This document shows, one piece after another, positions 1-41,140 of a stretch of 41,140 bases of DNA. This DNA is from Deltaproteobacteria bacterium. GTDB lineage: Bacteria > Desulfobacterota > Desulfobacteria > Desulfobacterales > ETH-SRB1. The stretch covers positions 1 through 41,140 of the forward strand of contig JAIVWD010000003.1 of the NCBI GenBank assembly GCA_049190315.1, in the 5' to 3' direction. The stretch's first letter is position 1. Every line of letters starts with the position of its first letter. The translations under genes were made by a program, and so were the position numbers. The notes below the pieces were generated by a model. It saw nothing but the letters and a program-made list of their open reading frames with translations. It had not been told where the DNA came from and did no database searches.

Positions 1-103
1 AGCGCCTTTTAAAATAATTGCAGATCCCAGGCTTATTGGAATTGGTTATGACTGTGGTTTTGGGAATGATAATAGTGCAGGGATGGGGTGTGTTGAAATC
101 ATA
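1..103 (+). repeat. Direct repeat copy 1 (the coding 3' end of the left-edge gene); partner at 1575-1677
   Basis: Aligned by eye with 1575-1677. Order and frame are the same and roughly four fifths of positions are identical (AGCGCCTTTTAAAATAATTGC..., TATGACTGTGGnTTTGGGAATGAnAATAGnGCAGGG..., GAAATCATA). Copy 1 is cut by the window edge. Confidence 0.85.
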
Positions 104-133
104 ATTAATGCAGATAATAGCAAAAACGATTAG
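2..133 (+). CDS. Partial CDS (3' end) entering from the left edge; glycine-rich C-terminus, possibly Cas6/RAMP-like
   Basis: Frame 2 is open from the window start to TAG 131-133 and reads APFKIIADPRLIGIGYDCGFGNDNSAGMGCVEIIINADNSKND*. The G-x-G ... S-x-G-M-G pattern resembles the C-terminal G-rich loop of Cas6-type RAMPs. Only 43 aa are visible, so the family call is a guess. Confidence 0.3.
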   Translation, partial: APFKIIADPRLIGIGYDCGFGNDNSAGMGCVEIIINADNSKND

Positions 134-307
134 CAACTTGATACATTTAAAACAAAATCGAAGCATTTTAGGGTTGGAAAAAAACAGGAAAAATCAATGC
201 ATGTTCAGCACAAAGGTAAGCGCTGATGAAACAACGGGTTGAGAATTACCTGGATCAACTCATCAAGGGTAAGGAGCCCGGATCGTATTGGAATAGGAAC
301 TCAATCG

Positions 308-1483
308 ATGAAAAAAAAGTTAAAGGAATTAGCAAAACCTGAGGATAGCCTTTTTGATCGTGTCGTAACCATTTTGGAGCAAGCGCGAACAAATGTTATT
401 CGTACTGTTAACAGCGAAATGGTGCTCGCCTACTGGCACATCGGACAGGAGATAGTTCAGGAGCTTCAAAAGGGTAAGAATCGGGCTGAGTATGGCAAGC
501 AAATTATTAAAGAACTTTCTGTAAAGTTGAATAAAAAATACGGCAAAGGGTTCTCTTCAACAAATCTATGGTATTTCAGACAGTTCTATGTTGTGTACTC
601 AAATCGGAGACCCAAGATTCGCCACAAGGCTTGTGGAGAATTGATTTCCATGGAAAAATTCCACAAGCCTTGTGGAGTTTTGGATGATTTGAGCTTGGCA
701 GTTGAAAAAAGTGAAGCCCTCCAAGGATTTTCACCCCTATTAAGCTGGTCGCACTATCGCACATTGAGCAAGGTTGAGCATAAAAATGAACGTCTTTTTT
801 ATGAAATTGAAGCCGAGAAAGAAGGCTGGAGCGTTCCTGTTCTGGAGCGGCAAATTCACTCTTTCCTTTTCGCACGGCTCCTGAAAAGCAAGGATAAAAA
901 CGGCGTTCTGAAATTAGCAACGGAAGGACAAGCAGTAAAAAATCCGGCTGACATCATTAAAGAACCTTATATCCTTGACTTTCTTGGGTTGCCTGATTCT
1001 AAGCGGATTCACGAATCAAAACTGGAATCTGCAATTATAGACAACATTCAGTCATTCCTTCTGGAATTGGGAAAAGGCTTTGCTTTTGTCGCCCGACAAA
1101 AACGTCTTCAGTACGAAGACGAATTTTTCTATGTCGATCTTGTTTTTTATAACTGTATTCTGAAGTGCTATTTGCTGATTGACCTGAAAATCGGCAAACT
1201 TGCCCATCAGGATGTCGGGCAGATTGATAGCTATGTTCGAATGTTTGATGACCTTTTTATCACCAAGGATGATAATCCAACCATCGGGCTGATTCTCTGT
1301 TCCGAAAAAAACGAGTCCATTGCCCGGTACTCTGTGCTGAACAACAGCAAACAGCTCTTTGCATCTAAGTACATGCTTTATTTGCCTACCGAGGAAGAGC
1401 TGGAGCGAGAGTTGGAGCGGGAACGAAGGTCGATTGAAGAAAGACAACAAACAGAAAACGAAGGCAATCAGGATGGTGATTAA
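308..1483 (+). CDS. DUF1016 / YhcG-like PDDEXK-family nuclease domain protein
   Basis: ORF 239-1483; the likely start is ATG 308 (MKKKLKEL...). Family-typical segments: VNSEMVLAYWHIGQEIV, NLWYFRQFY, LSWSHYRTL, GKGFAFVARQKRL, FYVDLVFYN, LIDLKIG (D..(D/E)xK-like core). Confidence 0.8.
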   Translation: MKKKLKELAKPEDSLFDRVVTILEQARTNVIRTVNSEMVLAYWHIGQEIVQELQKGKNRAEYGKQIIKELSVKLNKKYGKGFSSTNLWYFRQFYVVYSNRRPKIRHKACGELISMEKFHKPCGVLDDLSLAVEKSEALQGFSPLLSWSHYRTLSKVEHKNERLFYEIEAEKEGWSVPVLERQIHSFLFARLLKSKDKNGVLKLATEGQAVKNPADIIKEPYILDFLGLPDSKRIHESKLESAIIDNIQSFLLELGKGFAFVARQKRLQYEDEFFYVDLVFYNCILKCYLLIDLKIGKLAHQDVGQIDSYVRMFDDLFITKDDNPTIGLILCSEKNESIARYSVLNNSKQLFASKYMLYLPTEEELERELERERRSIEERQQTENEGNQDGD

Positions 1484-1574
1484 AGTTTTTGCTGTTTTAG
1501 CAAGGCAAAATCAGCAAGCTGATTCATTTTAAAAAAATCGACAAGAACATAAAAACCAAAATAAAAGGCTTTGA

Positions 1575-1713
1575 AGCGCCTTTTAAAATAATTGCGAACC
1601 CTGAGCTAATTAAAGTTGGCTATGACTGTGGCTTTGGGAATGACAATAGCGCAGGGCTTGGGTGTGTGGAAATCATAGTCAAAAGTGTGATAAAAAGGAT
1701 TTATTATGTCTGA
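1575..1713 (+). pseudogene. Orphan duplicated 3' fragment of the left-edge gene (repeat copy 2)
   Basis: Reads APFKIIANPELIKVGYDCGFGNDNSAGLGCVEIIVKSVIKRIYYV* in frame. An in-frame TAG lies at 1498-1500 with no plausible start after it. The fragment overlaps the ORF6N start codon. Confidence 0.7.
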
Positions 1714-2254
1714 TATTGTATCTGTCGAAGCAGTCGCCGGTAAAATTTATTTGATACGCGGTTTAAAGGTGATGCTGGATAGAGATCTGGCAGAGCTTTA
1801 CTGTATTGAAACAAAACGTCTAAAGGAACAAGTACGAAGGAATATTGAAAGATTTCCGGAAGATTTCATGTTTGAACTCACACAAGAGGAATTAAAAAAT
1901 TGGAGGTCGCAATTTGCGACCTCCAATCAATATATAATGGGATTACGTATCCCTCCATTTGCATTTACAGAGCATGGTGTGCTTATGCTTTCCTCTGTTT
2001 TAAAGAGCGAGAGGGCTGTTCAGGTAAATATACAGATAATGCGTATATTTGTGAAACTCAGGCAACTGTTTCTTGATAATGAAAACATCAGGAAAGAATT
2101 CGAAGATCTAAAACAAATCACAGATGAACGCTTTCAAATTGTTTTTGAAACTTTAGATCAGCTTTTGACTGTAGATGTTAATGAAAAGAAAAAGATTGGA
2201 TTTATAGTTAAAGAAAAAGTCAGCAAATACGGAAAGAAGAAACAAGAACTCTGA
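1706..2254 (+). CDS. ORF6N domain protein (KilA-N-related DNA-binding domain)
   Basis: N-terminus IYLIRGLKVMLDRDLAELYCIETKRLKEQVRRNIERFPEDFMFELTQEE is the characteristic ORF6N signature, followed by a coiled-coil-like C-terminus. Confidence 0.8.
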   Translation: MSDIVSVEAVAGKIYLIRGLKVMLDRDLAELYCIETKRLKEQVRRNIERFPEDFMFELTQEELKNWRSQFATSNQYIMGLRIPPFAFTEHGVLMLSSVLKSERAVQVNIQIMRIFVKLRQLFLDNENIRKEFEDLKQITDERFQIVFETLDQLLTVDVNEKKKIGFIVKEKVSKYGKKKQEL

Positions 2255-2399
2255 GCCGAAGGGATAGACAAAAGTATGATTAGTGTAATTAGTAAAGGAT
2301 GTCCCCAAAATACCACTTGGATTATTGCTTATTTAACCATAGCGATGGGGTTTAACAATGAATTGTCCTTTTTAATGAAAAAAGGAGATTAACAGGAGT

Positions 2400-4607
2400 A
2401 TGTCCAAAAAATATTATGCGCACACCTTGGATGGAAAACCACCCTCCGACTGGCAGCCGCTGGAAGAACATCTGAAAAATGTCGCAGAAATGGCCCGATT
2501 GTTTGCTATGGCTTTTGGCGCTGGGGATTGGGGTTATTTGGCGGGGCTGTGGCATGATTTGGGGAAGTATTCCGAGGCATTTCAGCAGCGTCTTGGCACT
2601 GCAGAAGGAACTGACGCACACATTGAAACAAAACCGGGACGCGTTGATCATTCCACTGCCGGGGCACAGTATGCTTTCAATATTCTGAGAGATAAAGGGA
2701 AAATATTAGCTTACGCCATCGCCGGTCATCATGCCGGGCTTCCGAATGGCAAAGCAAATGAAGCTTCAGATCTTACCAGCAGACTTAAAAAAAATGTCCC
2801 CGATTATTCTTTTTTCCCGAATCAACTTTTTAATATCGCTACATTAAACGACCCGCCTTTTATGTTAGATCAAAAGCGTTTTGGATTCCAACTTTCCTTT
2901 TTTGTCAGGATGATCTTCTCAAGTCTTGTCGATGCGGACTTTCTGGATACAGAAGCGTTTATGGATAGCGAAAAATCTTTATGGCGAAAAGGCTATCCCG
3001 ATCTCTCTGAAATGAATAATAAACTGACCTTAGCACTCAACAAACTGATTGAGAGCGCTTCGGATACGCAGATAAATGAACATAGGATAAAAATTTTAAA
3101 AAATTGTCTTGATGCTGCCGAATCCCCGCAGGGCTTGTTTTCTTTAACGGTTCCCACTGGAGGAGGGAAGACTCTTTCGTCTCTCGCTTTTGCAATAAAA
3201 CACGCCCTAAAACACGGTTTTGAAAAAATTATTTACGTTATCCCTTACACCAGTATTATTGAACAAAATGCGGCTGTTTTTCGAGATATTTTCGGAGAAA
3301 ACGCTGTTCTGGAACATCACAGTAATTTTGAGCCGAAAGAAGAAGATCATCGCTCCCGTCTGGCTGCTGAAAACTGGGATGCTCCGCTGATAGTTACAAC
3401 CAATGTACAGTTTTTTGAATCATTATACCGTTGCAGGTCATCACGTTGCAGAAAAATTCATAATATTGCAAAGAGTGTGGTTATATTAGACGAAGCACAG
3501 ATGCTCCCTGTTCCGCTTTTGAGACCCTGCATGGAGGTTTTAAGAGAGCTTTCGTCCACATATAGAACAACAATTGTCTTGTGTACTGCCACTCAGCCAG
3601 CTTTATCGACAAACGAAAATTTTAAAGATGGTCTGGACGGGGTGCAGGAAATTATCCCTGATCCCGCAAAACTTTACAATCTGTTTAAACGCATTCACAT
3701 TGAAATTTTGCCCGTACTTTCTGATGATGTTTTAGCAGACAGACTAAACGCACATGATCAGGTTTTGTGTATTGTAAATACACGTAAACACGCCCGATTA
3801 GTTTTTGAAAGTATTCGAGATCAGGAAGGTTGTTATCACCTTAGCGCTTTGATGTGTCCCGCGCACAGAACAAAGAAGTTTAAAGAAATAAGAAGTGCTC
3901 TTTCCAAAGGTCTCCCTTGCCGAGTCGTAAGCACACAGTTGATTGAGGCTGGGGTGGACATCGATTTTCCCGTGGTATATCGCTGTGCAGCAGGTATCGA
4001 TTCTATTGCACAGGCAGCCGGGCGGTGTAACAGGGAAGGGAAAATACATGAAGGCGGCAAAGTTTATGTCTTTTTATCTGAAACCGGTTTGCCCCCGGGT
4101 CATTTCCGTCATGCAGCCGAGACTGCTGAAGCCGTAGTACGTCATCACGATGATCCTCTGTCGCTTGAAGCCGTTGAAGAGTATTTCAGGACTTTATATT
4201 GGATGAGGGGTGAACGGCTGGATGAACATCAAATCCTTGATGACCTGAACGAAGGGAAACGAAAAGGTGATTTTCCATTCAGGGTTGTGGATAAAAAGTT
4301 CAAAATCATAAAGGATGACATGGAGTCGATTATCATTCCATGGAAGGAGAATGAGCAAGATAAGGATGCCGAAAAAATTATTCAGGGTTTGCGTTATTCT
4401 GAGTATCCCGCAAGCTTGGCGCGCAAAGCTCAGCGTTTTACTGTCCAGGTGCCGCCGCGCGTATTGAGCAGCCTGGAATATGCCGGCAGTGTAGAACGCC
4501 TGCATGATCAGTATTGTGTGCTGATCAATATGGACTTATATCGCGATGATCTTGGACTTTGTTCTGAAGACCCGACTTTTCACAGACCGGAAAGTCTGAT
4601 CGGATAG
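2400..4607 (+). CDS. cas3: CRISPR-associated helicase/endonuclease Cas3 (HD nuclease + SF2 helicase), type I-C context
   Basis: HD motifs GLWHDLGK, DHSTAG and IAGHHAGL. Helicase motif I is VPTGGGKT, motif II is LDEAQ and motif III-like is CTATQP. It heads a cas5c-cas8c-cas7c-cas4-cas1-cas2 set. Confidence 0.95.
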   Translation: MSKKYYAHTLDGKPPSDWQPLEEHLKNVAEMARLFAMAFGAGDWGYLAGLWHDLGKYSEAFQQRLGTAEGTDAHIETKPGRVDHSTAGAQYAFNILRDKGKILAYAIAGHHAGLPNGKANEASDLTSRLKKNVPDYSFFPNQLFNIATLNDPPFMLDQKRFGFQLSFFVRMIFSSLVDADFLDTEAFMDSEKSLWRKGYPDLSEMNNKLTLALNKLIESASDTQINEHRIKILKNCLDAAESPQGLFSLTVPTGGGKTLSSLAFAIKHALKHGFEKIIYVIPYTSIIEQNAAVFRDIFGENAVLEHHSNFEPKEEDHRSRLAAENWDAPLIVTTNVQFFESLYRCRSSRCRKIHNIAKSVVILDEAQMLPVPLLRPCMEVLRELSSTYRTTIVLCTATQPALSTNENFKDGLDGVQEIIPDPAKLYNLFKRIHIEILPVLSDDVLADRLNAHDQVLCIVNTRKHARLVFESIRDQEGCYHLSALMCPAHRTKKFKEIRSALSKGLPCRVVSTQLIEAGVDIDFPVVYRCAAGIDSIAQAAGRCNREGKIHEGGKVYVFLSETGLPPGHFRHAAETAEAVVRHHDDPLSLEAVEEYFRTLYWMRGERLDEHQILDDLNEGKRKGDFPFRVVDKKFKIIKDDMESIIIPWKENEQDKDAEKIIQGLRYSEYPASLARKAQRFTVQVPPRVLSSLEYAGSVERLHDQYCVLINMDLYRDDLGLCSEDPTFHRPESLIG

Positions 4608-4659
4608 ATATGACAATTCAACAACTATACAGCATTACAAAGAAAGCTAAAAAATAATA

Positions 4660-4688
4660 TTGACAAATAGATTTATCAGGTTTATCAT
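4660..4688 (+). promoter_or_regulatory. Near-consensus sigma70-type promoter (TTGACA-17 nt-TATCAT) reading toward the NYN gene and cas5c
   Basis: TTGACA at 4660-4665, a 17-nt spacer at 4666-4682 and TATCAT at 4683-4688. The predicted TSS is about 4695. Confidence 0.6.
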
Positions 4689-4691
4689 TTC

Positions 4692-4710
4692 TTCAATGTA
4701 ATGATTTAAT
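4692..4710 (+). promoter_or_regulatory. PAM-flanked partial protospacer for the mini-CRISPR psi-spacer (candidate Cascade operator)
   Basis: TTC (4692-4694) is followed by AATGTAATGATTTAAT (4695-4710). The psi-spacer 5617-5632 is AATGTGATGATGTAAT, so 14/16 match, with mismatches only at positions 6 and 12. Similarity is lost from position 17 onward. Confidence 0.7.
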
Positions 4711-4754
4711 AAAAACGCACTTACAAAAATAAGATTTTTGCAATATTATTTCCT

Positions 4755-4784
4755 GAAAAAAGAAACGCCCCTTTTCAGGGGCGT
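4755..4784 (-). terminator. Intrinsic terminator oriented for the minus strand
   Basis: An 8-bp GC-rich stem (4765-4772 ACGCCCCT / 4777-4784 AGGGGCGT) with a 4-nt loop. On the minus strand it is followed by TTCTTTTTT. On the plus strand no T-run follows. Confidence 0.6.
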
Positions 4785-4823
4785 CGGTCCAGCGATACTA
4801 TCACTGGAGGGGCTAACTATCTA
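4755..4823 (-). ncRNA. Candidate ~65-70 nt small RNA, antisense to the leader of the NYN transcript
   Basis: Minus-strand promoter-like TTGATT (4858-4853)-17 nt-TATAGT (4835-4830) lies about 45 nt upstream of the minus-oriented terminator. There is no start codon in the interval. It contains CCCCUCC. Confidence 0.3.
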
Positions 4824-4927
4824 ATAAATACTATATGCATACTTAGCTCATAAATCAAGAAAAATTTTCTGTAAATCATACAACAATCAGTAGCAAACAA
4901 AAAAGAACTTACAGGTGCAACTAAAAT

Positions 4928-5548
4928 ATGGAAAGAATAATAGTTTATATTGATGGTTTTAACCTTTATTTCGGGATGAAGGAAAAAGGGTGGCGAAGGT
5001 ATTACTGGTTGAATGTACACTTGCTCGCAAAAAATTTACTCAAGCCTTATCAGAAGCTCATTGAAACAAAGTATTTCACAAGCCGTGTGTCCTCAATGCC
5101 AAATGATCCGGGAAAAGCCAAGCGTCAAGGAGAATATCTGGAAGCCCTTAGTACAGTTCCCATGTGCAAGATTTTTTACGGCCATTATCTCGGGAAAAAA
5201 ATACATTGTAATAAATGCGGTAATTTCTGGACTACCCATGAGGAAAAAATGACGGATGTCAACATTTCTGTTGAACTAATAACAGATGCATATCAAGACA
5301 AATTTGATACTGCATTTCTAATATCTGGAGACAGCGATCTTGTGGGGCCGATCAAAGCTGTTCGTCGCCTCTTCCCGCTGAAGAAGGTAGTTGTGGGATT
5401 CCCACCCTGCAGGCATTCAGCACAATTGAAAAAAGTTGCTAACGCCATTTTTGTCATAAGTCGCAAAAAAATATCGGAAAGTATACTTCCCGATCAAGTA
5501 AGAAAAATCGACGGATATATTTTGCGCAGGCCTGATAGATGGAAATAA
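4928..5548 (+). CDS. NYN domain (LabA-like, PIN-fold RNase superfamily) protein inserted between cas3 and cas5c
   Basis: RIIVYIDGFNLYFG at the N-terminus, EEKMTDVNISVELI, and FLISGDSDLVGPIKAV, which are the acidic motifs typical of NYN/LabA domains. A CxxC (CNKCG) sits between them. SD AGGTG lies at 4913-4917. Confidence 0.75.
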   Translation: MERIIVYIDGFNLYFGMKEKGWRRYYWLNVHLLAKNLLKPYQKLIETKYFTSRVSSMPNDPGKAKRQGEYLEALSTVPMCKIFYGHYLGKKIHCNKCGNFWTTHEEKMTDVNISVELITDAYQDKFDTAFLISGDSDLVGPIKAVRRLFPLKKVVVGFPPCRHSAQLKKVANAIFVISRKKISESILPDQVRKIDGYILRRPDRWK

Positions 5549-5583
5549 CATGACTGACTTTCTGTGTTTTTTAAATCATATAT

Positions 5584-5684
5584 GTCACCCTATTAAATGG
5601 GGTTGTGGATTGAAACAATGTGATGATGTAATTCCAAAAGAAAAGTCGCCCATACTTATTATATATGGGCGTGGATACTTGAAG
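5584..5684 (+). CRISPR. Degenerate mini-CRISPR: psiR1 (5584-5616), 28-nt psi-spacer (5617-5644), psiR2 (5645-5684); CreA/CreR-like
   Basis: psiR1 is GTCACCCTATTAAATGGGGTTGTGGATTGAAAC. Its last 11 nt are identical to the canonical repeat at 12165-12196, and its stem is decayed. psiR2 is GTCGCCCATACTTATTATATATGGGCGTGGATACTTGAAG, with GTCGC plus an 8-bp stem (CGCCCATA/TATGGGCG) retained and the handle decayed. It ends 2 nt before the cas5c SD. Confidence 0.8.
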
Positions 5685-5701
5685 AAAAGGAGGGATACTA
5701 T

Positions 5702-6355
5702 ATGTCTTATGGCGTCAAATTAAGAGTTTGGGGAGAATATGCGTGTTTTACCAGGCCGGAGATGAAGGTGGAACGGGTAAGTTACGATGTGATAACACCA
5801 TCTGCTGCCCGCGGAATTTTGGAAGCAATTTACTGGAAACCGGCAATAAGCTGGGTAGTGGATTGTATCCATGTAATGAATCCTGTGAGATTTGATAATA
5901 TTCGGCGTAATGAACTTGCAGGAAAATTGCCAGTGGGTACGATTAAAAAGGCAATGAAAGACGGTGGTTCTCCTGTTGAGGTCTTTATTGAAGATAATCG
6001 CCAGCAACGTGCGGCAATGGTGCTGCGGGATGTTTCTTACGTCATTGAAGCACATTTTGAGTTTACAGGTTCTGAAGATAATAATGCCGCCAAGCACAAA
6101 GAAATTTTTGACCGCCGCGCTCGCAAGGGACAGTGTTTTCATCATCCTTATCTTGGCTGCCGTGAATTCCCCGCACACTTTGAATTAATAGAGGATGGCA
6201 TTCCGATATCAAAACTTACCGGCAAACAGGATCTGGGATGGATGCTTCACGATATAGATTTTAATAACAACATGGAAGCGAAGTTTTTCAGAGCGGTTAT
6301 GCAAAATGGCATTATTGACGTGCCTCCATTTGACGGACAGGAGGTGAAAGCATGA
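5702..6355 (+). CDS. cas5c: Type I-C Cas5c (Cas5d), the pre-crRNA processing subunit
   Basis: [44 protein letters not shown] is the hallmark Cas5d N-terminus. SD AAGGAGGG lies 7 nt upstream. ATGA overlap with cas8c. Confidence 0.92.
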
Positions 6356-8061
6356 TTCTTCAGGCATTGAGCAGTTATTATGACAGGTTAGAAAAAAATA
6401 CCAATGTGGCTATACCTCTCTTGGGATTCAGTAGTAAGGGAATCAATTTTGCTTTATTGCTCAATCATGAGGGGAAATTGCTTCAGATTCTTGACTTGAG
6501 AGAAACACAGGGAAAAAGATTATTGCCCAAACAGATGATTGTTCCAGAGGCAGTGATTAAATCAGTAAATATTGCCTCAAATTTCATGTGGGACAACACA
6601 GGGTATGTCCTTGGGGCAGATAATAAGGGGAAACCCAAAAGATCCGTGGAAACCTTTGAGGCGTTCAAGAAACTTCATCATGATATTGGTGAAGGGCTTG
6701 ATGATGAAGGCATGATAGCTGTCCTGCAATTTCTGGATTCATGGAATCCTGCGGATGCACCGGAATTGAAATATTGGGATGATATGGTGACAGGGGCGAA
6801 CCTCGTCTTTCAATTGGATGGTGAACTTCGTTACATTCATGATCGGCCAAAGATCAAGGATGCCTGGTTGAAACATTATTCCAAAAATAGTTCAGGAGTT
6901 GTTGCCACATGCCTTGTCTGCGGGGAAGAAAAACCAGTTGCTCGGTTGCATCCTAAAATAAAGGGGGTTAGAGGGGCTCAAACTGCCGGGGCAGCCATTA
7001 TTTCATTTAATCTGGAGGCCTTTCTGTCTTACGATAAAAAACAAAATTTCAATGCGCCCGTCAGCGAGGACATAACCTTTGCCTATACTACTGCGCTCAA
7101 CCATCTTCTCCGCTTTGAAAGTCGCCAGAAAGTCCAGATTGGTGATGCTGCTACGGTTTTTTGGACAGAGAGAGAGTCGCCGATAGAAGGGTTTATGGGG
7201 ATGATTTTTGACCCACAGGATGATTCTGGAGATACAATGGATATTCGCCTGTTTCTGGAGGCAGTAAGGGATGGGAAGATGCCATCAGAAATCGGTGATC
7301 CGGACATTAAATTTTACATTCTTGGTCTTTCTCCCAATGCTTCCCGACTTTCCGTTCGATTTTGGCATGTGAGCACAGTTGGAGATATAGGTGCCAAGAT
7401 TGGTCAACACTTTAAAGACCTGTCCATAATTAAGAATTACGACAGCGATCCGGAATTTCCGGGTATGTGGCAACTTTTAAGGGAAACCGCGATGTTGCGA
7501 AAATCGGACAATATTTCTTCAGTGCTTGCAGGGTCGGTTATGCGCTCAATATTAACAGGCACTGCTTATCCTCAAAGTTTATTGACGGCAATCATAAATC
7601 GCATACGAGCGGATCAAACAGTAAACTATCTGCGTGCGGCACTGATAAAGGCGTGTCTGGTTAGAAAATATCGTATTACCAATAAATCTATGGAGGTAAC
7701 TATGGCATTAAATAAAGAATCAACAGACATTGCGTACCTGCTGGGCAGACTTTTTGCTGTCCTTGAAAAGGCCCAAAAAGACGCCATTCCTGGTGCAAAT
7801 ACAACCATCAAGGACCGTTTTTACGGCTCTGCGTCTGCAACGCCTCGCATTGTATTCCCGCAATTGCTCAGGTTAGCCCAGCATCACATTCAAAAAGCTG
7901 AATACGGGCGCAATACTGACAAAATAATTGAGGAGATCATGCAGGGCATTCAGAAATTCCCCGCTCATTTGAGTTTGGACGATCAGGGTCTGTTTGCTAT
8001 CGGGTATTACCATCAAAGAAAGGCATTCTATACTGAAACAGCAAAAAATAAGGAGAAATAA
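6352..8061 (+). CDS. cas8c: Type I-C large subunit Cas8c (Csd1)
   Basis: The [14 protein letters not shown]-terminus is typical of Csd1. It sits between cas5c and cas7c and is 569 aa long. Confidence 0.88.
7702..8061 (+). CDS. cas11c: Probable internally translated small subunit Cas11c (in frame within the cas8c 3' end)
   Basis: GGAGGT (7692-7697) lies 4 nt upstream of the in-frame ATG 7702 ([12 protein letters not shown]...). This gives 119 aa of helical C-terminal domain. Internal Cas11 translation from cas8 genes is reported for type I-C. Confidence 0.55.
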
Positions 8062-8063
8062 TC

Positions 8064-8951
8064 ATGGCTGAAGCTATTCATAATCGTTACGAATTTGTAT
8101 ATCTTTTTGATGTGGAAAATGGCAATCCCAACGGTGATCCGGATGCAGGCAATATGCCCAGAATAGATCCAGAGACAAGTTATGGGCTTGTCACGGATGT
8201 ATGCCTGAAACGGAAAATTCGTAATTTTGTAGAGATCGTCAAAGGCAATCAATCTCCTCACGAAATCTATATCAGAGAAAAAGCAATCCTGAACCAAACC
8301 CATAAACGGGCACATCAGGCTGTTGGAGTAAAAGATGAGGGTGAGAGCAAAAAACGCAAAGGATCGGGAGCAGATGTTGAAAAGGCCCGTGCCTGGATGT
8401 GCGCCAACTTTTTTGATGTGCGCACTTTTGGCGCTGTCATGTCTACAGGCGTTAATTGTGGGCAGGTCAGGGGGCCTGTTCAACTGAACTTTGCACGTAG
8501 TATAGAATCCATTGTCCCGATGGAAATCAGCATCACCCGTATGGCGGTGACAACGGAAAAAGAGGCCGAACAGCAAAGCGGCGATAACCGAACAATGGGG
8601 CGCAAGCACATCGTTCCTTATGCCCTTTATCGGGCCGAAGGCTATATATCCTCACATTTGGCAACCCAAACAGGATTCACAGAAGAAGATTTAAAGTTGT
8701 TATGGGGAGCACTCATTAACATGTTTGATCATGATCACTCTGCAGCACGGGGGAAAATGAATGCACGCAAATTGATCGTATTTAAACACGACTCAATGCT
8801 TGGAAATGCCCCAGCTCACAAGTTGTTTGACCTTGTAAAAGTAAAACGAGCAACAGATGAATCTATTCCGGCTCGCGCATTTTCAGATTACAATGTTACT
8901 ATAGATCGGAATAATATGCCGCAAGGTATAACTCTCGAAGAAAAGATATAG
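8064..8951 (+). CDS. cas7c: Type I-C backbone subunit Cas7c (Csd2)
   Basis: [47 protein letters not shown] is the Csd2 signature. Confidence 0.92.
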
Positions 8952-8955
8952 CGCC

Positions 8956-9130
8956 ATGTACACCGAAGACGACCTGCTTCCCATCATCGCTTTGTAACAT
9001 TTCAAAGCGGTCGCGCACCCATGACCAAATAGTGCAGGCAGCGCAGAGCGGTAAACAAAATTACGCCCACGGCGTGACCGAGGGGTGCATGGTCTCAGGA
9101 ACTTGTTCATGGCACCTGTATGGCCAGGAA
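8956..9130 (+). pseudogene. Decayed cas4 5' fragment (diverged duplicate of the cas4 start at 9860)
   Basis: ATGTACACCGAAGACGACCTGCTTCCCATCATCGCTTTGTAA encodes MYTEDDLLPIIAL*, compared with intact Cas4 MYSEDDLIPLSALQ. It begins 4 nt after the cas7c stop, the position expected for cas4. Homology is clear for about 45 nt; beyond that only frameshifted traces remain, so the 3' limit is uncertain. Confidence 0.7.
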
Positions 9131-9195
9131 GATATTTATTCTTGATTGAGCCATAAGCGGTTGAAGGAAAAAAGTAGCAACGTGGAGCAATAACA

Positions 9196-9831
9196 ATGAC
9201 TCGAAAAACAGCAAAAAAAATCGAAGACATAAATTCCGATCTTGGCGAAATCGTATTGTATCAGTCTGAGGACGGGCAGGCCGCACTGGATGTTCATCTT
9301 CAGAATGAAACCGTATGGTTGACTCAGGCGCAGATGGAGAAGCTTTTTCAACGGGACCAATCGGTTATTTCCAGGCATGTGAACAATATTTTCAAAGAAG
9401 GTGAACTGCAACGGCGAGGCAATATGCAAAAAATGCATATTGCAAATTCAGATAAGCCGGTTGCGTTTTATAATCTTGACATCATCATTTCTGTTGGCTA
9501 CCGGGTAAAATCTCAACGCGGTACCCAGTTTCGCATCTGGGCTACCACCATTCTAAAAGACCATCTGGTACGTGGTTATTCGCTTAATCAGCGCAGACTG
9601 GCCGCCCATCTCCTCTACTTCGTGATCAAGGATCATCCTTTCACGGATGGTAACAAAAGGATCGGCTCTTTTCTCTTTCTGTTGTTTCTCAAGAAAAATG
9701 ACTTGCTGGATCAAAAAAGCTTCAGCAACAAGGCGCTCGTAGCGCTTGCCCTTCTGACTGCCGCCAGTGAACCGGGGCAAAAGGAATTGATGATTCGGCT
9801 TATTGTGAACCTTATTTCGGAGGAAGGCTGA
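9196..9831 (+). CDS. RhuM-N-terminal domain fused directly to a Fic/DOC core (apparently an internally deleted RhuM/Fic/DOC family protein)
   Basis: The N-terminus (IVLYQSEDGQAALDVHLQNETVWLTQAQM..., VISVGYRVKSQRGTQFRIWAT) is RhuM-like. The C-terminus carries the Fic motif HPFTDGNKR. At 211 aa it is short compared with the roughly 330 aa I recall for this family. Confidence 0.7.
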   Translation: MTRKTAKKIEDINSDLGEIVLYQSEDGQAALDVHLQNETVWLTQAQMEKLFQRDQSVISRHVNNIFKEGELQRRGNMQKMHIANSDKPVAFYNLDIIISVGYRVKSQRGTQFRIWATTILKDHLVRGYSLNQRRLAAHLLYFVIKDHPFTDGNKRIGSFLFLLFLKKNDLLDQKSFSNKALVALALLTAASEPGQKELMIRLIVNLISEEG

Positions 9832-9859
9832 TACTGAAAAGTTTCAGGATTTTTTTCAT

Positions 9860-10510
9860 ATGTACTCAGAAGACGACCTCATTCCCCTCTCCGCCTTGCA
9901 GCATCTGATTTTTTGCGAGCGGCAGTGTGCCCTGATTCACATCGAGCAGGCATGGGCGGAAAACCTTTTTACTGCTGAAGGCAAAATTATGCATGAACGG
10001 GTTCATGAGGCAGACCGGCAATCCAGAGGCAAGGTTCGCATTGAGTACAGCATGTGGCTTCGTTCATTGCGGCTGGGGCTGATCGGCAGGGCGGATGTCG
10101 TCGAGTTTCATCGGAAGCCGGATTTGTTGAAAGCAGGATCGGAAGTATGGGTACCGTTTCCTGTGGAATACAAACGGGGCAAACCAAAGAAAGATAATTG
10201 TGATAAAGTACAGCTTTGCGCCCAGGCTCTGTGCCTGGAAGAAATGCTAAATGTTGAAGTCCCATGCGGTGCGCTCTTTTACGGAAAAAAACGACGGCGT
10301 ACAGATGTTGTCTTTGATGATTTATTGAGACAGCAGACTGAAGACACTGCAATGCGTCTTCACGAACTGATTGCATCAGGCCGGACTCCAAAACCAGTAT
10401 ATATGAAAAAGTGTGACAGTTGTTCACTTGTCAAGATATGTTTGCCGAAAACTATTGAAAGAAAGCGTTCCGTAAAACGCTACTTATCGGGAGTGATTCG
10501 AGAATCATGA
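9860..10510 (+). CDS. cas4: CRISPR-associated exonuclease Cas4 (RecB-like, Fe-S)
   Basis: N-terminal Cys in LIFCERQCAL. RecB-type core ADVVEF ... VEYKRGK. C-terminal CDSCSLVKIC cysteine cluster. ATGA overlap with cas1. Confidence 0.9.
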   Translation: MYSEDDLIPLSALQHLIFCERQCALIHIEQAWAENLFTAEGKIMHERVHEADRQSRGKVRIEYSMWLRSLRLGLIGRADVVEFHRKPDLLKAGSEVWVPFPVEYKRGKPKKDNCDKVQLCAQALCLEEMLNVEVPCGALFYGKKRRRTDVVFDDLLRQQTEDTAMRLHELIASGRTPKPVYMKKCDSCSLVKICLPKTIERKRSVKRYLSGVIRES

Positions 10511-11538
10511 AAAAACATCTTAATACCCTTTTTGTAACTACGCAGGGAGCCTATCTTGCAAAAGAAGGCGAATCGGTTGTCGTAAGAGTGGAAAAAGAAA
10601 CCCGTCTGCGCATCCCTGTTCATACGTTAGGAGGGATTGTCTGTTTCGGCAATGTTGGTTGCAGCCCTTTTTTAATGGGCTTTTGCGCCGAGCGTGATGT
10701 GGCTATCAGTTTTTTATCTGAGTATGGGCGCTTTCTTGCAAGGGTGCAGGGGCCTGTTTCAGGAAATGTCCTGCTTCGCCGAGAGCAGTACCGCAGGGCA
10801 GATGACATGACATTTTCTGCCCAAATGGCAAGATCTGTACTTACCGGTAAAGTTGCCAACTGCCGCACTGTATTGCAGAGGGCATTAAGAGACCACTCCG
10901 ACAAGCTTGATACAGATCAAGTCAGTCAAGCGTCAAGGCAGATTAGCGGTTCTCTGAAGCGCTTGCAGGAAGATGTACCTTTGAATTCCCTGCGGGGCAT
11001 TGAAGGCGACGCTGCACATGTCTATTTTAAAGTGTTTGATCATCTGATTACCTCTCAAAAACAAGACTTCTTTTTCCAGGATCGAAATCGGCGGCCACCA
11101 TTAGATAATGTAAATTGCCTGCTGTCGTTTTTATACACACTTGTAATGCACGATGTCCGTTCTGCCCTTGAATCTGTGGGATTGGATCCGGCTGTCGGTT
11201 TTTTGCACAGAGACCGTCCCGGCAGACCGGGACTTGCGCTCGACCTGATGGAAGAATTTCGTCCTTTTATTGCAGACCGCTTGACGCTTTCATTGATAAA
11301 CCTTTCACAGGTGCAGAAAAAAGGATTTAAAAATTCAGAATCAGGCGCTGTATTGATGGATGACGAAACAAGAAAAATCGTTTTGGTTGCATATCAGAAA
11401 CGAAAACAGGATGAGATAATGCATCCGTTTATTGAAGAAAAGGTCACAATCGGCTTGTTGTTTCATACGCAGGCTTTATTGCTGGCTCGTTACCTGCGCG
11501 GTGATCTGGATGGTTATCCACCTTTTATCTGGAAATAA
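10507..11538 (+). CDS. cas1: CRISPR-associated endonuclease Cas1 (type I-C)
   Basis: LNTLFVTTQGAYL, GIEGDAAHVYF, NCLLSFLYTL, VGFLHRDRPGRPGLALDLMEEFRP are canonical Cas1 motifs. Confidence 0.95.
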   Translation: MKKHLNTLFVTTQGAYLAKEGESVVVRVEKETRLRIPVHTLGGIVCFGNVGCSPFLMGFCAERDVAISFLSEYGRFLARVQGPVSGNVLLRREQYRRADDMTFSAQMARSVLTGKVANCRTVLQRALRDHSDKLDTDQVSQASRQISGSLKRLQEDVPLNSLRGIEGDAAHVYFKVFDHLITSQKQDFFFQDRNRRPPLDNVNCLLSFLYTLVMHDVRSALESVGLDPAVGFLHRDRPGRPGLALDLMEEFRPFIADRLTLSLINLSQVQKKGFKNSESGAVLMDDETRKIVLVAYQKRKQDEIMHPFIEEKVTIGLLFHTQALLLARYLRGDLDGYPPFIWK

Positions 11539-11574
11539 AATCAAGGAGTTAGTCAATGAGTTTTTACGTTTTAT

Positions 11575-11606
11575 GTCGCCTTGGCGCACGGGGCGTGGAT
11601 TGAAAC
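11575..11606 (+). CRISPR. Solitary type I-C repeat between cas1 and cas2
   Basis: GTCGCCTTGGCGCACGGGGCGTGGATTGAAAC is 32 nt. Its 5' GTCGC and the 3' 13 nt (CGTGGATTGAAAC, including the 11-nt handle) match the repeat at 12165-12196. The stem is weaker (4 WC + 2 GU pairs). No partner repeat lies within spacer distance. Confidence 0.8.
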
Positions 11607-11630
11607 GTGTGGAAATAGAGAGGAAACAAG

Positions 11631-11921
11631 ATGTTTGTACTGGTCAGCTATGATGTCGCCACAAGTAAGGATGGAGGACCGCGCCGTCTGCGCAGGGTGG
11701 CAAAGGCGTGTCTGGATTATGGGCAGCGGGTTCAATATTCCGTTTTTGAGTGCATAGTCGATCCTGCACAGTGGACGGTTCTTCGCCAAAGGTTAATTGA
11801 TGAAATTGACCCGAATGAAGATAGCCTGAGGTTTTATTTTTTAGGATCAAATTGGAAACGTCGTGTAGAGCATGTTGGAGCTAAAAAGGCGGTCGATCAG
11901 GAGGGGCCGTTGATTGTTTAA
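11631..11921 (+). CDS. cas2: CRISPR-associated endoribonuclease Cas2
   Basis: MFVLVSYDVATS... RRVAKAC.DYGQRVQYSVFEC... 96 aa with the typical Cas2 ferredoxin-fold signature. Confidence 0.95.
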   Translation: MFVLVSYDVATSKDGGPRRLRRVAKACLDYGQRVQYSVFECIVDPAQWTVLRQRLIDEIDPNEDSLRFYFLGSNWKRRVEHVGAKKAVDQEGPLIV

Positions 11922-11938
11922 ACCTAAGTTGAGCGATT
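11921..11938 (+). repeat. 18-nt exact direct repeat AACCTAAGTTGAGCGATT, copy 1 (at the cas2 stop)
   Basis: Identical to 18938-18955. It starts on the last base of the cas2 stop codon. Confidence 0.9.
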
Positions 11939-12164
11939 TTTTGCGAACCCGAAGCTTGCAAATGGCTATATCCGCTATTGCACCAGCAGGGGCTTTGCTT
12001 GGTGGCATATATTGCCAAAAGTGGTTCGCACTGCGTGTAATGTGTTGAAAACAAGGAGTTTGCCAAAAATGTTTTTTGACACTCGAAGATATTATACGTC
12101 GAAAAAACAGATTCGCAGAAAACAGCAAATAAGCTTTTTAAATTTAATAAGTTAGACAGAAACA
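11922..12164 (+). promoter_or_regulatory. Putative CRISPR leader
   Basis: A 243-bp non-coding stretch between the cas2 stop and the single canonical repeat. It contains the inverted repeat TGCGAACC (11942-11949) / GGTTCGCA (12023-12030) and becomes A/T-rich toward the repeat. Confidence 0.55.
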
Positions 12165-12196
12165 GTCGCTCCCCATGCGGGAGCGTGGATTGAAAC
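12165..12196 (+). CRISPR. Single canonical type I-C repeat (array reduced to one unit)
   Basis: GTCGCTCCCCATGCGGGAGCGTGGATTGAAAC has a perfect 7-bp stem (CGCTCCC/GGGAGCG), a 5-nt loop and the I-C-typical ...GTGGATTGAAAC 3' end. Confidence 0.9.
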
Positions 12197-12207
12197 CAGC
12201 GTAAAAC

Positions 12208-12235
12208 GTGTTCCCCACAGGCGTGGGGATGAACG
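12208..12235 (+). CRISPR. Single type I-E-like repeat 11 nt after the I-C repeat
   Basis: GTGTTCCCCACAGGCGTGGGGATGAACG has a 7-bp stem (TCCCCAC/GTGGGGA). It follows the GTGTTCCCC...GGGGAT.AAC pattern of I-E repeats (compare E. coli GTGTTCCCCGCGCCAGCGGGGATAAACCG). No further unit follows. Confidence 0.75.
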
Positions 12236-12359
12236 TGGTTATGATGGCAGCATTTCTTTTTTGGCTCCGAAACTTGCTTTGCTCTTCGTGTTCAGGGTGA
12301 TTTTATGATTTCTGAACAAAGTCATAAAGATCGCTTGAGTTTTTGCTCCCTGATTCGAT

Positions 12360-12815
12360 TCAAGGGGAAAGGGTACGGTTTAAGATTCTTATGATTTTGG
12401 GCTGATATTCATCTTTCCTGGATAGCTCTTTTCCTTTTGCTTTAATAAAGAAAAATGCGGCAAGTAGAAATAAAAAACCAACAAGCACCGAAAATATTGA
12501 CTGATCATAATTAAATATCGGCGCGATTTTATCGCCGATAACCACCCCTAATATTAAAAATAAAACCGGAACCATATAAACGAGAAAAGATACTTTTAAT
12601 AATGAAGACGTTTCAAAGCTGATAGTAACCCTGTCATCAACCTTTGCTCCCACAGCATTAATCGCTTCCACCTCCACATCATCATTACTTCCACCTCCCC
12701 CCATAGTATCGCAAAAACCTTTTGCCGAGCATGACTCACAGGCTGCGGATTTAGAGCATTTAACCCATGCCGTAGAAGAATAAACCTTTGTTACAATGCC
12801 TTCTGAGGTTGCCAA
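12360..12815 (-). CDS. RseC/MucC-family (SoxR-reducing system) membrane protein, last gene of the rnf operon
   Basis: N-terminal GIVTKV...AWVKC...CESCSAKGFC cysteine motif followed by two TM helices. It sits directly downstream of rnfA. Confidence 0.7.
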   Translation of the reverse strand: MATSEGIVTKVYSSTAWVKCSKSAACESCSAKGFCDTMGGGGSNDDVEVEAINAVGAKVDDRVTISFETSSLLKVSFLVYMVPVLFLILGVVIGDKIAPIFNYDQSIFSVLVGFLFLLAAFFFIKAKGKELSRKDEYQPKIIRILNRTLSP

Positions 12816-12923
12816 AATATTAGCCTTTATCGTACCTGTTTACAGGTGTCAGAGATTGGGTTTCAGTTAGGTTTTGATTTAATGCGGCGTAAAAATTTAA
12901 GCGGTATTTTTTTCCAGACAAGT

Positions 12924-12968
12924 CAGGGGAACTTTTTGCAATATATTTGATTTGCAAAAGTCCCCCTG
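12924..12968. repeat. Long near-perfect hairpin between rnfA and rseC
   Basis: CAGGGGAACTTTTTGCAA ... TTGCAAAAGTCCCCCTG gives a stem of about 17 bp. No U-run follows on the minus strand. Confidence 0.6.
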
Positions 12969-12980
12969 GTATTTACTATT

Positions 12981-13556
12981 TTATGCCATTCCTTTGAATG
13001 CAAAAAACGCAAGCGCGAGCATTCCAGCGGTTACAAGCCCGATAGCGGTATCTTCGAGCGGTTTTGGGACCCTGGCCAGGAGTACGCGTTCACGCACACC
13101 CGCAAAAAGAACAAGGGCAAGACCAAAACCGACCGCATAACTAAATGATGTGACAAGGCTCTGGACAAATGTATATTCTTCATTAATATTTATAAGACAG
13201 ACCCCCATTACAGCGCAGTTGGTTGTAATAAGCGGCAAAAAGATTCCAAGACCTTTATACAGCGCTGGAATACTTTTTCTTAAGAACATCTCAACAAACT
13301 GTACAAGGGAGGCTATTATAAGGATAAAAGAAATGGTTCTAAGATATTCAAGTTTGAACGCTTTTAAAACATATGCATCGATAAGCCAGGTTATAGAGCC
13401 GGCCATAACAAGAACAAAGATTACAGCCATACCCATTCCAATTGCTGTTTCCATTTTTTTTGATGTGCCCATAAAAGGACAGCAACCCAGATACTGTGCA
13501 AGCAGAATGTTGTTAACAAGGATACAGCTTATCGCAAGGAGTACATAATCGCCCAT
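12981..13556 (-). CDS. rnfA: Rnf electron transport complex subunit A
   Basis: LVNNILLAQYLGCCPFMGTSKKMETAIGMGMAV is the RnfA/RsxA signature. It is polytopic and 191 aa long. Confidence 0.9.
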   Translation of the reverse strand: MGDYVLLAISCILVNNILLAQYLGCCPFMGTSKKMETAIGMGMAVIFVLVMAGSITWLIDAYVLKAFKLEYLRTISFILIIASLVQFVEMFLRKSIPALYKGLGIFLPLITTNCAVMGVCLININEEYTFVQSLVTSFSYAVGFGLALVLFAGVRERVLLARVPKPLEDTAIGLVTAGMLALAFFAFKGMA

Positions 13557-13567
13557 TAGATTTTCTC

Positions 13568-14161
13568 CTATTTATTTCCTGCAAGGTTCATCATGCAGAG
13601 CATAAGCCCAAGACACACAAATGCGCCGGGCGCCTCGACCATGAATATAAAAGGCTGATAAGAGGCACCAAATACAGGTATTCCAAAAAATGTGCCGTTG
13701 CCAAATACCTCCCGTAAAGCGCCGATGGAAACCAGGGAAAGGGTAAACCCGATGCCTATTCCAAACCCATCCGCTATTGAAGCGACAACGCCGTTCTTGT
13801 ACGCAAATGCCTCGGCGCGTCCAAGCAAAATACAGTTAACGACAATAAGGGGTATGAAAATTCCAAGCTTTAAAAAAAGCGCATATGTATAAGCCTGCAT
13901 AAGAAGTTCTACAACAATAACAAATGTTGCAATAATAACGATAAAACAGGCTATTCTTACTTTTGAAGGAATTATGTTCCGCAGTAATGAAACAAGTATA
14001 TTTGAACATACCAGAACAAAGATTACAGCCATTCCCATTCCCAGTCCGTTTTCTACAGATTTAGTAACAGCAAGAACGGGACAGAGGCCTAACACAAGCC
14101 TGAATGGTGGTATCTCATCCCACAAACCTTTGACGAATTCCTGAGTGATAGTCTTAGCCAT
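13568..14161 (-). CDS. rnfE: Rnf complex subunit E
   Basis: FRLVLGLCPVLAVTKSVENGLGMGMAVIFVL is the RnfE/RsxE signature. Confidence 0.9.
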   Translation of the reverse strand: MAKTITQEFVKGLWDEIPPFRLVLGLCPVLAVTKSVENGLGMGMAVIFVLVCSNILVSLLRNIIPSKVRIACFIVIIATFVIVVELLMQAYTYALFLKLGIFIPLIVVNCILLGRAEAFAYKNGVVASIADGFGIGIGFTLSLVSIGALREVFGNGTFFGIPVFGASYQPFIFMVEAPGAFVCLGLMLCMMNLAGNK

Positions 14162-14171
14162 CTTTTACTCC

Positions 14172-14762
14172 CTAGTTAAATTCCTTTATTTTTTCAGCGA
14201 TCTGAGGTTTTAAACGTTTATAAATATCTGCAGCATTTGTTACGCCGCCGCAAACACCGCGTGATGTAACAGTGGCTCCGGATATGGCGTCGATCCCTCC
14301 GCCGTCCGGTTTGACCTTGCAGGGTTCAATTGCGGCTAATCCCTTGAATTGATTTGAAAAGTTAGGATCTGTTTGTGCCTTGGAACCTATGCCCGGCGTT
14401 TCACTGTGGGTGGTTACACCCATGCCGACAATCTTGTCGTCATCTATGTTTATACCAACCATAAGGCCGATATCACCGCCAAAACCCTTTCCAATGCCTT
14501 CAAATGCAATTGTATTAGCCTTTCCGTCGAATACACCTACAAAGAAGCTTCTTTCAATATCGCCGTCCTTGATTTTAAAGCGGTCAACAATAGGATCATT
14601 GGAACATCCTTCAAGAATAGTCCTTATTGCAGGCCCTTTAACAAAGACTAACTGCTGGTATTCGATTTTATCTTTAGTTCCTCCGCGGATTGCGGCAAGA
14701 AGGCCTCCCGAGAAAGCGCTTAATACAGTTAGGACTACGACCATTTTTATTATTTCACGCAT
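14172..14762 (-). CDS. rnfG: Rnf complex subunit G (FMN-binding)
   Basis: An N-terminal TM helix, HSETPGIGSK and the flavinylation motif SGATVTS. Confidence 0.88.
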   Translation of the reverse strand: MREIIKMVVVLTVLSAFSGGLLAAIRGGTKDKIEYQQLVFVKGPAIRTILEGCSNDPIVDRFKIKDGDIERSFFVGVFDGKANTIAFEGIGKGFGGDIGLMVGINIDDDKIVGMGVTTHSETPGIGSKAQTDPNFSNQFKGLAAIEPCKVKPDGGGIDAISGATVTSRGVCGGVTNAADIYKRLKPQIAEKIKEFN

Positions 14763-14763
14763 T

Positions 14764-15723
14764 TTAAGCTACCTTTCCAATCGCTTTTGGTCTGATCTTA
14801 TCTAAAAGCGGATTTACAAGGTTCATAATCAGGATCGCAAAGATCACGCCATCAACATAGACACCGATATTTCTGATGAGTACGGTCAAGAAACCTGCGC
14901 TGGCGCCGTAAATAAGCATTGGAATAAAATTGACCGGTGAAGAGGAATCTTCGGTTGCAAGAAAAAAGGCGCCAATCAAAGTGTAACCGGCAAAAAGATG
15001 AACAACCGGGCCCGCGTAATGCGCAGGATCGTTCAGGTTAAATATCAGGGCGGTTATAAAGATACCGGCTAAAAAGGAAATTGATATTTCCCACCTGATG
15101 ATTCCTCTGATAATAAGATAGATTCCGCCGGCAATAAGGCCAAGACCAAAGGTAGAGCCTATTCCTCCAGACTGTTTGCCCATTAAAAGATCACCCATGC
15201 TGAATGAATCAACAGCAGATACGCCAAAATGTTTCAGAGCGGCAAGGGGATAGACCATGGCAAAATCGAAATCGTAATTTATAAGTGCTTCGTTAAAATC
15301 AAAGATGTCTCTCCATGATATCATGAGAATGGCAATAGCAACAACTACGGGATTAAAAGGATTAGCTCCGATTCCGCCGTAGATCTGTTTCCCGATAATA
15401 ACGGCAACAAATGTTCCAAGGATTACAAGCCACCACGGTGCTGTTGCAGGCAAAAGCATGCCGAATATCATCCCGATAATGGCTGCGCTGCCGTCTCCAA
15501 TAGTAACTGAATGTTTTGTTACACGACAGAACACAAATTCCCAGATAATTGCGGAGGAGATGGAAAGTGACACAACACCGACAGCCGGCATACCATAGTA
15601 AATAATGCCAAGCAGTATTGCAGGGAGAGCCGCAAGTGCTATATTATAATTTCGTGTAGATATTCTGCTTCCATCATGCCAGAAAGGGGCATGGGAAACT
15701 ATGAATTTGTTATTATCAGCCAT
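14764..15723 (-). CDS. rnfD: Rnf complex subunit D
   Basis: A polytopic membrane protein (SHAPFWHDG..., SGGIGSTFGLGL). The start is moved to ATG 15723 (MADNNK), which has GGAGG 6 nt upstream. It overlaps the rnfC stop. Confidence 0.88.
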   Translation of the reverse strand: MADNNKFIVSHAPFWHDGSRISTRNYNIALAALPAILLGIIYYGMPAVGVVSLSISSAIIWEFVFCRVTKHSVTIGDGSAAIIGMIFGMLLPATAPWWLVILGTFVAVIIGKQIYGGIGANPFNPVVVAIAILMISWRDIFDFNEALINYDFDFAMVYPLAALKHFGVSAVDSFSMGDLLMGKQSGGIGSTFGLGLIAGGIYLIIRGIIRWEISISFLAGIFITALIFNLNDPAHYAGPVVHLFAGYTLIGAFFLATEDSSSPVNFIPMLIYGASAGFLTVLIRNIGVYVDGVIFAILIMNLVNPLLDKIRPKAIGKVA

Positions 15724-16993
15724 TAGTTGCCTCCGCTGTATTTGCCCTGTCAAGCTCATATTTTGCCGACCTTATATACTGAAATATCGGCATTCCAGAT
15801 ACACAAACATAACTGCAAAGACCGCATTCAATGCATGAATACAGATCGTACTGATCCGCTGCTTCTTGATATTGTCCGGTTTCAAGAAACCGGACAAGCA
15901 GGTTAATCTGAATATTTGCAGGGCATATCCTTATGCATTCGCCGCAGTTTGTGCAGGGGTAATCTGAAATAACAGGTATGTCATCTCTATCCTGGACAAT
16001 AATGGCATCGGTGTCAGGCTGAACCGGATGATCCTCTGAATAGACAGAAGAGCCTGTCATGGGGCCGCCGAATATTATCCTGTCATTTTCGTTCAAAGTA
16101 ATATTAAGAGCCGTGAATATATCGCTTGCCGGTGTTCCGATTCTGGCCGATACAAGTGATTTAGAGCCATCTTTATTAACAAGCGTAAAGGTTTTTGTTA
16201 CAGGTAGTTGCCCGCTGTTAAAAGCATTTCCTATAGATGCAACTGCTTCAGCGCTGATAAAACAGACACCGATATCTTCAGGATTTTTTCCCGCCGGCAC
16301 CACCTTGCCCAGGATATCTTTCATAATAAGATGCGGGAGCGCCGATGGATATGTATCATTAACCTGTTTTACTTTTTCACCGGTTGTGGAGAGTTCGTGC
16401 ATCTGGTTCTGTGAAGCGACCATTATAATATCATTAACTCTGCTTGCCGCTTTCAGGATGCTTAATCCATTTTTTATTGCATCAATATCGGATTTAACAA
16501 TATACCGGTTTGTTGTTATTAATAGATCGCTGTCAGCACAACAAACAACGATAGTATTTATAGATTTGTCTTTGTCGGAAAACAACTTAACCGGAGGATT
16601 ACCCGGAGCAAATGCAAGAAAATTTTTGATGGTTTCAAGAGAAGCATCCTTTGAGATATCCTTGAACTCATCATCTATTTCTTCATCATCAGCCACCTCA
16701 ATTGTGATGGCGGTGTAAGATCGGCCAAAGTCACCTGTATAAGAGGAAATTGATGATACTTGTCCTGTAACACTTGAAACAACATATTCATCACTTTCCT
16801 TGTAGAGTAAAAGCTTCTGGCCGGTCTTAACAGTCGCTTTTTTCTTAAATAACAGGTTTTTTTTGTCAAATGGACAATTTGATAAAAGGGTAATCTCTTT
16901 TGGGGTCGGGATTTGCTTAAGGGAAGGCGTATCTGCAACAGATCCATATTCAAGACGTGGTTTTAACAAACCAATAAAAGATCTTTTTATCAT
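15716..16993 (-). CDS. rnfC: Rnf complex subunit C (NADH-binding, 2x[4Fe-4S])
   Basis: CTNCGECIRICP and CIECGLCSYVC ferredoxin motifs. The size and operon position fit RnfC. Confidence 0.88.
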   Translation of the reverse strand: MIKRSFIGLLKPRLEYGSVADTPSLKQIPTPKEITLLSNCPFDKKNLLFKKKATVKTGQKLLLYKESDEYVVSSVTGQVSSISSYTGDFGRSYTAITIEVADDEEIDDEFKDISKDASLETIKNFLAFAPGNPPVKLFSDKDKSINTIVVCCADSDLLITTNRYIVKSDIDAIKNGLSILKAASRVNDIIMVASQNQMHELSTTGEKVKQVNDTYPSALPHLIMKDILGKVVPAGKNPEDIGVCFISAEAVASIGNAFNSGQLPVTKTFTLVNKDGSKSLVSARIGTPASDIFTALNITLNENDRIIFGGPMTGSSVYSEDHPVQPDTDAIIVQDRDDIPVISDYPCTNCGECIRICPANIQINLLVRFLETGQYQEAADQYDLYSCIECGLCSYVCVSGMPIFQYIRSAKYELDRANTAEATNG

Positions 16994-17112
16994 AGTTCAA
17001 CCTTTCTTAGCTCTCAACTCACTCGCTTCGCATGAGTGCTATCAATGGCGGTCAGGCCATACAGGCAGCAAAGCGGACGGGTTTTTTTATTCAATTAGCA
17101 AAAAACTATCTG

Positions 17113-17493
17113 TTACATGACATGGCATAATTCACATTTTTCAGGGCCGGCTCCAGCTTCATTATGACAGCCGATACATTGCGTATGAAATGCATCAGCC
17201 CTGCCTGGAACATCTTCGTCCTGGCTTTCAGGTTCATGACATTCTCCGCACGCCTGTGGATCTGTTTCACCTTCTTCAAGATTATGATGACAGTCACTGC
17301 ATGAAAAGCCGTAACCTGATTCTACGGTATGTGTCTTGTGATCAAATAAAATCTTTCCTGCGACACATTTAAACATTAACCTGACCGGTTGATCCGGAGT
17401 TTTTGCAGAAAAAGCGCTATAACTTAGAACACCCACAACCAACAAAATAATAGCCAGGCCGTAAGCTATCTGAAGTTCTTTGTTAGATTTCAT
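17113..17493 (-). CDS. Membrane-anchored tetrahaem cytochrome c (c3-like)
   Basis: Four CxxCH motifs (CSDCH, CGECH, CIGCH, CELCH) and an N-terminal hydrophobic anchor. Confidence 0.85.
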   Translation of the reverse strand: MKSNKELQIAYGLAIILLVVGVLSYSAFSAKTPDQPVRLMFKCVAGKILFDHKTHTVESGYGFSCSDCHHNLEEGETDPQACGECHEPESQDEDVPGRADAFHTQCIGCHNEAGAGPEKCELCHVM

Positions 17494-17619
17494 ATTCTAT
17501 CCTTTATCCTTTCAAAAGCGTCATATTTGCAAAAGTGGGTGTAAGCCTAAACTTGGATTTTATACCATAATAATAAGAATGCTTTCAAGCAAAAAAGTTA
17601 TGGAACCAAAGGGTAGTTT

Positions 17620-18090
17620 TTATTCAACTATCCAGACAGTACAATCTTTTATATTCTGTACAATCTTATTGGATACGCTTCCCAATACAAAGGAAGCGGT
17701 GGCGGACAATCCTCTACGTCCCACCACAACTGTGTCATATTTTCCTTTTCCTATCTCTGCTATGATATCCCTGGCAATCCCAACAATCTTGTTTTGCATT
17801 TTTACTTCAACAGTGTCGTCAGGAAATCCCGCATTCTTTAAAATGGTCCGGCATTCCTCTATTCTTGATTCCGCCTTCTTTTTTTCCTCATCGACCATCC
17901 ATCTCAGTTCAACAACCTTTTCTGAAAATAACGGCTGTTGGAGGTCTTTTTCCATCTTTTCCAGATTTGAAGACATTGTCGGCAATACGCTAAACAAGGT
18001 TATATTTACTGTGGGCTTAACAGCGGAAGCCACATAATTGACAACTTTTATTGCATAATCTGAATCATCTATGGCAATGAGCATCTTCAT
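17620..18090 (-). CDS. Universal stress protein (UspA family)
   Basis: MKMLIAIDDSDYA..., DTVVVGRRG and GSVSNKIV motifs. The start is set at ATG 18090, which has GGAG upstream. Confidence 0.8.
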   Translation of the reverse strand: MKMLIAIDDSDYAIKVVNYVASAVKPTVNITLFSVLPTMSSNLEKMEKDLQQPLFSEKVVELRWMVDEEKKKAESRIEECRTILKNAGFPDDTVEVKMQNKIVGIARDIIAEIGKGKYDTVVVGRRGLSATASFVLGSVSNKIVQNIKDCTVWIVE

Positions 18091-18110
18091 GGTTGTTTTT
18101 TCTCCATATT

Positions 18111-18911
18111 TTAAGTGACTACCAAGCTCTGAATAATTCCGGTCGGACATTTTTCAAAACACTCGCCACACCCCGTGCATTTATCACCGTCAACGATCGC
18201 CAGGAATTTATCAACTATTATAGCCTTTTCCGGGCATGCTTTTTTACATTTTCCACAGCCCAGACAGCCAATATTGCATATTGCCTTAACAATTTTTCCG
18301 CCGTCATGGGAACTGCAAAGAGTTGCAACTTTTTGCGATTCTTTTATCAGCGTAGGAATATGGCGAGGACAGATATCTACACATGTGCCGCAACCAGTGC
18401 AGAGTTCTATGTTTACTACAGGCAGGCCATCTTCTCCCATTGTCAAGGCACCAAACGGACAATTTGTAACACAGGTGCCAAGACCAAGGCAGCCATAACT
18501 ACAAGTTTTGTCTCCTCCTGAAAGCAGAACAGCCGCCCGGCAGTCTGATACGCCTTTGTAATTGTATTTTCGTTCTGCAGCGCTATGGGTGCCCTTGCAA
18601 AATATATTGATTATATCCCTTTCGGCCGCGTCAGCGGATACTCCGAGAACAGCGGCAACCGCATCTGTCACGTCATCGCCACCGGCCTTACAGGCATTAG
18701 GCGGGGCTTCGCCTGCCACCATAGCAACAGCACAATCGCTGCAGCCGGCATAGCCGCATCCTCCACAGTTTGCGCCGGGAAGGCACTCATCTACTGCAAC
18801 AACTTTTGGATCAACATACACATAAAAAACTTTTGACGCAATTCCCAGTACAATACTCAGTGCCAGGCCGATGCCGCCCATTGCCACCATCGCATTTAAT
18901 ATGGGTCCCAT
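18111..18911 (-). CDS. rnfB: Rnf complex subunit B (polyferredoxin)
   Basis: An N-terminal TM helix, CGGCGYAGC and multiple CxxCxxCxxxCP clusters. The likely start is ATG 18911, with GGAGGTG 9 nt upstream. The ORF track extends to a GTG at 18923. Confidence 0.88.
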   Translation of the reverse strand: MGPILNAMVAMGGIGLALSIVLGIASKVFYVYVDPKVVAVDECLPGANCGGCGYAGCSDCAVAMVAGEAPPNACKAGGDDVTDAVAAVLGVSADAAERDIINIFCKGTHSAAERKYNYKGVSDCRAAVLLSGGDKTCSYGCLGLGTCVTNCPFGALTMGEDGLPVVNIELCTGCGTCVDICPRHIPTLIKESQKVATLCSSHDGGKIVKAICNIGCLGCGKCKKACPEKAIIVDKFLAIVDGDKCTGCGECFEKCPTGIIQSLVVT

Positions 18912-18937
18912 GAAATTTGTCACCTCCAGTTAGCTAT

Positions 18938-18955
18938 AACCTAAGTTGAGCGATT
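18938..18955 (+). repeat. 18-nt exact direct repeat AACCTAAGTTGAGCGATT, copy 2 (27 nt upstream of the rnfB start)
   Basis: Identical to 11921-11938 and in the same orientation. Confidence 0.9.
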
Positions 18956-19204
18956 ACTTAAACCAATAAAATTGTTCTCCTGTTGTCGCAAATACCCCCT
19001 TTGTTTTTATAAACATATGGCTCGCCATGTATTGATTTGTCGGGATAATAACCTTGCGGGAGGGGGCGTTTTGCAAAGGTATTGTAAAAAAGATTGCTTA
19101 GAAAAATAACTGGTTTCATAAACTTAAATTTAGGTTTGTTTAATTTTGAGTATAGTGTTGAAATTTTTTAAACTTTAAAAAAGCTACAATAAACTGTCCA
19201 ATTT

Positions 19205-19365
19205 GTCAAGTGAAAAATAGTGCAACTGAAGCTGATTTGGCTTGACAGTTAGGCATTCTTTTTGATAAGTAATTTTTCATTAAGGTGCTGAGTAAAAGAT
19301 ATAAGAATATTTGTGGTAATAACTATGAAGGGCAGATAGGGATAAAAAAAGTACTTCTTTAAAAG
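19205..19365 (+). repeat. Decayed duplicate of the cytochrome c3 promoter/5' UTR/start region (partner 23541-23700)
   Basis: About 160 bp align by eye with 23541-23700, including GATTTGGCTTGACAGTnAGGCATTCTTTT and AAGAATATTT. TTGACA (19242-19247)-17-ATAAGT is retained. The SD and ATG are mutated (GGGATAAAAAAAGTA vs GGGATGAAAAAAAGTA). Confidence 0.75.
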
Positions 19366-19828
19366 AAACCTTTTTTTATAAGCCTGCGATTGTTGAGATT
19401 GTGAAAGATGTTAAGGGGAGCAATCAATTATTCTTTTTTTTGGCATTTATTTTTTGGCAATATCTGTTTGTAGTTTTTTTTTACGAGGTAGGAATAATTT
19501 TAAACTCTACCCTTTAATTTATGTAAGCAATATTCATGCCTATACATGCAGAACGTATTGCTGTCTGATTTTAGGTTGCGTTGCCTGCAATAGAGTTCCT
19601 GAATAACAAACGGCGTGGATACAAAAATGTCTGATTATTGGACACTTATTAACCGGTTTTCGAGAACATATTTATATTATTAGATAATATTATGTACAAT
19701 AATTAAACACCATTCTGTATGCCTTATCTGTATCTAACGAAGAGGCTTGTATCCCCTTGAAAATTAACGGGGTTTGATAAGGGAAACGTTTTTGCAATGG
19801 TTTTATATTTTGAGGAGGTAACAGGTAG

Positions 19829-21364
19829 ATGAGACTTGGAAAATGGATAGCTATAATTTTCTTACTAAGTATTTTTGCGTTTTTGGTTCCGGCCATGGCC
19901 ACCGATCAAGAGGCTGCGGCCACGCATGACACAGAACATGGCTCTACTCACGGAGCAGAGCATGCTGTTGCAGAAACCGGCCATGGAGATGCAGGTCATG
20001 GTGGTCACGGAGGACATATCAATCTTGGAGAGGTGCTTAAGCTCTGGAGCTGTATTCCTTTTGCATGCATGCTCCTTTCCATAGCACTCTTTCCACTTCT
20101 GGCTCCAAAATTCTGGCATCACCATTTTGGCAAGGTTTCAGCTTTTTGGGCGGCATGTCTGGCCATTCCGTTTTTGATCGCTTTTAAGGGCACTGCCGTG
20201 TATGAGATTCTCCATATCATCCTTGCCGACTATGTGCCCTTTATTATCCTTCTCTGGGCGCTTTACACTATTTCCGGCGGGATCCTGCTTAAAGGCACAT
20301 TGCGCGGGACGCCTATGGTAAATACTATTATAATACTTATCGGCACAGTGCTTGCTTCGTGGATGGGCACAACAGGTGCCGCCATGCTGTTGATCCGCCC
20401 ATTCTTAAAGGCGAATGACTACCGGAAAAACAGAACATTTATGGTGGTCTTTTTCATCTTTCTCGTTGCAAACGTAGGGGGCTCATTGACTCCACTCGGT
20501 GATCCACCCCTTTTCCTGGGTTTTCTTCACGGGGTCGACTTTTTCTGGACAATGAAGATAATGCCGCATATGCTTGTAACAGCCGGTATCTTGCTGGTGA
20601 TTTACTTCTTCCTTGATTCATACCATTTTAAAAAAGAAGGCTTGACCGCTGCCCCTGTGGAAGAGGGGGAAAAAGAACCATTGAAATTAGTAGGAACACA
20701 TAACTTCATTTTTCTCGGCGGCGTTGTCGGAGCAGTGCTCATTAGCGGAATAGTGGACTGGGGTGAAGTAACTACATTAGGAATTCACCGGGCAGTGCAG
20801 GACTGGTCGCGGGATAGTTTTCTTATTTTGATGGGTATGCTCTCATTGTGGACTACATCGAAAAGATTGCGTGAGGACAACGACTTTAGCTGGTTTCCGA
20901 TTGTTGAAGTTGCCTATCTCTTTATCGGGATATTTATTACCATGGTCCCGTGCCTTCTTATACTAAAGGCAGGCTTAAAAGGGGAGCTGGCATTTTTGAT
21001 CGCTGCGGTAAAGGAGCCGGTGCATTACTTCTGGGTTACGGGTGCTCTTTCCGGTTTTCTTGATAATGCTCCGACCTATCTCACATTTTTTAATACCGCT
21101 CTTGGAGCCTTTTATCCTGGGATGCCGGAGGCTCAGGCCGTTCCTCTTCTTATGACGGAAACCTCGATCTATTTGAAGGCGATCTCTGCGGGCGCGGTCT
21201 TTTTTGGCGCTTTCAGCTATATTGGGAATGCGCCTAACTTTATGGTGCGGTCGATTGCAGAAGAGGGAGGCACACCAATGCCGAGCTTCTTTGGTTATAT
21301 ATTGAAATATTCTCTGGTCTTCTTGTTTCCAACCTTTGTGGTTGTAACTTTAATCTTCTTTTAA
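19829..21364 (+). CDS. Polytopic ion transporter (ArsB/NhaD-type permease superfamily) with a His-rich N-terminal segment
   Basis: About 12 predicted TM segments; composition and length are like the sodium:proton antiporter/citrate-transporter families. After the signal/anchor helix comes THDTEHGSTHGAEHAVAETGHGDAGHGGHGGH. Confidence 0.55.
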   Translation: MRLGKWIAIIFLLSIFAFLVPAMATDQEAAATHDTEHGSTHGAEHAVAETGHGDAGHGGHGGHINLGEVLKLWSCIPFACMLLSIALFPLLAPKFWHHHFGKVSAFWAACLAIPFLIAFKGTAVYEILHIILADYVPFIILLWALYTISGGILLKGTLRGTPMVNTIIILIGTVLASWMGTTGAAMLLIRPFLKANDYRKNRTFMVVFFIFLVANVGGSLTPLGDPPLFLGFLHGVDFFWTMKIMPHMLVTAGILLVIYFFLDSYHFKKEGLTAAPVEEGEKEPLKLVGTHNFIFLGGVVGAVLISGIVDWGEVTTLGIHRAVQDWSRDSFLILMGMLSLWTTSKRLREDNDFSWFPIVEVAYLFIGIFITMVPCLLILKAGLKGELAFLIAAVKEPVHYFWVTGALSGFLDNAPTYLTFFNTALGAFYPGMPEAQAVPLLMTETSIYLKAISAGAVFFGAFSYIGNAPNFMVRSIAEEGGTPMPSFFGYILKYSLVFLFPTFVVVTLIFF

Positions 21365-21379
21365 AGACAGGAGTACATT

Positions 21380-22267
21380 ATGGAATTTAAAAAGATTTTA
21401 TTTCCTACAAAATTTAGGGAGCTGGCATTTAACTCACTGGAATCCATTCTGGAACTCAAAAAAGCCGGTCTCAAAGAGATTGTGCTGACCTATATTATTC
21501 CAAGAGATGAGGTCGCGTTTGTGCCGTTTGGCGGATATATGAAGGACGAGGAAGAACGCTTGAGAGAGCAGGCAAGAATCCGTTTTGAAAACTGGCAGGA
21601 AGCTGTATCGGCAGAGGGGATTGAGAGTAAGATCAGAATTGAGGTGGGAAATCCCGTTCCAAAGCTTTTGCGTATCGCTGAAGAAGAAAAAGTCGATCTT
21701 ATTATAGCCGGCAGAAAAAAGAGAACAGTGCTTGGAAAGGTCTATGTTGGATCGCACACTCTGGAACTTGTACGCCGGAGTACTATTCCTGTTCTGGTAA
21801 GCAAATATATGGTGCGGTTTGAATGGGAGGGTGATCTGATTACCCGTGTAAACGATCACATTTTTACTGCTCCTCTTCTTGCTACTGACTGGTCCGAGCC
21901 ATCTGAAAAAGCACTTAAGCTTGTCTCGTCTTTTAAAGGATTGGCTGACAAGGTAATGGTAACCCACATAATCGGAGTCAAAATCTCCAAAGGGCTTGAC
22001 AAGTCGGAATTAAATCGTATTGAAAAAGAGAGCAAAGAGCGTTTGGAAAAATATTGCGACAGGTTAAAGAAAGATGGGATCAATGCTGAGCCCCACCTGT
22101 TTTCCGGGCGAAGCGCTCATGAGATTGTAAGGGTGGCACGGGAGCACAAGGCCAGCATGATCGTTATGGGAACCACTGGCAAGGACCGCTTCAAGGAGTT
22201 CTGGCTGGGAAGTGTTTCTCACCGTGTAACAGAGGAATCGGAACTTCCTGTACTTTTGGTGCCATAA
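21380..22267 (+). CDS. Tandem-domain universal stress protein
   Basis: Two Usp repeats, each ending in a G-x-x-G...GS motif (IIAGRKK...VGSHTLELV; VMGTTGKDRF...LGSVSHRV). Confidence 0.8.
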   Translation: MEFKKILFPTKFRELAFNSLESILELKKAGLKEIVLTYIIPRDEVAFVPFGGYMKDEEERLREQARIRFENWQEAVSAEGIESKIRIEVGNPVPKLLRIAEEEKVDLIIAGRKKRTVLGKVYVGSHTLELVRRSTIPVLVSKYMVRFEWEGDLITRVNDHIFTAPLLATDWSEPSEKALKLVSSFKGLADKVMVTHIIGVKISKGLDKSELNRIEKESKERLEKYCDRLKKDGINAEPHLFSGRSAHEIVRVAREHKASMIVMGTTGKDRFKEFWLGSVSHRVTEESELPVLLVP

Positions 22268-22354
22268 CAATAAAATAAAAAAGCTGTTAGCTGTTAGCCA
22301 TTAGCTGTTTGATTTTTTAAGCTAAAGGCTAATTGCTAAAAGCTAACTGCTACA

Positions 22355-22395
22355 TAAAAAAAGGGCGGATAAACGAATTTCCGCCCTTTTTATTT
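22355..22395. terminator. Bidirectional intrinsic terminator between usp (+) and apbE (-)
   Basis: GGGCGGA (22363-22369) / TCCGCCC (22380-22386), flanked by an A-run upstream and a T-run downstream. Confidence 0.75.
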
Positions 22396-22413
22396 TTGAG
22401 TCTGTTTTATGAA

Positions 22414-23472
22414 TTATTTTGTTATGTTATTCCATCCCGATGATCGGTACTTTCGTCCACCTTTTGCAATAATCAATGCCTCTACGTTTGATAACGAACC
22501 GGCAAGATTAATGCTCTCTTTTGGGGTATGAATAAAAAGAGCTGTTGAGAGAGCATCTGCCTGCATAACGGTAGGAGCAAGGACTGTAGCACTTATTGTC
22601 TGAACCGGTGAATCTCCGGTTGATGTATCAATGATATGGTGATGAACTTTATCTTTATCAAAATAGTTTTCATAATTGCCGGACGTAGCCACTGCACCGT
22701 TATTCAGCTCAAACAATTCAGTAACTTCTCTTTTCTCCAAAGGATCTTTTATTCCAATTTTCCAGGCTTTATTGGGACCGTTTCCTCCAATAACTCTAAC
22801 GTCACCTCCGGCATTGATCAGGGCGTATTTTATTCCGTTTAATTTTATAAGATTTGCTGCCTGATCAATAATGTAACCTTTTGCTATACCATCCAGGGAG
22901 ATCTGCATTCCATCCTTGAGCAATCTTACGCCCTGTTTGTTGTTTATTTTAATGTTTTCAAAATTAACAAGTTTCATCTTCTCATTTATCTGTTTCACCG
23001 ATGGGGAAGAACCTGTTGATTCATAGGATTTTTTATACAGCTCTAAAACAGGAAGAACTGTAATGTCAAATGTACCTTTACTAATATAATTATAAAAGGC
23101 GCTTTGATGCAGGACATCTGCTAATTCAGGAGAAATATCTTTTAAAAAGCCTTTTTGATTGAGCCAGCTCACAGGAGTATTATCAGCATGTCGATTAAAA
23201 ATTTTCTCAAGTTCTGTCATCTTTACAAAAGCTTGTTCAACGTTTTTTTCAGCTTTATCGCGGGATGAATCTGCAATAGTTATAGTTACAATTGTCCCCA
23301 TAAGCGGACGAGTTCTGCTTATGGAATGAAGATTGTCAAGATGTTTGCCTTCGGCCGGTTTAGCAATTATAGTCGGGACAGCTAATCCTAAACCGAATAC
23401 ACCCATTAGTTTGAGACAATTTCTACGGTTTACAATTTTTTCCCTGCTTTTTTTAATGGAATCCTGTTGCAT
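22414..23472 (-). CDS. apbE: FAD:protein FMN transferase ApbE (Tat-signal lipoprotein-like)
   Basis: Tat-like RRNCLKLMGVFGLGLAV, LMGT, DGIAKGY, GGD and TSG motifs typical of ApbE. Confidence 0.85.
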   Translation of the reverse strand: MQQDSIKKSREKIVNRRNCLKLMGVFGLGLAVPTIIAKPAEGKHLDNLHSISRTRPLMGTIVTITIADSSRDKAEKNVEQAFVKMTELEKIFNRHADNTPVSWLNQKGFLKDISPELADVLHQSAFYNYISKGTFDITVLPVLELYKKSYESTGSSPSVKQINEKMKLVNFENIKINNKQGVRLLKDGMQISLDGIAKGYIIDQAANLIKLNGIKYALINAGGDVRVIGGNGPNKAWKIGIKDPLEKREVTELFELNNGAVATSGNYENYFDKDKVHHHIIDTSTGDSPVQTISATVLAPTVMQADALSTALFIHTPKESINLAGSLSNVEALIIAKGGRKYRSSGWNNITK

Positions 23473-23577
23473 TTTTCTCCCCCCTACAAGGTCTGTTACA
23501 ATAAAATGACCATCGATATGTATCTCATAAGCACTTATTAGTCAAGTAAAATTTAGTGCAATACAAGTTGATTTGGC

Positions 23578-23605
23578 TTGACAGTCAGGCATTCTTTTGA
23601 TAAAT
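23578..23605 (+). promoter_or_regulatory. Sigma70-type promoter of the cytochrome c3 gene
   Basis: TTGACA (23578-23583)-16 nt-ATAAAT (23600-23605). It is conserved in the paralogous copy at 19242-19270. Confidence 0.5.
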
Positions 23606-23676
23606 GATTTTAAATAAAATGCCGAATAAAAAGATTAAGAATATTTATGATAATAATAATTGGGAGGCGGACAGGG

Positions 23677-24057
23677 ATGAAAAAAAGTAATATATTAATA
23701 GTAATAGCGGGCTTGATAGGTTTATTTGTTTTTGGTTTAGCATATGCGCAGGATGATATTCAATCGCTGGAACATGATATCTTTGTGAATCGTGAAAGGC
23801 CTGCCGCTGTTTTCCCTCATACACTTCATGCTGATGATTTAGAGATTGATTGTCTGGACTGTCACCATATTTACAAAGATGGCGAGAACGTATGGGATGA
23901 ATCTGAAATAAGCGACTGTACTGCATGTCACAGCCTTGAGGCAGATGGTAAGATAATGTCAGCAATAAAGGCGTTCCATGCAAACTGCAAAGGATGTCAT
24001 TTAGAGGAAAACAAAGGCCCTGTTACTTGCGGCGAATGCCATCCCAAGAAAAAGTAA
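23677..24057 (+). CDS. Tetrahaem cytochrome c3
   Basis: Four CxxCH motifs (CLDCH, CTACH, CKGCH, CGECH) and a signal peptide MKKSNILIVIAGLIGLFVFGLAYA. Start ATG 23677 has GGGAGG 9 nt upstream. Confidence 0.88.
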   Translation: MKKSNILIVIAGLIGLFVFGLAYAQDDIQSLEHDIFVNRERPAAVFPHTLHADDLEIDCLDCHHIYKDGENVWDESEISDCTACHSLEADGKIMSAIKAFHANCKGCHLEENKGPVTCGECHPKKK

Positions 24058-24080
24058 TAGACGTAACAAATAATAAATAA

Positions 24081-24118
24081 TGGACAGGGGAAATTCTTTC
24101 CCTGTCCATATTTTTTTG
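24081..24118 (+). terminator. Intrinsic terminator after the cytochrome c3 gene
   Basis: TGGACAGGG / CCCTGTCCA stem followed by TATTTTTTT. Confidence 0.8.
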
Positions 24119-24120
24119 TA

Positions 24121-24315
24121 TTTAGTGCCCGAACGAAAAATAGAAAATTTTTTCAAGTTCAAGGAGGGAGCAAATTTTAACCGCAGGAATACAGCTTAGC
24201 TTATAGCTGATGGCTCTTAAGCTCATAAGATAAAAAGTAACAGCTTATCAGCTTATCAGCTAACATAGCCTGACGCAGAAATTGGGAAAATTAGCAGTTT
24301 TCGTTCAGGCACTAT
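24121..24315. mobile_element. MITE-like element family 3, copy a (inverted relative to 34401-34548)
   Basis: The termini TTAGTGCCCGAACGAAAA ... TTTTCGTTCAGGCACTA are inverted repeats. Both arms match copy b, but the central ~80 bp (AGCTTAT-type word repeats) differ. Confidence 0.7.
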
Positions 24316-24759
24316 TCAAATCATTGTGGCAATAGCTTCAAGAGCCATAGAATAACCCAGCATGCCAAAACCGGAAATCTGAGCTGTAGCTATATCAGCG
24401 ATCATTGATTTGTTGCGAAATGCCTCTCTTTTATAAATATTAGACAGGTGAATTTCAACTATAGGAATATCAAGCAGAAGAAGAGCGTCGCGGATAGCGA
24501 TACTCGTGTGTGTGTACGCAGCAGGATTGATAATAATACCTTGGCATTTTCCCATTGCATCCTGTATTTTTTCTACAATTTCTCCTTCATGATTTGATTG
24601 AAATATATCTACAGCAATTTCCAGATTCTTGCCTGCATTTTTCAGCTTTTTATTAATTTCATTAAGAGTTGTTTTCCCATAAATAGCCGGCTCTCTTTTA
24701 CCTAACATATTTAGATTGGGGCCATGAATTACCAATACCTTCCGGAGTTTTTTGCTCAT
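24316..24759 (-). CDS. aroQ: Type II 3-dehydroquinate dehydratase
   Basis: VIHGPNLNMLGKREPAIYG, FQSNHEGEIV, IINPAAYTHTSIAIRDA, VEIHLSNI. Confidence 0.92.
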   Translation of the reverse strand: MSKKLRKVLVIHGPNLNMLGKREPAIYGKTTLNEINKKLKNAGKNLEIAVDIFQSNHEGEIVEKIQDAMGKCQGIIINPAAYTHTSIAIRDALLLLDIPIVEIHLSNIYKREAFRNKSMIADIATAQISGFGMLGYSMALEAIATMI

Positions 24760-24873
24760 AATATCTCCTTCTGTTTTTTCAACCGTGAACCGATAACTGT
24801 AAACCGTGAACGGTTACTGTAATTTATCAATCACATCCTTTCTTAGTGCCTTAATGGCTATTTTTTTTATTTT

Positions 24874-25046
24874 GTGACTACTCACGTAGTCAGACTGAAG
24901 CTGTTTAGACTGAAGGCTGAAGGGGGTCAGAAAAGCACGATTGCCGTACTTTAGCGGAAACATCTGATTCTTGCACCAAACATGGCTTCAAAATGCGCTT
25001 TTTCCTAACAGCCTTCAGCCTTCAGCCTATCCACCTGAGTAGTTAC
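24874..25046 (+). mobile_element. MITE-like element family 2, copy a (direct with 33446-33604)
   Basis: Imperfect terminal inverted repeats GTGACTACTCACGTAG ... CCACCTGAGTAGTTAC with GCTGAAGG/CCTTCAGC sub-repeats. The core GCACGATTGCC.TACTTT.AGCGGAAACATCTGATTCTTGCACCAAA is shared with copy b. Confidence 0.75.
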
Positions 25047-25047
25047 T

Positions 25048-25692
25048 TTATTTTAAACCCTTAATTGCCTTTTTGTAATCCTGAGTTCCAAAAATCGCTG
25101 ATCCAGCTACAAATGCATCAGCCCCCGCGATAGAAATTTCTTCTATGTTTTTTTCATTAACTCCGCCATCTATTTCTATCAGGGTCGATAATCCCCTCTC
25201 TTTTATCATTTTGCGAAGAGCCCTTATCTTATCAATTGAGTTTGGTATGAAAGCCTGTCCTCCAAAACCAGGATTAACGCTCATTATCAACACAAAGTCA
25301 ACGAATTCAAGAATCCACTCTAAGGATGAGAGCGGAGTGGATGGATTCAGAGCAACACCTGCCTTTATTTTGAATTCTTTTATCAGTTGTATAGTTCTGT
25401 TTAAGTGCACACAGGCTTCAACATGGACAGAAATCAAAGTAGCCCCTGCTTTTGCAAAATCCGGAATATAGAGATCCGGATTTTCAATCATCAAATGAAC
25501 ATCAAGGGGAAGGGATGTATTACTCCTTGCAGCTTTTGTAATTATAGGTCCCATTGTAATAGCTGGAACAAAATGTCCGTCCATGGCATCAATATGTATC
25601 CAGTCTGCTCCAGCATCTTCAACGGATTTTATTTCATCTCCTAATTTTGCGAAATCAGCAGACAGTATAGATGGTGCAATAATTCTCATCAT
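25048..25692 (-). CDS. rpe: Ribulose-phosphate 3-epimerase
   Basis: IAPSILSADF, HIDAMDGHFVP, DVHLM, MSVNPGFGGQ.F and IEIDGG motifs. Confidence 0.92.
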   Translation of the reverse strand: MMRIIAPSILSADFAKLGDEIKSVEDAGADWIHIDAMDGHFVPAITMGPIITKAARSNTSLPLDVHLMIENPDLYIPDFAKAGATLISVHVEACVHLNRTIQLIKEFKIKAGVALNPSTPLSSLEWILEFVDFVLIMSVNPGFGGQAFIPNSIDKIRALRKMIKERGLSTLIEIDGGVNEKNIEEISIAGADAFVAGSAIFGTQDYKKAIKGLK

Positions 25693-25715
25693 AATGCTCC
25701 TTATTAATTCAAATT

Positions 25716-25970
25716 AACGCACCTTCGGTGCGAACATTTAAAGTGCCTAAAGTGAGCTAAAGTATATTAAAGTGCCTAAAGTTAATGAATGCTGCCATTT
25801 TATATAAAGATTTTTTGAGTCATTAATGTATAGGGAAGTGTAACAGTTTCTATTCCTATGTTATCAATTAGCACGCCGAAGGCGTACCACAACTTTAGGC
25901 ATTTTAGGCACTTTAGCTCACTTTAGGCACTTTTTACTCATTTATCCTATCCTTCCGAATTAATTAGACA
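25716..25970 (+). mobile_element. MITE-like element family 1, copy a (inverted relative to 37460-37697)
   Basis: Internal 23-nt perfect inverted repeats AAGTGCCTAAAGTGAGCTAAAGT / ACTTTAGCTCACTTTAGGCACTT, plus small GC hairpins (GCACCTTCGGTGC, ACGCCGAAGGCGT). About 240 bp align with the reverse complement of copy b. Confidence 0.8.
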
Positions 25971-26002
25971 TAAAATGCAAATTCCTATACTATCGAGTTG
26001 CT

Positions 26003-26923
26003 TCAGTTCTGCCATGAGTCAAAAACTTCAGTTTTAATCAGCTTATCATCTTCATACAGAAGAACAGTTGCATCTTTATTTCTTGGAATTAATGCCCAGA
26101 TTTCTTCACCGGGTTTCATGAAACTATCAAAAATATCATTTGAAATTCCAAAACTGTTTAATCTTAAACGTATATGTTTTTTTAAAAATCCGTATTTAAG
26201 TCTGTATTTAAAGAGGGTTACGCCCTTTGTGCTGTGTAAATATTTATGGCCTTTTCTGCCCGCTTCCCTGTTTATGGTAATATTAACATATGTACCCTCA
26301 ATTACCCTATGTCCCGATAAAGGTACCTGATCTATAATTATATTTTTAGGTTTTTTTTCAATAAAAAGAAATTTTATCTCCCCAAGCAAAAGATTGAAGC
26401 TTTCAATTAAAGCTATTGCTTCTTCAAGAGATTGTCCTTTAATATCAGGCATTTTATATACATTTGGCCTGATGCCTGTGCTGACAAGAAGGTTTACAAA
26501 GTCTCCTCGCGTAATCATTGTTCCCGGCAAAGGAAACTGAGAAATAATTTCATTTTTTTTTATACTCTCACTATATGTACTGGATAGTTTGTTCAGGCGC
26601 AAACCATTTTCTTCTATGATTAAGCGTGCCTGCTGTATTGAAAGTCCTTTTAAATTCGGCGTCAAAATTCTTTTTGTACCTTTTGATATAATAATTCTTA
26701 CATCACGCCTTTTCTTTATTTCAGAACCAGGTTCGGGCTCCTGAAAAATTACATGGTTTTTGGGCACGCTATCACTGTACTCAGACCCTTTAACTTTTGT
26801 GTTAAGTCCAAGATCCGACAACATTTCGAGGATTAACACTACATCCTTTCCGACAATATCAGGAACAACAACTTTATTTTCGCTCTTAATTATAAACGTT
26901 AAGGTAAGATAAGCGCTTACCAT
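26003..26923 (-). CDS. PASTA-domain repeat protein
   Basis: Three repeats of the PASTA pattern (VPDIVGK..., TPNLKGLSIQQARLI..., MPDIKGQSLEEAIAL...). A TM-like in-frame extension (IAKISFFFILFVLIL) lies upstream of the first ATG, so the true start may be non-canonical. Confidence 0.7.
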   Translation of the reverse strand: MVSAYLTLTFIIKSENKVVVPDIVGKDVVLILEMLSDLGLNTKVKGSEYSDSVPKNHVIFQEPEPGSEIKKRRDVRIIISKGTKRILTPNLKGLSIQQARLIIEENGLRLNKLSSTYSESIKKNEIISQFPLPGTMITRGDFVNLLVSTGIRPNVYKMPDIKGQSLEEAIALIESFNLLLGEIKFLFIEKKPKNIIIDQVPLSGHRVIEGTYVNITINREAGRKGHKYLHSTKGVTLFKYRLKYGFLKKHIRLRLNSFGISNDIFDSFMKPGEEIWALIPRNKDATVLLYEDDKLIKTEVFDSWQN

Positions 26924-27027
26924 TAAAATTAGAACAAATAAAATAAAGAAAAATGATATTTTTGCTATCCTTACGATAACTTTCTCCTCTTAGGAACGGG
27001 AACGAAATAACTTCCCCAACTATGCGC

Positions 27028-28467
27028 CTACTTGCGGAAGTTGTTTCGTCCCCGTTCCTTAAAACAAACTGAAAAAAAACCATCCATATTGTTTATATGC
27101 GGAAAAGTTTTAAGATAGCCGTTTTTATTAATAAGAGAACGCGCATTAAAAGGAAATCCGTCAGGTTTTTTTTCAATAACAAACTCTGGATGCTTATTTA
27201 AAAAAACTTTTACAACTTCTTCATTTTCTTCAGGTTCCGTGCTGCATACAGTATAAACCAAAACACCTGAAGGTTTAACAAGATACGATAAAGTATCAAG
27301 AAATCTCACCTGTTTTTCTTGATAATATATTAAATTCTTTTTTGACATTAACCACTTTATATCCGGATTTCTCCTCAGGACGCCTAACCCCGAGCATGGT
27401 GCGTCTAATAGAATACGGTCAAATTCGGCAATATAATTTTTGTCAAAGGGTTTGTCCAGATCGTGTATGCAGGTTTGAACAATTGAAATCCCCAGCCGTT
27501 TCATTTCAGACTCATGCCGCAGAAGCTTTTCATTGTTTTTATCCATGGCTACAATTTTGCCTTTATTTCTCATCATCTGAGCGATATGGCCTGTTTTTCC
27601 ACCCAAACCTGCGCAGGCATCTAAAATGGTTTCACCTGGTTGTGGATTTAAAAGGTACGTGACGAGCTGGGCTGCTTCATCCTGGACCTGAAACCAGCCA
27701 TTCTTAAATGCTTTAATTTTTGGAATAGGCAGCTTTGGTTTGAAAAAATAAATTCCATCCGGCGAATAAGTTGTATAGTCAATTAGTTCTACATCTGATT
27801 CGAGTTTGTTTATCAGGTCATCGCGGGAAATTTTCAGATTATTTGTACGTACGGTTATGGGCGGAATATTATTTACTGCATCGCAGAGCGCTTCAGTTTC
27901 TTTTAAGCCAAAACAATCAAGCCATCTTTTTATCAGCCATTCCGGAAATGATTTTGCTGTTGACAATGCTTTTACAGGATTTTTGTTAGGATCCGGGAAG
28001 GGGACTTTTTTATAACCTTTTGCAGAACTGCGCAATACCGCATTTACAAATCCAACAACTTTCGGAGAGGTAAATGACTTGGCCATTTCTACAGATGTAT
28101 TTACGGCAGCGGATACCGGTATTTTATCTAAATACATTACCTGAAAGAGTCCAAGGCGAAGAATATTTAAAACATTCGAATCTATTGCATTTAATCGGGT
28201 ATTAGAAAAATAGTCTATTATCCAGTCGAGCGTACCGCGCCGCCTGATAACACCATATACCAACGCATTAACCAAAGCGCGATCTCTTTTTGAAAGATAT
28301 TGCTCTTTATCGGTTATATCTTCTTCTAATACCCTATCAAGAGTTTTACGCCCCTTATCAAGAGTATTTAATATAAATAACGCAGTATTGCGTGCATGAT
28401 CCGCCAAGAAACTTAGCTCCATTTCGTTCAGTTTGCAGAAATTTACAAACTCATTTTTATGTAACAT
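27028..28467 (-). CDS. rsmB: 16S rRNA (cytosine967-C5)-methyltransferase RsmB
   Basis: A NusB-like N-terminal domain, the SAM motif DACAGLGGKT and the catalytic LLDAPCSGLGVLRRNPDIKW. The def-fmt-rsmB neighbourhood also fits. The start may instead be the internal Met at 28422. Confidence 0.88.
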   Translation of the reverse strand: MLHKNEFVNFCKLNEMELSFLADHARNTALFILNTLDKGRKTLDRVLEEDITDKEQYLSKRDRALVNALVYGVIRRRGTLDWIIDYFSNTRLNAIDSNVLNILRLGLFQVMYLDKIPVSAAVNTSVEMAKSFTSPKVVGFVNAVLRSSAKGYKKVPFPDPNKNPVKALSTAKSFPEWLIKRWLDCFGLKETEALCDAVNNIPPITVRTNNLKISRDDLINKLESDVELIDYTTYSPDGIYFFKPKLPIPKIKAFKNGWFQVQDEAAQLVTYLLNPQPGETILDACAGLGGKTGHIAQMMRNKGKIVAMDKNNEKLLRHESEMKRLGISIVQTCIHDLDKPFDKNYIAEFDRILLDAPCSGLGVLRRNPDIKWLMSKKNLIYYQEKQVRFLDTLSYLVKPSGVLVYTVCSTEPEENEEVVKVFLNKHPEFVIEKKPDGFPFNARSLINKNGYLKTFPHINNMDGFFSVCFKERGRNNFRK

Positions 28468-28485
28468 TAACCGGCTGCGGGTGAG

Positions 28486-28682
28486 CTTCAGGTGTGATCG
28501 AATTCAAAGCAGGAAACTGTTTGAGCGTATTAGATATCGTTAAGAAAGAACCTGGTACGATGTTGTCATTGTTTAGTTAGTGCTCGTTAAACCGTCACTA
28601 TTGTTTTCATCCATGGCAAGTTCTTTCTTTACGATATCTTATGCGTGAGTTTTCCATGGTTTGAATTTGATTATACCTGAAG
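28486..28682. mobile_element. Palindromic element family 4 (single copy): ~66-nt imperfect inverted arms
   Basis: The left arm CTTCAGGTGTGATCGAATTCAAAGCAGGAAACTG...AGATATCGTTAAGAAAGAAC aligns with the reverse complement of GTTCTTTCTTTACGATATCT...GGTTTGAATTTGATTATACCTGAAG. Confidence 0.65.
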
Positions 28683-28709
28683 CGAATATATTTTCAAAAA
28701 GCTGAAGTG

Positions 28710-29672
28710 TTAGGAGTTTGTAAATTCCTGGCTTAAAATCGTTCCGGGAGGTATTGAGTGCCCGCGCAAAAAGTCTTTAATAGATAAACGTTTGCCTGAT
28801 TCGCCCTGAATTTTTAAAATAGACAAAGCTCCTTTACCCGTTGCGATCCTGAGTTCATCTGTGAAGCCTTTTATTACTGTTCCCGGCAAGGCAGTGATAT
28901 CCGTTAAGATCGGCCTGGCCGCAAAGATTTTGAGACGTTTATTGCCGTAAAACGTAAAGGCACCAGGCCATGGAGTAACTCCTCGTATAAATGCCTCAAT
29001 ATCTTCAGCAGACTTTTTCCAGTTTATATGCCCATCGTTTTTTTTAAGCAATGGTGCAGATGTAGCCTTCTTGTGGTCCTGCGGGATTGGCCTTATCTCT
29101 TCAGCCTCTATAGCTTTTATCGTTTTTATAAGAAGAGCCGCACCAAGTTTTGCCAGGCGGTCATGAAGCGTTGCTGATGTGTCATCCGGATCAATTTCTA
29201 ATTTTGCAGAAAGAAGTATATCTCCTGTATCCATGCCCTCATCCATAAACATTGTTGTTACTCCGGTCTCTCTTTCCCTGTTTATAATAGCCCACTGGAT
29301 TGGCGCTGAACCACGATATTTTGGAAGTAGAGATGCATGAATGTTAATTGAACCTATTCCTGGCATTTCAAGTATATTTTTTGTGAGAATATGACCATAT
29401 GCTACCACAACAAATATATCCGGTTTAAGCTTTTGTACAATTTCTTTAAAATTATCTGTCTTAATAGATACGGGCTGGATTACTTCATATCCCAGACTTA
29501 TTGCGGTTTCTTTAACAGGAGGAGAAATTACTTTGCGGCCTCGTCCCTTTGGCCGATCAGGTTGAGTTACAACCAATACCACATCATAGTGGTTTTTGTT
29601 TAATTCCTTTAGGGAAGGGACAGCAAACTCGGGAGTTCCCATAAAGATAATTTTAAGCTTTCGATTATTCAC
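28710..29672 (-). CDS. fmt: Methionyl-tRNA formyltransferase
   Basis: IIFMGTPEFAVPSL, QPDRPKGRG, NIHASLLPKYRGSAPIQWAI. Confidence 0.93.
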   Translation of the reverse strand: MNNRKLKIIFMGTPEFAVPSLKELNKNHYDVVLVVTQPDRPKGRGRKVISPPVKETAISLGYEVIQPVSIKTDNFKEIVQKLKPDIFVVVAYGHILTKNILEMPGIGSINIHASLLPKYRGSAPIQWAIINRERETGVTTMFMDEGMDTGDILLSAKLEIDPDDTSATLHDRLAKLGAALLIKTIKAIEAEEIRPIPQDHKKATSAPLLKKNDGHINWKKSAEDIEAFIRGVTPWPGAFTFYGNKRLKIFAARPILTDITALPGTVIKGFTDELRIATGKGALSILKIQGESGKRLSIKDFLRGHSIPPGTILSQEFTNS

Positions 29673-29720
29673 TATTTTATAAACTCGTAAAAAATCATGA
29701 AGTTAACTATAGATGGCTAA

Positions 29721-29829
29721 GTAAAAAGTTTCATATACAAGGCGTAGTGATTTTTTAGGATCGAAGGCATACATATAGTATGTTGAGAGTCTGAAAAATC
29801 ACTGCAACGCAGTAGATGGGACTTTTTAC
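29721..29829. mobile_element. Palindromic element family 5, copy a
   Basis: GTAAAAAGTTTCATATACAAGGCGTAGTGATTTTTTAG ... CTGAAAAATCACTGCAACGCAGTAGATGGGACTTTTTAC. The end words (GTAAAAAG, CAAGGCG, GCAACGCAG, ACTTTTTA) are shared with 32497-32604. Confidence 0.65.
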
Positions 29830-29839
29830 GACGCCATCA

Positions 29840-30346
29840 CTATTTTCTCAATTGCTTTTTTATACGTCTTTTATAAAGTTCTCTTTTTAATGCGCTTATG
29901 TGGTCTATAAATAAAATTCCGTTTAAATGATCAATTTCATGCTGCAAGACTATAGCAAAGTGTCCTTCAGCATCAATTCTCCTGGGATTACCGTCTCTAT
30001 CAAAACCTTCAACCAGTATGGATTCTGCACGTTTTACGTCCGCCCTTAGATCCGGAACACTGAGACAACCTTCATTTTCCGATATTATACGACCATTGCT
30101 TTCGATAATTCTTGGATTTATGAGAACCTGAAGAAATCTCTTTTCTTCACCTTGCGATACATCATAGACGATTAGACTGTTATCGAATCCTACCTGTATT
30201 GCAGCCAGCCCGACACCTTTTGAATTATACATTGTAAAAGACATGTCTTCAATAATCTTCTGCGTCGTTCCATCTATATTTTCAACAGGTTTGGCGGGCT
30301 GTCTTAAAAAATTGTCAGGATATGTTAAAATATTGAGCATTGACAT
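29840..30346 (-). CDS. def: Peptide deformylase
   Basis: GVGLAAIQVG, EGCLSVP and HEIDHLNG metal-binding motifs. Confidence 0.93.
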   Translation of the reverse strand: MSMLNILTYPDNFLRQPAKPVENIDGTTQKIIEDMSFTMYNSKGVGLAAIQVGFDNSLIVYDVSQGEEKRFLQVLINPRIIESNGRIISENEGCLSVPDLRADVKRAESILVEGFDRDGNPRRIDAEGHFAIVLQHEIDHLNGILFIDHISALKRELYKRRIKKQLRK

Positions 30347-31425
30347 TATATATTTTTTCTTTCTTTCAGGCTCTTAAAAATTTGCAATGTATCAACACCT
30401 GAAAGCATCGCAGATATAACTCCTATAATTATTACCGGAAATATTTGGATTGCATGATTTGCCAGAGTAAAGCCGGCAGCTTCCTTTGCCGAAATGCCGA
30501 AAAGGGACAGTGCGAAAACACCTCCTGCTTCCCATATGCCCCAGAAACCAGGGACAGATGGAAGAGCTATAAAAAAACATATAATAATCATGACTGCAAA
30601 TAGTTCAAGATATGATAGACTTATGCCCGGGCAGCCAAGAGCCATGATATAGAAAGAAAAGGCTGATAAAACCCATATAATAAAAGAGAGCCCAATACAA
30701 ATGCATATTTTTTTGGGATGGTTAATAAAGGAAAAACCAGTTGAGAGGTTGTCTACAAAGCATATCAAAGATGCACAGAATTTTTGAATTTTGTTTTTTA
30801 ATGAAACGCTTGTTAATGAAAAAAGAGAGGGGATTTTATTGATTGTCCATTTTACAGCTTGCCGGATTGAGCTGAAACTAAAAAGAATGATTCCAGCTAT
30901 GAGTATAATCATTAACTTGAAAAGATTTCCGCCAATGCTGACCAGGGTTTCCCTGTTTAGATTATATTTCCCAAAAGAAATGCTAAGCTGGGGATCTATA
31001 TCTATATACGCAAGCATTGCTCCAAAAAGGATGATGAGAATACTTGAGTCAAATATACGTTCAATCACAACCGTTGCAAGGCCTGTTGAAAAGGGAACAT
31101 TTTCCTTTTTTTGCAGAATAGCTGGTCGCGCCACCTCGCCGACCCTTCCCGGAAGGATGCAGTTTAACATAAAACCTATCATCAAAGGATGAAATGCCTT
31201 CCAAAAACTGATCTTGCTGACCGGTTCCAATATAAGCATCCATCGAAATGCTCTTAATGCAAAACTTATAAAAACAACAAATACAGATGGAAATAACCAT
31301 AAATAATTAATTGATACCAGGTATTTTAGAAGTTCATTTAATGGAACATTTTTAAAAGCAAAATAAAATGCAGCAATTGAAATTATAATACCTATTGCAA
31401 GAAAAATTTTTGCTTTTTTTTTCAA
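30346..31425 (-). CDS. Lysylphosphatidylglycerol-synthase-TM-like (UPF0104/flippase-like) membrane protein
   Basis: A polytopic protein with about 8 TM helices. The segment LNCILPGRVGEVARP is typical of UPF0104-family proteins. Confidence 0.55.
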   Translation of the reverse strand: MKKKAKIFLAIGIIISIAAFYFAFKNVPLNELLKYLVSINYLWLFPSVFVVFISFALRAFRWMLILEPVSKISFWKAFHPLMIGFMLNCILPGRVGEVARPAILQKKENVPFSTGLATVVIERIFDSSILIILFGAMLAYIDIDPQLSISFGKYNLNRETLVSIGGNLFKLMIILIAGIILFSFSSIRQAVKWTINKIPSLFSLTSVSLKNKIQKFCASLICFVDNLSTGFSFINHPKKICICIGLSFIIWVLSAFSFYIMALGCPGISLSYLELFAVMIIICFFIALPSVPGFWGIWEAGGVFALSLFGISAKEAAGFTLANHAIQIFPVIIIGVISAMLSGVDTLQIFKSLKERKNI

Positions 31426-31446
31426 TTCGATTCCGGTTTATCCTGA

Positions 31447-32379
31447 TCAGGATAGGATCTTGCGTGCTTTTATTATATCTTTTTTGATTTGTTCTGATAG
31501 TTCTGAAATGTTTGAGAACTTTTTTTCATCCCTTAATCTATCTATAAAGTTGACACGAATTTTCTGACCGTAAATATTTTCTTTAAAGTCAAGTATATGA
31601 GCCTCAACAGTAAAGATATAATCATCAAAAGTCGGGCTATATCCGATATTTGCCACTCCTTTAAATTTTTCCCCCTTGCATTCAACCATAACGGCATATA
31701 CTCCAATTTTTGGGCTCAGTTCATCATATAGATTTATATTAGCAGTGGGGAATCCAAGGAGTTTCCCCCCTCTGTCACGCCCAACCTCAACCTTGCCTCT
31801 TATCTGGTAATATCTGCCTAATAGTTTTTGGGATTCAGCAACTTTTCCAGCCATGACCAGTTCACGTATTTTTGTGCTGCTGATTCTTTCAGGATAGGTC
31901 TTTGATATATGCAACTCGTCGATTACGATTACTTCAAAACCACATTGGTTTCCCAAAGTTTTTAGCAAATCCAGATTTCCCTCACGATTTTTCCCGAAAG
32001 TATAATCTTCGCCCACTGCAATTACCTTAATCCCGATGCGCTTGACAAGGATATCTTCCACAAATTCTTTCGCGGGTATGGCTGCAAACTCCTGTGTAAA
32101 GGAAATGCAAATAAGAACATCAAGACCGGCCTTTTCTATGAGTTCTACCTTCTGTTCATAAAGGGTAATAAGAGGGGGATGATTATTTTTTTTTAATACT
32201 CTGATAGGATGGGGTTCAAAAGTCATGGCGATTGATGTACCATTAAGCGTTGCGGCTTTTTCAATCAGATTATGAAAAAGAGCCTGATGGCCAAGGTGTA
32301 CGCCATCAAAATTACCTATTGTAATAACAGCATTTTTGTATGGTTTTGTTATCTTATTTATATCTTCAATTATTATCAT
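31447..32379 (-). CDS. ribF: Bifunctional riboflavin kinase / FMN adenylyltransferase
   Basis: ITIGNFDGVHLGHQ, TFEPHP, LGFPTAN and a C-terminal riboflavin kinase domain (F.D.LR.E.KF). Confidence 0.92.
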   Translation of the reverse strand: MIIIEDINKITKPYKNAVITIGNFDGVHLGHQALFHNLIEKAATLNGTSIAMTFEPHPIRVLKKNNHPPLITLYEQKVELIEKAGLDVLICISFTQEFAAIPAKEFVEDILVKRIGIKVIAVGEDYTFGKNREGNLDLLKTLGNQCGFEVIVIDELHISKTYPERISSTKIRELVMAGKVAESQKLLGRYYQIRGKVEVGRDRGGKLLGFPTANINLYDELSPKIGVYAVMVECKGEKFKGVANIGYSPTFDDYIFTVEAHILDFKENIYGQKIRVNFIDRLRDEKKFSNISELSEQIKKDIIKARKILS

Positions 32380-32496
32380 TCCTAACTTTCCCGCTCAACA
32401 TAGGTTAATGAACTTGACAAGAATAAAAAAAAAGAATAAATAGAACGTCTTCCGTATAAAATCAACCTTTAATTTGTCATGATTTTAGACGGCAAA

Positions 32497-32604
32497 GTAA
32501 AAAGCCCCAGTTCCAAGGCGCGCAAATCCTGAGGAGAGAGACGTACTTATAGCTACGTCGCAACGACAAAGGATGCAGCGCAACGCAGAAAATGGACTTT
32601 TTAA
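32497..32604. mobile_element. Palindromic element family 5, copy b (just upstream of tRNA-Leu)
   Basis: GTAAAAAGCCCCAGTTCCAAGGCGCGCAAATCCTGAGG ... AAAGGATGCAGCGCAACGCAGAAAATGGACTTTTTAA has the same architecture as 29721-29829, with a different palindromic core. Confidence 0.6.
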
Positions 32605-32621
32605 GAAGCCGTTATGATTAT

Positions 32622-32708
32622 GCCGAAGTGGCGGAACTGGTAGACGCGCTAGGTTCAGGGTCTAGTGGGGGTATCTCTGTGGGAGTTCGAGTCTCCCCTT
32701 CGGCACCA
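32622..32708 (+). tRNA. tRNA-Leu (anticodon CAG), CCA encoded
   Basis: Acceptor stem GCCGAAG/CTTCGGC. Anticodon arm CTAGG-TTCAGGG-TCTAG, so the anticodon is CAG. Long variable arm and T-arm GGGAG-TTCGAGT-CTCCC. Discriminator A plus CCA. Confidence 0.93.
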
Positions 32709-32721
32709 TCTATAAAAAATT

Positions 32722-32751
32722 AGCCGCAATCTCAAAGGGTTGTGGCTTTTT
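32722..32751 (+). terminator. Intrinsic terminator after tRNA-Leu
   Basis: AGCCGCAA / TTGTGGCT stem (one G-U pair) followed by TTTTT. Confidence 0.7.
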
Positions 32752-32803
32752 GGCAATACTCCTCTCCTAAACTGAATGCTGATCCCCGGCCTCTAAATTA
32801 GTT

Positions 32804-33172
32804 ATGCTTTATAGATTTTTAGCTGACGCTATCATAATTATCCATTTGATTTTCATTCTATTTGTAATTTCAGGTGGATTATTAGCGCTCAGGAATAAAA
32901 GATGGTCGATAGTCCATTTGCCGGCAGTCATATGGGCGGCAGCCATCGAATTTAAAGGCTGGATATGCCCACTTACACCACTTGAAAACTGGTTTCGAGA
33001 AAAAGGAGGAAATGCAATTTATCAAGGTGATTTTATAGAGCACTATTTACTTCCAATAATTTATCCCGCAGATCTAACAAGAGGACTGCAAATATTCTTT
33101 GGATTATCCGCAATTATTATTAACATCGCCGTATATGTATGGGTTCTTAATAGAATTCGCGTTAAAGTGTAG
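32804..33172 (+). CDS. DUF2784 family membrane protein
   Basis: LADAIIIIHLIFILFVISGG ... GWICPLTPLENWFR is the conserved DUF2784 core as I recall it. Confidence 0.65.
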   Translation: MLYRFLADAIIIIHLIFILFVISGGLLALRNKRWSIVHLPAVIWAAAIEFKGWICPLTPLENWFREKGGNAIYQGDFIEHYLLPIIYPADLTRGLQIFFGLSAIIINIAVYVWVLNRIRVKV

Positions 33173-33187
33173 ATCTAATTAAATTTT

Positions 33188-33281
33188 TGACAGGATATAC
33201 AGGATGATCAGGATATAAGAAAATGGGGTCAGGTCTGCCTTTGACCCTTATTAATACTGGTTTGTATTTTTCCTATCTGTC
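33188..33281. mobile_element. Palindromic element family 6, copy a
   Basis: TGACAGGATA... arm, central hairpin GGGGTCAGGTCTGCCTTTGACCC, ...TCCTATCTGTC arm. The hairpin and one arm recur at 39907-39947. Confidence 0.5.
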
Positions 33282-33445
33282 TTTTAATTTCTCTATCATA
33301 TTTTTTAAGCCTCGAAACTCATTTTCGGTGGCAGTGGTGTCGCCTTGATTAGTGATTATAGGTTGACGTGATGGGGCTAAGGAATCTTGCTGTTTTTTGA
33401 GTTTGTAAATTTCTGATAATGCATTAACTTATTAGTTCTTGCATG

Positions 33446-33604
33446 GTGACTACTCACGTAGTCAGGCTGAAGCTGTTTAGGCTGAAGGAGTCAGAAGAGC
33501 ACGATTGCCATACTTTTAGCGGAAACATCTGATTCTTGCACCAAAGATGGCTTCAAAAAGCTCTTTTTCCTAACAGCCTTCAGCCTATCCACCTGGGTAG
33601 TTAC
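33446..33604 (+). mobile_element. MITE-like element family 2, copy b
   Basis: Collinear with 24874-25046. It differs by two short deletions in the GCTGAAGG sub-repeats plus scattered substitutions. Confidence 0.75.
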
Positions 33605-33648
33605 CTTGCATGATAACTGAATAAATTTTTAAGGAGAATTATAATAAT

Positions 33649-34404
33649 ATGGGTTGGTTTGGAAAAGTTGTTGGAGGTACTATAGGATTTGCATTAGGCG
33701 GCCCTCTCGGTGCTGTCGCAGGAGCTGCATTTGGACATACATTTGATTCAAACGGTAAGCAACGCTATATTAATGATAATACACGTTTTTCATCGGGCGA
33801 AGAGGCTCAGTTCACCTTTTTTATAGCGGCATTTTCAATGCTTGCAAAGCTTGCTAAAACTGATGGCCGCATATCAAAGGAAGAAATTGATTCCATAGAA
33901 GATTTTATGGTTAAAGATTTAAACCTTAATCTTGAAAGCAGAAGACTTGCCATGAACATTTTTCATGCAGCTACCAGATCTCAGGAGACCTTCCATGATT
34001 TTGCGAATCAGTTCTACATGCAGTTTAACAGACAGCCTCAGCTCCTGGAACTTATGATGGATATGCTTTTTAGAGTATCTGTTGCCGATGGAGTCCTTAG
34101 TGAGAGTGAAGAACAGCTTATTCACTCTGCTGCAAGGGTATTCAACTTCAATGATGCGGAATACAGTAAACTTAAGTCCAGATATATTAAGGATTTTGAA
34201 AAATATTATGCAATTCTTGGATGCAGCGGAAATGATTCAGATGCTCAGATAAAAAAGCAGTACAGAAAACTGGTTTTAGAATACCATCCCGATAAGATTG
34301 CATCAAAGGGTCTTCCTGAAGAGTTTACAAAATTTGCTAATGATAAATTCCGGGAGATTCAAGGGGCGTATGAAGTCATAAAAAAAGAAAAGGGGATCAA
34401 ATAG
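33649..34404 (+). CDS. djlA: Co-chaperone DjlA (TerB-like domain + C-terminal J domain)
   Basis: An N-terminal Gly-rich TM segment, a TerB-like middle region and the J domain YYAILGCSGNDSDAQIKKQYRKLVLEYHPDK. Confidence 0.85.
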   Translation: MGWFGKVVGGTIGFALGGPLGAVAGAAFGHTFDSNGKQRYINDNTRFSSGEEAQFTFFIAAFSMLAKLAKTDGRISKEEIDSIEDFMVKDLNLNLESRRLAMNIFHAATRSQETFHDFANQFYMQFNRQPQLLELMMDMLFRVSVADGVLSESEEQLIHSAARVFNFNDAEYSKLKSRYIKDFEKYYAILGCSGNDSDAQIKKQYRKLVLEYHPDKIASKGLPEEFTKFANDKFREIQGAYEVIKKEKGIK

Positions 34405-34548
34405 TGCCTGAATGAAAACTGCTAATTTTCCCAATTTCTGCGTCAGGCTTAAATTTTAATCCTCAAAATACTCAATGTATTCCTGCGGTTAAAATTTGCG
34501 CCTTCCTTGAACTTGAAAAAATTTTCTAGTTTTCGTTCGGGCACTAAA
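34401..34548. mobile_element. MITE-like element family 3, copy b
   Basis: ATAGTGCCTGAATGAAAACTGCTAATTTTCCCAATTTCTGCGTCAGGCT ... ATTCCTGCGGTTAAAATTTGCG...TTTTCGTTCGGGCACTAAA equals the reverse complement of copy a's arms. The stop codons of djlA (TAG 34402-34404) and mtaB (34544-34546) lie inside its terminal repeats. Confidence 0.7.
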
Positions 34549-35866
34549 TAGTTCCGAATAAAGAATTATCGTTATTTATTTTTTCAATTTCAGCATCAAC
34601 TATTGTATTCTTCAAATCATCATTTCCGCTCAAAAATATCGGCAAATAATTTGAAGTCATACCTTTTAAAAAGCCTGTTGCTTTGTCTCTTTTTGCCTCT
34701 ATAAGAACTTCAACTTTTTTGCCGATATTTTTTTTGTAAAATTCCTTTTTTTTGATATTTCCCAGATCACGCATTGTTTTACATCTTTCTTTAATAATTT
34801 TCGATGGTACTTTATCCGGAAAGCTGCTTGCCGGTGTTCCTTTGCGGGAAGAAAAAGGAAAAACATGGAGATAGGTTGCCGGCAGTTCTTCAATTAGATT
34901 ATATGTATTTTCAAAGGCCTCCTCAGTCTCGCCCGGAAATCCTATAACAGTATCAACTCCTATTGCGGCATCAGGTATTAATTCATGAATTCTATATAGT
35001 AACTGCCTGAACATTGATCTTGTATATGGCCGTCGCATTTTTTTTAATATTAAATCATCTCCGCTCTGCAAAGGAATATGGAAATGACGGCAGAAAATAT
35101 CTGATTCAGCTACTGTCTTTATAATGGCTTCAGTTAATTCAAGAGGTTCTATTGAGCTTAGTCTGACGCGTTCAATAGCCCTTGACTTATTTATATGTTT
35201 TATGAGTTCTGTTAAATTTTTTTGTGGCGAGAGATCGAGTCCATAGCGGCCAAGGTGTATGCCGGAAAGGACGACTTCCCGGTATCCGGATTTTTTAATC
35301 CGGATGATATTATCTAATATGTTTTTTAAGGGCATGCTGCGGCTGCGGCCTCTGGCATAAGGAACAATGCAGTAGGAGCAAAAAGCGTTGCAGCCGTCCT
35401 GTATTTTTAGAAAAGGCCTTGTTCTTTCCCCAAGCGCAACAGGCATTTGCTTGAAAGTTTTTTCATTAATTATGTCATTGTAGATGGTTACAGGAAATAC
35501 AAAATCTTTTTCTTCTGTTGATGTAATTATTTCCGGGATTTTATGTTTGCCGGCATGGCCGATTATATAATGGACTCCTTTGATTTTTTTAATCTCATCG
35601 GGTTCGGTTTGTGCATAACAGCCTGTAACAATTATACGCGCACGCGGGTTAGAGCGTATTGCATGTCTTACTGCCTGCCGTGACTGCATGGCTGCTTTCC
35701 GGGTAACAGTGCATGTATTTATTATGCAAAATCCTGAATCTTCTCCTAAAGGAACAGAAGTCCATCCCGACTCTTTCAAGATCTGAATTATGGATTCTGA
35801 CTCGCAATGATTTACTTTACAGCCTAATGTTGTGATGGAAAAATTTTGCATAAATTCAGCTTTCAA
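34544..35866 (-). CDS. mtaB: Radical-SAM tRNA methylthiotransferase, MtaB-like
   Basis: N-terminal TLGCKVNHCESE, the radical SAM motif CNAFCSYCIVP and a C-terminal TRAM-like domain. Confidence 0.75.
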   Translation of the reverse strand: MKAEFMQNFSITTLGCKVNHCESESIIQILKESGWTSVPLGEDSGFCIINTCTVTRKAAMQSRQAVRHAIRSNPRARIIVTGCYAQTEPDEIKKIKGVHYIIGHAGKHKIPEIITSTEEKDFVFPVTIYNDIINEKTFKQMPVALGERTRPFLKIQDGCNAFCSYCIVPYARGRSRSMPLKNILDNIIRIKKSGYREVVLSGIHLGRYGLDLSPQKNLTELIKHINKSRAIERVRLSSIEPLELTEAIIKTVAESDIFCRHFHIPLQSGDDLILKKMRRPYTRSMFRQLLYRIHELIPDAAIGVDTVIGFPGETEEAFENTYNLIEELPATYLHVFPFSSRKGTPASSFPDKVPSKIIKERCKTMRDLGNIKKKEFYKKNIGKKVEVLIEAKRDKATGFLKGMTSNYLPIFLSGNDDLKNTIVDAEIEKINNDNSLFGTI

Positions 35867-36971
35867 TCCAGCCGCCGCCGATTACTTCATCTCCTGTATA
35901 GAATACAGCGCCCTGTCCGGGAGTTATAGCTGATTGAGGGTTTTTAAATTTTACAATTGCCGTTTGTTTTCCCATTGGTAGGAGAGTAGCCTCTACTGCT
36001 TTGTGACGGTATCTTATACGGACATAAACTTTTATCAAAAAAGTCGGTTCTTGATTTATCCAGTTTATTTTTATAACCTTACATTTTTTTAATAGTAAAT
36101 CTTTTTTATAACCGACTATCAAAATGTTTCGCTTTATATCAATATTTACAACATAATAAGGCTCGGAAGCAGGACAGTTTATGCCTTTTCTTTGGCCAAT
36201 GGTATAAAGATGCAGACCTCTGTGTTTGCCCAAAAGGTTGCCGTTAAGATCTTTTATTAGCCCCGGCTTTGGTTTAAATCCTTGTTGTTGTTCAAGGAAA
36301 TATCCATAATTATTGTCTTTGATAAAGCAGATATCCTGGCTTTCTCTACTTGCAATTGGTTTAAGTCCTTTTTCCTTACTGATTTTTAGAACTTCTGATT
36401 TTGTCAAATTTCCAAGAGGAAAACAGGCAGCGGCAAGTTGTTTTTGCTCTAATAAGGCAAGAAAATAAGACTGGTCCTTTTGCGGATCAATACCTTTAAG
36501 AAGGTGGTACCTGTTTTTTCTGTCTTTTATTACTCTGGCATAATGCCCTGTTGCAATATGAGTGGCTCCCATTTTGCGGGCAAAATTTAGAACAGTCCCA
36601 AATTTAATTGAGCTATTGCATACCATGCATGGGTTGGGGGTTTTGCCGGCCTTATAGGTTTGTATAAAATTATCGACAACATTTTTTTTAAATTCAGTAC
36701 TACAGTCGATAATTTCAATGCATATGCCAAGTTGTTCGGCTAATTTAGAGATATTTTGGCGAATGTAATCTTTTGTGCCTGAGGGAGTTGTTGCATATGA
36801 ATTTGTTTCCGGGTTTGCAGGATCTTTAATATTCGTATGATAAAAGGGCCTGGTTTCATATCCGGTTATAAAATGGATACCAATGAGTTTAAGGCCCTGT
36901 TTTTTTAATAAATAGGCTGCTGTTAGAGAATCTACGCCGCCGCTTATCGCTATGGCCGTTAACTGTGTCAT
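35856..36971 (-). CDS. mnmA: tRNA 2-thiouridine(34) synthase MnmA
   Basis: PP-loop AISGGVDS, NPCMVCN, ATGHYAR, KDQSYFL. Confidence 0.9.
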   Translation of the reverse strand: MTQLTAIAISGGVDSLTAAYLLKKQGLKLIGIHFITGYETRPFYHTNIKDPANPETNSYATTPSGTKDYIRQNISKLAEQLGICIEIIDCSTEFKKNVVDNFIQTYKAGKTPNPCMVCNSSIKFGTVLNFARKMGATHIATGHYARVIKDRKNRYHLLKGIDPQKDQSYFLALLEQKQLAAACFPLGNLTKSEVLKISKEKGLKPIASRESQDICFIKDNNYGYFLEQQQGFKPKPGLIKDLNGNLLGKHRGLHLYTIGQRKGINCPASEPYYVVNIDIKRNILIVGYKKDLLLKKCKVIKINWINQEPTFLIKVYVRIRYRHKAVEATLLPMGKQTAIVKFKNPQSAITPGQGAVFYTGDEVIGGGWIES

Positions 36972-37396
36972 TCAAAAAAAACGTTCTTTGTAGGGCGAAC
37001 TTCCATTGCCCTGGGAGGGCAGGCAGGTACGCAAAGTTCACATACACTGCATTTTTTTTGATCAAAGACAATATTCATTTCTGGCCGTTGAATGGATAGA
37101 GCGCCGGTTGGGCAGACAGCAGTGCATGCTCCGCAGTGCGTGCATTTTTTATTATCATGCTTTACTTCCTGGGATGCATTCTGAACGTGTACTCCTTCAG
37201 TCTTGAGATATTGTACACCTTCTCTGAAGTTTTTTCTGGTTCCGGATAGTTCGAGAACCATAACTCCCTCTTTTCTGGGAAGTACTGTGGCATTAAGGAT
37301 ATTAAAGGTAAGATCATAATCTTTAACAAGGTAACAGACTATAGGCTTTTGAACCATAGTTTTTGGAAAGCGAAGAATAAGTATTTTTGAGTACAC
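36968..37396 (-). CDS. NIL-domain protein fused to a 2x[4Fe-4S] ferredoxin
   Basis: An N-terminal NIL-like segment (ILRFPK...PIVCYLVKDYDLTFNILNA) followed by CTHCGACTAVCP and CSVCELCVPACP. Confidence 0.7.
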   Translation of the reverse strand: MYSKILILRFPKTMVQKPIVCYLVKDYDLTFNILNATVLPRKEGVMVLELSGTRKNFREGVQYLKTEGVHVQNASQEVKHDNKKCTHCGACTAVCPTGALSIQRPEMNIVFDQKKCSVCELCVPACPPRAMEVRPTKNVFFE

Positions 37397-37459
37397 AATC
37401 GGCCTCCGGGGAATTGTTTATTCTTATATAAACTTATAGTATAAGGATTTCCATTTTTT

Positions 37460-37697
37460 GCTTAATGAATTCGGTATGATAAGACAGATGAGTAAAAAGT
37501 GCCTAAAATGCCTAAAGTTGTAGTACGCCTTCGGCGTGCTAATTATATAATCCAAAACTACAGAAGTTTGTTCTCTCCCTCGTGCATTGATGACTTAAGG
37601 AATATATAAAATGGCAGCATTCCTTAACTTTAGGCACTTTAATATACTTTAGCTCACTTTAGGCACTTATATTATGTCCGCACCAAAGGTATGCGCT
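37460..37697 (-). mobile_element. MITE-like element family 1, copy b
   Basis: The reverse complement aligns with 25716-25970 and shares AAGTGCCTAAAGTGAGCTAAAGTATATTAAAGTGCCTAAAGTTAA.GAATGCTGCCATTTTATATA. One AGTGAGCTAAAGTGCCTAAA sub-repeat is missing. Confidence 0.8.
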
Positions 37698-37772
37698 ATT
37701 TTTACTGTAATTGCTATTAGATAACATGTCAATATTATGAATTCTTAAAAAGGCAAATTCATCAAGTTTTAT

Positions 37773-38621
37773 ATGAAGACAATTTTTGAAAAGGGTTATC
37801 TAAATACTGGAAAAAATAAGAGCATTGAGTGGGGCCATATAAGAAATGCTTCCCCAAAGGGTCTTATATTTGTTCCGCCATTGATAGGCGGCAAATTAGC
37901 ACAACAGGTAATTTCCTTTCGCTGGTTAATTCGCAAGAAATATGACCTTATCTCTTTTAACTTTTCCGGACATGGAGACTCATCAGATAAATTTTCACTT
38001 AGATCCTCCAATCAGGATACCTTGCATATGCTTTTACATGTATGCAGGCTGAGCCAAAAAGAAAGTTTGCCTCTATACGGTATAGCTTCCTGTTATTCCG
38101 CGATACCCATCCTGTATGCGGCTCACAGTCTGAAGGAACCTTTTAAAAGACTGGTGCTGATAAATGCAATTTCAAAATTATGTCTTAAGTCAGTTATAAA
38201 TTCTTTTTTTTCATATTACCGGAAAAAATTTTCGCCTCATAAAAGTCTTAAAAAAACAATAGAGGCGGTCAGCTATTACATGGACTTCCTGTTCCCTGGA
38301 ATTGAAAAAAATGAGAATTATTTTGGTGTGTTAGAACGGAGAAGAACCAGCCTGTTTAGAATTGTATCAGAATTATTTACCTGGAACCCTTTGCATGGTG
38401 TATGTTTGGATAAAACTCCTGTTTTATGTCTTTATGCTCGTAAAGATAGAATTCTGGAAATTTTTGATACTGGTTTCAAAAAAAATTATGAGAATGATAT
38501 TAAACGATTATGCCCACAGGTCACCTTCCATTCTTTGGATGTAGATCATTATTTTTCACAGCCAATGGCGCGAAATGAGGCATTAAAATCAATCAGTTCA
38601 TTCATTTCATATATTCCTTAA
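37773..38621 (+). CDS. Alpha/beta-hydrolase-fold protein (weak call)
   Basis: FVPPLIGG ... FNFSGHGDS resembles an oxyanion/HG region. The candidate nucleophile elbow is unusual (GIASCYSA). The length fits the fold. Confidence 0.4.
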   Translation: MKTIFEKGYLNTGKNKSIEWGHIRNASPKGLIFVPPLIGGKLAQQVISFRWLIRKKYDLISFNFSGHGDSSDKFSLRSSNQDTLHMLLHVCRLSQKESLPLYGIASCYSAIPILYAAHSLKEPFKRLVLINAISKLCLKSVINSFFSYYRKKFSPHKSLKKTIEAVSYYMDFLFPGIEKNENYFGVLERRRTSLFRIVSELFTWNPLHGVCLDKTPVLCLYARKDRILEIFDTGFKKNYENDIKRLCPQVTFHSLDVDHYFSQPMARNEALKSISSFISYIP

Positions 38622-38717
38622 CCCCATCCACAGATTACGCAGATTTCACAGATTAAATTTCAAAAATATTTGAAACATACCTAAAAACTGCTCCAAATTC
38701 ATGATTGACTTTTTATA

Positions 38718-38757
38718 CTAATCTGTATTATACAGATGTGCATAATACAGATTAGTG
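38718..38757. promoter_or_regulatory. Perfect 15-bp inverted repeat (operator-like) upstream of the ATPase gene
   Basis: ACTAATCTGTATTAT-(10 nt)-ATAATACAGATTAGT ends 25 nt before ATG 38782. Confidence 0.5.
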
Positions 38758-38781
38758 AAATACTCAAAAAAGGAGAAACTC

Positions 38782-39891
38782 ATGAATCCTTTTAAATACG
38801 GTACCATAGTTTCAGGCAAGGATTTTTGTGGAAGGAAAACTTTGCTTAAGCAAATTATCGGATATATCGAATCATCGCAACACATTGTGATCCTGGGTGA
38901 AAGGCGGGTTGGAAAATCATCCGCAGTCTATGAGGCTGTTATAAAATGTAATGGGGAGCGCCTCTTATATGTGGATTTGCTGGGCATCAAATCCATCGAC
39001 GCTCTGTGCAGAAGGATTCTCCGTGCAATTGTTGTCCTGGAGCAAAAAACAGGTTGGTTCGACAAAATAATCAAAACCCTCTCATATCTCAGGCCCACAA
39101 TTTCAGCGGATCCCATAACATCCATGCCAACCGTTTCTTTTGACGCCTCAGTCGAGATGAAGGCCAATTCAATCCCGGAGGTTTTGACTTTGATTGAATC
39201 TCTTGACAAAAAGAGACCGGTGGTCGTGGTCTTTGATGAATTTCAGGACATTTTGAACCTTGAAGATTCCCACGAAGCTCTTGCCATTCTGAGGAGTAAA
39301 ATACAATTTCAAGGCGATATCCCCTACATATTTGTTGGGAGCATACGGCATAAAATGGATGAGATATTTACACATCACGATTCACCTTTCTTCAAGTCCG
39401 CTATCCCCATGACGGTTGATCCCTTGTCCTATAAAGAATTTTCAGAATTCCTGAAAAAGAAATTCATTAGGGGTCAGCGAAAGATTGAGGACGAGGTTTT
39501 GGAAAAGGTGTTTGAAATCGCCAACAACATTCCCGGAGATATACAACAGCTCTGTGAGGCCCTCTGGGAAGTAACCTTAGAAAAAGAAATCATAGGCCCG
39601 GACAAACTGAAAAACGCCCTTGAATTGATATTTGCCAGGGAACAGAAATCCTACGAAAACTATATCAATCTTTTGACAAATATTCAGCTCAGATGCCTCA
39701 TGGCAATAGCAAAAGAAGGCGGAAAAAGTGTCTTTTCCATCTCGTTCATGAAATCAGCAGGATTTAATAATCCATCATCTGTTCGAAGAGCAATTACACG
39801 AATGCTTAAACTCAATATTTTGTTTGAAATCGGCGGTGAGTTCAGGTTTATAAATCCTTTTTTCAGAGCATGGCTTCCATACAAAGGATAA
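38782..39891 (+). CDS. AAA-type ATPase (Arch_ATPase/ORC-like NTPase with a C-terminal wHTH-like region)
   Basis: Walker A GERRVGKSS and Walker B VVVFDEFQ. Start ATG 38782 has AAGGAG 7 nt upstream. Confidence 0.7.
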   Translation: MNPFKYGTIVSGKDFCGRKTLLKQIIGYIESSQHIVILGERRVGKSSAVYEAVIKCNGERLLYVDLLGIKSIDALCRRILRAIVVLEQKTGWFDKIIKTLSYLRPTISADPITSMPTVSFDASVEMKANSIPEVLTLIESLDKKRPVVVVFDEFQDILNLEDSHEALAILRSKIQFQGDIPYIFVGSIRHKMDEIFTHHDSPFFKSAIPMTVDPLSYKEFSEFLKKKFIRGQRKIEDEVLEKVFEIANNIPGDIQQLCEALWEVTLEKEIIGPDKLKNALELIFAREQKSYENYINLLTNIQLRCLMAIAKEGGKSVFSISFMKSAGFNNPSSVRRAITRMLKLNILFEIGGEFRFINPFFRAWLPYKG

Positions 39892-39906
39892 ATCTGAGGA
39901 GTATTT

Positions 39907-39947
39907 GGGGTCAAGTTTGCTCTTGACTCTTACTTATCCTGTCAGCC
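39907..39947. mobile_element. Palindromic element family 6, partial copy b
   Basis: GGGGTCAAGTTTGCTCTTGACTCTTACTTATCCTGTCAGCC compared with 33225-33247 plus the reverse complement of the TGACAGGATA arm. Confidence 0.45.
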
Positions 39948-40075
39948 ACCCTATCCACAAGCCTCTTAAGGGTTGAATCCGTCAGCATCTGTTTCTTCAT
40001 TCTTTACTTTTCCATCTGGGAATGAATTGGTTATAAAATTATTGTTCATATTTTCCTTGGGTTGCCACGAATGCA

Positions 40076-41086
40076 CTAATGTTTTTTTATTTTTTCTTCC
40101 AATTGCTTCAATTCTTCAAAATCCTGTTTATCAGCTAATTGAGCATCTGTTATTTTTCTTTTGGCATTGAATTTTTCATAAATATCGTTCACTTGTTTTT
40201 CCATTTGAATTTTTGAGATACTACCTTTATGAGCCAGCAGTTCTTTATCGTTTAATTCAATAATACGATCTATATTTTCCTGCCAAAATTTTATGGTGAT
40301 GTCCTGTCTGTTTTTTATTCTTAATTCGGCTGTTTCTAAAAATACTACCACAAAACGGTTAAGGCTATCTATCTCATCTTCCGTTAAATAGTTTTTGGCA
40401 ATATAAATATCTTGTTTGCGCACAATAGCGCCTTTCCAACTGGTGAGAGACATGTTGGATTGGTTTTCGTTGGCACGATTTACTACTATTTCAGCGGCTG
40501 TTTTCCCGGTAACAGCATAGAGTATTTTGTTTTGAGTTTCGGCAAAAAACATTTGTGTGGCTTTATCCGTACTGTCATAATCACTGCTTAATGAAAACAG
40601 ATCTCTTGTTTTTTGATAGAACCGTTTTTCAGAAGCACGAATATCACGAATTCGAGCTAAAAATTCATCAAAATAATCAGGGCGTCCATCAGGGTTTTTC
40701 AGGCGTTCATCATCCATAACAAAACCCTTGATCATATATTCTTTTAAATTCCGGTTTGCCCACTTACGAAATTGTGTTCCTCTTTTGCTCCGCACCCTAA
40801 AACCAATGGCAAGAATCATTTCAAGAGAATAAAAAGTTACATTGTATTTTTTGCCATCTGAGGCAGTTGTTAAGTAATCCTTGACAACTGAATTTGCACT
40901 TAATTCCTTTTCATTTAAGATAGTTACAATATGTAAACTTATATTTTGTTTAGAGGTGTCAAAAAGTTCTGCAAGTTGATTCTGGTTCATCCAAATATTG
41001 CCGTCTTTGGCAAATAACGAAACAGAAGTTTTGCCGTCTGATGTATTATAAATAATTATATTTTGCTCTTTATTCATAATTTTCAT
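40076..41086 (-). CDS. RhuM family virulence/DNA-binding protein (full length)
   Basis: IIIYNTSDGKTSVSLFAKDGNIWMNQNQLAELFDTSKQNISLHI, AIGFRVRSKRGTQFRKWAN, KRFYQKTRDLF. 336 aa. Confidence 0.85.
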   Translation of the reverse strand: MKIMNKEQNIIIYNTSDGKTSVSLFAKDGNIWMNQNQLAELFDTSKQNISLHIVTILNEKELSANSVVKDYLTTASDGKKYNVTFYSLEMILAIGFRVRSKRGTQFRKWANRNLKEYMIKGFVMDDERLKNPDGRPDYFDEFLARIRDIRASEKRFYQKTRDLFSLSSDYDSTDKATQMFFAETQNKILYAVTGKTAAEIVVNRANENQSNMSLTSWKGAIVRKQDIYIAKNYLTEDEIDSLNRFVVVFLETAELRIKNRQDITIKFWQENIDRIIELNDKELLAHKGSISKIQMEKQVNDIYEKFNAKRKITDAQLADKQDFEELKQLEEKIKKH

Positions 41087-41140
41087 ATTCTTTTTTTGTC
41101 AGGTCAAATTCCGGCTCTATTATTTTTTCCACTTTGGTGT
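41070..41140 (-). CDS. 3' end of an upstream minus-strand CDS (partial), overlapping the rhuM start
   Basis: An open frame from the window edge reads ...TKVEKIIEPEFDLTKKEYENYE* with its stop at 41072-41070. Function unknown. Confidence 0.35.
   Translation of the reverse strand, partial: TKVEKIIEPEFDLTKKEYENYE

Follow-up and report, generated by a model that had tools for sequence, protein, structure and literature searches.

The window analysed here is a stretch of 41,140 nucleotides (contig JAIVWD010000003.1, positions 1 to 41,140), to which all coordinates below refer. Its host belongs to Desulfobacteraceae, and the nearest homolog of its Cas5c (96% identity) is found in Desulfobacteraceae bacterium Eth-SRB1. 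The window contains a type I-C CRISPR-Cas locus. On the plus strand, cas3 (2400-4607) encodes an HD nuclease and helicase with the Pfam domains Cas3_HD, DEAD and Cas3-like_C_2. On the same strand lie cas5c (5702-6355; Cas_Cas5d), cas8c (6352-8061; Cas_Csd1) and cas7c (8064-8951; Cas_Cas7). Genes cas4 (9860-10510), cas1 (10507-11538) and cas2 (11631-11921) complete the locus. The block cas5c-cas8c-cas7c (5702-8951) comprises the Cascade genes, products of which would bind the crRNA-like guide described below.

The CRISPR array of the window has shrunk to a single repeat, so activity of this particular locus is uncertain. Among its relatives, two type I-C loci (L004, L007) have at least 29 repeats each and a third (L005) has at least six up to the contig end. 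These repeat counts indicate that the relatives hold a working immune system.

The cassette between cas3 and cas5c

The end of cas3 forms the left border of an inserted cassette. Up to cas5c, this cassette consists, in order, of a predicted promoter (4660-4688), a small RNA gene, a gene for a NYN-domain RNase and a two-repeat mini-CRISPR.

The promoter is a near-consensus sigma-70 promoter on the plus strand (TTGACA-17-TATCAT, 11 of 12 consensus matches). Its -35 hexamer TTGACA (4660-4665) and -10 hexamer TATCAT (4683-4688) are spaced by 17 nt, and an A/T-rich tract (4643-4659) lies just 5' of it. On the same strand it is followed by a TTC PAM (4692-4694) and by the protospacer-like target AATGTAATGATTTAAT (4695-4710). 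The target begins 7 nt past the -10 box, that is, at about the predicted transcription start.

The NYN gene (4928-5548, plus strand) codes for a protein of 206 amino acids, which contains the Pfam NYN domain (PF01936, E 2.4e-10) and belongs to the HEC-09 family of PADLOC (E 2.3e-90). Residues 1-206 align to positions 1-203 of the 203-position HEC-09 profile. The acidic active-site residues D9, D110, D135 and D137 are retained together with a Cys-Cys-His cluster (C94, C97, H104), and each of these seven residues is conserved in at least 95% of 42 NYN homologs. No match to the protein was found in NCBIfam or in a PDB sequence search. HEC-09 is a defence candidate in PADLOC; Payne et al. described it as a putative RNase that resembles MARF1 and is embedded in Hma defence systems (bioRxiv 10.1101/2024.01.29.577857). 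Since the HEC-09 homolog tested in that work gave no protection against the coliphages tried, a defence role of the NYN cargo is unproven, and its toxicity is likewise putative.

No intrinsic terminator is predicted on the plus strand from 4695 to NYN, nor from NYN to cas5c, and a search for a promoter near the NYN start codon yielded none that was convincing. Because nothing is predicted to stop transcription before NYN and no nearer promoter was found, the 4660 promoter is the best candidate for the NYN promoter, which would give the mRNA a 5' leader of about 233 nt. The same promoter may also feed the mini-CRISPR and cas5c-cas8c-cas7c.

The mini-CRISPR (5584-5685) starts 35 nt past the NYN stop codon and ends 16 nt 5' of cas5c. 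All its parts are read on the plus strand. The first repeat, psiR1 (5584-5616), is a degenerate type I-C repeat whose 3' end, GTGGATTGAAAC, is intact and is the one found invariantly in the type I-C repeat of the locus itself. It would be the source of the 5' handle, which 13 of 14 loci have unchanged. Immediately 3' of it lies a pseudo-spacer of 29 nt (5617-5645), of which positions 1-16 (5617-5632, AATGTGATGATGTAAT) would act as guide, while positions 17-29 vary between loci. The second repeat, psiR2 (5646-5685), keeps its hairpin (5647-5671) and is degenerate in its 3' part, which reaches the ribosome-binding site of cas5c. The stem of this hairpin is CGCCCATA/TATGGGCG in the window versus CGCCCCTGC/GCAGGGGCG in relatives; the hairpin is thus kept through compensatory changes. 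Retention of the handle in psiR1 and of the hairpin alone in psiR2 is the pattern of degeneration expected of a regulatory guide. No Rfam family matches the mini-CRISPR region.

A canonical array with a self-targeting spacer was also considered for this unit. It was rejected, as both repeats are degenerate, the pseudo-spacer has 29 nt and pairing stops at position 16.

The match between pseudo-spacer and promoter and its conservation

The promoter, the TTC, the 16-nt target and the psi-spacer at 5617-5632 had been reported in a first-pass annotation of this DNA, and every one of them was recovered in the sequence at the coordinates given there. Target and pseudo-spacer are identical at 14 of 16 positions. 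As that annotation had also claimed, mismatches within positions 1-16 are restricted to 6 and 12, and similarity is lost beyond 16, with positions 17-19 mismatched throughout. Its placement of the site on +1 likewise agrees with our reading, to the extent that +1 is itself a prediction from the -10 box.

The same annotation had argued from 4^17 possible sequences that a chance match is very unlikely. This arithmetic ignores the A+T-rich composition and the fact that the match length was chosen post hoc. A 16-mer with up to three mismatches is expected about 0.9 times per window and is not significant alone. The conclusion itself stands, because the signal is carried by the PAM and by the register in which five pairing positions alternate with one that does not pair. 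There are 1738 TTC-flanked sites on both strands of the window. Exactly one of them has no mismatch at the 14 non-flipped positions, and the runner-up sites have five. In first-order Markov simulations of the window (n=400), such a site with zero mismatches never occurred and one with at most one mismatch occurred once; the composition model predicts 3e-5 PAM-flanked zero-mismatch sites per window. The match at 4695-4710 is not due to chance. No other target of the pseudo-spacer was detected in the window when TTC, TTA, TTT or CTC was accepted as PAM (the next best site has at least four mismatches), and the sequences after the two other type I-C repeats (11607, 12197) have no PAM-flanked match.

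These figures bear on the simplest alternative, namely that the match is a non-functional relic or a coincidence, arisen from a decayed self-matching spacer, by chance or by local duplication. In its favour, the sequence is of low complexity and A+T-rich, and loose 16-nt matches have the expectation of about 0.9 per window given above, but the PAM and the 5+1 pairing rule bring the expectation down to 3e-5. Moreover, the flanks of the two copies are unrelated.

To follow the match through evolution, loci around Cas5c homologs and around NYN homologs were compared, together with contigs encoding identical proteins. Thirteen loci (the window and 12 others) have the order cas3-NYN-cas5c, with Cas3 73-100% identical to that of the window. 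These loci are related to each other, so counts over them do not represent 13 independent events.

All 13 intact loci possess a TTGACA-type promoter, the invariant TTC and AATGTnATGATnTAAT right behind the -10 box, and all 13 likewise carry the pseudo-spacer AATGTnATGATnTAAT before cas5c. The -35 hexamer is TTGACA in 12 of them and TTGATA in the remaining one (L085); a -10 box of TAT(C/T)AT type is readable in most. When each pseudo-spacer is compared with the target of its own locus, position 6 is mismatched in 9/13 loci and position 12 in 11/13. Positions 9, 15 and 16 are mismatched in one locus each and the other positions of 1-16 in none, so that 20 of the 23 mismatches within this stretch fall on positions 6 and 12. 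From position 17 onward (17-19 were tabulated), 11 to 13 of the 13 loci are mismatched.

The same partition appears when loci are compared with each other. Mean pairwise identity is 1.00 for the PAM and 0.96 for the 14 pairing positions, and it falls to 0.36 for positions 6 and 12, to 0.36 for positions 17-36 and to 0.43 for the sequence between the promoter hexamers. The site is therefore constant exactly where a Cascade guide would pair and drifts exactly where bases would be flipped out. In effect, the 13 loci offer a natural "mutagenesis" read-out of type I-C pairing, in which only positions 6 and 12 drift and a sharp stop follows position 16. A relic would hardly show conservation in 13 loci at the PAM and the pairing positions alone.

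Two loci (L092, L093) have unrelated, coding-looking sequence in place of the promoter and the small RNA; their pseudo-spacer is changed at pairing position 14, a sign of decay where the target is gone. In about 20 Cas5c-related type I-C loci that lack NYN, the 170 nt 5' of cas5c consist of the cas3 end and a short gap, and no mini-CRISPR is present. Wherever a Cas5c-related locus does bear a mini-CRISPR, a NYN gene lies between cas3 and cas5c.

A second lineage (L097, L103) shows the order NYN, mini-CRISPR and then a cas3 whose product is only 45% identical, so that its cassette is located 5' of cas3 and not of cas5c. Its pseudo-spacer AATATCACTATCTCTATTAC matches TTC-AATATAAATATATCTATAAA, which lies on the opposite strand inside a TTGACA promoter 5' of NYN and covers the -10 region. 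Mismatches occur at positions 6, 8, 12, 18 and 20, against eight mismatches at the runner-up TTC site. The pair of pseudo-spacer and target is unrelated to that of the main lineage, and the second lineage thus appears as an independent case. It also supplies the covariation: pairing positions are near-invariant in both partners within the main lineage, and classic compensatory covariation emerges only when one lineage is compared with the other.

The first-pass annotation had made its proposal depend on presence and covariation of the match in orthologous loci. The comparison above upholds the proposal, with promoter, TTC and target present in 13/13 loci and a different matched pair in the second lineage. 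The latter is also hard to reconcile with a relic or a coincidence, to which we assign a negligible probability.

Proposed silencing of the cassette promoter and known Cascade-guided systems

We consider it very probable that the degenerate mini-CRISPR guides type I-C Cascade to silence the promoter of the NYN cassette. Cas5c would cut the mini-CRISPR transcript into a crRNA-like RNA composed of an 11-nt 5' handle, the 29-nt pseudo-spacer and a 3' hairpin. Cascade (Cas5c, Cas8c and Cas7c) loaded with this RNA would recognise TTC at 4692-4694 and open a short R-loop over protospacer positions 1-16, with bases 6 and 12 flipped out as the mismatch pattern suggests. Bound in this way, it would cover the DNA from just past the -10 box to about +16. 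With the target placed between the -10 box and the predicted +1, RNA polymerase would be excluded and NYN would be kept off or low. Since pairing ends at position 16, the R-loop would never be completed and Cas3 would not be licensed, as established work on type I Cascade and CreA leads us to expect. Loss of Cascade, or its inhibition by an anti-CRISPR for instance, would let the promoter fire, and NYN would be made. By analogy with the CRISIS and CreTA systems discussed below, its release could send cells into dormancy or abortive infection, or provide a second line of defence.

We infer repression, the transcription start and the sparing of Cas3 from the conservation pattern and from published work on CreA, CreR and CRISIS. 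The first-pass annotation had proposed the same mechanism of Cascade binding by partial pairing. Selective conservation of the pairing positions gives it strong comparative support, with one refinement: the promoter heads the NYN cassette and not cas5c directly. Location of the target at +1 in one lineage and over the -10 box in the other, and on either strand, argues for repression by promoter occlusion, which fits better than a roadblock to elongation.

The closest precedent is provided by the CRISPR-supervised immune systems (CRISIS) described in type I-C loci by Shu et al., who measured 4.8- to 60-fold repression (bioRxiv 10.1101/2024.12.27.630466). Several features are common to CRISIS and to our locus. 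Non-cas cargo separates cas3 from cas5c in a type I-C operon, and a solitary or two-repeat unit lies right after the cargo and right before cas5c. The spacer partially matches a TTC- or TTA-flanked site (TTC in our case) at the cargo promoter, with mismatches at the 6th and 12th positions and in the PAM-distal part. Furthermore, the cargo is found elsewhere without CRISPR. It is because the 4660 promoter heads an inserted NYN cassette that we place the locus closer to CRISIS than to CreR or to CreTA with its RNA toxin.

There are also differences from CRISIS. Cargos named in the article, its Supplementary Data 1 aside, include Nezha, Gabija, sole-Sir2, Wukong, Erlang, Tianpeng, Shaseng, Longwang, Guanyin, Tudigong and the SMRD cluster (bioRxiv 10.1101/2024.12.27.630466), and the cargo found here, a NYN RNase of the HEC-09 family accompanied by an antisense small RNA, is absent among those names. 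The predicted target is at +1 (at the -10 box in the second lineage), whereas in published CRISIS cases it is located 37-46 bp upstream of the cargo transcription start (bioRxiv 10.1101/2024.12.27.630466), a spacing that describes those examples and does not define the class. Finally, the host is a member of Desulfobacteraceae and not Neisseria. CRISPR supervision of other defence genes would thereby extend to a NYN RNase cargo and to a new bacterial group. Control of cargo genes by mini-arrays had been predicted by Shmakov et al., mainly in type I-D loci.

A second class of elements to be weighed is CreR, Cas-regulating RNAs (Liu et al. 2023), type I-C examples of which were noted by sequence inspection (bioRxiv 10.1101/2023.03.10.532045). 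Like our mini-CRISPR, they lie upstream of effector genes and have their target at a promoter. If the locus operated in this way, the 4660 promoter would mainly serve the Cascade genes and NYN would be a passenger: a single transcript would extend across NYN and the mini-CRISPR as far as the cas5c-cas8c-cas7c genes, and Cascade would limit its own synthesis. Such autoregulation is compatible with a CRISIS-type circuit.

Any additional role of the element as a CreR would depend on transcription reading through to cas5c. The absence of a predicted plus-strand terminator all the way from 4695 to cas5c agrees with one long transcript, and so does the continuation of psiR2 into the cas5c ribosome-binding site. 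A separate sigma-70 promoter sought before psiR1 was not convincingly found. However, a conserved 30-nt block just 5' of psiR1 survives a 170-nt insertion after NYN in one locus (L089), and this persistence hints at a separate start for a transcript of mini-CRISPR and cas5c.

In NYN-free relatives, cas3 ends no more than 170 nt from the start of cas5c, so the two genes are presumably co-transcribed there; the cassette parts them, and CreR elements usually stand upstream of effector genes (bioRxiv 10.1101/2023.03.10.532045). On the other hand, promoter, target and mini-CRISPR occur only together with NYN cargo, related cargo-free loci being without the element, and the second lineage has its cassette upstream of cas3 and not of cas5c. 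It also differs from CreR that the targeted promoter is 1 kb upstream, with the cargo gene in between. We regard CreR-type autoregulation as a possible but less likely account of the main function of the promoter, and a CRISIS-type circuit directed at the NYN cassette as the preferred one.

A conserved small RNA gene antisense to NYN

Between the target and NYN there is a near-invariant block of 65 nt, the variable flanks of which tolerate insertions of 140 nt. A small RNA gene is predicted here on the minus strand (4755-4824), convergent with the transcript from the 4660 promoter and overlapped by it. Its predicted promoter (4830-4858, minus strand) consists of -35 TTGATT (4858-4853) and -10 TATAGT (4835-4830), with an A-tract upstream. 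The RNA would fold into a hairpin P2 (4808-4788) and a terminator hairpin P1 (4785-4764), both on the minus strand, the latter being followed by the U-run UUUCUUUUUU.

The fold has a z-score of -5.15. In an alignment of 33 sequences, 98% of cells are paired, 7 of 13 pairs show two-sided compensatory changes, and none of 500 shuffles was as good. Orientation follows from several features. About 15 G-U cells are valid only on the minus strand, since the plus strand would have A-C mismatches in their place. Folding is more stable for the minus strand in 33/39 sequences, and a minus-strand promoter of the type TTGAC(n)-16/18-TAnnnT is present at a similar offset (about +88 to +115 from the terminator) in 29/39 loci. 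By these comparative measures, both the existence of the small RNA and its location on the minus strand are well supported.

Two other readings of the block were tried and rejected. A plus-strand cis-regulatory element would convert the roughly 15 pairs mentioned above into A-C mismatches and leave the conserved A-run without a role. An open reading frame for 28 aa on the plus strand (4738-4824) is disrupted in relatives through indels of 1 nt, and covariation in this region is of RNA type.

Searches with a covariance model (R1) built for the element gave 37 hits, all of them antisense to NYN genes. No element was found with this model in NYN-free type I-C loci, and no Rfam family matches the small RNA. 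The same RNA element also precedes NYN homologs (46-63% identity) outside CRISPR loci.

A third published system to compare is CreTA, Cascade-repressed toxin-antitoxin RNA pairs (Li et al. 2021 Science; Cheng et al. 2021 NAR, PMC8501985). CreTA and our locus share a degenerate two-repeat mini-CRISPR (handle in psiR1, hairpin in psiR2) and partial pairing to a promoter inside a cas locus. In an addiction module of this kind, a small toxic RNA (CreT) would be expressed from the 4660 promoter and encoded within 4695-4928, with the mini-CRISPR as its CreA antitoxin. The general layout, in which a cas operon contains a mini-CRISPR and a PAM-flanked match to it at a promoter, and the highly conserved RNA element downstream of the promoter would both suit such a module. 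The RNA is nevertheless assigned to the other strand by its G-U pairs, its U-run and its own conserved promoter, which is not targeted, so it would not be the repressed product. The plus-strand stretch from the target to the RNA element is variable and takes up the 140-nt insertions, and the only plus-strand ORF there is the broken one described above. No conserved plus-strand RNA or ORF that could represent a small toxic RNA was found between target and NYN. In addition, the RNA accompanies NYN genes outside CRISPR loci. The gene under the promoter codes for a 206-residue protein nuclease. Strictly speaking, the locus is not a CreTA, as its promoter has no RNA toxin under it. We consider CreTA-type addiction very improbable.

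The small RNA could pair with NYN as an antisense RNA or in the manner of an antitoxin. Tentatively, HEC-09 might be an RNA-protein pair made of a NYN RNase and a conserved, structured RNA of about 68 nt, encoded on the opposite strand immediately 5' of the gene. In the CRISPR-embedded version, the Cascade-controlled promoter would fire through the small RNA gene in antisense, so that loss of Cascade would produce NYN mRNA together with a perfect antisense sponge, and transcription would proceed head-on against the small RNA. If the small RNA were indeed an antitoxin or inhibitor of NYN, this would amount to a double lock, and both controls would be lifted by a single event. Nothing relevant to a NYN protein paired with an RNA antitoxin was found in the literature.

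For HEC-09 the locus provides a lead. The end-to-end profile match and embedding of the gene in another defence system are common to our cargo and to the published family, but there the gene resides inside Hma systems, and the study describes no partner RNA and no control by CRISPR (bioRxiv 10.1101/2024.01.29.577857). A member of the family was inactive when tested alone. Since a conserved partner RNA and, in this locus, a proposed repressor accompany the gene, it may become active only once both controls are lifted. The principle of control has already been published. Novel features are the cargo, the conserved small RNA and the unusually clean trace that the pairing rule has left in evolution.

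The R1 element occurs once in almost every NYN locus for which upstream sequence is available, and one locus (L109) has a second, weaker copy. A strong plus-strand promoter 5' of the small RNA is specific to the CRISPR-embedded versions of the cassette.

Small RNA and NYN genes

The small RNA gene of the cassette lies with its promoter on the minus strand (4755-4858) and is conserved, occurring also in loci L095-L135. In its conserved form the gene is approximately 68 nt long and comprises its own promoter, two hairpins and a terminator; the apex of one hairpin, P2, reads GAUAGYAUC and is invariant. Virtually all HEC-09-like NYN genes have it on their upstream side in antisense orientation, whether they reside in a CRISPR locus or outside. 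The small RNA has no entry in Rfam, and no partner RNA for HEC-09 is described in the paper on this family (Payne et al., bioRxiv 10.1101/2024.01.29.577857).

In front of distant NYN homologs (26-33% identity; loci L141-L144) stands a structured element of another kind. It begins with or lies within the stretch some 60-130 nt ahead of the gene, on the gene's own strand, and combines a promoter-like sequence with hairpins rich in G+C and a run of T. Together, element and gene resemble type III toxin-antitoxin loci in layout.

Block upstream of the mini-CRISPR and decayed cassettes

Directly upstream of psiR1, the first repeat of the mini-CRISPR, lies a conserved block, CTTTCTGTGTTTTTT..ATATATG (5556-5583), which L089, another related locus, retains despite an insertion of about 170 nt after the NYN gene. 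The block may represent the start region of the transcript carrying the mini-CRISPR and cas5c; no convincing -35 box was found for it.

Decayed versions of the cassette were observed in several relatives. At L092/L093, promoter and small RNA are replaced by unrelated sequence of coding appearance, and the pseudo-spacer is altered at pairing position 14. L058 has a truncated NYN gene and no longer contains the target, though its pseudo-spacer is intact. L105 carries a deletion of the 5' part of NYN.

Solitary repeats and neighbouring genes

The CRISPR array of the window (12165-12235) has shrunk to one I-C repeat (12165-12196), followed after 11 nt by a single type I-E-like repeat, GTGTTCCCCACAGGCGTGGGGATGAACG. 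At least 29 I-C repeats occupy the same place in the related loci L004 and L007. Another full-length I-C repeat, GTCGCCTTGGCGCACGGGGCGTGGATTGAAAC, stands alone between cas1 and cas2 (11575-11606); the motif was not found at this position in L004, L005 or L007, and the sequence following it has no PAM-flanked match within the window.

Upstream of cas3 (region 1-2254), a gene for a DUF1016/YhcG PD-(D/E)XK nuclease (239-1483; PADLOC PDC-S02) is flanked by direct repeats of 108 nt (1-108 and 1575-1682, 82% identity) and followed by an ORF6N-domain gene (1706-2254; PDC-S05). Between cas7c and cas4 sits an inserted ORF (9196-9831) that looks like a RhuM/Fic-DOC fragment and matches PADLOC PDC-S23 and PDC-S05; a repeat-like unit adjoining this ORF was not found. 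The region 8956-9904 contains a duplication of the cas4 5' end (8956-9000 versus 9860-9904, 78% identity).

Follow-up and report, generated by a model that had tools for sequence, protein, structure and literature searches.

In the stretch of DNA analyzed here (41,140 nucleotides, referred to as the window), a gene for an NYN-type RNase and a predicted antisense RNA gene lie in the gap between cas3 and cas5c of a type I-C CRISPR-Cas locus, together with a promoter and a degenerate mini-CRISPR whose spacer matches that promoter region. Judging from sequence comparison, these genes are tentatively read as an NYN and antisense-RNA module that was captured by a CreR circuit and acts as a doubly locked, CrePA-like guard with CreR-type autoregulation, a reading to which we give slightly less than an even chance. 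The anatomy claimed in an earlier note on this DNA, namely cas3, targeted promoter, NYN, mini-CRISPR and cas5c, was found in that order:

2400-4607, plus strand: cas3 (HD nuclease-helicase; Pfam Cas3_HD, DEAD and Cas3-like_C_2), upstream border of the cassette
4660-4688, plus strand: sigma-70-type promoter, TTGACA (4660-4665), 17 nt, TATCAT (4683-4688), 11/12 match
4692-4722, plus strand: TTC PAM (4692-4694) and partial protospacer (4695-4722; seed 4695-4710), located by its match to the spacer; predicted Cascade-CreR operator across the transcription start
4755-4823 (ends approximate), minus strand: putative small RNA (about 70 nt) running antisense to the leader of NYN and the cas genes, recognized by structure, terminator and covariation
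4830-4858, minus strand: promoter of the small RNA, TTGATT, 17 nt, TATAGT, convergent with the Cascade-targeted promoter
4928-5548, plus strand: NYN/LabA-type RNase gene of the HEC-09 family, ATG start, 206 aa, intact ORF
5584-5616, plus strand: psiR1, degenerate I-C repeat with intact hairpin and exact 3′ end GTGGATTGAAAC, the source of the 5′ handle
5617-5644, plus strand: psi-spacer AATGTGATGATGTAATTCCAAAAGAAAA, 28 nt, matching the promoter-proximal protospacer
5645-5684, plus strand: psiR2, degenerate repeat with retained hairpin and decayed 3′ end (TGGATACTTGAAG)
5702-6355, plus strand: cas5c (Pfam Cas_Cas5d)
6352-8061, plus strand: cas8c (Pfam Cas_Csd1)
8064-8951, plus strand: cas7c (Pfam Cas_Cas7)

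Fragments of further candidate defence genes are present at the locus, with RhuM/Fic between cas7c and cas4 and with DUF1016 and ORF6N upstream.

In a profile search, the NYN protein matched Pfam NYN (PF01936) over residues 3-172 with 41.5 bits (cut-off 24.2), and residues 1-206 could be aligned to positions 1-203 of the 203 positions of the PADLOC HEC-09 model (E = 2.3e-90). NYN was the sole match in Pfam, where no homology to CreP (KilAC domain) was found; the NCBIfam search returned no family and the PDB sequence search no meaningful match. The AF2 model (pLDDT 92.5) has the three-layer PIN-like/NYN fold, and its top match in the PDB fold search was 2QIP (VPA0982; E = 2.6e-10, TM 0.71 normalized to the target), a member of the LabA/NYN family. 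In an alignment of 37 NYN homologues, D9, N12, C94, C97, E106, K107, D110, D135 and D137 are invariant. The acidic metal-binding set, consisting of the N-terminal D, the central EK..D and SGDSD, is kept in all 37 sequences and includes the catalytic motifs named in the earlier note (D9 in YIDGFN, D135/D137 in SGDSD). The dN/dS values of 0.11-0.27 point to purifying selection. Judged by its intact active site, the window NYN is predicted to be a catalytically competent RNase, and by the purifying selection, the invariant active site and the confidently modelled fold, the gene is taken to be functional.

The promoter at 4660-4688 is the best plus-strand site within 4500-5800; NYN, the mini-CRISPR and cas5c-cas8c-cas7c are predicted to be transcribed from it. 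Directly after the TTC PAM at 4692-4694 follows AATGTAATGATTTAAT, which matches the mini-CRISPR spacer AATGTGATGATGTAAT (5617-5632) in 14 of 16 positions, with mismatches at positions 6 and 12 only. Structures of type I Cascade show the target base at each sixth position flipped out and unpaired. On both strands of the 41-kb window, the operator is the sole non-self site matching all 14 of the seed positions that are not a sixth base, and it alone among the top matches has a TTC PAM, the next best sites reaching 11/14 with no PAM. Among relatives, the PAM and positions 1-16 of the protospacer are 90.8% identical compared with 45.8% for positions 17-28; for the psi-spacer the values are 87.5% and 64.6%, respectively. 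The distance from the protospacer start to the NYN start is 233 nt. Between the promoter and cas5c, neither a plus-strand terminator-like site nor a further plus-strand promoter-like site was detected by sequence scan. This fits the proposal of a common Cascade-targeted promoter for NYN and cas5c-cas8c-cas7c, and we infer that they are carried on one transcript from it; read-through from cas3 could be another source of NYN transcription.

A strong plus-strand promoter upstream of the small-RNA element occurs in I-C-embedded loci only. It scores 11.5 in the window and in the related loci L001 and L002, weaker TTGACA sites in L004 and L006 score 9.5, and the scores at non-CRISPR NYN loci are mostly 5-9. 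The targeted promoter as a generic part of the NYN module was rejected, since the non-CRISPR copies have no conserved plus-strand promoter at this position.

The guide begins 36 nt after the NYN stop codon. The hairpins of psiR1 and psiR2 both fold, and psiR1 is 90.2% identical among relatives. Two degenerate repeats around a spacer, placed within the cas locus and outside an array, correspond to the layout of CreR/CreA-type elements, as do the seed-only spacer match, the TTC PAM, the site directly after the -10 element, and a spacer and target that are conserved or co-vary across related loci. As in CrePA and CreTA, the NYN gene is located directly downstream of the guide-targeted promoter and adjoins the guide gene. 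Rfam searches of 4600-5720 at E<=10 gave sub-threshold chance matches only and no homology to CreT RNAs; the best match, SpF41 with 22.6 bits against a cut-off of 52, corresponds simply to the terminator hairpin.

At least four diverged I-C lineages show the order of targeted promoter, NYN, mini-CRISPR and cas genes. In a clade centred on Desulfobacterales the order is fixed, with the promoter and its overlapping protospacer first and the effector cas genes last, and with the antisense RNA gene, NYN and then the mini-CRISPR between them. At least three distinct spacer-target pairs could be identified and a fourth, in L160, is partly seen; in all of them the target has a TTC PAM and lies at the promoter:

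Window and L001-L003: plus strand, after the -10 element; spacer against target AATGTnATGATnTAAT
L006: minus strand, upstream of TTGACA; spacer against target AATATTACTAT, 11/11
L162: over the -10 element; spacer TATAAGATATGTCTAT against target TATAAAATATGTCTAT, differing at position 6 only
L160: over the -10 element; 8/8 known bases match

In every I-C-embedded case, NYN is located between the target and the mini-CRISPR, irrespective of whether cas5c or cas3 comes next. NYN is followed by homologous copies of psiR1 in L006, L156, L158, L160 and L162, a sign that the junction of NYN and guide was passed on as one unit. In an unbootstrapped NJ tree of NYN genes, the mini-CRISPR is carried by 11 of the 14 members of the clade that holds all I-C-embedded copies and by none of the 25 outside it. 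An I-C context was found for only six of 34 NYN genome loci; the other 28 gave no tblastn match to the window Cas proteins. Among the loci compared, no sister I-C locus with the same mini-CRISPR and without NYN was found, so that the cassette may have been acquired whole or NYN may have joined a CreR circuit already in place. A metagenome pattern scan (psiR1 + AAT) was discarded because it let too much through and its gap could not accommodate the psiR1 of the window; it returned only ordinary gut I-C arrays, in which neither NYN nor the small RNA was present.

The stretch described in the earlier note as a 230-nt leader does precede NYN, but it is not a plain leader, as it holds a conserved, predicted minus-strand small-RNA gene with promoter and terminator. 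The RNA consists of a C-rich 5′ tail, a 9-bp hairpin, a terminator hairpin (4764-4785) and a U-run (MFE -28.9 kcal/mol, z = -4.47). A TTGACA-17-TATAnT promoter is situated at a constant distance from the 5′ tail in about 30 loci, with a mean best score of 10.1 compared with 8.05 ± 0.86 for shuffles and 8.19 for the other strand. In 31 of 32 evaluable genome loci the small RNA precedes NYN, and some loci have it in tandem copies. Compensatory changes occur in 10 of its 14 pairs and 95.6% of the cells pair, a result reached by 0 of 500 shuffles. Among close relatives it is 95.6% identical, the highest value of the non-coding segments. From promoter, terminator, covariation and conservation, the element is predicted to be a real small-RNA gene. 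It has 0 matches in 695 kb of unrelated I-C loci and is absent from Rfam and from the accessible text of the HEC-09 paper (bioRxiv 10.1101/2024.01.29.577857). A plus-strand leader structure or terminator was rejected, as the U-run and the conserved TTGACA-17-TATAnT promoter are both on the minus strand, no T-run follows the hairpin on the plus strand, and G-U pairs account for about 65 cells on the minus strand, compared with about nine A-C cells, which would be G-U on the plus strand.

Because it is encoded on the opposite strand just upstream of NYN, the small RNA would be complementary to the 5′ leader of NYN transcripts that start farther upstream. Pairing of the C-rich tail in trans with the NYN ribosome-binding site was rejected (cognate -8.5 vs. 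shuffled -9.1 kcal/mol, p ~0.93), and cis-antisense pairing with the leader is the sole remaining and plausible action on the NYN mRNA. The small RNA accompanies nearly all HEC-09-type NYN genes, so that NYN has a likely regulator of its own that does not depend on Cascade. Type I toxin-antitoxin systems in which an antisense or divergent RNA encoded upstream acts on the 5′UTR of the toxin include tisB/istR-1 and zor/orz, and nuclease-type type I toxins are represented by SymE/SymR and RalR/RalA. The window resembles such systems in its predicted small structured RNA, which has a promoter and a terminator to itself and is encoded opposite the 5′ leader of the NYN mRNA, NYN being a gene that could do harm. 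It differs from them in its putative toxin, a 206-aa NYN RNase instead of a small membrane peptide, and in a small RNA that has no overlap with the ribosome-binding site.

For the preferred reading as a doubly locked guard, the following course can be proposed. The mini-CRISPR transcript would be processed by Cas5c to a CreR/CreA-like guide, and guide-loaded Cascade would bind the seed-matched site over the transcription start without cleavage, thereby repressing one transcript that comprises NYN, the guide and cas5c-cas8c-cas7c. As long as Cascade works, the NYN mRNA would be scarce and the remainder would be neutralized by the antisense RNA. If Cascade is titrated, lost or blocked by an anti-CRISPR, the near-consensus promoter would fire, the NYN mRNA would rise and convergent transcription through the small-RNA promoter would lower the amount of antisense RNA; the NYN RNase would then be produced and the cell arrested. 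Should NYN be released on Cascade failure in this way, CRISPR-repressed protein toxins, so far one I-F family, would extend to type I-C and gain a nuclease effector. It would also mean that ordinary embedded defence cassettes can be wired into the regulatory arm of Cascade, and that autoregulation of the cas genes and a guard against anti-CRISPRs can depend on a single promoter.

The earlier note regarded a protein RNase under such control as new. The concept of a protein toxin so controlled is not new, since in CrePA of type I-F Acinetobacter a KilAC-domain protein toxin encoded in the cas3-csy1 gap is repressed by CreA and Csy (10.1101/2024.01.05.574328; reviewed in PMC12737573). CrePA and the window share the position in the gap after cas3, a degenerate two-repeat mini-CRISPR, and a seed-only spacer match to a promoter site that is flanked by a PAM and has a protein-coding ORF about 120 bp downstream in CrePA and about 230 bp downstream in the window. 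The predicted logic, protein release on Cascade inhibition, is also alike. The two differ in subtype (I-F and I-C) and in cargo, a 103-aa KilAC cell-division inhibitor in CrePA and a 206-aa NYN RNase, as a candidate toxin only, in the window. CreP homologues are almost confined to I-F loci (10.1101/2024.01.05.574328), whereas the NYN family is mostly found outside CRISPR loci. The window has an additional conserved antisense small RNA, and in contrast to CrePA, the predicted transcript carries the guide farther downstream and the effector genes after it, so that cas autoregulation would be built in. With CreR (10.1101/2023.03.10.532045, 10.1101/2023.03.03.530964) the window shares a degenerate mini-CRISPR in the cas locus with a spacer partly matching the effector-cas promoter region. 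By definition, no toxin gene co-occurs with the CreR guide, whereas in the window the genes for a 206-aa nuclease and a small RNA are situated between promoter and guide.

The NYN gene is not specific to CRISPR loci. The protein belongs to HEC-09, and its annotated non-I-C neighbourhoods are Hma, RM and other contexts, which does not correspond to a CRISPR-specific toxin family. At least 4,046 NYN homologues were found, and HEC-09-type NYN genes as a rule either stand alone or are embedded in Hma or type III restriction operons. The module is located between hmaA and hmaB in L025 (PADLOC-verified) and, from BLAST clustering, in about eight more loci; it also lies between type III Mod and Res in L017, L018 and L021 and in non-defence or housekeeping neighbourhoods, always in the orientation of the operon and without a conserved plus-strand promoter of its own. 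NYN relatives are also found on viral and prophage contigs, where the small RNA accompanies only the closest evaluable one (52% identity). According to the accessible text of its source, HEC-09 is the Hma-embedded candidate 9, an NYN/MARF1-like family described as a single protein gene within Hma (10.1101/2024.01.29.577857; PADLOC-DB), and a term search of that text gave neither a non-coding RNA nor CRISPR. The window copy is of the same family over its full length (2.3e-90) and is likewise nested in a multigene defence operon; it differs from the HEC-09 published there in being part of an I-C operon under a predicted Cascade-targeted promoter and in being accompanied by an antisense small RNA. 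In the same accessible text, a representative tested in E. coli gave no defence against the phages tried and no report of toxicity of cloned HEC-09 was found (10.1101/2024.01.29.577857). Both this and the overwhelmingly non-CRISPR distribution of the NYN family, as judged from its sequence neighbourhoods, count against a guard function. The conserved antisense RNA recasts HEC-09 as a two-part module, which offers a testable reason why the protein alone gave no phenotype.

This distribution makes it quite possible that NYN and the small RNA are a passenger, i.e., a cassette complete in itself (type I-like toxin-antitoxin candidate or accessory defence gene) that borrows the transcription of the operon. 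The mini-CRISPR would then autoregulate the Cascade genes only, as a plain CreR, and the NYN site would be a harmless insertion point, kept by linkage. The same module is found between hmaA and hmaB, between type III Mod and Res and in non-defence settings; since these operons have no mini-CRISPR, the co-regulation in I-C could be incidental. The constant operon orientation without a plus-strand promoter of its own, the other candidate-defence fragments embedded at the window locus (RhuM/Fic, DUF1016, ORF6N) and the reports of CreR-type elements without a toxin, I-C included (10.1101/2023.03.10.532045), also agree with a passenger. Against it stand the position of NYN exactly between target and guide in all I-C cases, at about 61-97% NYN identity and in two operon positions, the psiR1 homology indicating a jointly inherited NYN-guide junction, and the restriction of promoter and operator to mini-CRISPR-linked NYN copies. 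If NYN is a passenger only, the locus is still a clean example of I-C CreR autoregulation with co-varying spacer-target pairs.

The doubly locked guard can also be conceived as mobile, with HEC-09 as a type I-like toxin-antitoxin system and the same module guarding Hma and type III RM in a transcription-coupled manner, which we consider rather unlikely. Lock 1 would be the Cascade-bound guide and lock 2 the antisense RNA against the NYN RNase toxin, and convergent transcription would couple both, so that an anti-CRISPR or the loss of Cascade would trigger RNase-mediated dormancy.

NYN/LabA-type proteins include RNA-processing enzymes, and Cas5c is the processor of I-C guides. NYN might be a non-toxic helper acting on specific transcripts, for example by trimming or degrading the long mRNA of leader, guide and cas genes or its duplex with the antisense RNA, and would then tune Cascade or guide levels without killing. 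Its putative co-transcription with the guide and the Cascade genes and the lack of a HEC-09 toxicity report in the accessible text of 10.1101/2024.01.29.577857 agree with such a role. It is nevertheless improbable, as the guides are already processed by Cas5c and the same module lies beside Hma, RM and housekeeping genes without a guide RNA, which argues against a CRISPR-specific processing function.

It is very improbable that the cassette is a non-functional relic of a decaying I-C system whose array is down to one repeat, as, although TRF detected no array in the 41-kb window and relatives L001-L003 have 6-45 repeats, all cas ORFs are full length, the NYN ORF and its active site are intact, preservation extends to promoter, PAM, seed, guide hairpins and small RNA, and intact effector genes kept without an array are what an addiction module predicts. 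The single full repeat left is located at 12165-12196 and is followed by an I-E-like repeat and then by the rnf operon.

A type I-C CRISPR-Cas locus, set within a small defence island, occupies the left part of the window; the features annotated there are the following.

239-1483, DUF1016/YhcG PD-(D/E)XK nuclease (PADLOC PDC-S02)
1706-2254, ORF6N (PADLOC PDC-S05)
2400-4607, cas3
4608-5701, cassette, a 1.1-kb insert
5584-5616, psiR1 of the mini-CRISPR, GTCACCCTATTAAATGGGGTTGTGGATTGAAAC
5617-5644, spacer, AATGTGATGATGTAATTCCAAAAGAAAA
5645-5684, psiR2, hairpin retained and 3' end decayed
5702-6355, cas5c
6352-8061, cas8c
8064-8951, cas7c
9196-9831, RhuM/Fic remnant, fused ORF (PADLOC PDC-S23/PDC-S05)
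9860-10510, cas4
10507-11538, cas1
11631-11921, cas2

The ORF at 4928-5548 was verified as the NYN gene that the earlier note had placed between cas3 and cas5c: the Pfam NYN domain scores above threshold, and the PADLOC model HEC-09 (Hma-embedded candidate 9) is matched over its whole length (E=2.3e-90). At least 4,046 sequences belong to this HEC-09-type family at E<=1e-20. The nuclease site is intact, with D9, N12, E106, K107, D110, D135 and D137 invariant in an alignment of 37 NYN homologues, as is the CxxC pair C94/C97. The AlphaFold2 model is confident (pLDDT 92.5), and only one PDB entry is matched strongly, the LabA/NYN-family protein 2QIP (E=2.6e-10). With a dN/dS of 0.11-0.27 among close relatives, the gene is, as judged from sequence, a maintained and catalytically plausible RNase.

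The top plus-strand promoter-like site in 4500-5800 is TTGACA (4660) followed after 17 nt by TATCAT (4688), with 11/12 positions matching. Three bases past the -10, TTC (4692-4694), the type I-C PAM, is followed by AATGTAATGATTTAAT. Over its first 16 positions, the mini-CRISPR spacer differs from this site only at 6 and 12 (14/16 identical), the positions flipped out by type I Cascades. Scanning both strands of the window revealed no second site matched at all 14 positions outside every sixth one; the next-best sites reach 11/14 and lack a PAM. The chance expectation is about 5e-6 (17 fixed bases, ~82,000 positions, equal base frequencies assumed). The promoter/terminator scan detected no plus-strand terminator-like site in 4500-5800 and, downstream of a weak match at 4720-4749 (9/12), no further plus-strand promoter-like site up to cas5c, so that NYN, the guide and cas5c-cas8c-cas7c are most simply taken as one transcript.

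For comparison, one genome per species was scanned, resulting in 34 NYN loci. Five of these (L001-L005, NYN identity 81-89%) come from Desulfobacteraceae or Syntrophaceae MAGs. The complete order cas3, NYN, cas5c is found in L001-L003; L005 has NYN followed by cas5c on a contig that begins just upstream of NYN, and L004 has cas3, NYN, the guide and then an array, with cas5c not on the contig. Promoter, TTC and seed are kept in L001-L004, with variation mainly at positions 6 and 12. PAM and protospacer positions 1-16 of the relatives are 90.8% identical to the window, as against 45.8% for protospacer positions 17-28; for the spacer, the values are 87.5% (positions 1-16) and 64.6% (positions 17-28). 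In L004 (2180-2332), canonical I-C repeats with ordinary spacers, and not psiR2 and cas5c, come directly after psiR1 and the regulatory spacer, and the spacer-target match is limited to the first 9 bases; this locus may be rearranged or mis-assembled.

In more distant loci, spacer and target co-vary. L006 has an NYN identity of 61% and effector genes of merely 30-38% identity, and its NYN lies upstream of cas3, again followed by a mini-CRISPR. Its spacer (AATATTACTATC...) differs from that of the window; within the 20 kb searched, it is best matched (11/11) by a site with a TTC flank, immediately upstream of the TTGACA that precedes NYN. The cas3 gene of this Desulfosarcina locus (10783-14227) is interrupted by a minus-strand ORF of 479 aa that may encode a transposase. 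In L162 (NYN identity 65%), where NYN lies upstream of cas3-cas5c-cas8c-cas7, the spacer TATAAGATATGTCTAT faces TTC+TATAAAATATGTCTAT over the -10 of TTGACA-17-TATTTT, the sole difference being position 6, and in L160 a TTC-flanked site over the -10 agrees with the spacer at each of the 8 bases known. L156 and L158 (NYN identity 69-70%) have the order small RNA, NYN, mini-CRISPR, cas5c and again a different spacer; both contigs begin inside the small-RNA element, which places the promoter region beyond the contig end. psiR1 is alike in all guide-bearing lineages (GTCAC..stem..GTGGATTGAAAC), with compensated stems, and therefore the NYN-guide junction looks inherited as a unit. In an unbootstrapped NJ tree, the guide is present in 11 of the 14 NYN genes of the clade holding all I-C-embedded copies and in none of the 25 outside it.

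The 230-nt leader that the earlier note describes ahead of NYN holds a minus-strand small-RNA gene of its own, with predicted sigma-70 promoter (4858-4830), intrinsic terminator (4785-4764, followed by a T-run) and covariation. An nhmmer search with the leader as query detected its central block ahead of NYN in nearly all homologues, in CRISPR and non-CRISPR loci; iteration brought the number of copies to 39, and all share one orientation with respect to NYN. In many phyla, the element (window 4755-4858, minus strand; also L001-L034 and L155-L163) precedes almost all NYN genes of the HEC-09 type. Where upstream sequence suffices, it is present in 31 of 32 genome loci and in 6/6 extra contigs; 695 kb of unrelated I-C loci contain no copy. 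The alignment consists of a C-rich 5' tail, an 8-9 bp hairpin, a terminator hairpin and then conserved GUUUCUUUUU. Compensatory changes occur in 10 of 14 pairs and 95.6% of cells pair, which was equalled in 0 of 500 shuffles; the many G-U pairs of the minus strand would read A-C on the opposite strand. A minus-strand promoter TTGACA-17-TATAnT lies at a constant distance upstream of the small RNA in ~30 loci (mean score 10.1 vs 8.05 +/- 0.86 in shuffles). The window copy folds with -28.9 kcal/mol (z=-4.5), and among close relatives no other non-coding segment is as strongly conserved as the small RNA (95.6%). It has no match in Rfam, and a term search of the HEC-09 paper (bioRxiv 10.1101/2024.01.29.577857) found no mention of a non-coding RNA. 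NYN relatives at <=41% identity lack the element, save one weak match in L165, an IMG/VR contig. It is best read as a predicted ~70-nt small RNA encoded antisense to the NYN 5' leader, a layout also found in several toxin-antitoxin pairs of type I. The possibility that its tail pairs in trans with the ribosome-binding site of NYN was tested and rejected.

Tandem small-RNA pairs were found upstream of NYN in L012, L018, L023, L024, L027 and L030, a third copy 2.3 kb upstream in L023 (7693-7747), and an orphan copy with no NYN after it upstream of cas3 in L002 (7108-7160). Some metagenome contigs start in the element (L156:1-54, L158:2-58) and others just past it, ~175 nt upstream of NYN (L157, L159), which suggests that it is repeated in those genomes and breaks the assemblies. 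NYN relatives are also carried by viral and prophage contigs (L163-L198, IMG/VR); of these, L163, the closest that could be evaluated (52% identity), is alone in having the element.

Based on these sequence features, release of NYN from Cascade repression, as proposed in the earlier note, combined with a second, antisense-RNA lock is the reading that we favour, tentatively. Cas5c would cleave the mini-CRISPR transcript to the guide, and Cascade carrying it would bind over the transcription start, at the site matching the seed, and repress the single NYN-guide-Cascade-gene transcript, a CreR-type autoregulation, while basal NYN mRNA would be neutralised by the antisense RNA. If Cascade were inhibited or lost, the near-consensus promoter would fire and NYN mRNA would rise; small-RNA synthesis should fall upon this derepression because the two promoters face each other, ~140-200 bp apart, and finally the RNase would be made.

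As the main alternative, considered only slightly less likely, the NYN/small-RNA unit would be a passenger nesting in defence operons, and the guide would serve cas autoregulation alone. Such a nesting habit is seen in Hma and restriction-modification operons: NYN neighbours HmaA, HmaB and HmaC in L025 (PADLOC), the order hmaA, NYN, hmaB recurs in ~8 more loci (Hma assignment by BLAST clustering), and NYN lies between type III methylase and restriction enzyme in L017, L018 and L021. Further copies adjoin a type I methylase, a BrxL-like gene or plain housekeeping genes. These contexts agree with Payne et al. (bioRxiv 10.1101/2024.01.29.577857), in which HEC-09 is named as an NYN/MARF1-like gene embedded in Hma and gave no defence in E. 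coli against the phages tested. NYN is a putative toxin, which also favours the passenger reading. However, the placement of NYN between operator and guide is invariant in two operon positions and over ~61-97% NYN identity, and the promoter is restricted to guide-linked copies. Non-CRISPR copies have no conserved plus-strand promoter upstream of the small-RNA gene, where a TTGACA-type one is present in the I-C-embedded copies; the window, L001 and L002 have near-consensus versions, L004 and L006 weaker ones. Hence the operator-promoter is part of the CRISPR circuit and not of the generic module.

Regulatory CreA/CreR mini-CRISPRs with seed-only promoter targeting are established, with I-C cases noted (10.1101/2023.03.10.532045, 10.1101/2023.03.03.530964). 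CrePA likewise provides an established case of a protein toxin controlled by CreA (10.1101/2024.01.05.574328; PMC12737573); in I-F loci it occupies the gap between cas3 and csy1, and its ORF follows the target at a distance of ~120 bp (10.1101/2024.01.05.574328). Protein cargo under such control is therefore not new, and the novelty assumed in the earlier note is outdated. In contrast to CrePA, NYN has no homology to CreP, and its family has no family-level specificity for CRISPR loci; by analogy, the window cassette would work like CrePA, outside the CrePA family. The literature searched contained no NYN RNase or other HEC-type cassette under CreA/CreR-type control, no I-C CreA/CreR example with protein cargo and no antisense small RNA attached to HEC-09.

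Furthermore, cas3 is directly preceded by the DUF1016/YhcG nuclease and ORF6N genes (239-2254), and several ORF6N fragments lie at the same place in L001. The 5' end of cas4 is duplicated at 8956-~8999 (similar to 9860-9900) ahead of the RhuM/Fic ORF, and 8956-9831 forms a second nested cassette, between cas7c and cas4, which is also found in L002. The I-C array is reduced to one full repeat (12165-12196), as compared to 6-45 repeats in L001-L003, and all cas genes are intact despite the absent array. A type I-E-like repeat GTGTTCCCCACAGGCGTGGGGATGAAC (12208-12234) lies 11 bases past the I-C repeat, next to an RseC-Rnf operon. A solitary I-C repeat GTCGCCTTGGCGCACGGGGCGTGGATTGAAAC (11575-11606) is located inside the 92-nt cas1-cas2 gap, which measures only ~12-15 nt in L001-L003, and the sequence ahead of it is similar to the leader end ahead of the repeat at 12165.

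Follow-up and report, generated by a model that had tools for sequence, protein, structure and literature searches.

We found a degenerate two-repeat mini-CRISPR directly 5' of cas5c in the window, by which we mean the whole 41,140-nt stretch of DNA analysed, from a lineage of sulfate-reducing Desulfobacteraceae from sediments. Its match to a nearby site makes it likely that this mini-array encodes one crRNA-like regulatory RNA (crlRNA, of the CreA/CreR type), which would put Cascade on the promoter of a cassette carrying an NYN nuclease gene. The cassette, of about 1.1 kb, is inserted 3' of the cas3 stop codon and fills the interval between cas3 and cas5c with four parts: a predicted promoter with the target of the guide, an antisense small RNA (sRNA), the NYN gene and the mini-array. 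On its 5' side lies cas3 (HD nuclease plus helicase, 735 aa, positions 2400-4607; Pfam Cas3_HD, DEAD and Cas3-like_C_2, NCBIfam cas3_core and cas3_HD). On its 3' side, positions 5702-8951 encode the Cascade genes, including the Cas5c processing endonuclease: cas5c (5702-6355), cas8c (6352-8061) and cas7c (8064-8951), each recognised by Pfam and NCBIfam equivalogs. All four cas genes are on the + strand.

Structure of the mini-array

On the + strand, the mini-array consists of a first repeat, psiR1 (5584-5616, GTCACCCTATTAAATGGGGTTGTGGATTGAAAC), a guide segment or spacer of 28 nt, psiS (5617-5644, AATGTGATGATGTAATTCCAAAAGAAAA), and a second repeat, psiR2 (5645-5684, GTCGCCCATACTTATTATATATGGGCGTGGATACTTGAAG). 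The spacer starts 85 nt 5' of the cas5c ATG; cas5c begins at 5702 and GGAGG is found at 5689-5693. The sole canonical type I-C repeat of the window (12165-12196, + strand), which has no spacer array behind it, served as the reference for both elements. An earlier note on this DNA had described psiR1 as keeping its handle and psiR2 as keeping a good hairpin next to a corrupted handle, and both observations hold: the 11-nt 5' handle of psiR1 (5606-5616, TGGATTGAAAC) is that of the canonical repeat letter for letter, and psiR2 folds into an 8-bp hairpin (5647-5671, -11.3 kcal/mol) followed by a degenerate handle (GTGGATACTTGAAG). The psiR1 stem, which the note had judged decayed to about 4 bp, folds instead as a 7-bp hairpin (5587-5603, -7.2 kcal/mol), and two additional basal pairs across a one-base bulge bring its base up against the handle, as in the canonical repeat. 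This extended stem is kept in 13 loci, with 95% of cells paired.

The spacer is indeed short, as the note had remarked, since spacers in the arrays of related loci mostly measure 33-37 nt (repeat spacings ~63-78 nt, mostly 65-69 nt). It was also right in finding no second repeat-spacer-repeat unit in the 41-kb window, which otherwise holds only the canonical repeat at 12165 and a solitary repeat between cas1 and cas2 (11575-11606); within the latter lies a third exact copy of GTGGATTGAAAC (11595-11606) that had been missed. Sequences 3' of the solitary repeat (11607 onward) and of the canonical repeat (12197 onward) gave no PAM-flanked seed matches in the window. The near-identical repeats, leader and spacer turnover of a canonical adaptive array were not found in the mini-array: psiR1 and psiR2 are unlike each other and unlike the canonical repeat, and the psiR2 handle is corrupted. 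No + strand promoter of its own was predicted for the mini-array in 5549-5583, the 35 nt 5' of psiR1 being conserved yet showing no fit to the sigma-70 consensus. An Rfam search of 4500-5800 on both strands (E up to 10) returned only sub-threshold matches of 23 bits or less, and the mini-array and the antisense sRNA are outside curated Rfam families. A scan flagged psiR2 as a - strand terminator, a reading that we rejected because the covariation of the stem belongs to the repeat and no - strand gene terminates at this point.

A guide-matching site at the candidate cassette promoter

The best non-self match of the spacer in the window is a protospacer-like site on the + strand at 4695-4722, ~0.9 kb upstream of the mini-array and flanked by a TTC PAM (4692-4694, + strand). 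Spacer and site are identical at positions 1-5, 7-11 and 13-16 (4695-4710), with mismatches within this stretch only at positions 6 and 12, and pairing is absent past position 16. Cascade leaves positions 6 and 12 of its guide unpaired; of the pairable seed positions next to the TTC (4692-4710), 14 out of 14 are matched. The score of this target was reached by none of 200 shuffled windows and none of 5,000 shuffled spacers. That the guide has a PAM-flanked, partly complementary self-target at a predicted promoter argues for a regulatory crRNA-like RNA, not an immune guide.

The target lies directly 3' of the -10 element of a predicted sigma-70 promoter, P1 (4660-4688, + strand, TTGACA-17-TATCAT), which matches the consensus at 11 of 12 positions, the highest score in 4400-5900, and is the candidate promoter of the NYN cassette. 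Its TTGACA recurs in 10 of 11 related target loci, L082 having TTGATA, and in most of them a TATnAT-like -10 follows after ~17 nt. Two rival start sites should be considered: an extended -10 (TGnTATAAT) inside the protospacer of several relatives, and a weaker predicted promoter at 4720-4749. The earlier note had not searched for a self-target and had given no purpose for the guide.

Conservation of guide, target and cassette

In 14 distinct related loci the mini-array occupies the same place, in the same register. Conservation across 13-14 loci extends to the 5' handle, to each of the two hairpins and to spacer positions 1-17, and positions 18-23 drift freely. The same seed recurs in 13 loci from different metagenomes, where positions 1-17 are conserved apart from changes at 6 and 12 and single-locus changes at 14 and 17. 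On the target side, TTC was found at 11 of the 11 targets in the clade, and positions 1-5, 7-11 and 13-16 are nearly invariant in these related loci. Positions 6 and 12 have three alleles each (entropy 1.49 and 1.32 bits), the remaining seed positions do not exceed 0.44 bits, and the sequence past position 18 is unconstrained. Spacers mirror this pattern of variation, and the bases of spacer and target at positions 6 and 12 vary independently of each other, as expected of flipped-out bases.

Both hairpins are maintained, with 93.7% of cells paired versus 28-64% when the partners were slid, and the psiR2 stem shows two compensatory pairs, with an A-U to C-G change and also G.U/A-U/G-C variation. 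The relatives are close and covariation in the mini-array is modest: the observed values were reached by 3-5 of 500 shuffles on three measures and by more than 100 of 500 on the other two. The earlier note had attributed the uneven conservation to selection for one mature crRNA rather than for an adaptable array, and had named neutral decay of handle and hairpin in homologous loci as a refutation. In these loci handle, stems and seed were spared and variation fell elsewhere, with spacer positions 1-17 kept and 18-23 drifting, and the comparison supports the reading of the note and indicates that the mini-array is under selection. Persistence of the mini-array alone is no proof of function; it was also found, without a detectable target, in rearranged or decaying loci (L089/L090 and L055, of which L089 has no cas3 and L055 is decaying).

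The mini-array strictly co-occurs with the NYN gene. All four cassette parts lie between cas3 and cas5c in the window and in its full-length relatives (L001, L002, L004, L081-L088, L091 and L102), and none of them in L003 and L005-L010 (Cas5c 79-86% identical), where cas3 abuts cas5c. L094, another type I-C locus, has an NYN of 62% identity together with the sRNA and a mini-array whose spacer differs, all upstream of cas3. By these arrangements, the cassette moves as a unit. TTC also flanks 5 significant targets in distant type I-C loci, among which L036, L067, L068, L078 and L080 share the order cas3, TTC-flanked promoter target, short ORF, mini-array and cas5c; the spacers of five such unrelated loci differ, each matching its own nearby TTC-flanked promoter. 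A candidate target in L060 (Desulfovibrio) was not significant, being reached by 389 of 5,000 shuffles, and is not counted as support.

The NYN gene and its antisense RNA

The cargo gene (4928-5548, + strand) encodes a 206-aa NYN-domain (PIN-like) nuclease (Pfam NYN, E=2.4e-10). Residues 1-206 of the protein align with positions 1-203 of the 203 in the PADLOC HEC-09 profile (PDLC04163, E=2.3e-90), and 12 homologues share, without variation, residues D9, D110, D135 and D137 and a CxxC motif. By profile and residue conservation, the cargo is a complete HEC-09 whose active site is intact. A PDB sequence search with the protein returned nothing significant (best E=0.39). Against the coliphages tested by Payne et al. 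(bioRxiv 10.1101/2024.01.29.577857), HEC-09 gave no protection, so a defence or toxic role of the NYN is unproven; at this locus such a role is one that we infer.

A conserved structured sRNA with two hairpins is encoded on the - strand at 4755-4834, antisense to the NYN 5' UTR, and its second hairpin (stem 4785-4764, then a T-run) is a predicted intrinsic terminator. A promoter for it was predicted on the same strand at 4830-4858 (TTGATT-17-TATAGT, 9 of 12 matches), and a TTGAYW-type -35 with a TATAAT-like -10 recurs at a constant distance from the sRNA in NYN homologue loci. The sRNA covariance model scored 90 bits at 4755-4834, its single match in the window, and RNAalifold revealed compensatory changes in 8 of 18 pairs. 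Because the strand test counted 51 G.U cells on the - strand versus 2 on the sense strand, the functional RNA was assigned to the - strand. A small ORF or a CreT-like RNA toxin on the + strand of this interval was rejected, since no start codon is conserved. The sRNA is conserved across the HEC-09 family, and outside CRISPR loci the NYN gene and the sRNA are nested in other multi-gene defence operons.

Proposed circuit and alternative explanations

In the circuit that we propose, the mini-array would be co-transcribed with the NYN gene, read-through from cas3 being possible too; as it has no evident separate promoter, the guide may depend on the promoter it represses or on that read-through. 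Cas5c would cut at the 3' base of the psiR1 hairpin, leaving the 11-nt handle UGGAUUGAAAC and the 28-nt guide, so that the processed RNA is predicted to begin UGGAUUGAAAC-AAUGUGAUG, that is, handle then spacer start (the predicted 5' start of the Cas5c-dependent product is also given as UGGAUUGAAAC-AAUGUGAUGAUG), and to end at or inside the psiR2 hairpin. The processing model of the earlier note (11-nt handle, 3' hairpin, ~65 nt) agrees with the sRNA-seq and in-vitro Cas5c cleavage results published for analogous I-C elements (bioRxiv 10.1101/2024.12.27.630466). Cas5c, Cas8c and Cas7c would then assemble on the guide RNA, and the complex would read the TTC PAM and pair with the first 16 nt only, 14 being paired and 6 and 12 flipped out. 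Such confined pairing is probably too short for Cas3 cleavage, so that the complex would stay on the start site of P1, where it would repress its own cassette: the NYN nuclease, the mini-array and probably the downstream cas5c-cas8c-cas7c. The convergent antisense sRNA over the NYN 5' UTR is probably a second lock on the NYN. Were Cascade inhibited by an anti-CRISPR, lost or titrated by other crRNAs, repression would lift, and NYN nuclease and more Cascade would be made. Transcription, processing, repression and the NYN phenotype at this locus are what we infer from these features.

The guide might instead act as a pure Cas autoregulator of the CreR type, throttling cas5c-cas8c-cas7c through a block of P1 and a roadblock to cas3 read-through, with the NYN gene as a passenger. 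The Cascade genes are indeed downstream of the mini-array and its target, the interval 4400-5900 having no predicted + strand terminator, and CreR elements have targets adjoining effector-gene promoters in several type I subtypes, I-C included (bioRxiv 10.1101/2023.03.10.532045). The target promoter, however, is directly 5' of the NYN gene, not of cas5c, and the NYN-less sister loci have neither mini-array nor internal promoter, so that the guide must have arrived with the cargo; L094, too, has NYN, sRNA and mini-array together elsewhere, upstream of cas3. We therefore hold this explanation to be improbable. Cas autoregulation and NYN control are compatible, and co-regulation of Cascade belongs to the main model.

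Two other explanations would deny the guide a regulatory role. Degenerate repeats, an array of the window's own reduced to one repeat, a further solitary repeat between cas1 and cas2 and the mini-arrays of L055 and L089 that have no detectable target could all be expected of a decaying array remnant or an ectopic spacer integration, in which the likeness at 4695-4710 would be a relic of spacer acquisition. Yet neutral decay would not spare the handle, the compensated stems and spacer positions 1-17 while 18-23 drift, nor focus target variation on positions 6 and 12 in 11 loci, and the five unrelated I-C loci each have their own spacer matching their own TTC-flanked promoter, so that a remnant is very unlikely. 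It is scarcely credible that the unit is an ordinary immune mini-array against a phage or plasmid, its internal match being coincidental or autoimmune, even though it has the format of a crRNA and spacers of type I-C systems may vary somewhat in length. Immune spacers turn over, whereas here one seed is kept in 13 loci from different metagenomes; the cis promoter is the only significant match, and a partial one; psiR2 could not supply a handle for a next unit, and a leader is absent. Moreover, 2.9 million viral contigs were scanned for the exact pattern of handle and seed (ATTGAAACAATGTNATGATNTAAT), a test for viral copies of the guide and not for protospacers; they gave zero matches, and thus revealed no phage-borne mimic of the Cracr or Racr type.

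Taking the guide as a repressor of the NYN cassette, a further and rather tentative possibility is that a module of NYN RNase (HEC-09) and a hitherto undescribed structured antisense sRNA was captured by the type I-C system under a guide of its own, with Cascade as sensor, the sRNA as antitoxin and the whole in a guard role. If so, a module that normally nests in Hma-like, restriction-modification and other defence operons, with the sRNA as intrinsic antitoxin of the RNase, would be unleashed by inhibition or loss of Cascade as an abortive-infection or addiction effector. Given the absence of a spacer array from the type I-C locus within the window, Cascade may be loaded with the regulatory guide alone, and the system may serve mainly as a transcriptional guard.

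A CRISPR-guarded cargo circuit has already been described for type I-C, and the locus is less novel than the earlier note implied. CRISPR-supervised defence circuits were recently demonstrated for I-C systems of the Neisseria type, and to these the window would add a new class of cargo, the NYN/PIN-like RNases, and a new bacterial lineage, the sulfate-reducing Desulfobacteraceae from sediments. It also offers comparative evidence for the rule that every sixth base is free, guide and target varying mainly at positions 6 and 12 in 11 loci. For the orphan candidate HEC-09 it suggests a functional hypothesis, namely that it may fire only once the host defence system is disabled, and the conserved antisense sRNA means that constructs or assays ignoring it could misjudge the system. 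For annotation, we suggest that mini-arrays just 5' of cas5c be called regulatory guides and that genes between mini-array and target be regarded as supervised cargo.

Comparison with known systems

The cargo belongs to the HEC-09 family (Hma-embedded candidate 9), with an end-to-end match to the profile, the NYN catalytic aspartates and a position nested in a multi-gene defence operon. Payne et al. (bioRxiv 10.1101/2024.01.29.577857) described HEC-09 as a single gene embedded in Hma systems, without defence in the assays used, and the passages considered here do not mention an antisense sRNA; the window copy sits inside a CRISPR-Cas operon, where a crRNA-like guide would control it, and its family has such an sRNA.

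With CreR (Cas-regulating RNA) and the mini-arrays of Shmakov et al. 2023 (bioRxiv 10.1101/2023.03.10.532045; PMC10120712), the window shares a degenerate mini-CRISPR in the cas locus, an upstream repeat with the better-preserved handle and partial seed complementarity to a promoter of the same locus. Those authors found that 7% of type I-C loci contain mini-arrays and, for type I-D, described the regulation of cargo (PMC10120712). CreR, however, stands alone and targets the effector-gene promoter, with no associated toxin or cargo, whereas the window target heads a cargo gene that separates the target promoter from cas5c; the downstream cas5c-cas8c-cas7c are at most co-regulated, which is possible.

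CrePA of the Acinetobacter baylyi type I-F system, a CRISPR-repressed protein toxin plus CreA (bioRxiv 10.1101/2024.01.05.574328), also has a protein gene between cas3 and the effector genes, whose promoter is matched over the first 16-19 nt by a two-psiR mini-array, and its proposed logic is likewise that inhibition of the effector by an anti-CRISPR derepresses the gene. CrePA differs in being type I-F, with a CC PAM and Csy4 processing, in lacking an antisense sRNA and in its toxin, a KilAC-domain cell-division inhibitor (CreP) and not a nuclease, whose toxicity is demonstrated; that of the window's type I-C NYN nuclease is presumed. The module may work like CrePA by analogy at most.

The closest features are found in the CRISPR-supervised immune systems (CRISIS) of the type I-C crlRNA work of the Li laboratory (bioRxiv 10.1101/2024.12.27.630466). 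In these systems a crRNA-like RNA directs Cascade to silence an embedded defence gene, Nezha and Gabija being among those so regulated. There, cargo lies between cas3 and cas5c, with a solitary repeat unit 5' of cas5c and a TTC target 5' of the cargo, TTC serving type I-C crRNA-like RNAs as PAM; guide-target mismatches at positions 6 and 12, the 11-nt handle by sRNA-seq, in-vitro Cas5c cleavage, 5-60-fold promoter repression and AcrIC9-triggered plasmid elimination were reported (bioRxiv 10.1101/2024.12.27.630466). The present circuit is a predicted one, and its host belongs to a Desulfobacteraceae lineage, not to Neisseria or similar. Its NYN/HEC-09 cargo comes with a conserved antisense sRNA of its own and differs from all ten published cargos (Nezha, Gabija, sole-Sir2, Wukong, Erlang, Tianpeng, Shaseng, Guanyin, Longwang and Tudigong; bioRxiv 10.1101/2024.12.27.630466). 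Published start sites are 37-46 bp downstream of the target (bioRxiv 10.1101/2024.12.27.630466), whereas the predicted target here is on the coding strand at the start site, abutting the predicted promoter at 4660-4688 but downstream of its -10; the distant loci L067 and L080 show the published geometry. In other respects the likeness is close. Within subtype I-C, a non-cas gene lies between cas3 (end 4607) and psiR1 (5584), absent together with the mini-array from the sister loci; a repeat-like unit with hairpin and conserved 11-nt 5' handle sits between this cargo and cas5c, directly next to both; the guide has partial complementarity to a TTC-flanked site (TTC or TTA being looked for) at the cargo promoter, and mismatches occur only at positions 6 and 12 and in the PAM-distal part; and the Gabija-regulating units likewise have two psiR elements.

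Anatomy of the mini-array

A complete cas operon of type I-C lies on the + strand of the window, consisting of cas3 (2400-4607), cas5c (5702-6355), cas8c (6352-8061), cas7c (8064-8951), cas4 (9860-10510), cas1 (10507-11538) and cas2 (11631-11921). Directly upstream of cas5c lie the degenerate repeat psiR1 (GTCACCCTATTAAATGGGGTTGTGGATTGAAAC, 5584-5616), a 28-nt spacer (AATGTGATGATGTAATTCCAAAAGAAAA, 5617-5644) and a second degenerate repeat, psiR2 (GTCGCCCATACTTATTATATATGGGCGTGGATACTTGAAG, 5645-5684). As the earlier note had claimed, the 11-nt 5' handle is intact in psiR1, whose last 11 nt are those of the canonical repeat at 12165 (GTCGCTCCCCATGCGGGAGCGTGGATTGAAAC), and psiR2 combines an 8-bp hairpin (-11.3 kcal/mol) with a corrupted handle. 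The psiR1 stem, described there as decayed to about 4 bp, proved better preserved, folding as a 7-bp hairpin (-7.2 kcal/mol, compared with -13.0 for the canonical repeat). The canonical repeat is the sole one in the window and belongs to no array, so that the mini-array is indeed the only complete repeat-spacer-repeat unit. The type I-C array at 12165-12237 is down to one canonical repeat, where related loci have 28 to >60 repeats. Spacers in those arrays are mostly 33-37 nt, and the mini-array spacer was rightly called short, being about 6 nt below normal.

Other isolated repeats were observed in the window. Thirteen nt past the canonical repeat, GTTCCCCACAGGCGTGGGGATGAAC at 12210 is what we take to be a single type I-E-like repeat; no further repeats of this kind were found in the window. 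The gap between cas1 and cas2 (11539-11630) contains a solitary type I-C repeat (GTCGCCTTGGCGCACGGGGCGTGGATTGAAAC, 11575-11606) whose handle is perfect and whose stem has 7 bp; it is preceded by unique sequence of about 36 nt. The insertion carrying it is flanked by duplicated TGGAAATA and is missing from the related loci L001-L004, and from its sequence it looks like an ectopic integration of a repeat plus a spacer. A target was sought for the sequence downstream of this repeat, and none was found.

The spacer matches a site next to a predicted promoter

A search of both strands of the window with the spacer, in which every sixth base was disregarded, gave its top non-self match at 4695-4722 on the + strand, directly after TTC (4692-4694), the type I-C PAM. 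Spacer (AATGT G ATGAT G TAAT TCC...) and target (AATGT A ATGAT T TAAT AAA...) are identical at positions 1-5, 7-11 and 13-16, with seed mismatches at 6 and 12 only. Fourteen consecutive pairable matches were obtained in 0 of 200 block-shuffled windows, PAM or no PAM, and none of 5,000 shuffled spacers equalled the target score in the interval from cas3 to psiR1. The target starts 7 nt past the -10 of P1 (TTGACA-17-TATCAT, 4660-4688), which agrees with the consensus at 11 of 12 positions and is the best sigma-70-like promoter prediction in 4400-5900. No + strand terminator was predicted between P1 and cas5c.

Handle, hairpins and seed are conserved

Scanning genomes with Cas5c and metagenomes with the NYN protein encoded between P1 and psiR1 yielded 14 distinct mini-array copies and 11 distinct target promoters. 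The window is similar to a Desulfobacteraceae MAG (Eth-SRB1) whose Cas5c is 96% identical. Whenever NYN occupies the cas3-cas5c gap the mini-array is there too, and in full-length, non-decayed contigs the target promoter and an antisense sRNA are present as well. None of these four parts occurs in the sister loci L003 and L005-L010 (Cas5c 79-86% identical), in which cas3 and cas5c are spaced by only ~20-60 nt; the cassette comes and goes as one unit. In another type I-C locus (L094) a copy of the cassette lies upstream of cas3, with a 62% identical NYN, compensatory changes in the sRNA stems, a mini-array with a different spacer, and a psiR1 stem that differs in sequence and retains its pairing.

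Comparison of the mini-array copies shows no variation in the handle or at spacer positions 1-17, except at 6 and 12 and in two singletons; positions 18-23 vary freely. On the target side, TTC and positions 1-5, 7-11 and 13-16 hardly vary among the 11 promoters, while position 6 can be A, G or T (1.49 bits) and position 12 T, A or C (1.32 bits); the other seed positions reach at most 0.44 bits and the sequence past position 18 is unconstrained. Spacer and target vary independently of each other at positions 6 and 12. The pairing of both hairpins is maintained, with 93.7% of cells paired against 28-64% for slid partners and two compensatory pairs in psiR2, although shuffle statistics for the hairpins are modest because the loci are closely related. 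Neutral decay of handle and hairpins, which would have argued against function, is therefore not what the homologous loci display, and the proposal of selection for one functional guide was right: handle, hairpins and spacer positions 1-17 are kept and positions 18-23 drift. The mini-array is retained even in L055, where cas3, cas5 and cas8 are frameshifted and NYN is truncated, and in L089/L090, which have no cas3; no target for it was detectable in these loci. In one metagenomic relative (L081, 2976-3030) a partial psiR1 duplication, GTAGATTGAAAC-AATGGGGTTGTGGATTGAAAC, gives a three-handle variant.

The NYN cargo and its antisense sRNA

The ORF at 4928-5548 (206 aa) has a Pfam NYN domain and is covered along its whole length by a match to the PADLOC model HEC-09 (E=2.3e-90). 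Residues D9, D110, D135 and D137 and a CxxC motif are invariant across 12 NYN homologues with identity down to 34%. HEC-09 itself was described as a candidate defence gene lying inside Hma systems, and it did not protect against the phages used in the assays (bioRxiv 10.1101/2024.01.29.577857).

Between P1 and NYN, the block 4755-4834 is more conserved than its surroundings, and its minus strand encodes a small RNA of ~65-70 nt, with a promoter-like sequence (TTGATT-17-TATAGT, 4858-4830, minus strand) and a predicted intrinsic terminator (4785-4764, then a T-run). An alignment of 29 copies revealed two hairpins, the second being the terminator, with compensatory changes in 8 of 18 pairs. G.U cells numbered 51 on the minus strand and 2 on the sense strand, and the functional strand is therefore the minus one. 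Of 50 sources searched with the covariance model, 35 contained an antisense match immediately ahead of NYN homologues, including 16 loci that had no part in building the model; no Rfam family matches. Almost wherever HEC-09-type NYN genes occur, within CRISPR loci or outside them, the sRNA is with them (window; L092-L136); outside, the pair sits in other defence operons or beside IS transposases, with neighbours such as an SNF2 helicase/NOV_C gene with DUF1156 or an N6_N4 methylase with ResIII. We regard the sRNA as a probable component of HEC-09 that has escaped annotation, and its probable effect is to set a threshold for the expression of NYN. Because both sequence and structure are conserved, more than simple antisense pairing is suggested, and one may speculate that NYN itself binds it. 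Sequences resembling the sRNA also occur without NYN: a second copy in L001 (6335-6412, - strand, 71 bits), ~300 nt upstream of cas3, and a weak match at the same position in L003 (7509-7587, - strand, 21 bits, E=0.002).

A RhuM/Fic-like ORF (9196-9831; PADLOC PDC-S23 and PDC-S05) is a second embedded cargo of the same operon, inserted between cas7c and cas4 (region 8956-9904) with the first 45 nt of cas4 duplicated (8956-9000 and 9860-9904, 78% identical). L001 has a related insertion; no guide for this cargo was found. Just ahead of cas3 lies an ORF6N-domain gene (1706-2254; PDC-S05), and the region upstream of it is flanked by a 108-nt direct repeat (1-108/1575-1682, 82% identical). Far from the cas locus, dispersed direct repeats occur at 24874-25049/33446-33607 (~175 nt, 90-96% identity) and 19201-19322/23537-23656 (~120 nt, 76-85%).

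Proposed mechanism

The mini-array is real and selected, and almost certainly regulatory; its anatomy fits a crRNA-like regulatory RNA (crlRNA), and the guide most likely serves self-targeted repression of the embedded nuclease cassette. Cas5c would cleave at the bases of psiR1 and psiR2; alternatively, the 3' end could arise by trimming into the psiR2 loop, as observed for analogous type I-C RNAs (bioRxiv 10.1101/2024.12.27.630466). Cascade carrying the crlRNA would bind the TTC site through an R-loop limited to 16 nt, occupying the P1 start region without licensing Cas3. NYN, the mini-array and probably cas5c-cas8c-cas7c would all be downstream of P1, and given this shared promoter we propose a negative feedback loop reporting free, functional Cascade. 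Anti-CRISPR inhibition, loss of Cascade or competing crRNAs would then derepress NYN and raise Cascade production.

The same layout in distant type I-C loci

In six distant loci (Azoarcus L036, Desulfovibrio L060, Fastidiosibacter L067, Vibrio metschnikovii L068, Methylococcales L078 and Desulfoplanes L080) a mini-array with its own spacer is located 62-87 nt before cas5c. Five have a TTC-flanked spacer match in the cas3-cas5c gap (13-15 of 15 pairable positions), scored as well by at most 5 of 5,000 shuffled spacers; the L060 match was not significant in this test. The target there lies just upstream of the -35 of a promoter, which in four of the five loci with a significant match would drive an ORF of 43-56 aa followed by the mini-array (L067 9731-9880; L068 9709-9873; L078 9747-9878; L036 9739-9909). 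These peptides, e.g. MKNCWAIHIEKNESGKLILKFGGQLHFPVKTVGWSFAALLVVVVGKFFF, are polar at the N-terminus and end in a hydrophobic helix; those of L067 and L068 look homologous. They may be small membrane toxins or effectors controlled by Cascade.

Relation to known systems

Systems in which a degenerate mini-CRISPR directs an effector to a promoter are already known, CreTA of type I-B among them. CreR RNAs are described for types I-B, I-E and V-A and predicted for type I-C (bioRxiv 10.1101/2023.03.10.532045), and CrePA is described for type I-F (bioRxiv 10.1101/2024.01.05.574328); in the survey by Shmakov et al., 7% of type I-C loci had mini-arrays, and regulation of cargo was reported for type I-D (PMC10120712). 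The closest match is the CRISPR-supervised immune system (CRISIS), in which defence genes occupy the gap from cas3 to cas5c, a unit with a solitary repeat or two psiRs immediately precedes cas5c, and a partial TTC-flanked target with mismatches at 6 and 12 lies ahead of the cargo; the locus in the window has the sequence-level features of this class. For CRISIS, the 11-nt handle was seen by sRNA-seq, Cas5c cleavage in vitro, promoter repression of 5-60-fold and plasmid elimination triggered by AcrIC9 (bioRxiv 10.1101/2024.12.27.630466). The proposed repression circuit is of a kind already described for type I-C. The locus differs in its NYN/HEC-09 cargo, absent from the ten published cargos, in the additional antisense sRNA, and in a predicted target on the coding strand at the start site, whereas CRISIS targets lie 37-46 bp upstream of it. 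The HEC-09-associated sRNA family is the most original by-product; for specialists, who will readily recognise the circuit itself, the useful points should be the NYN cargo, the sRNA and the natural variation at positions 6 and 12.
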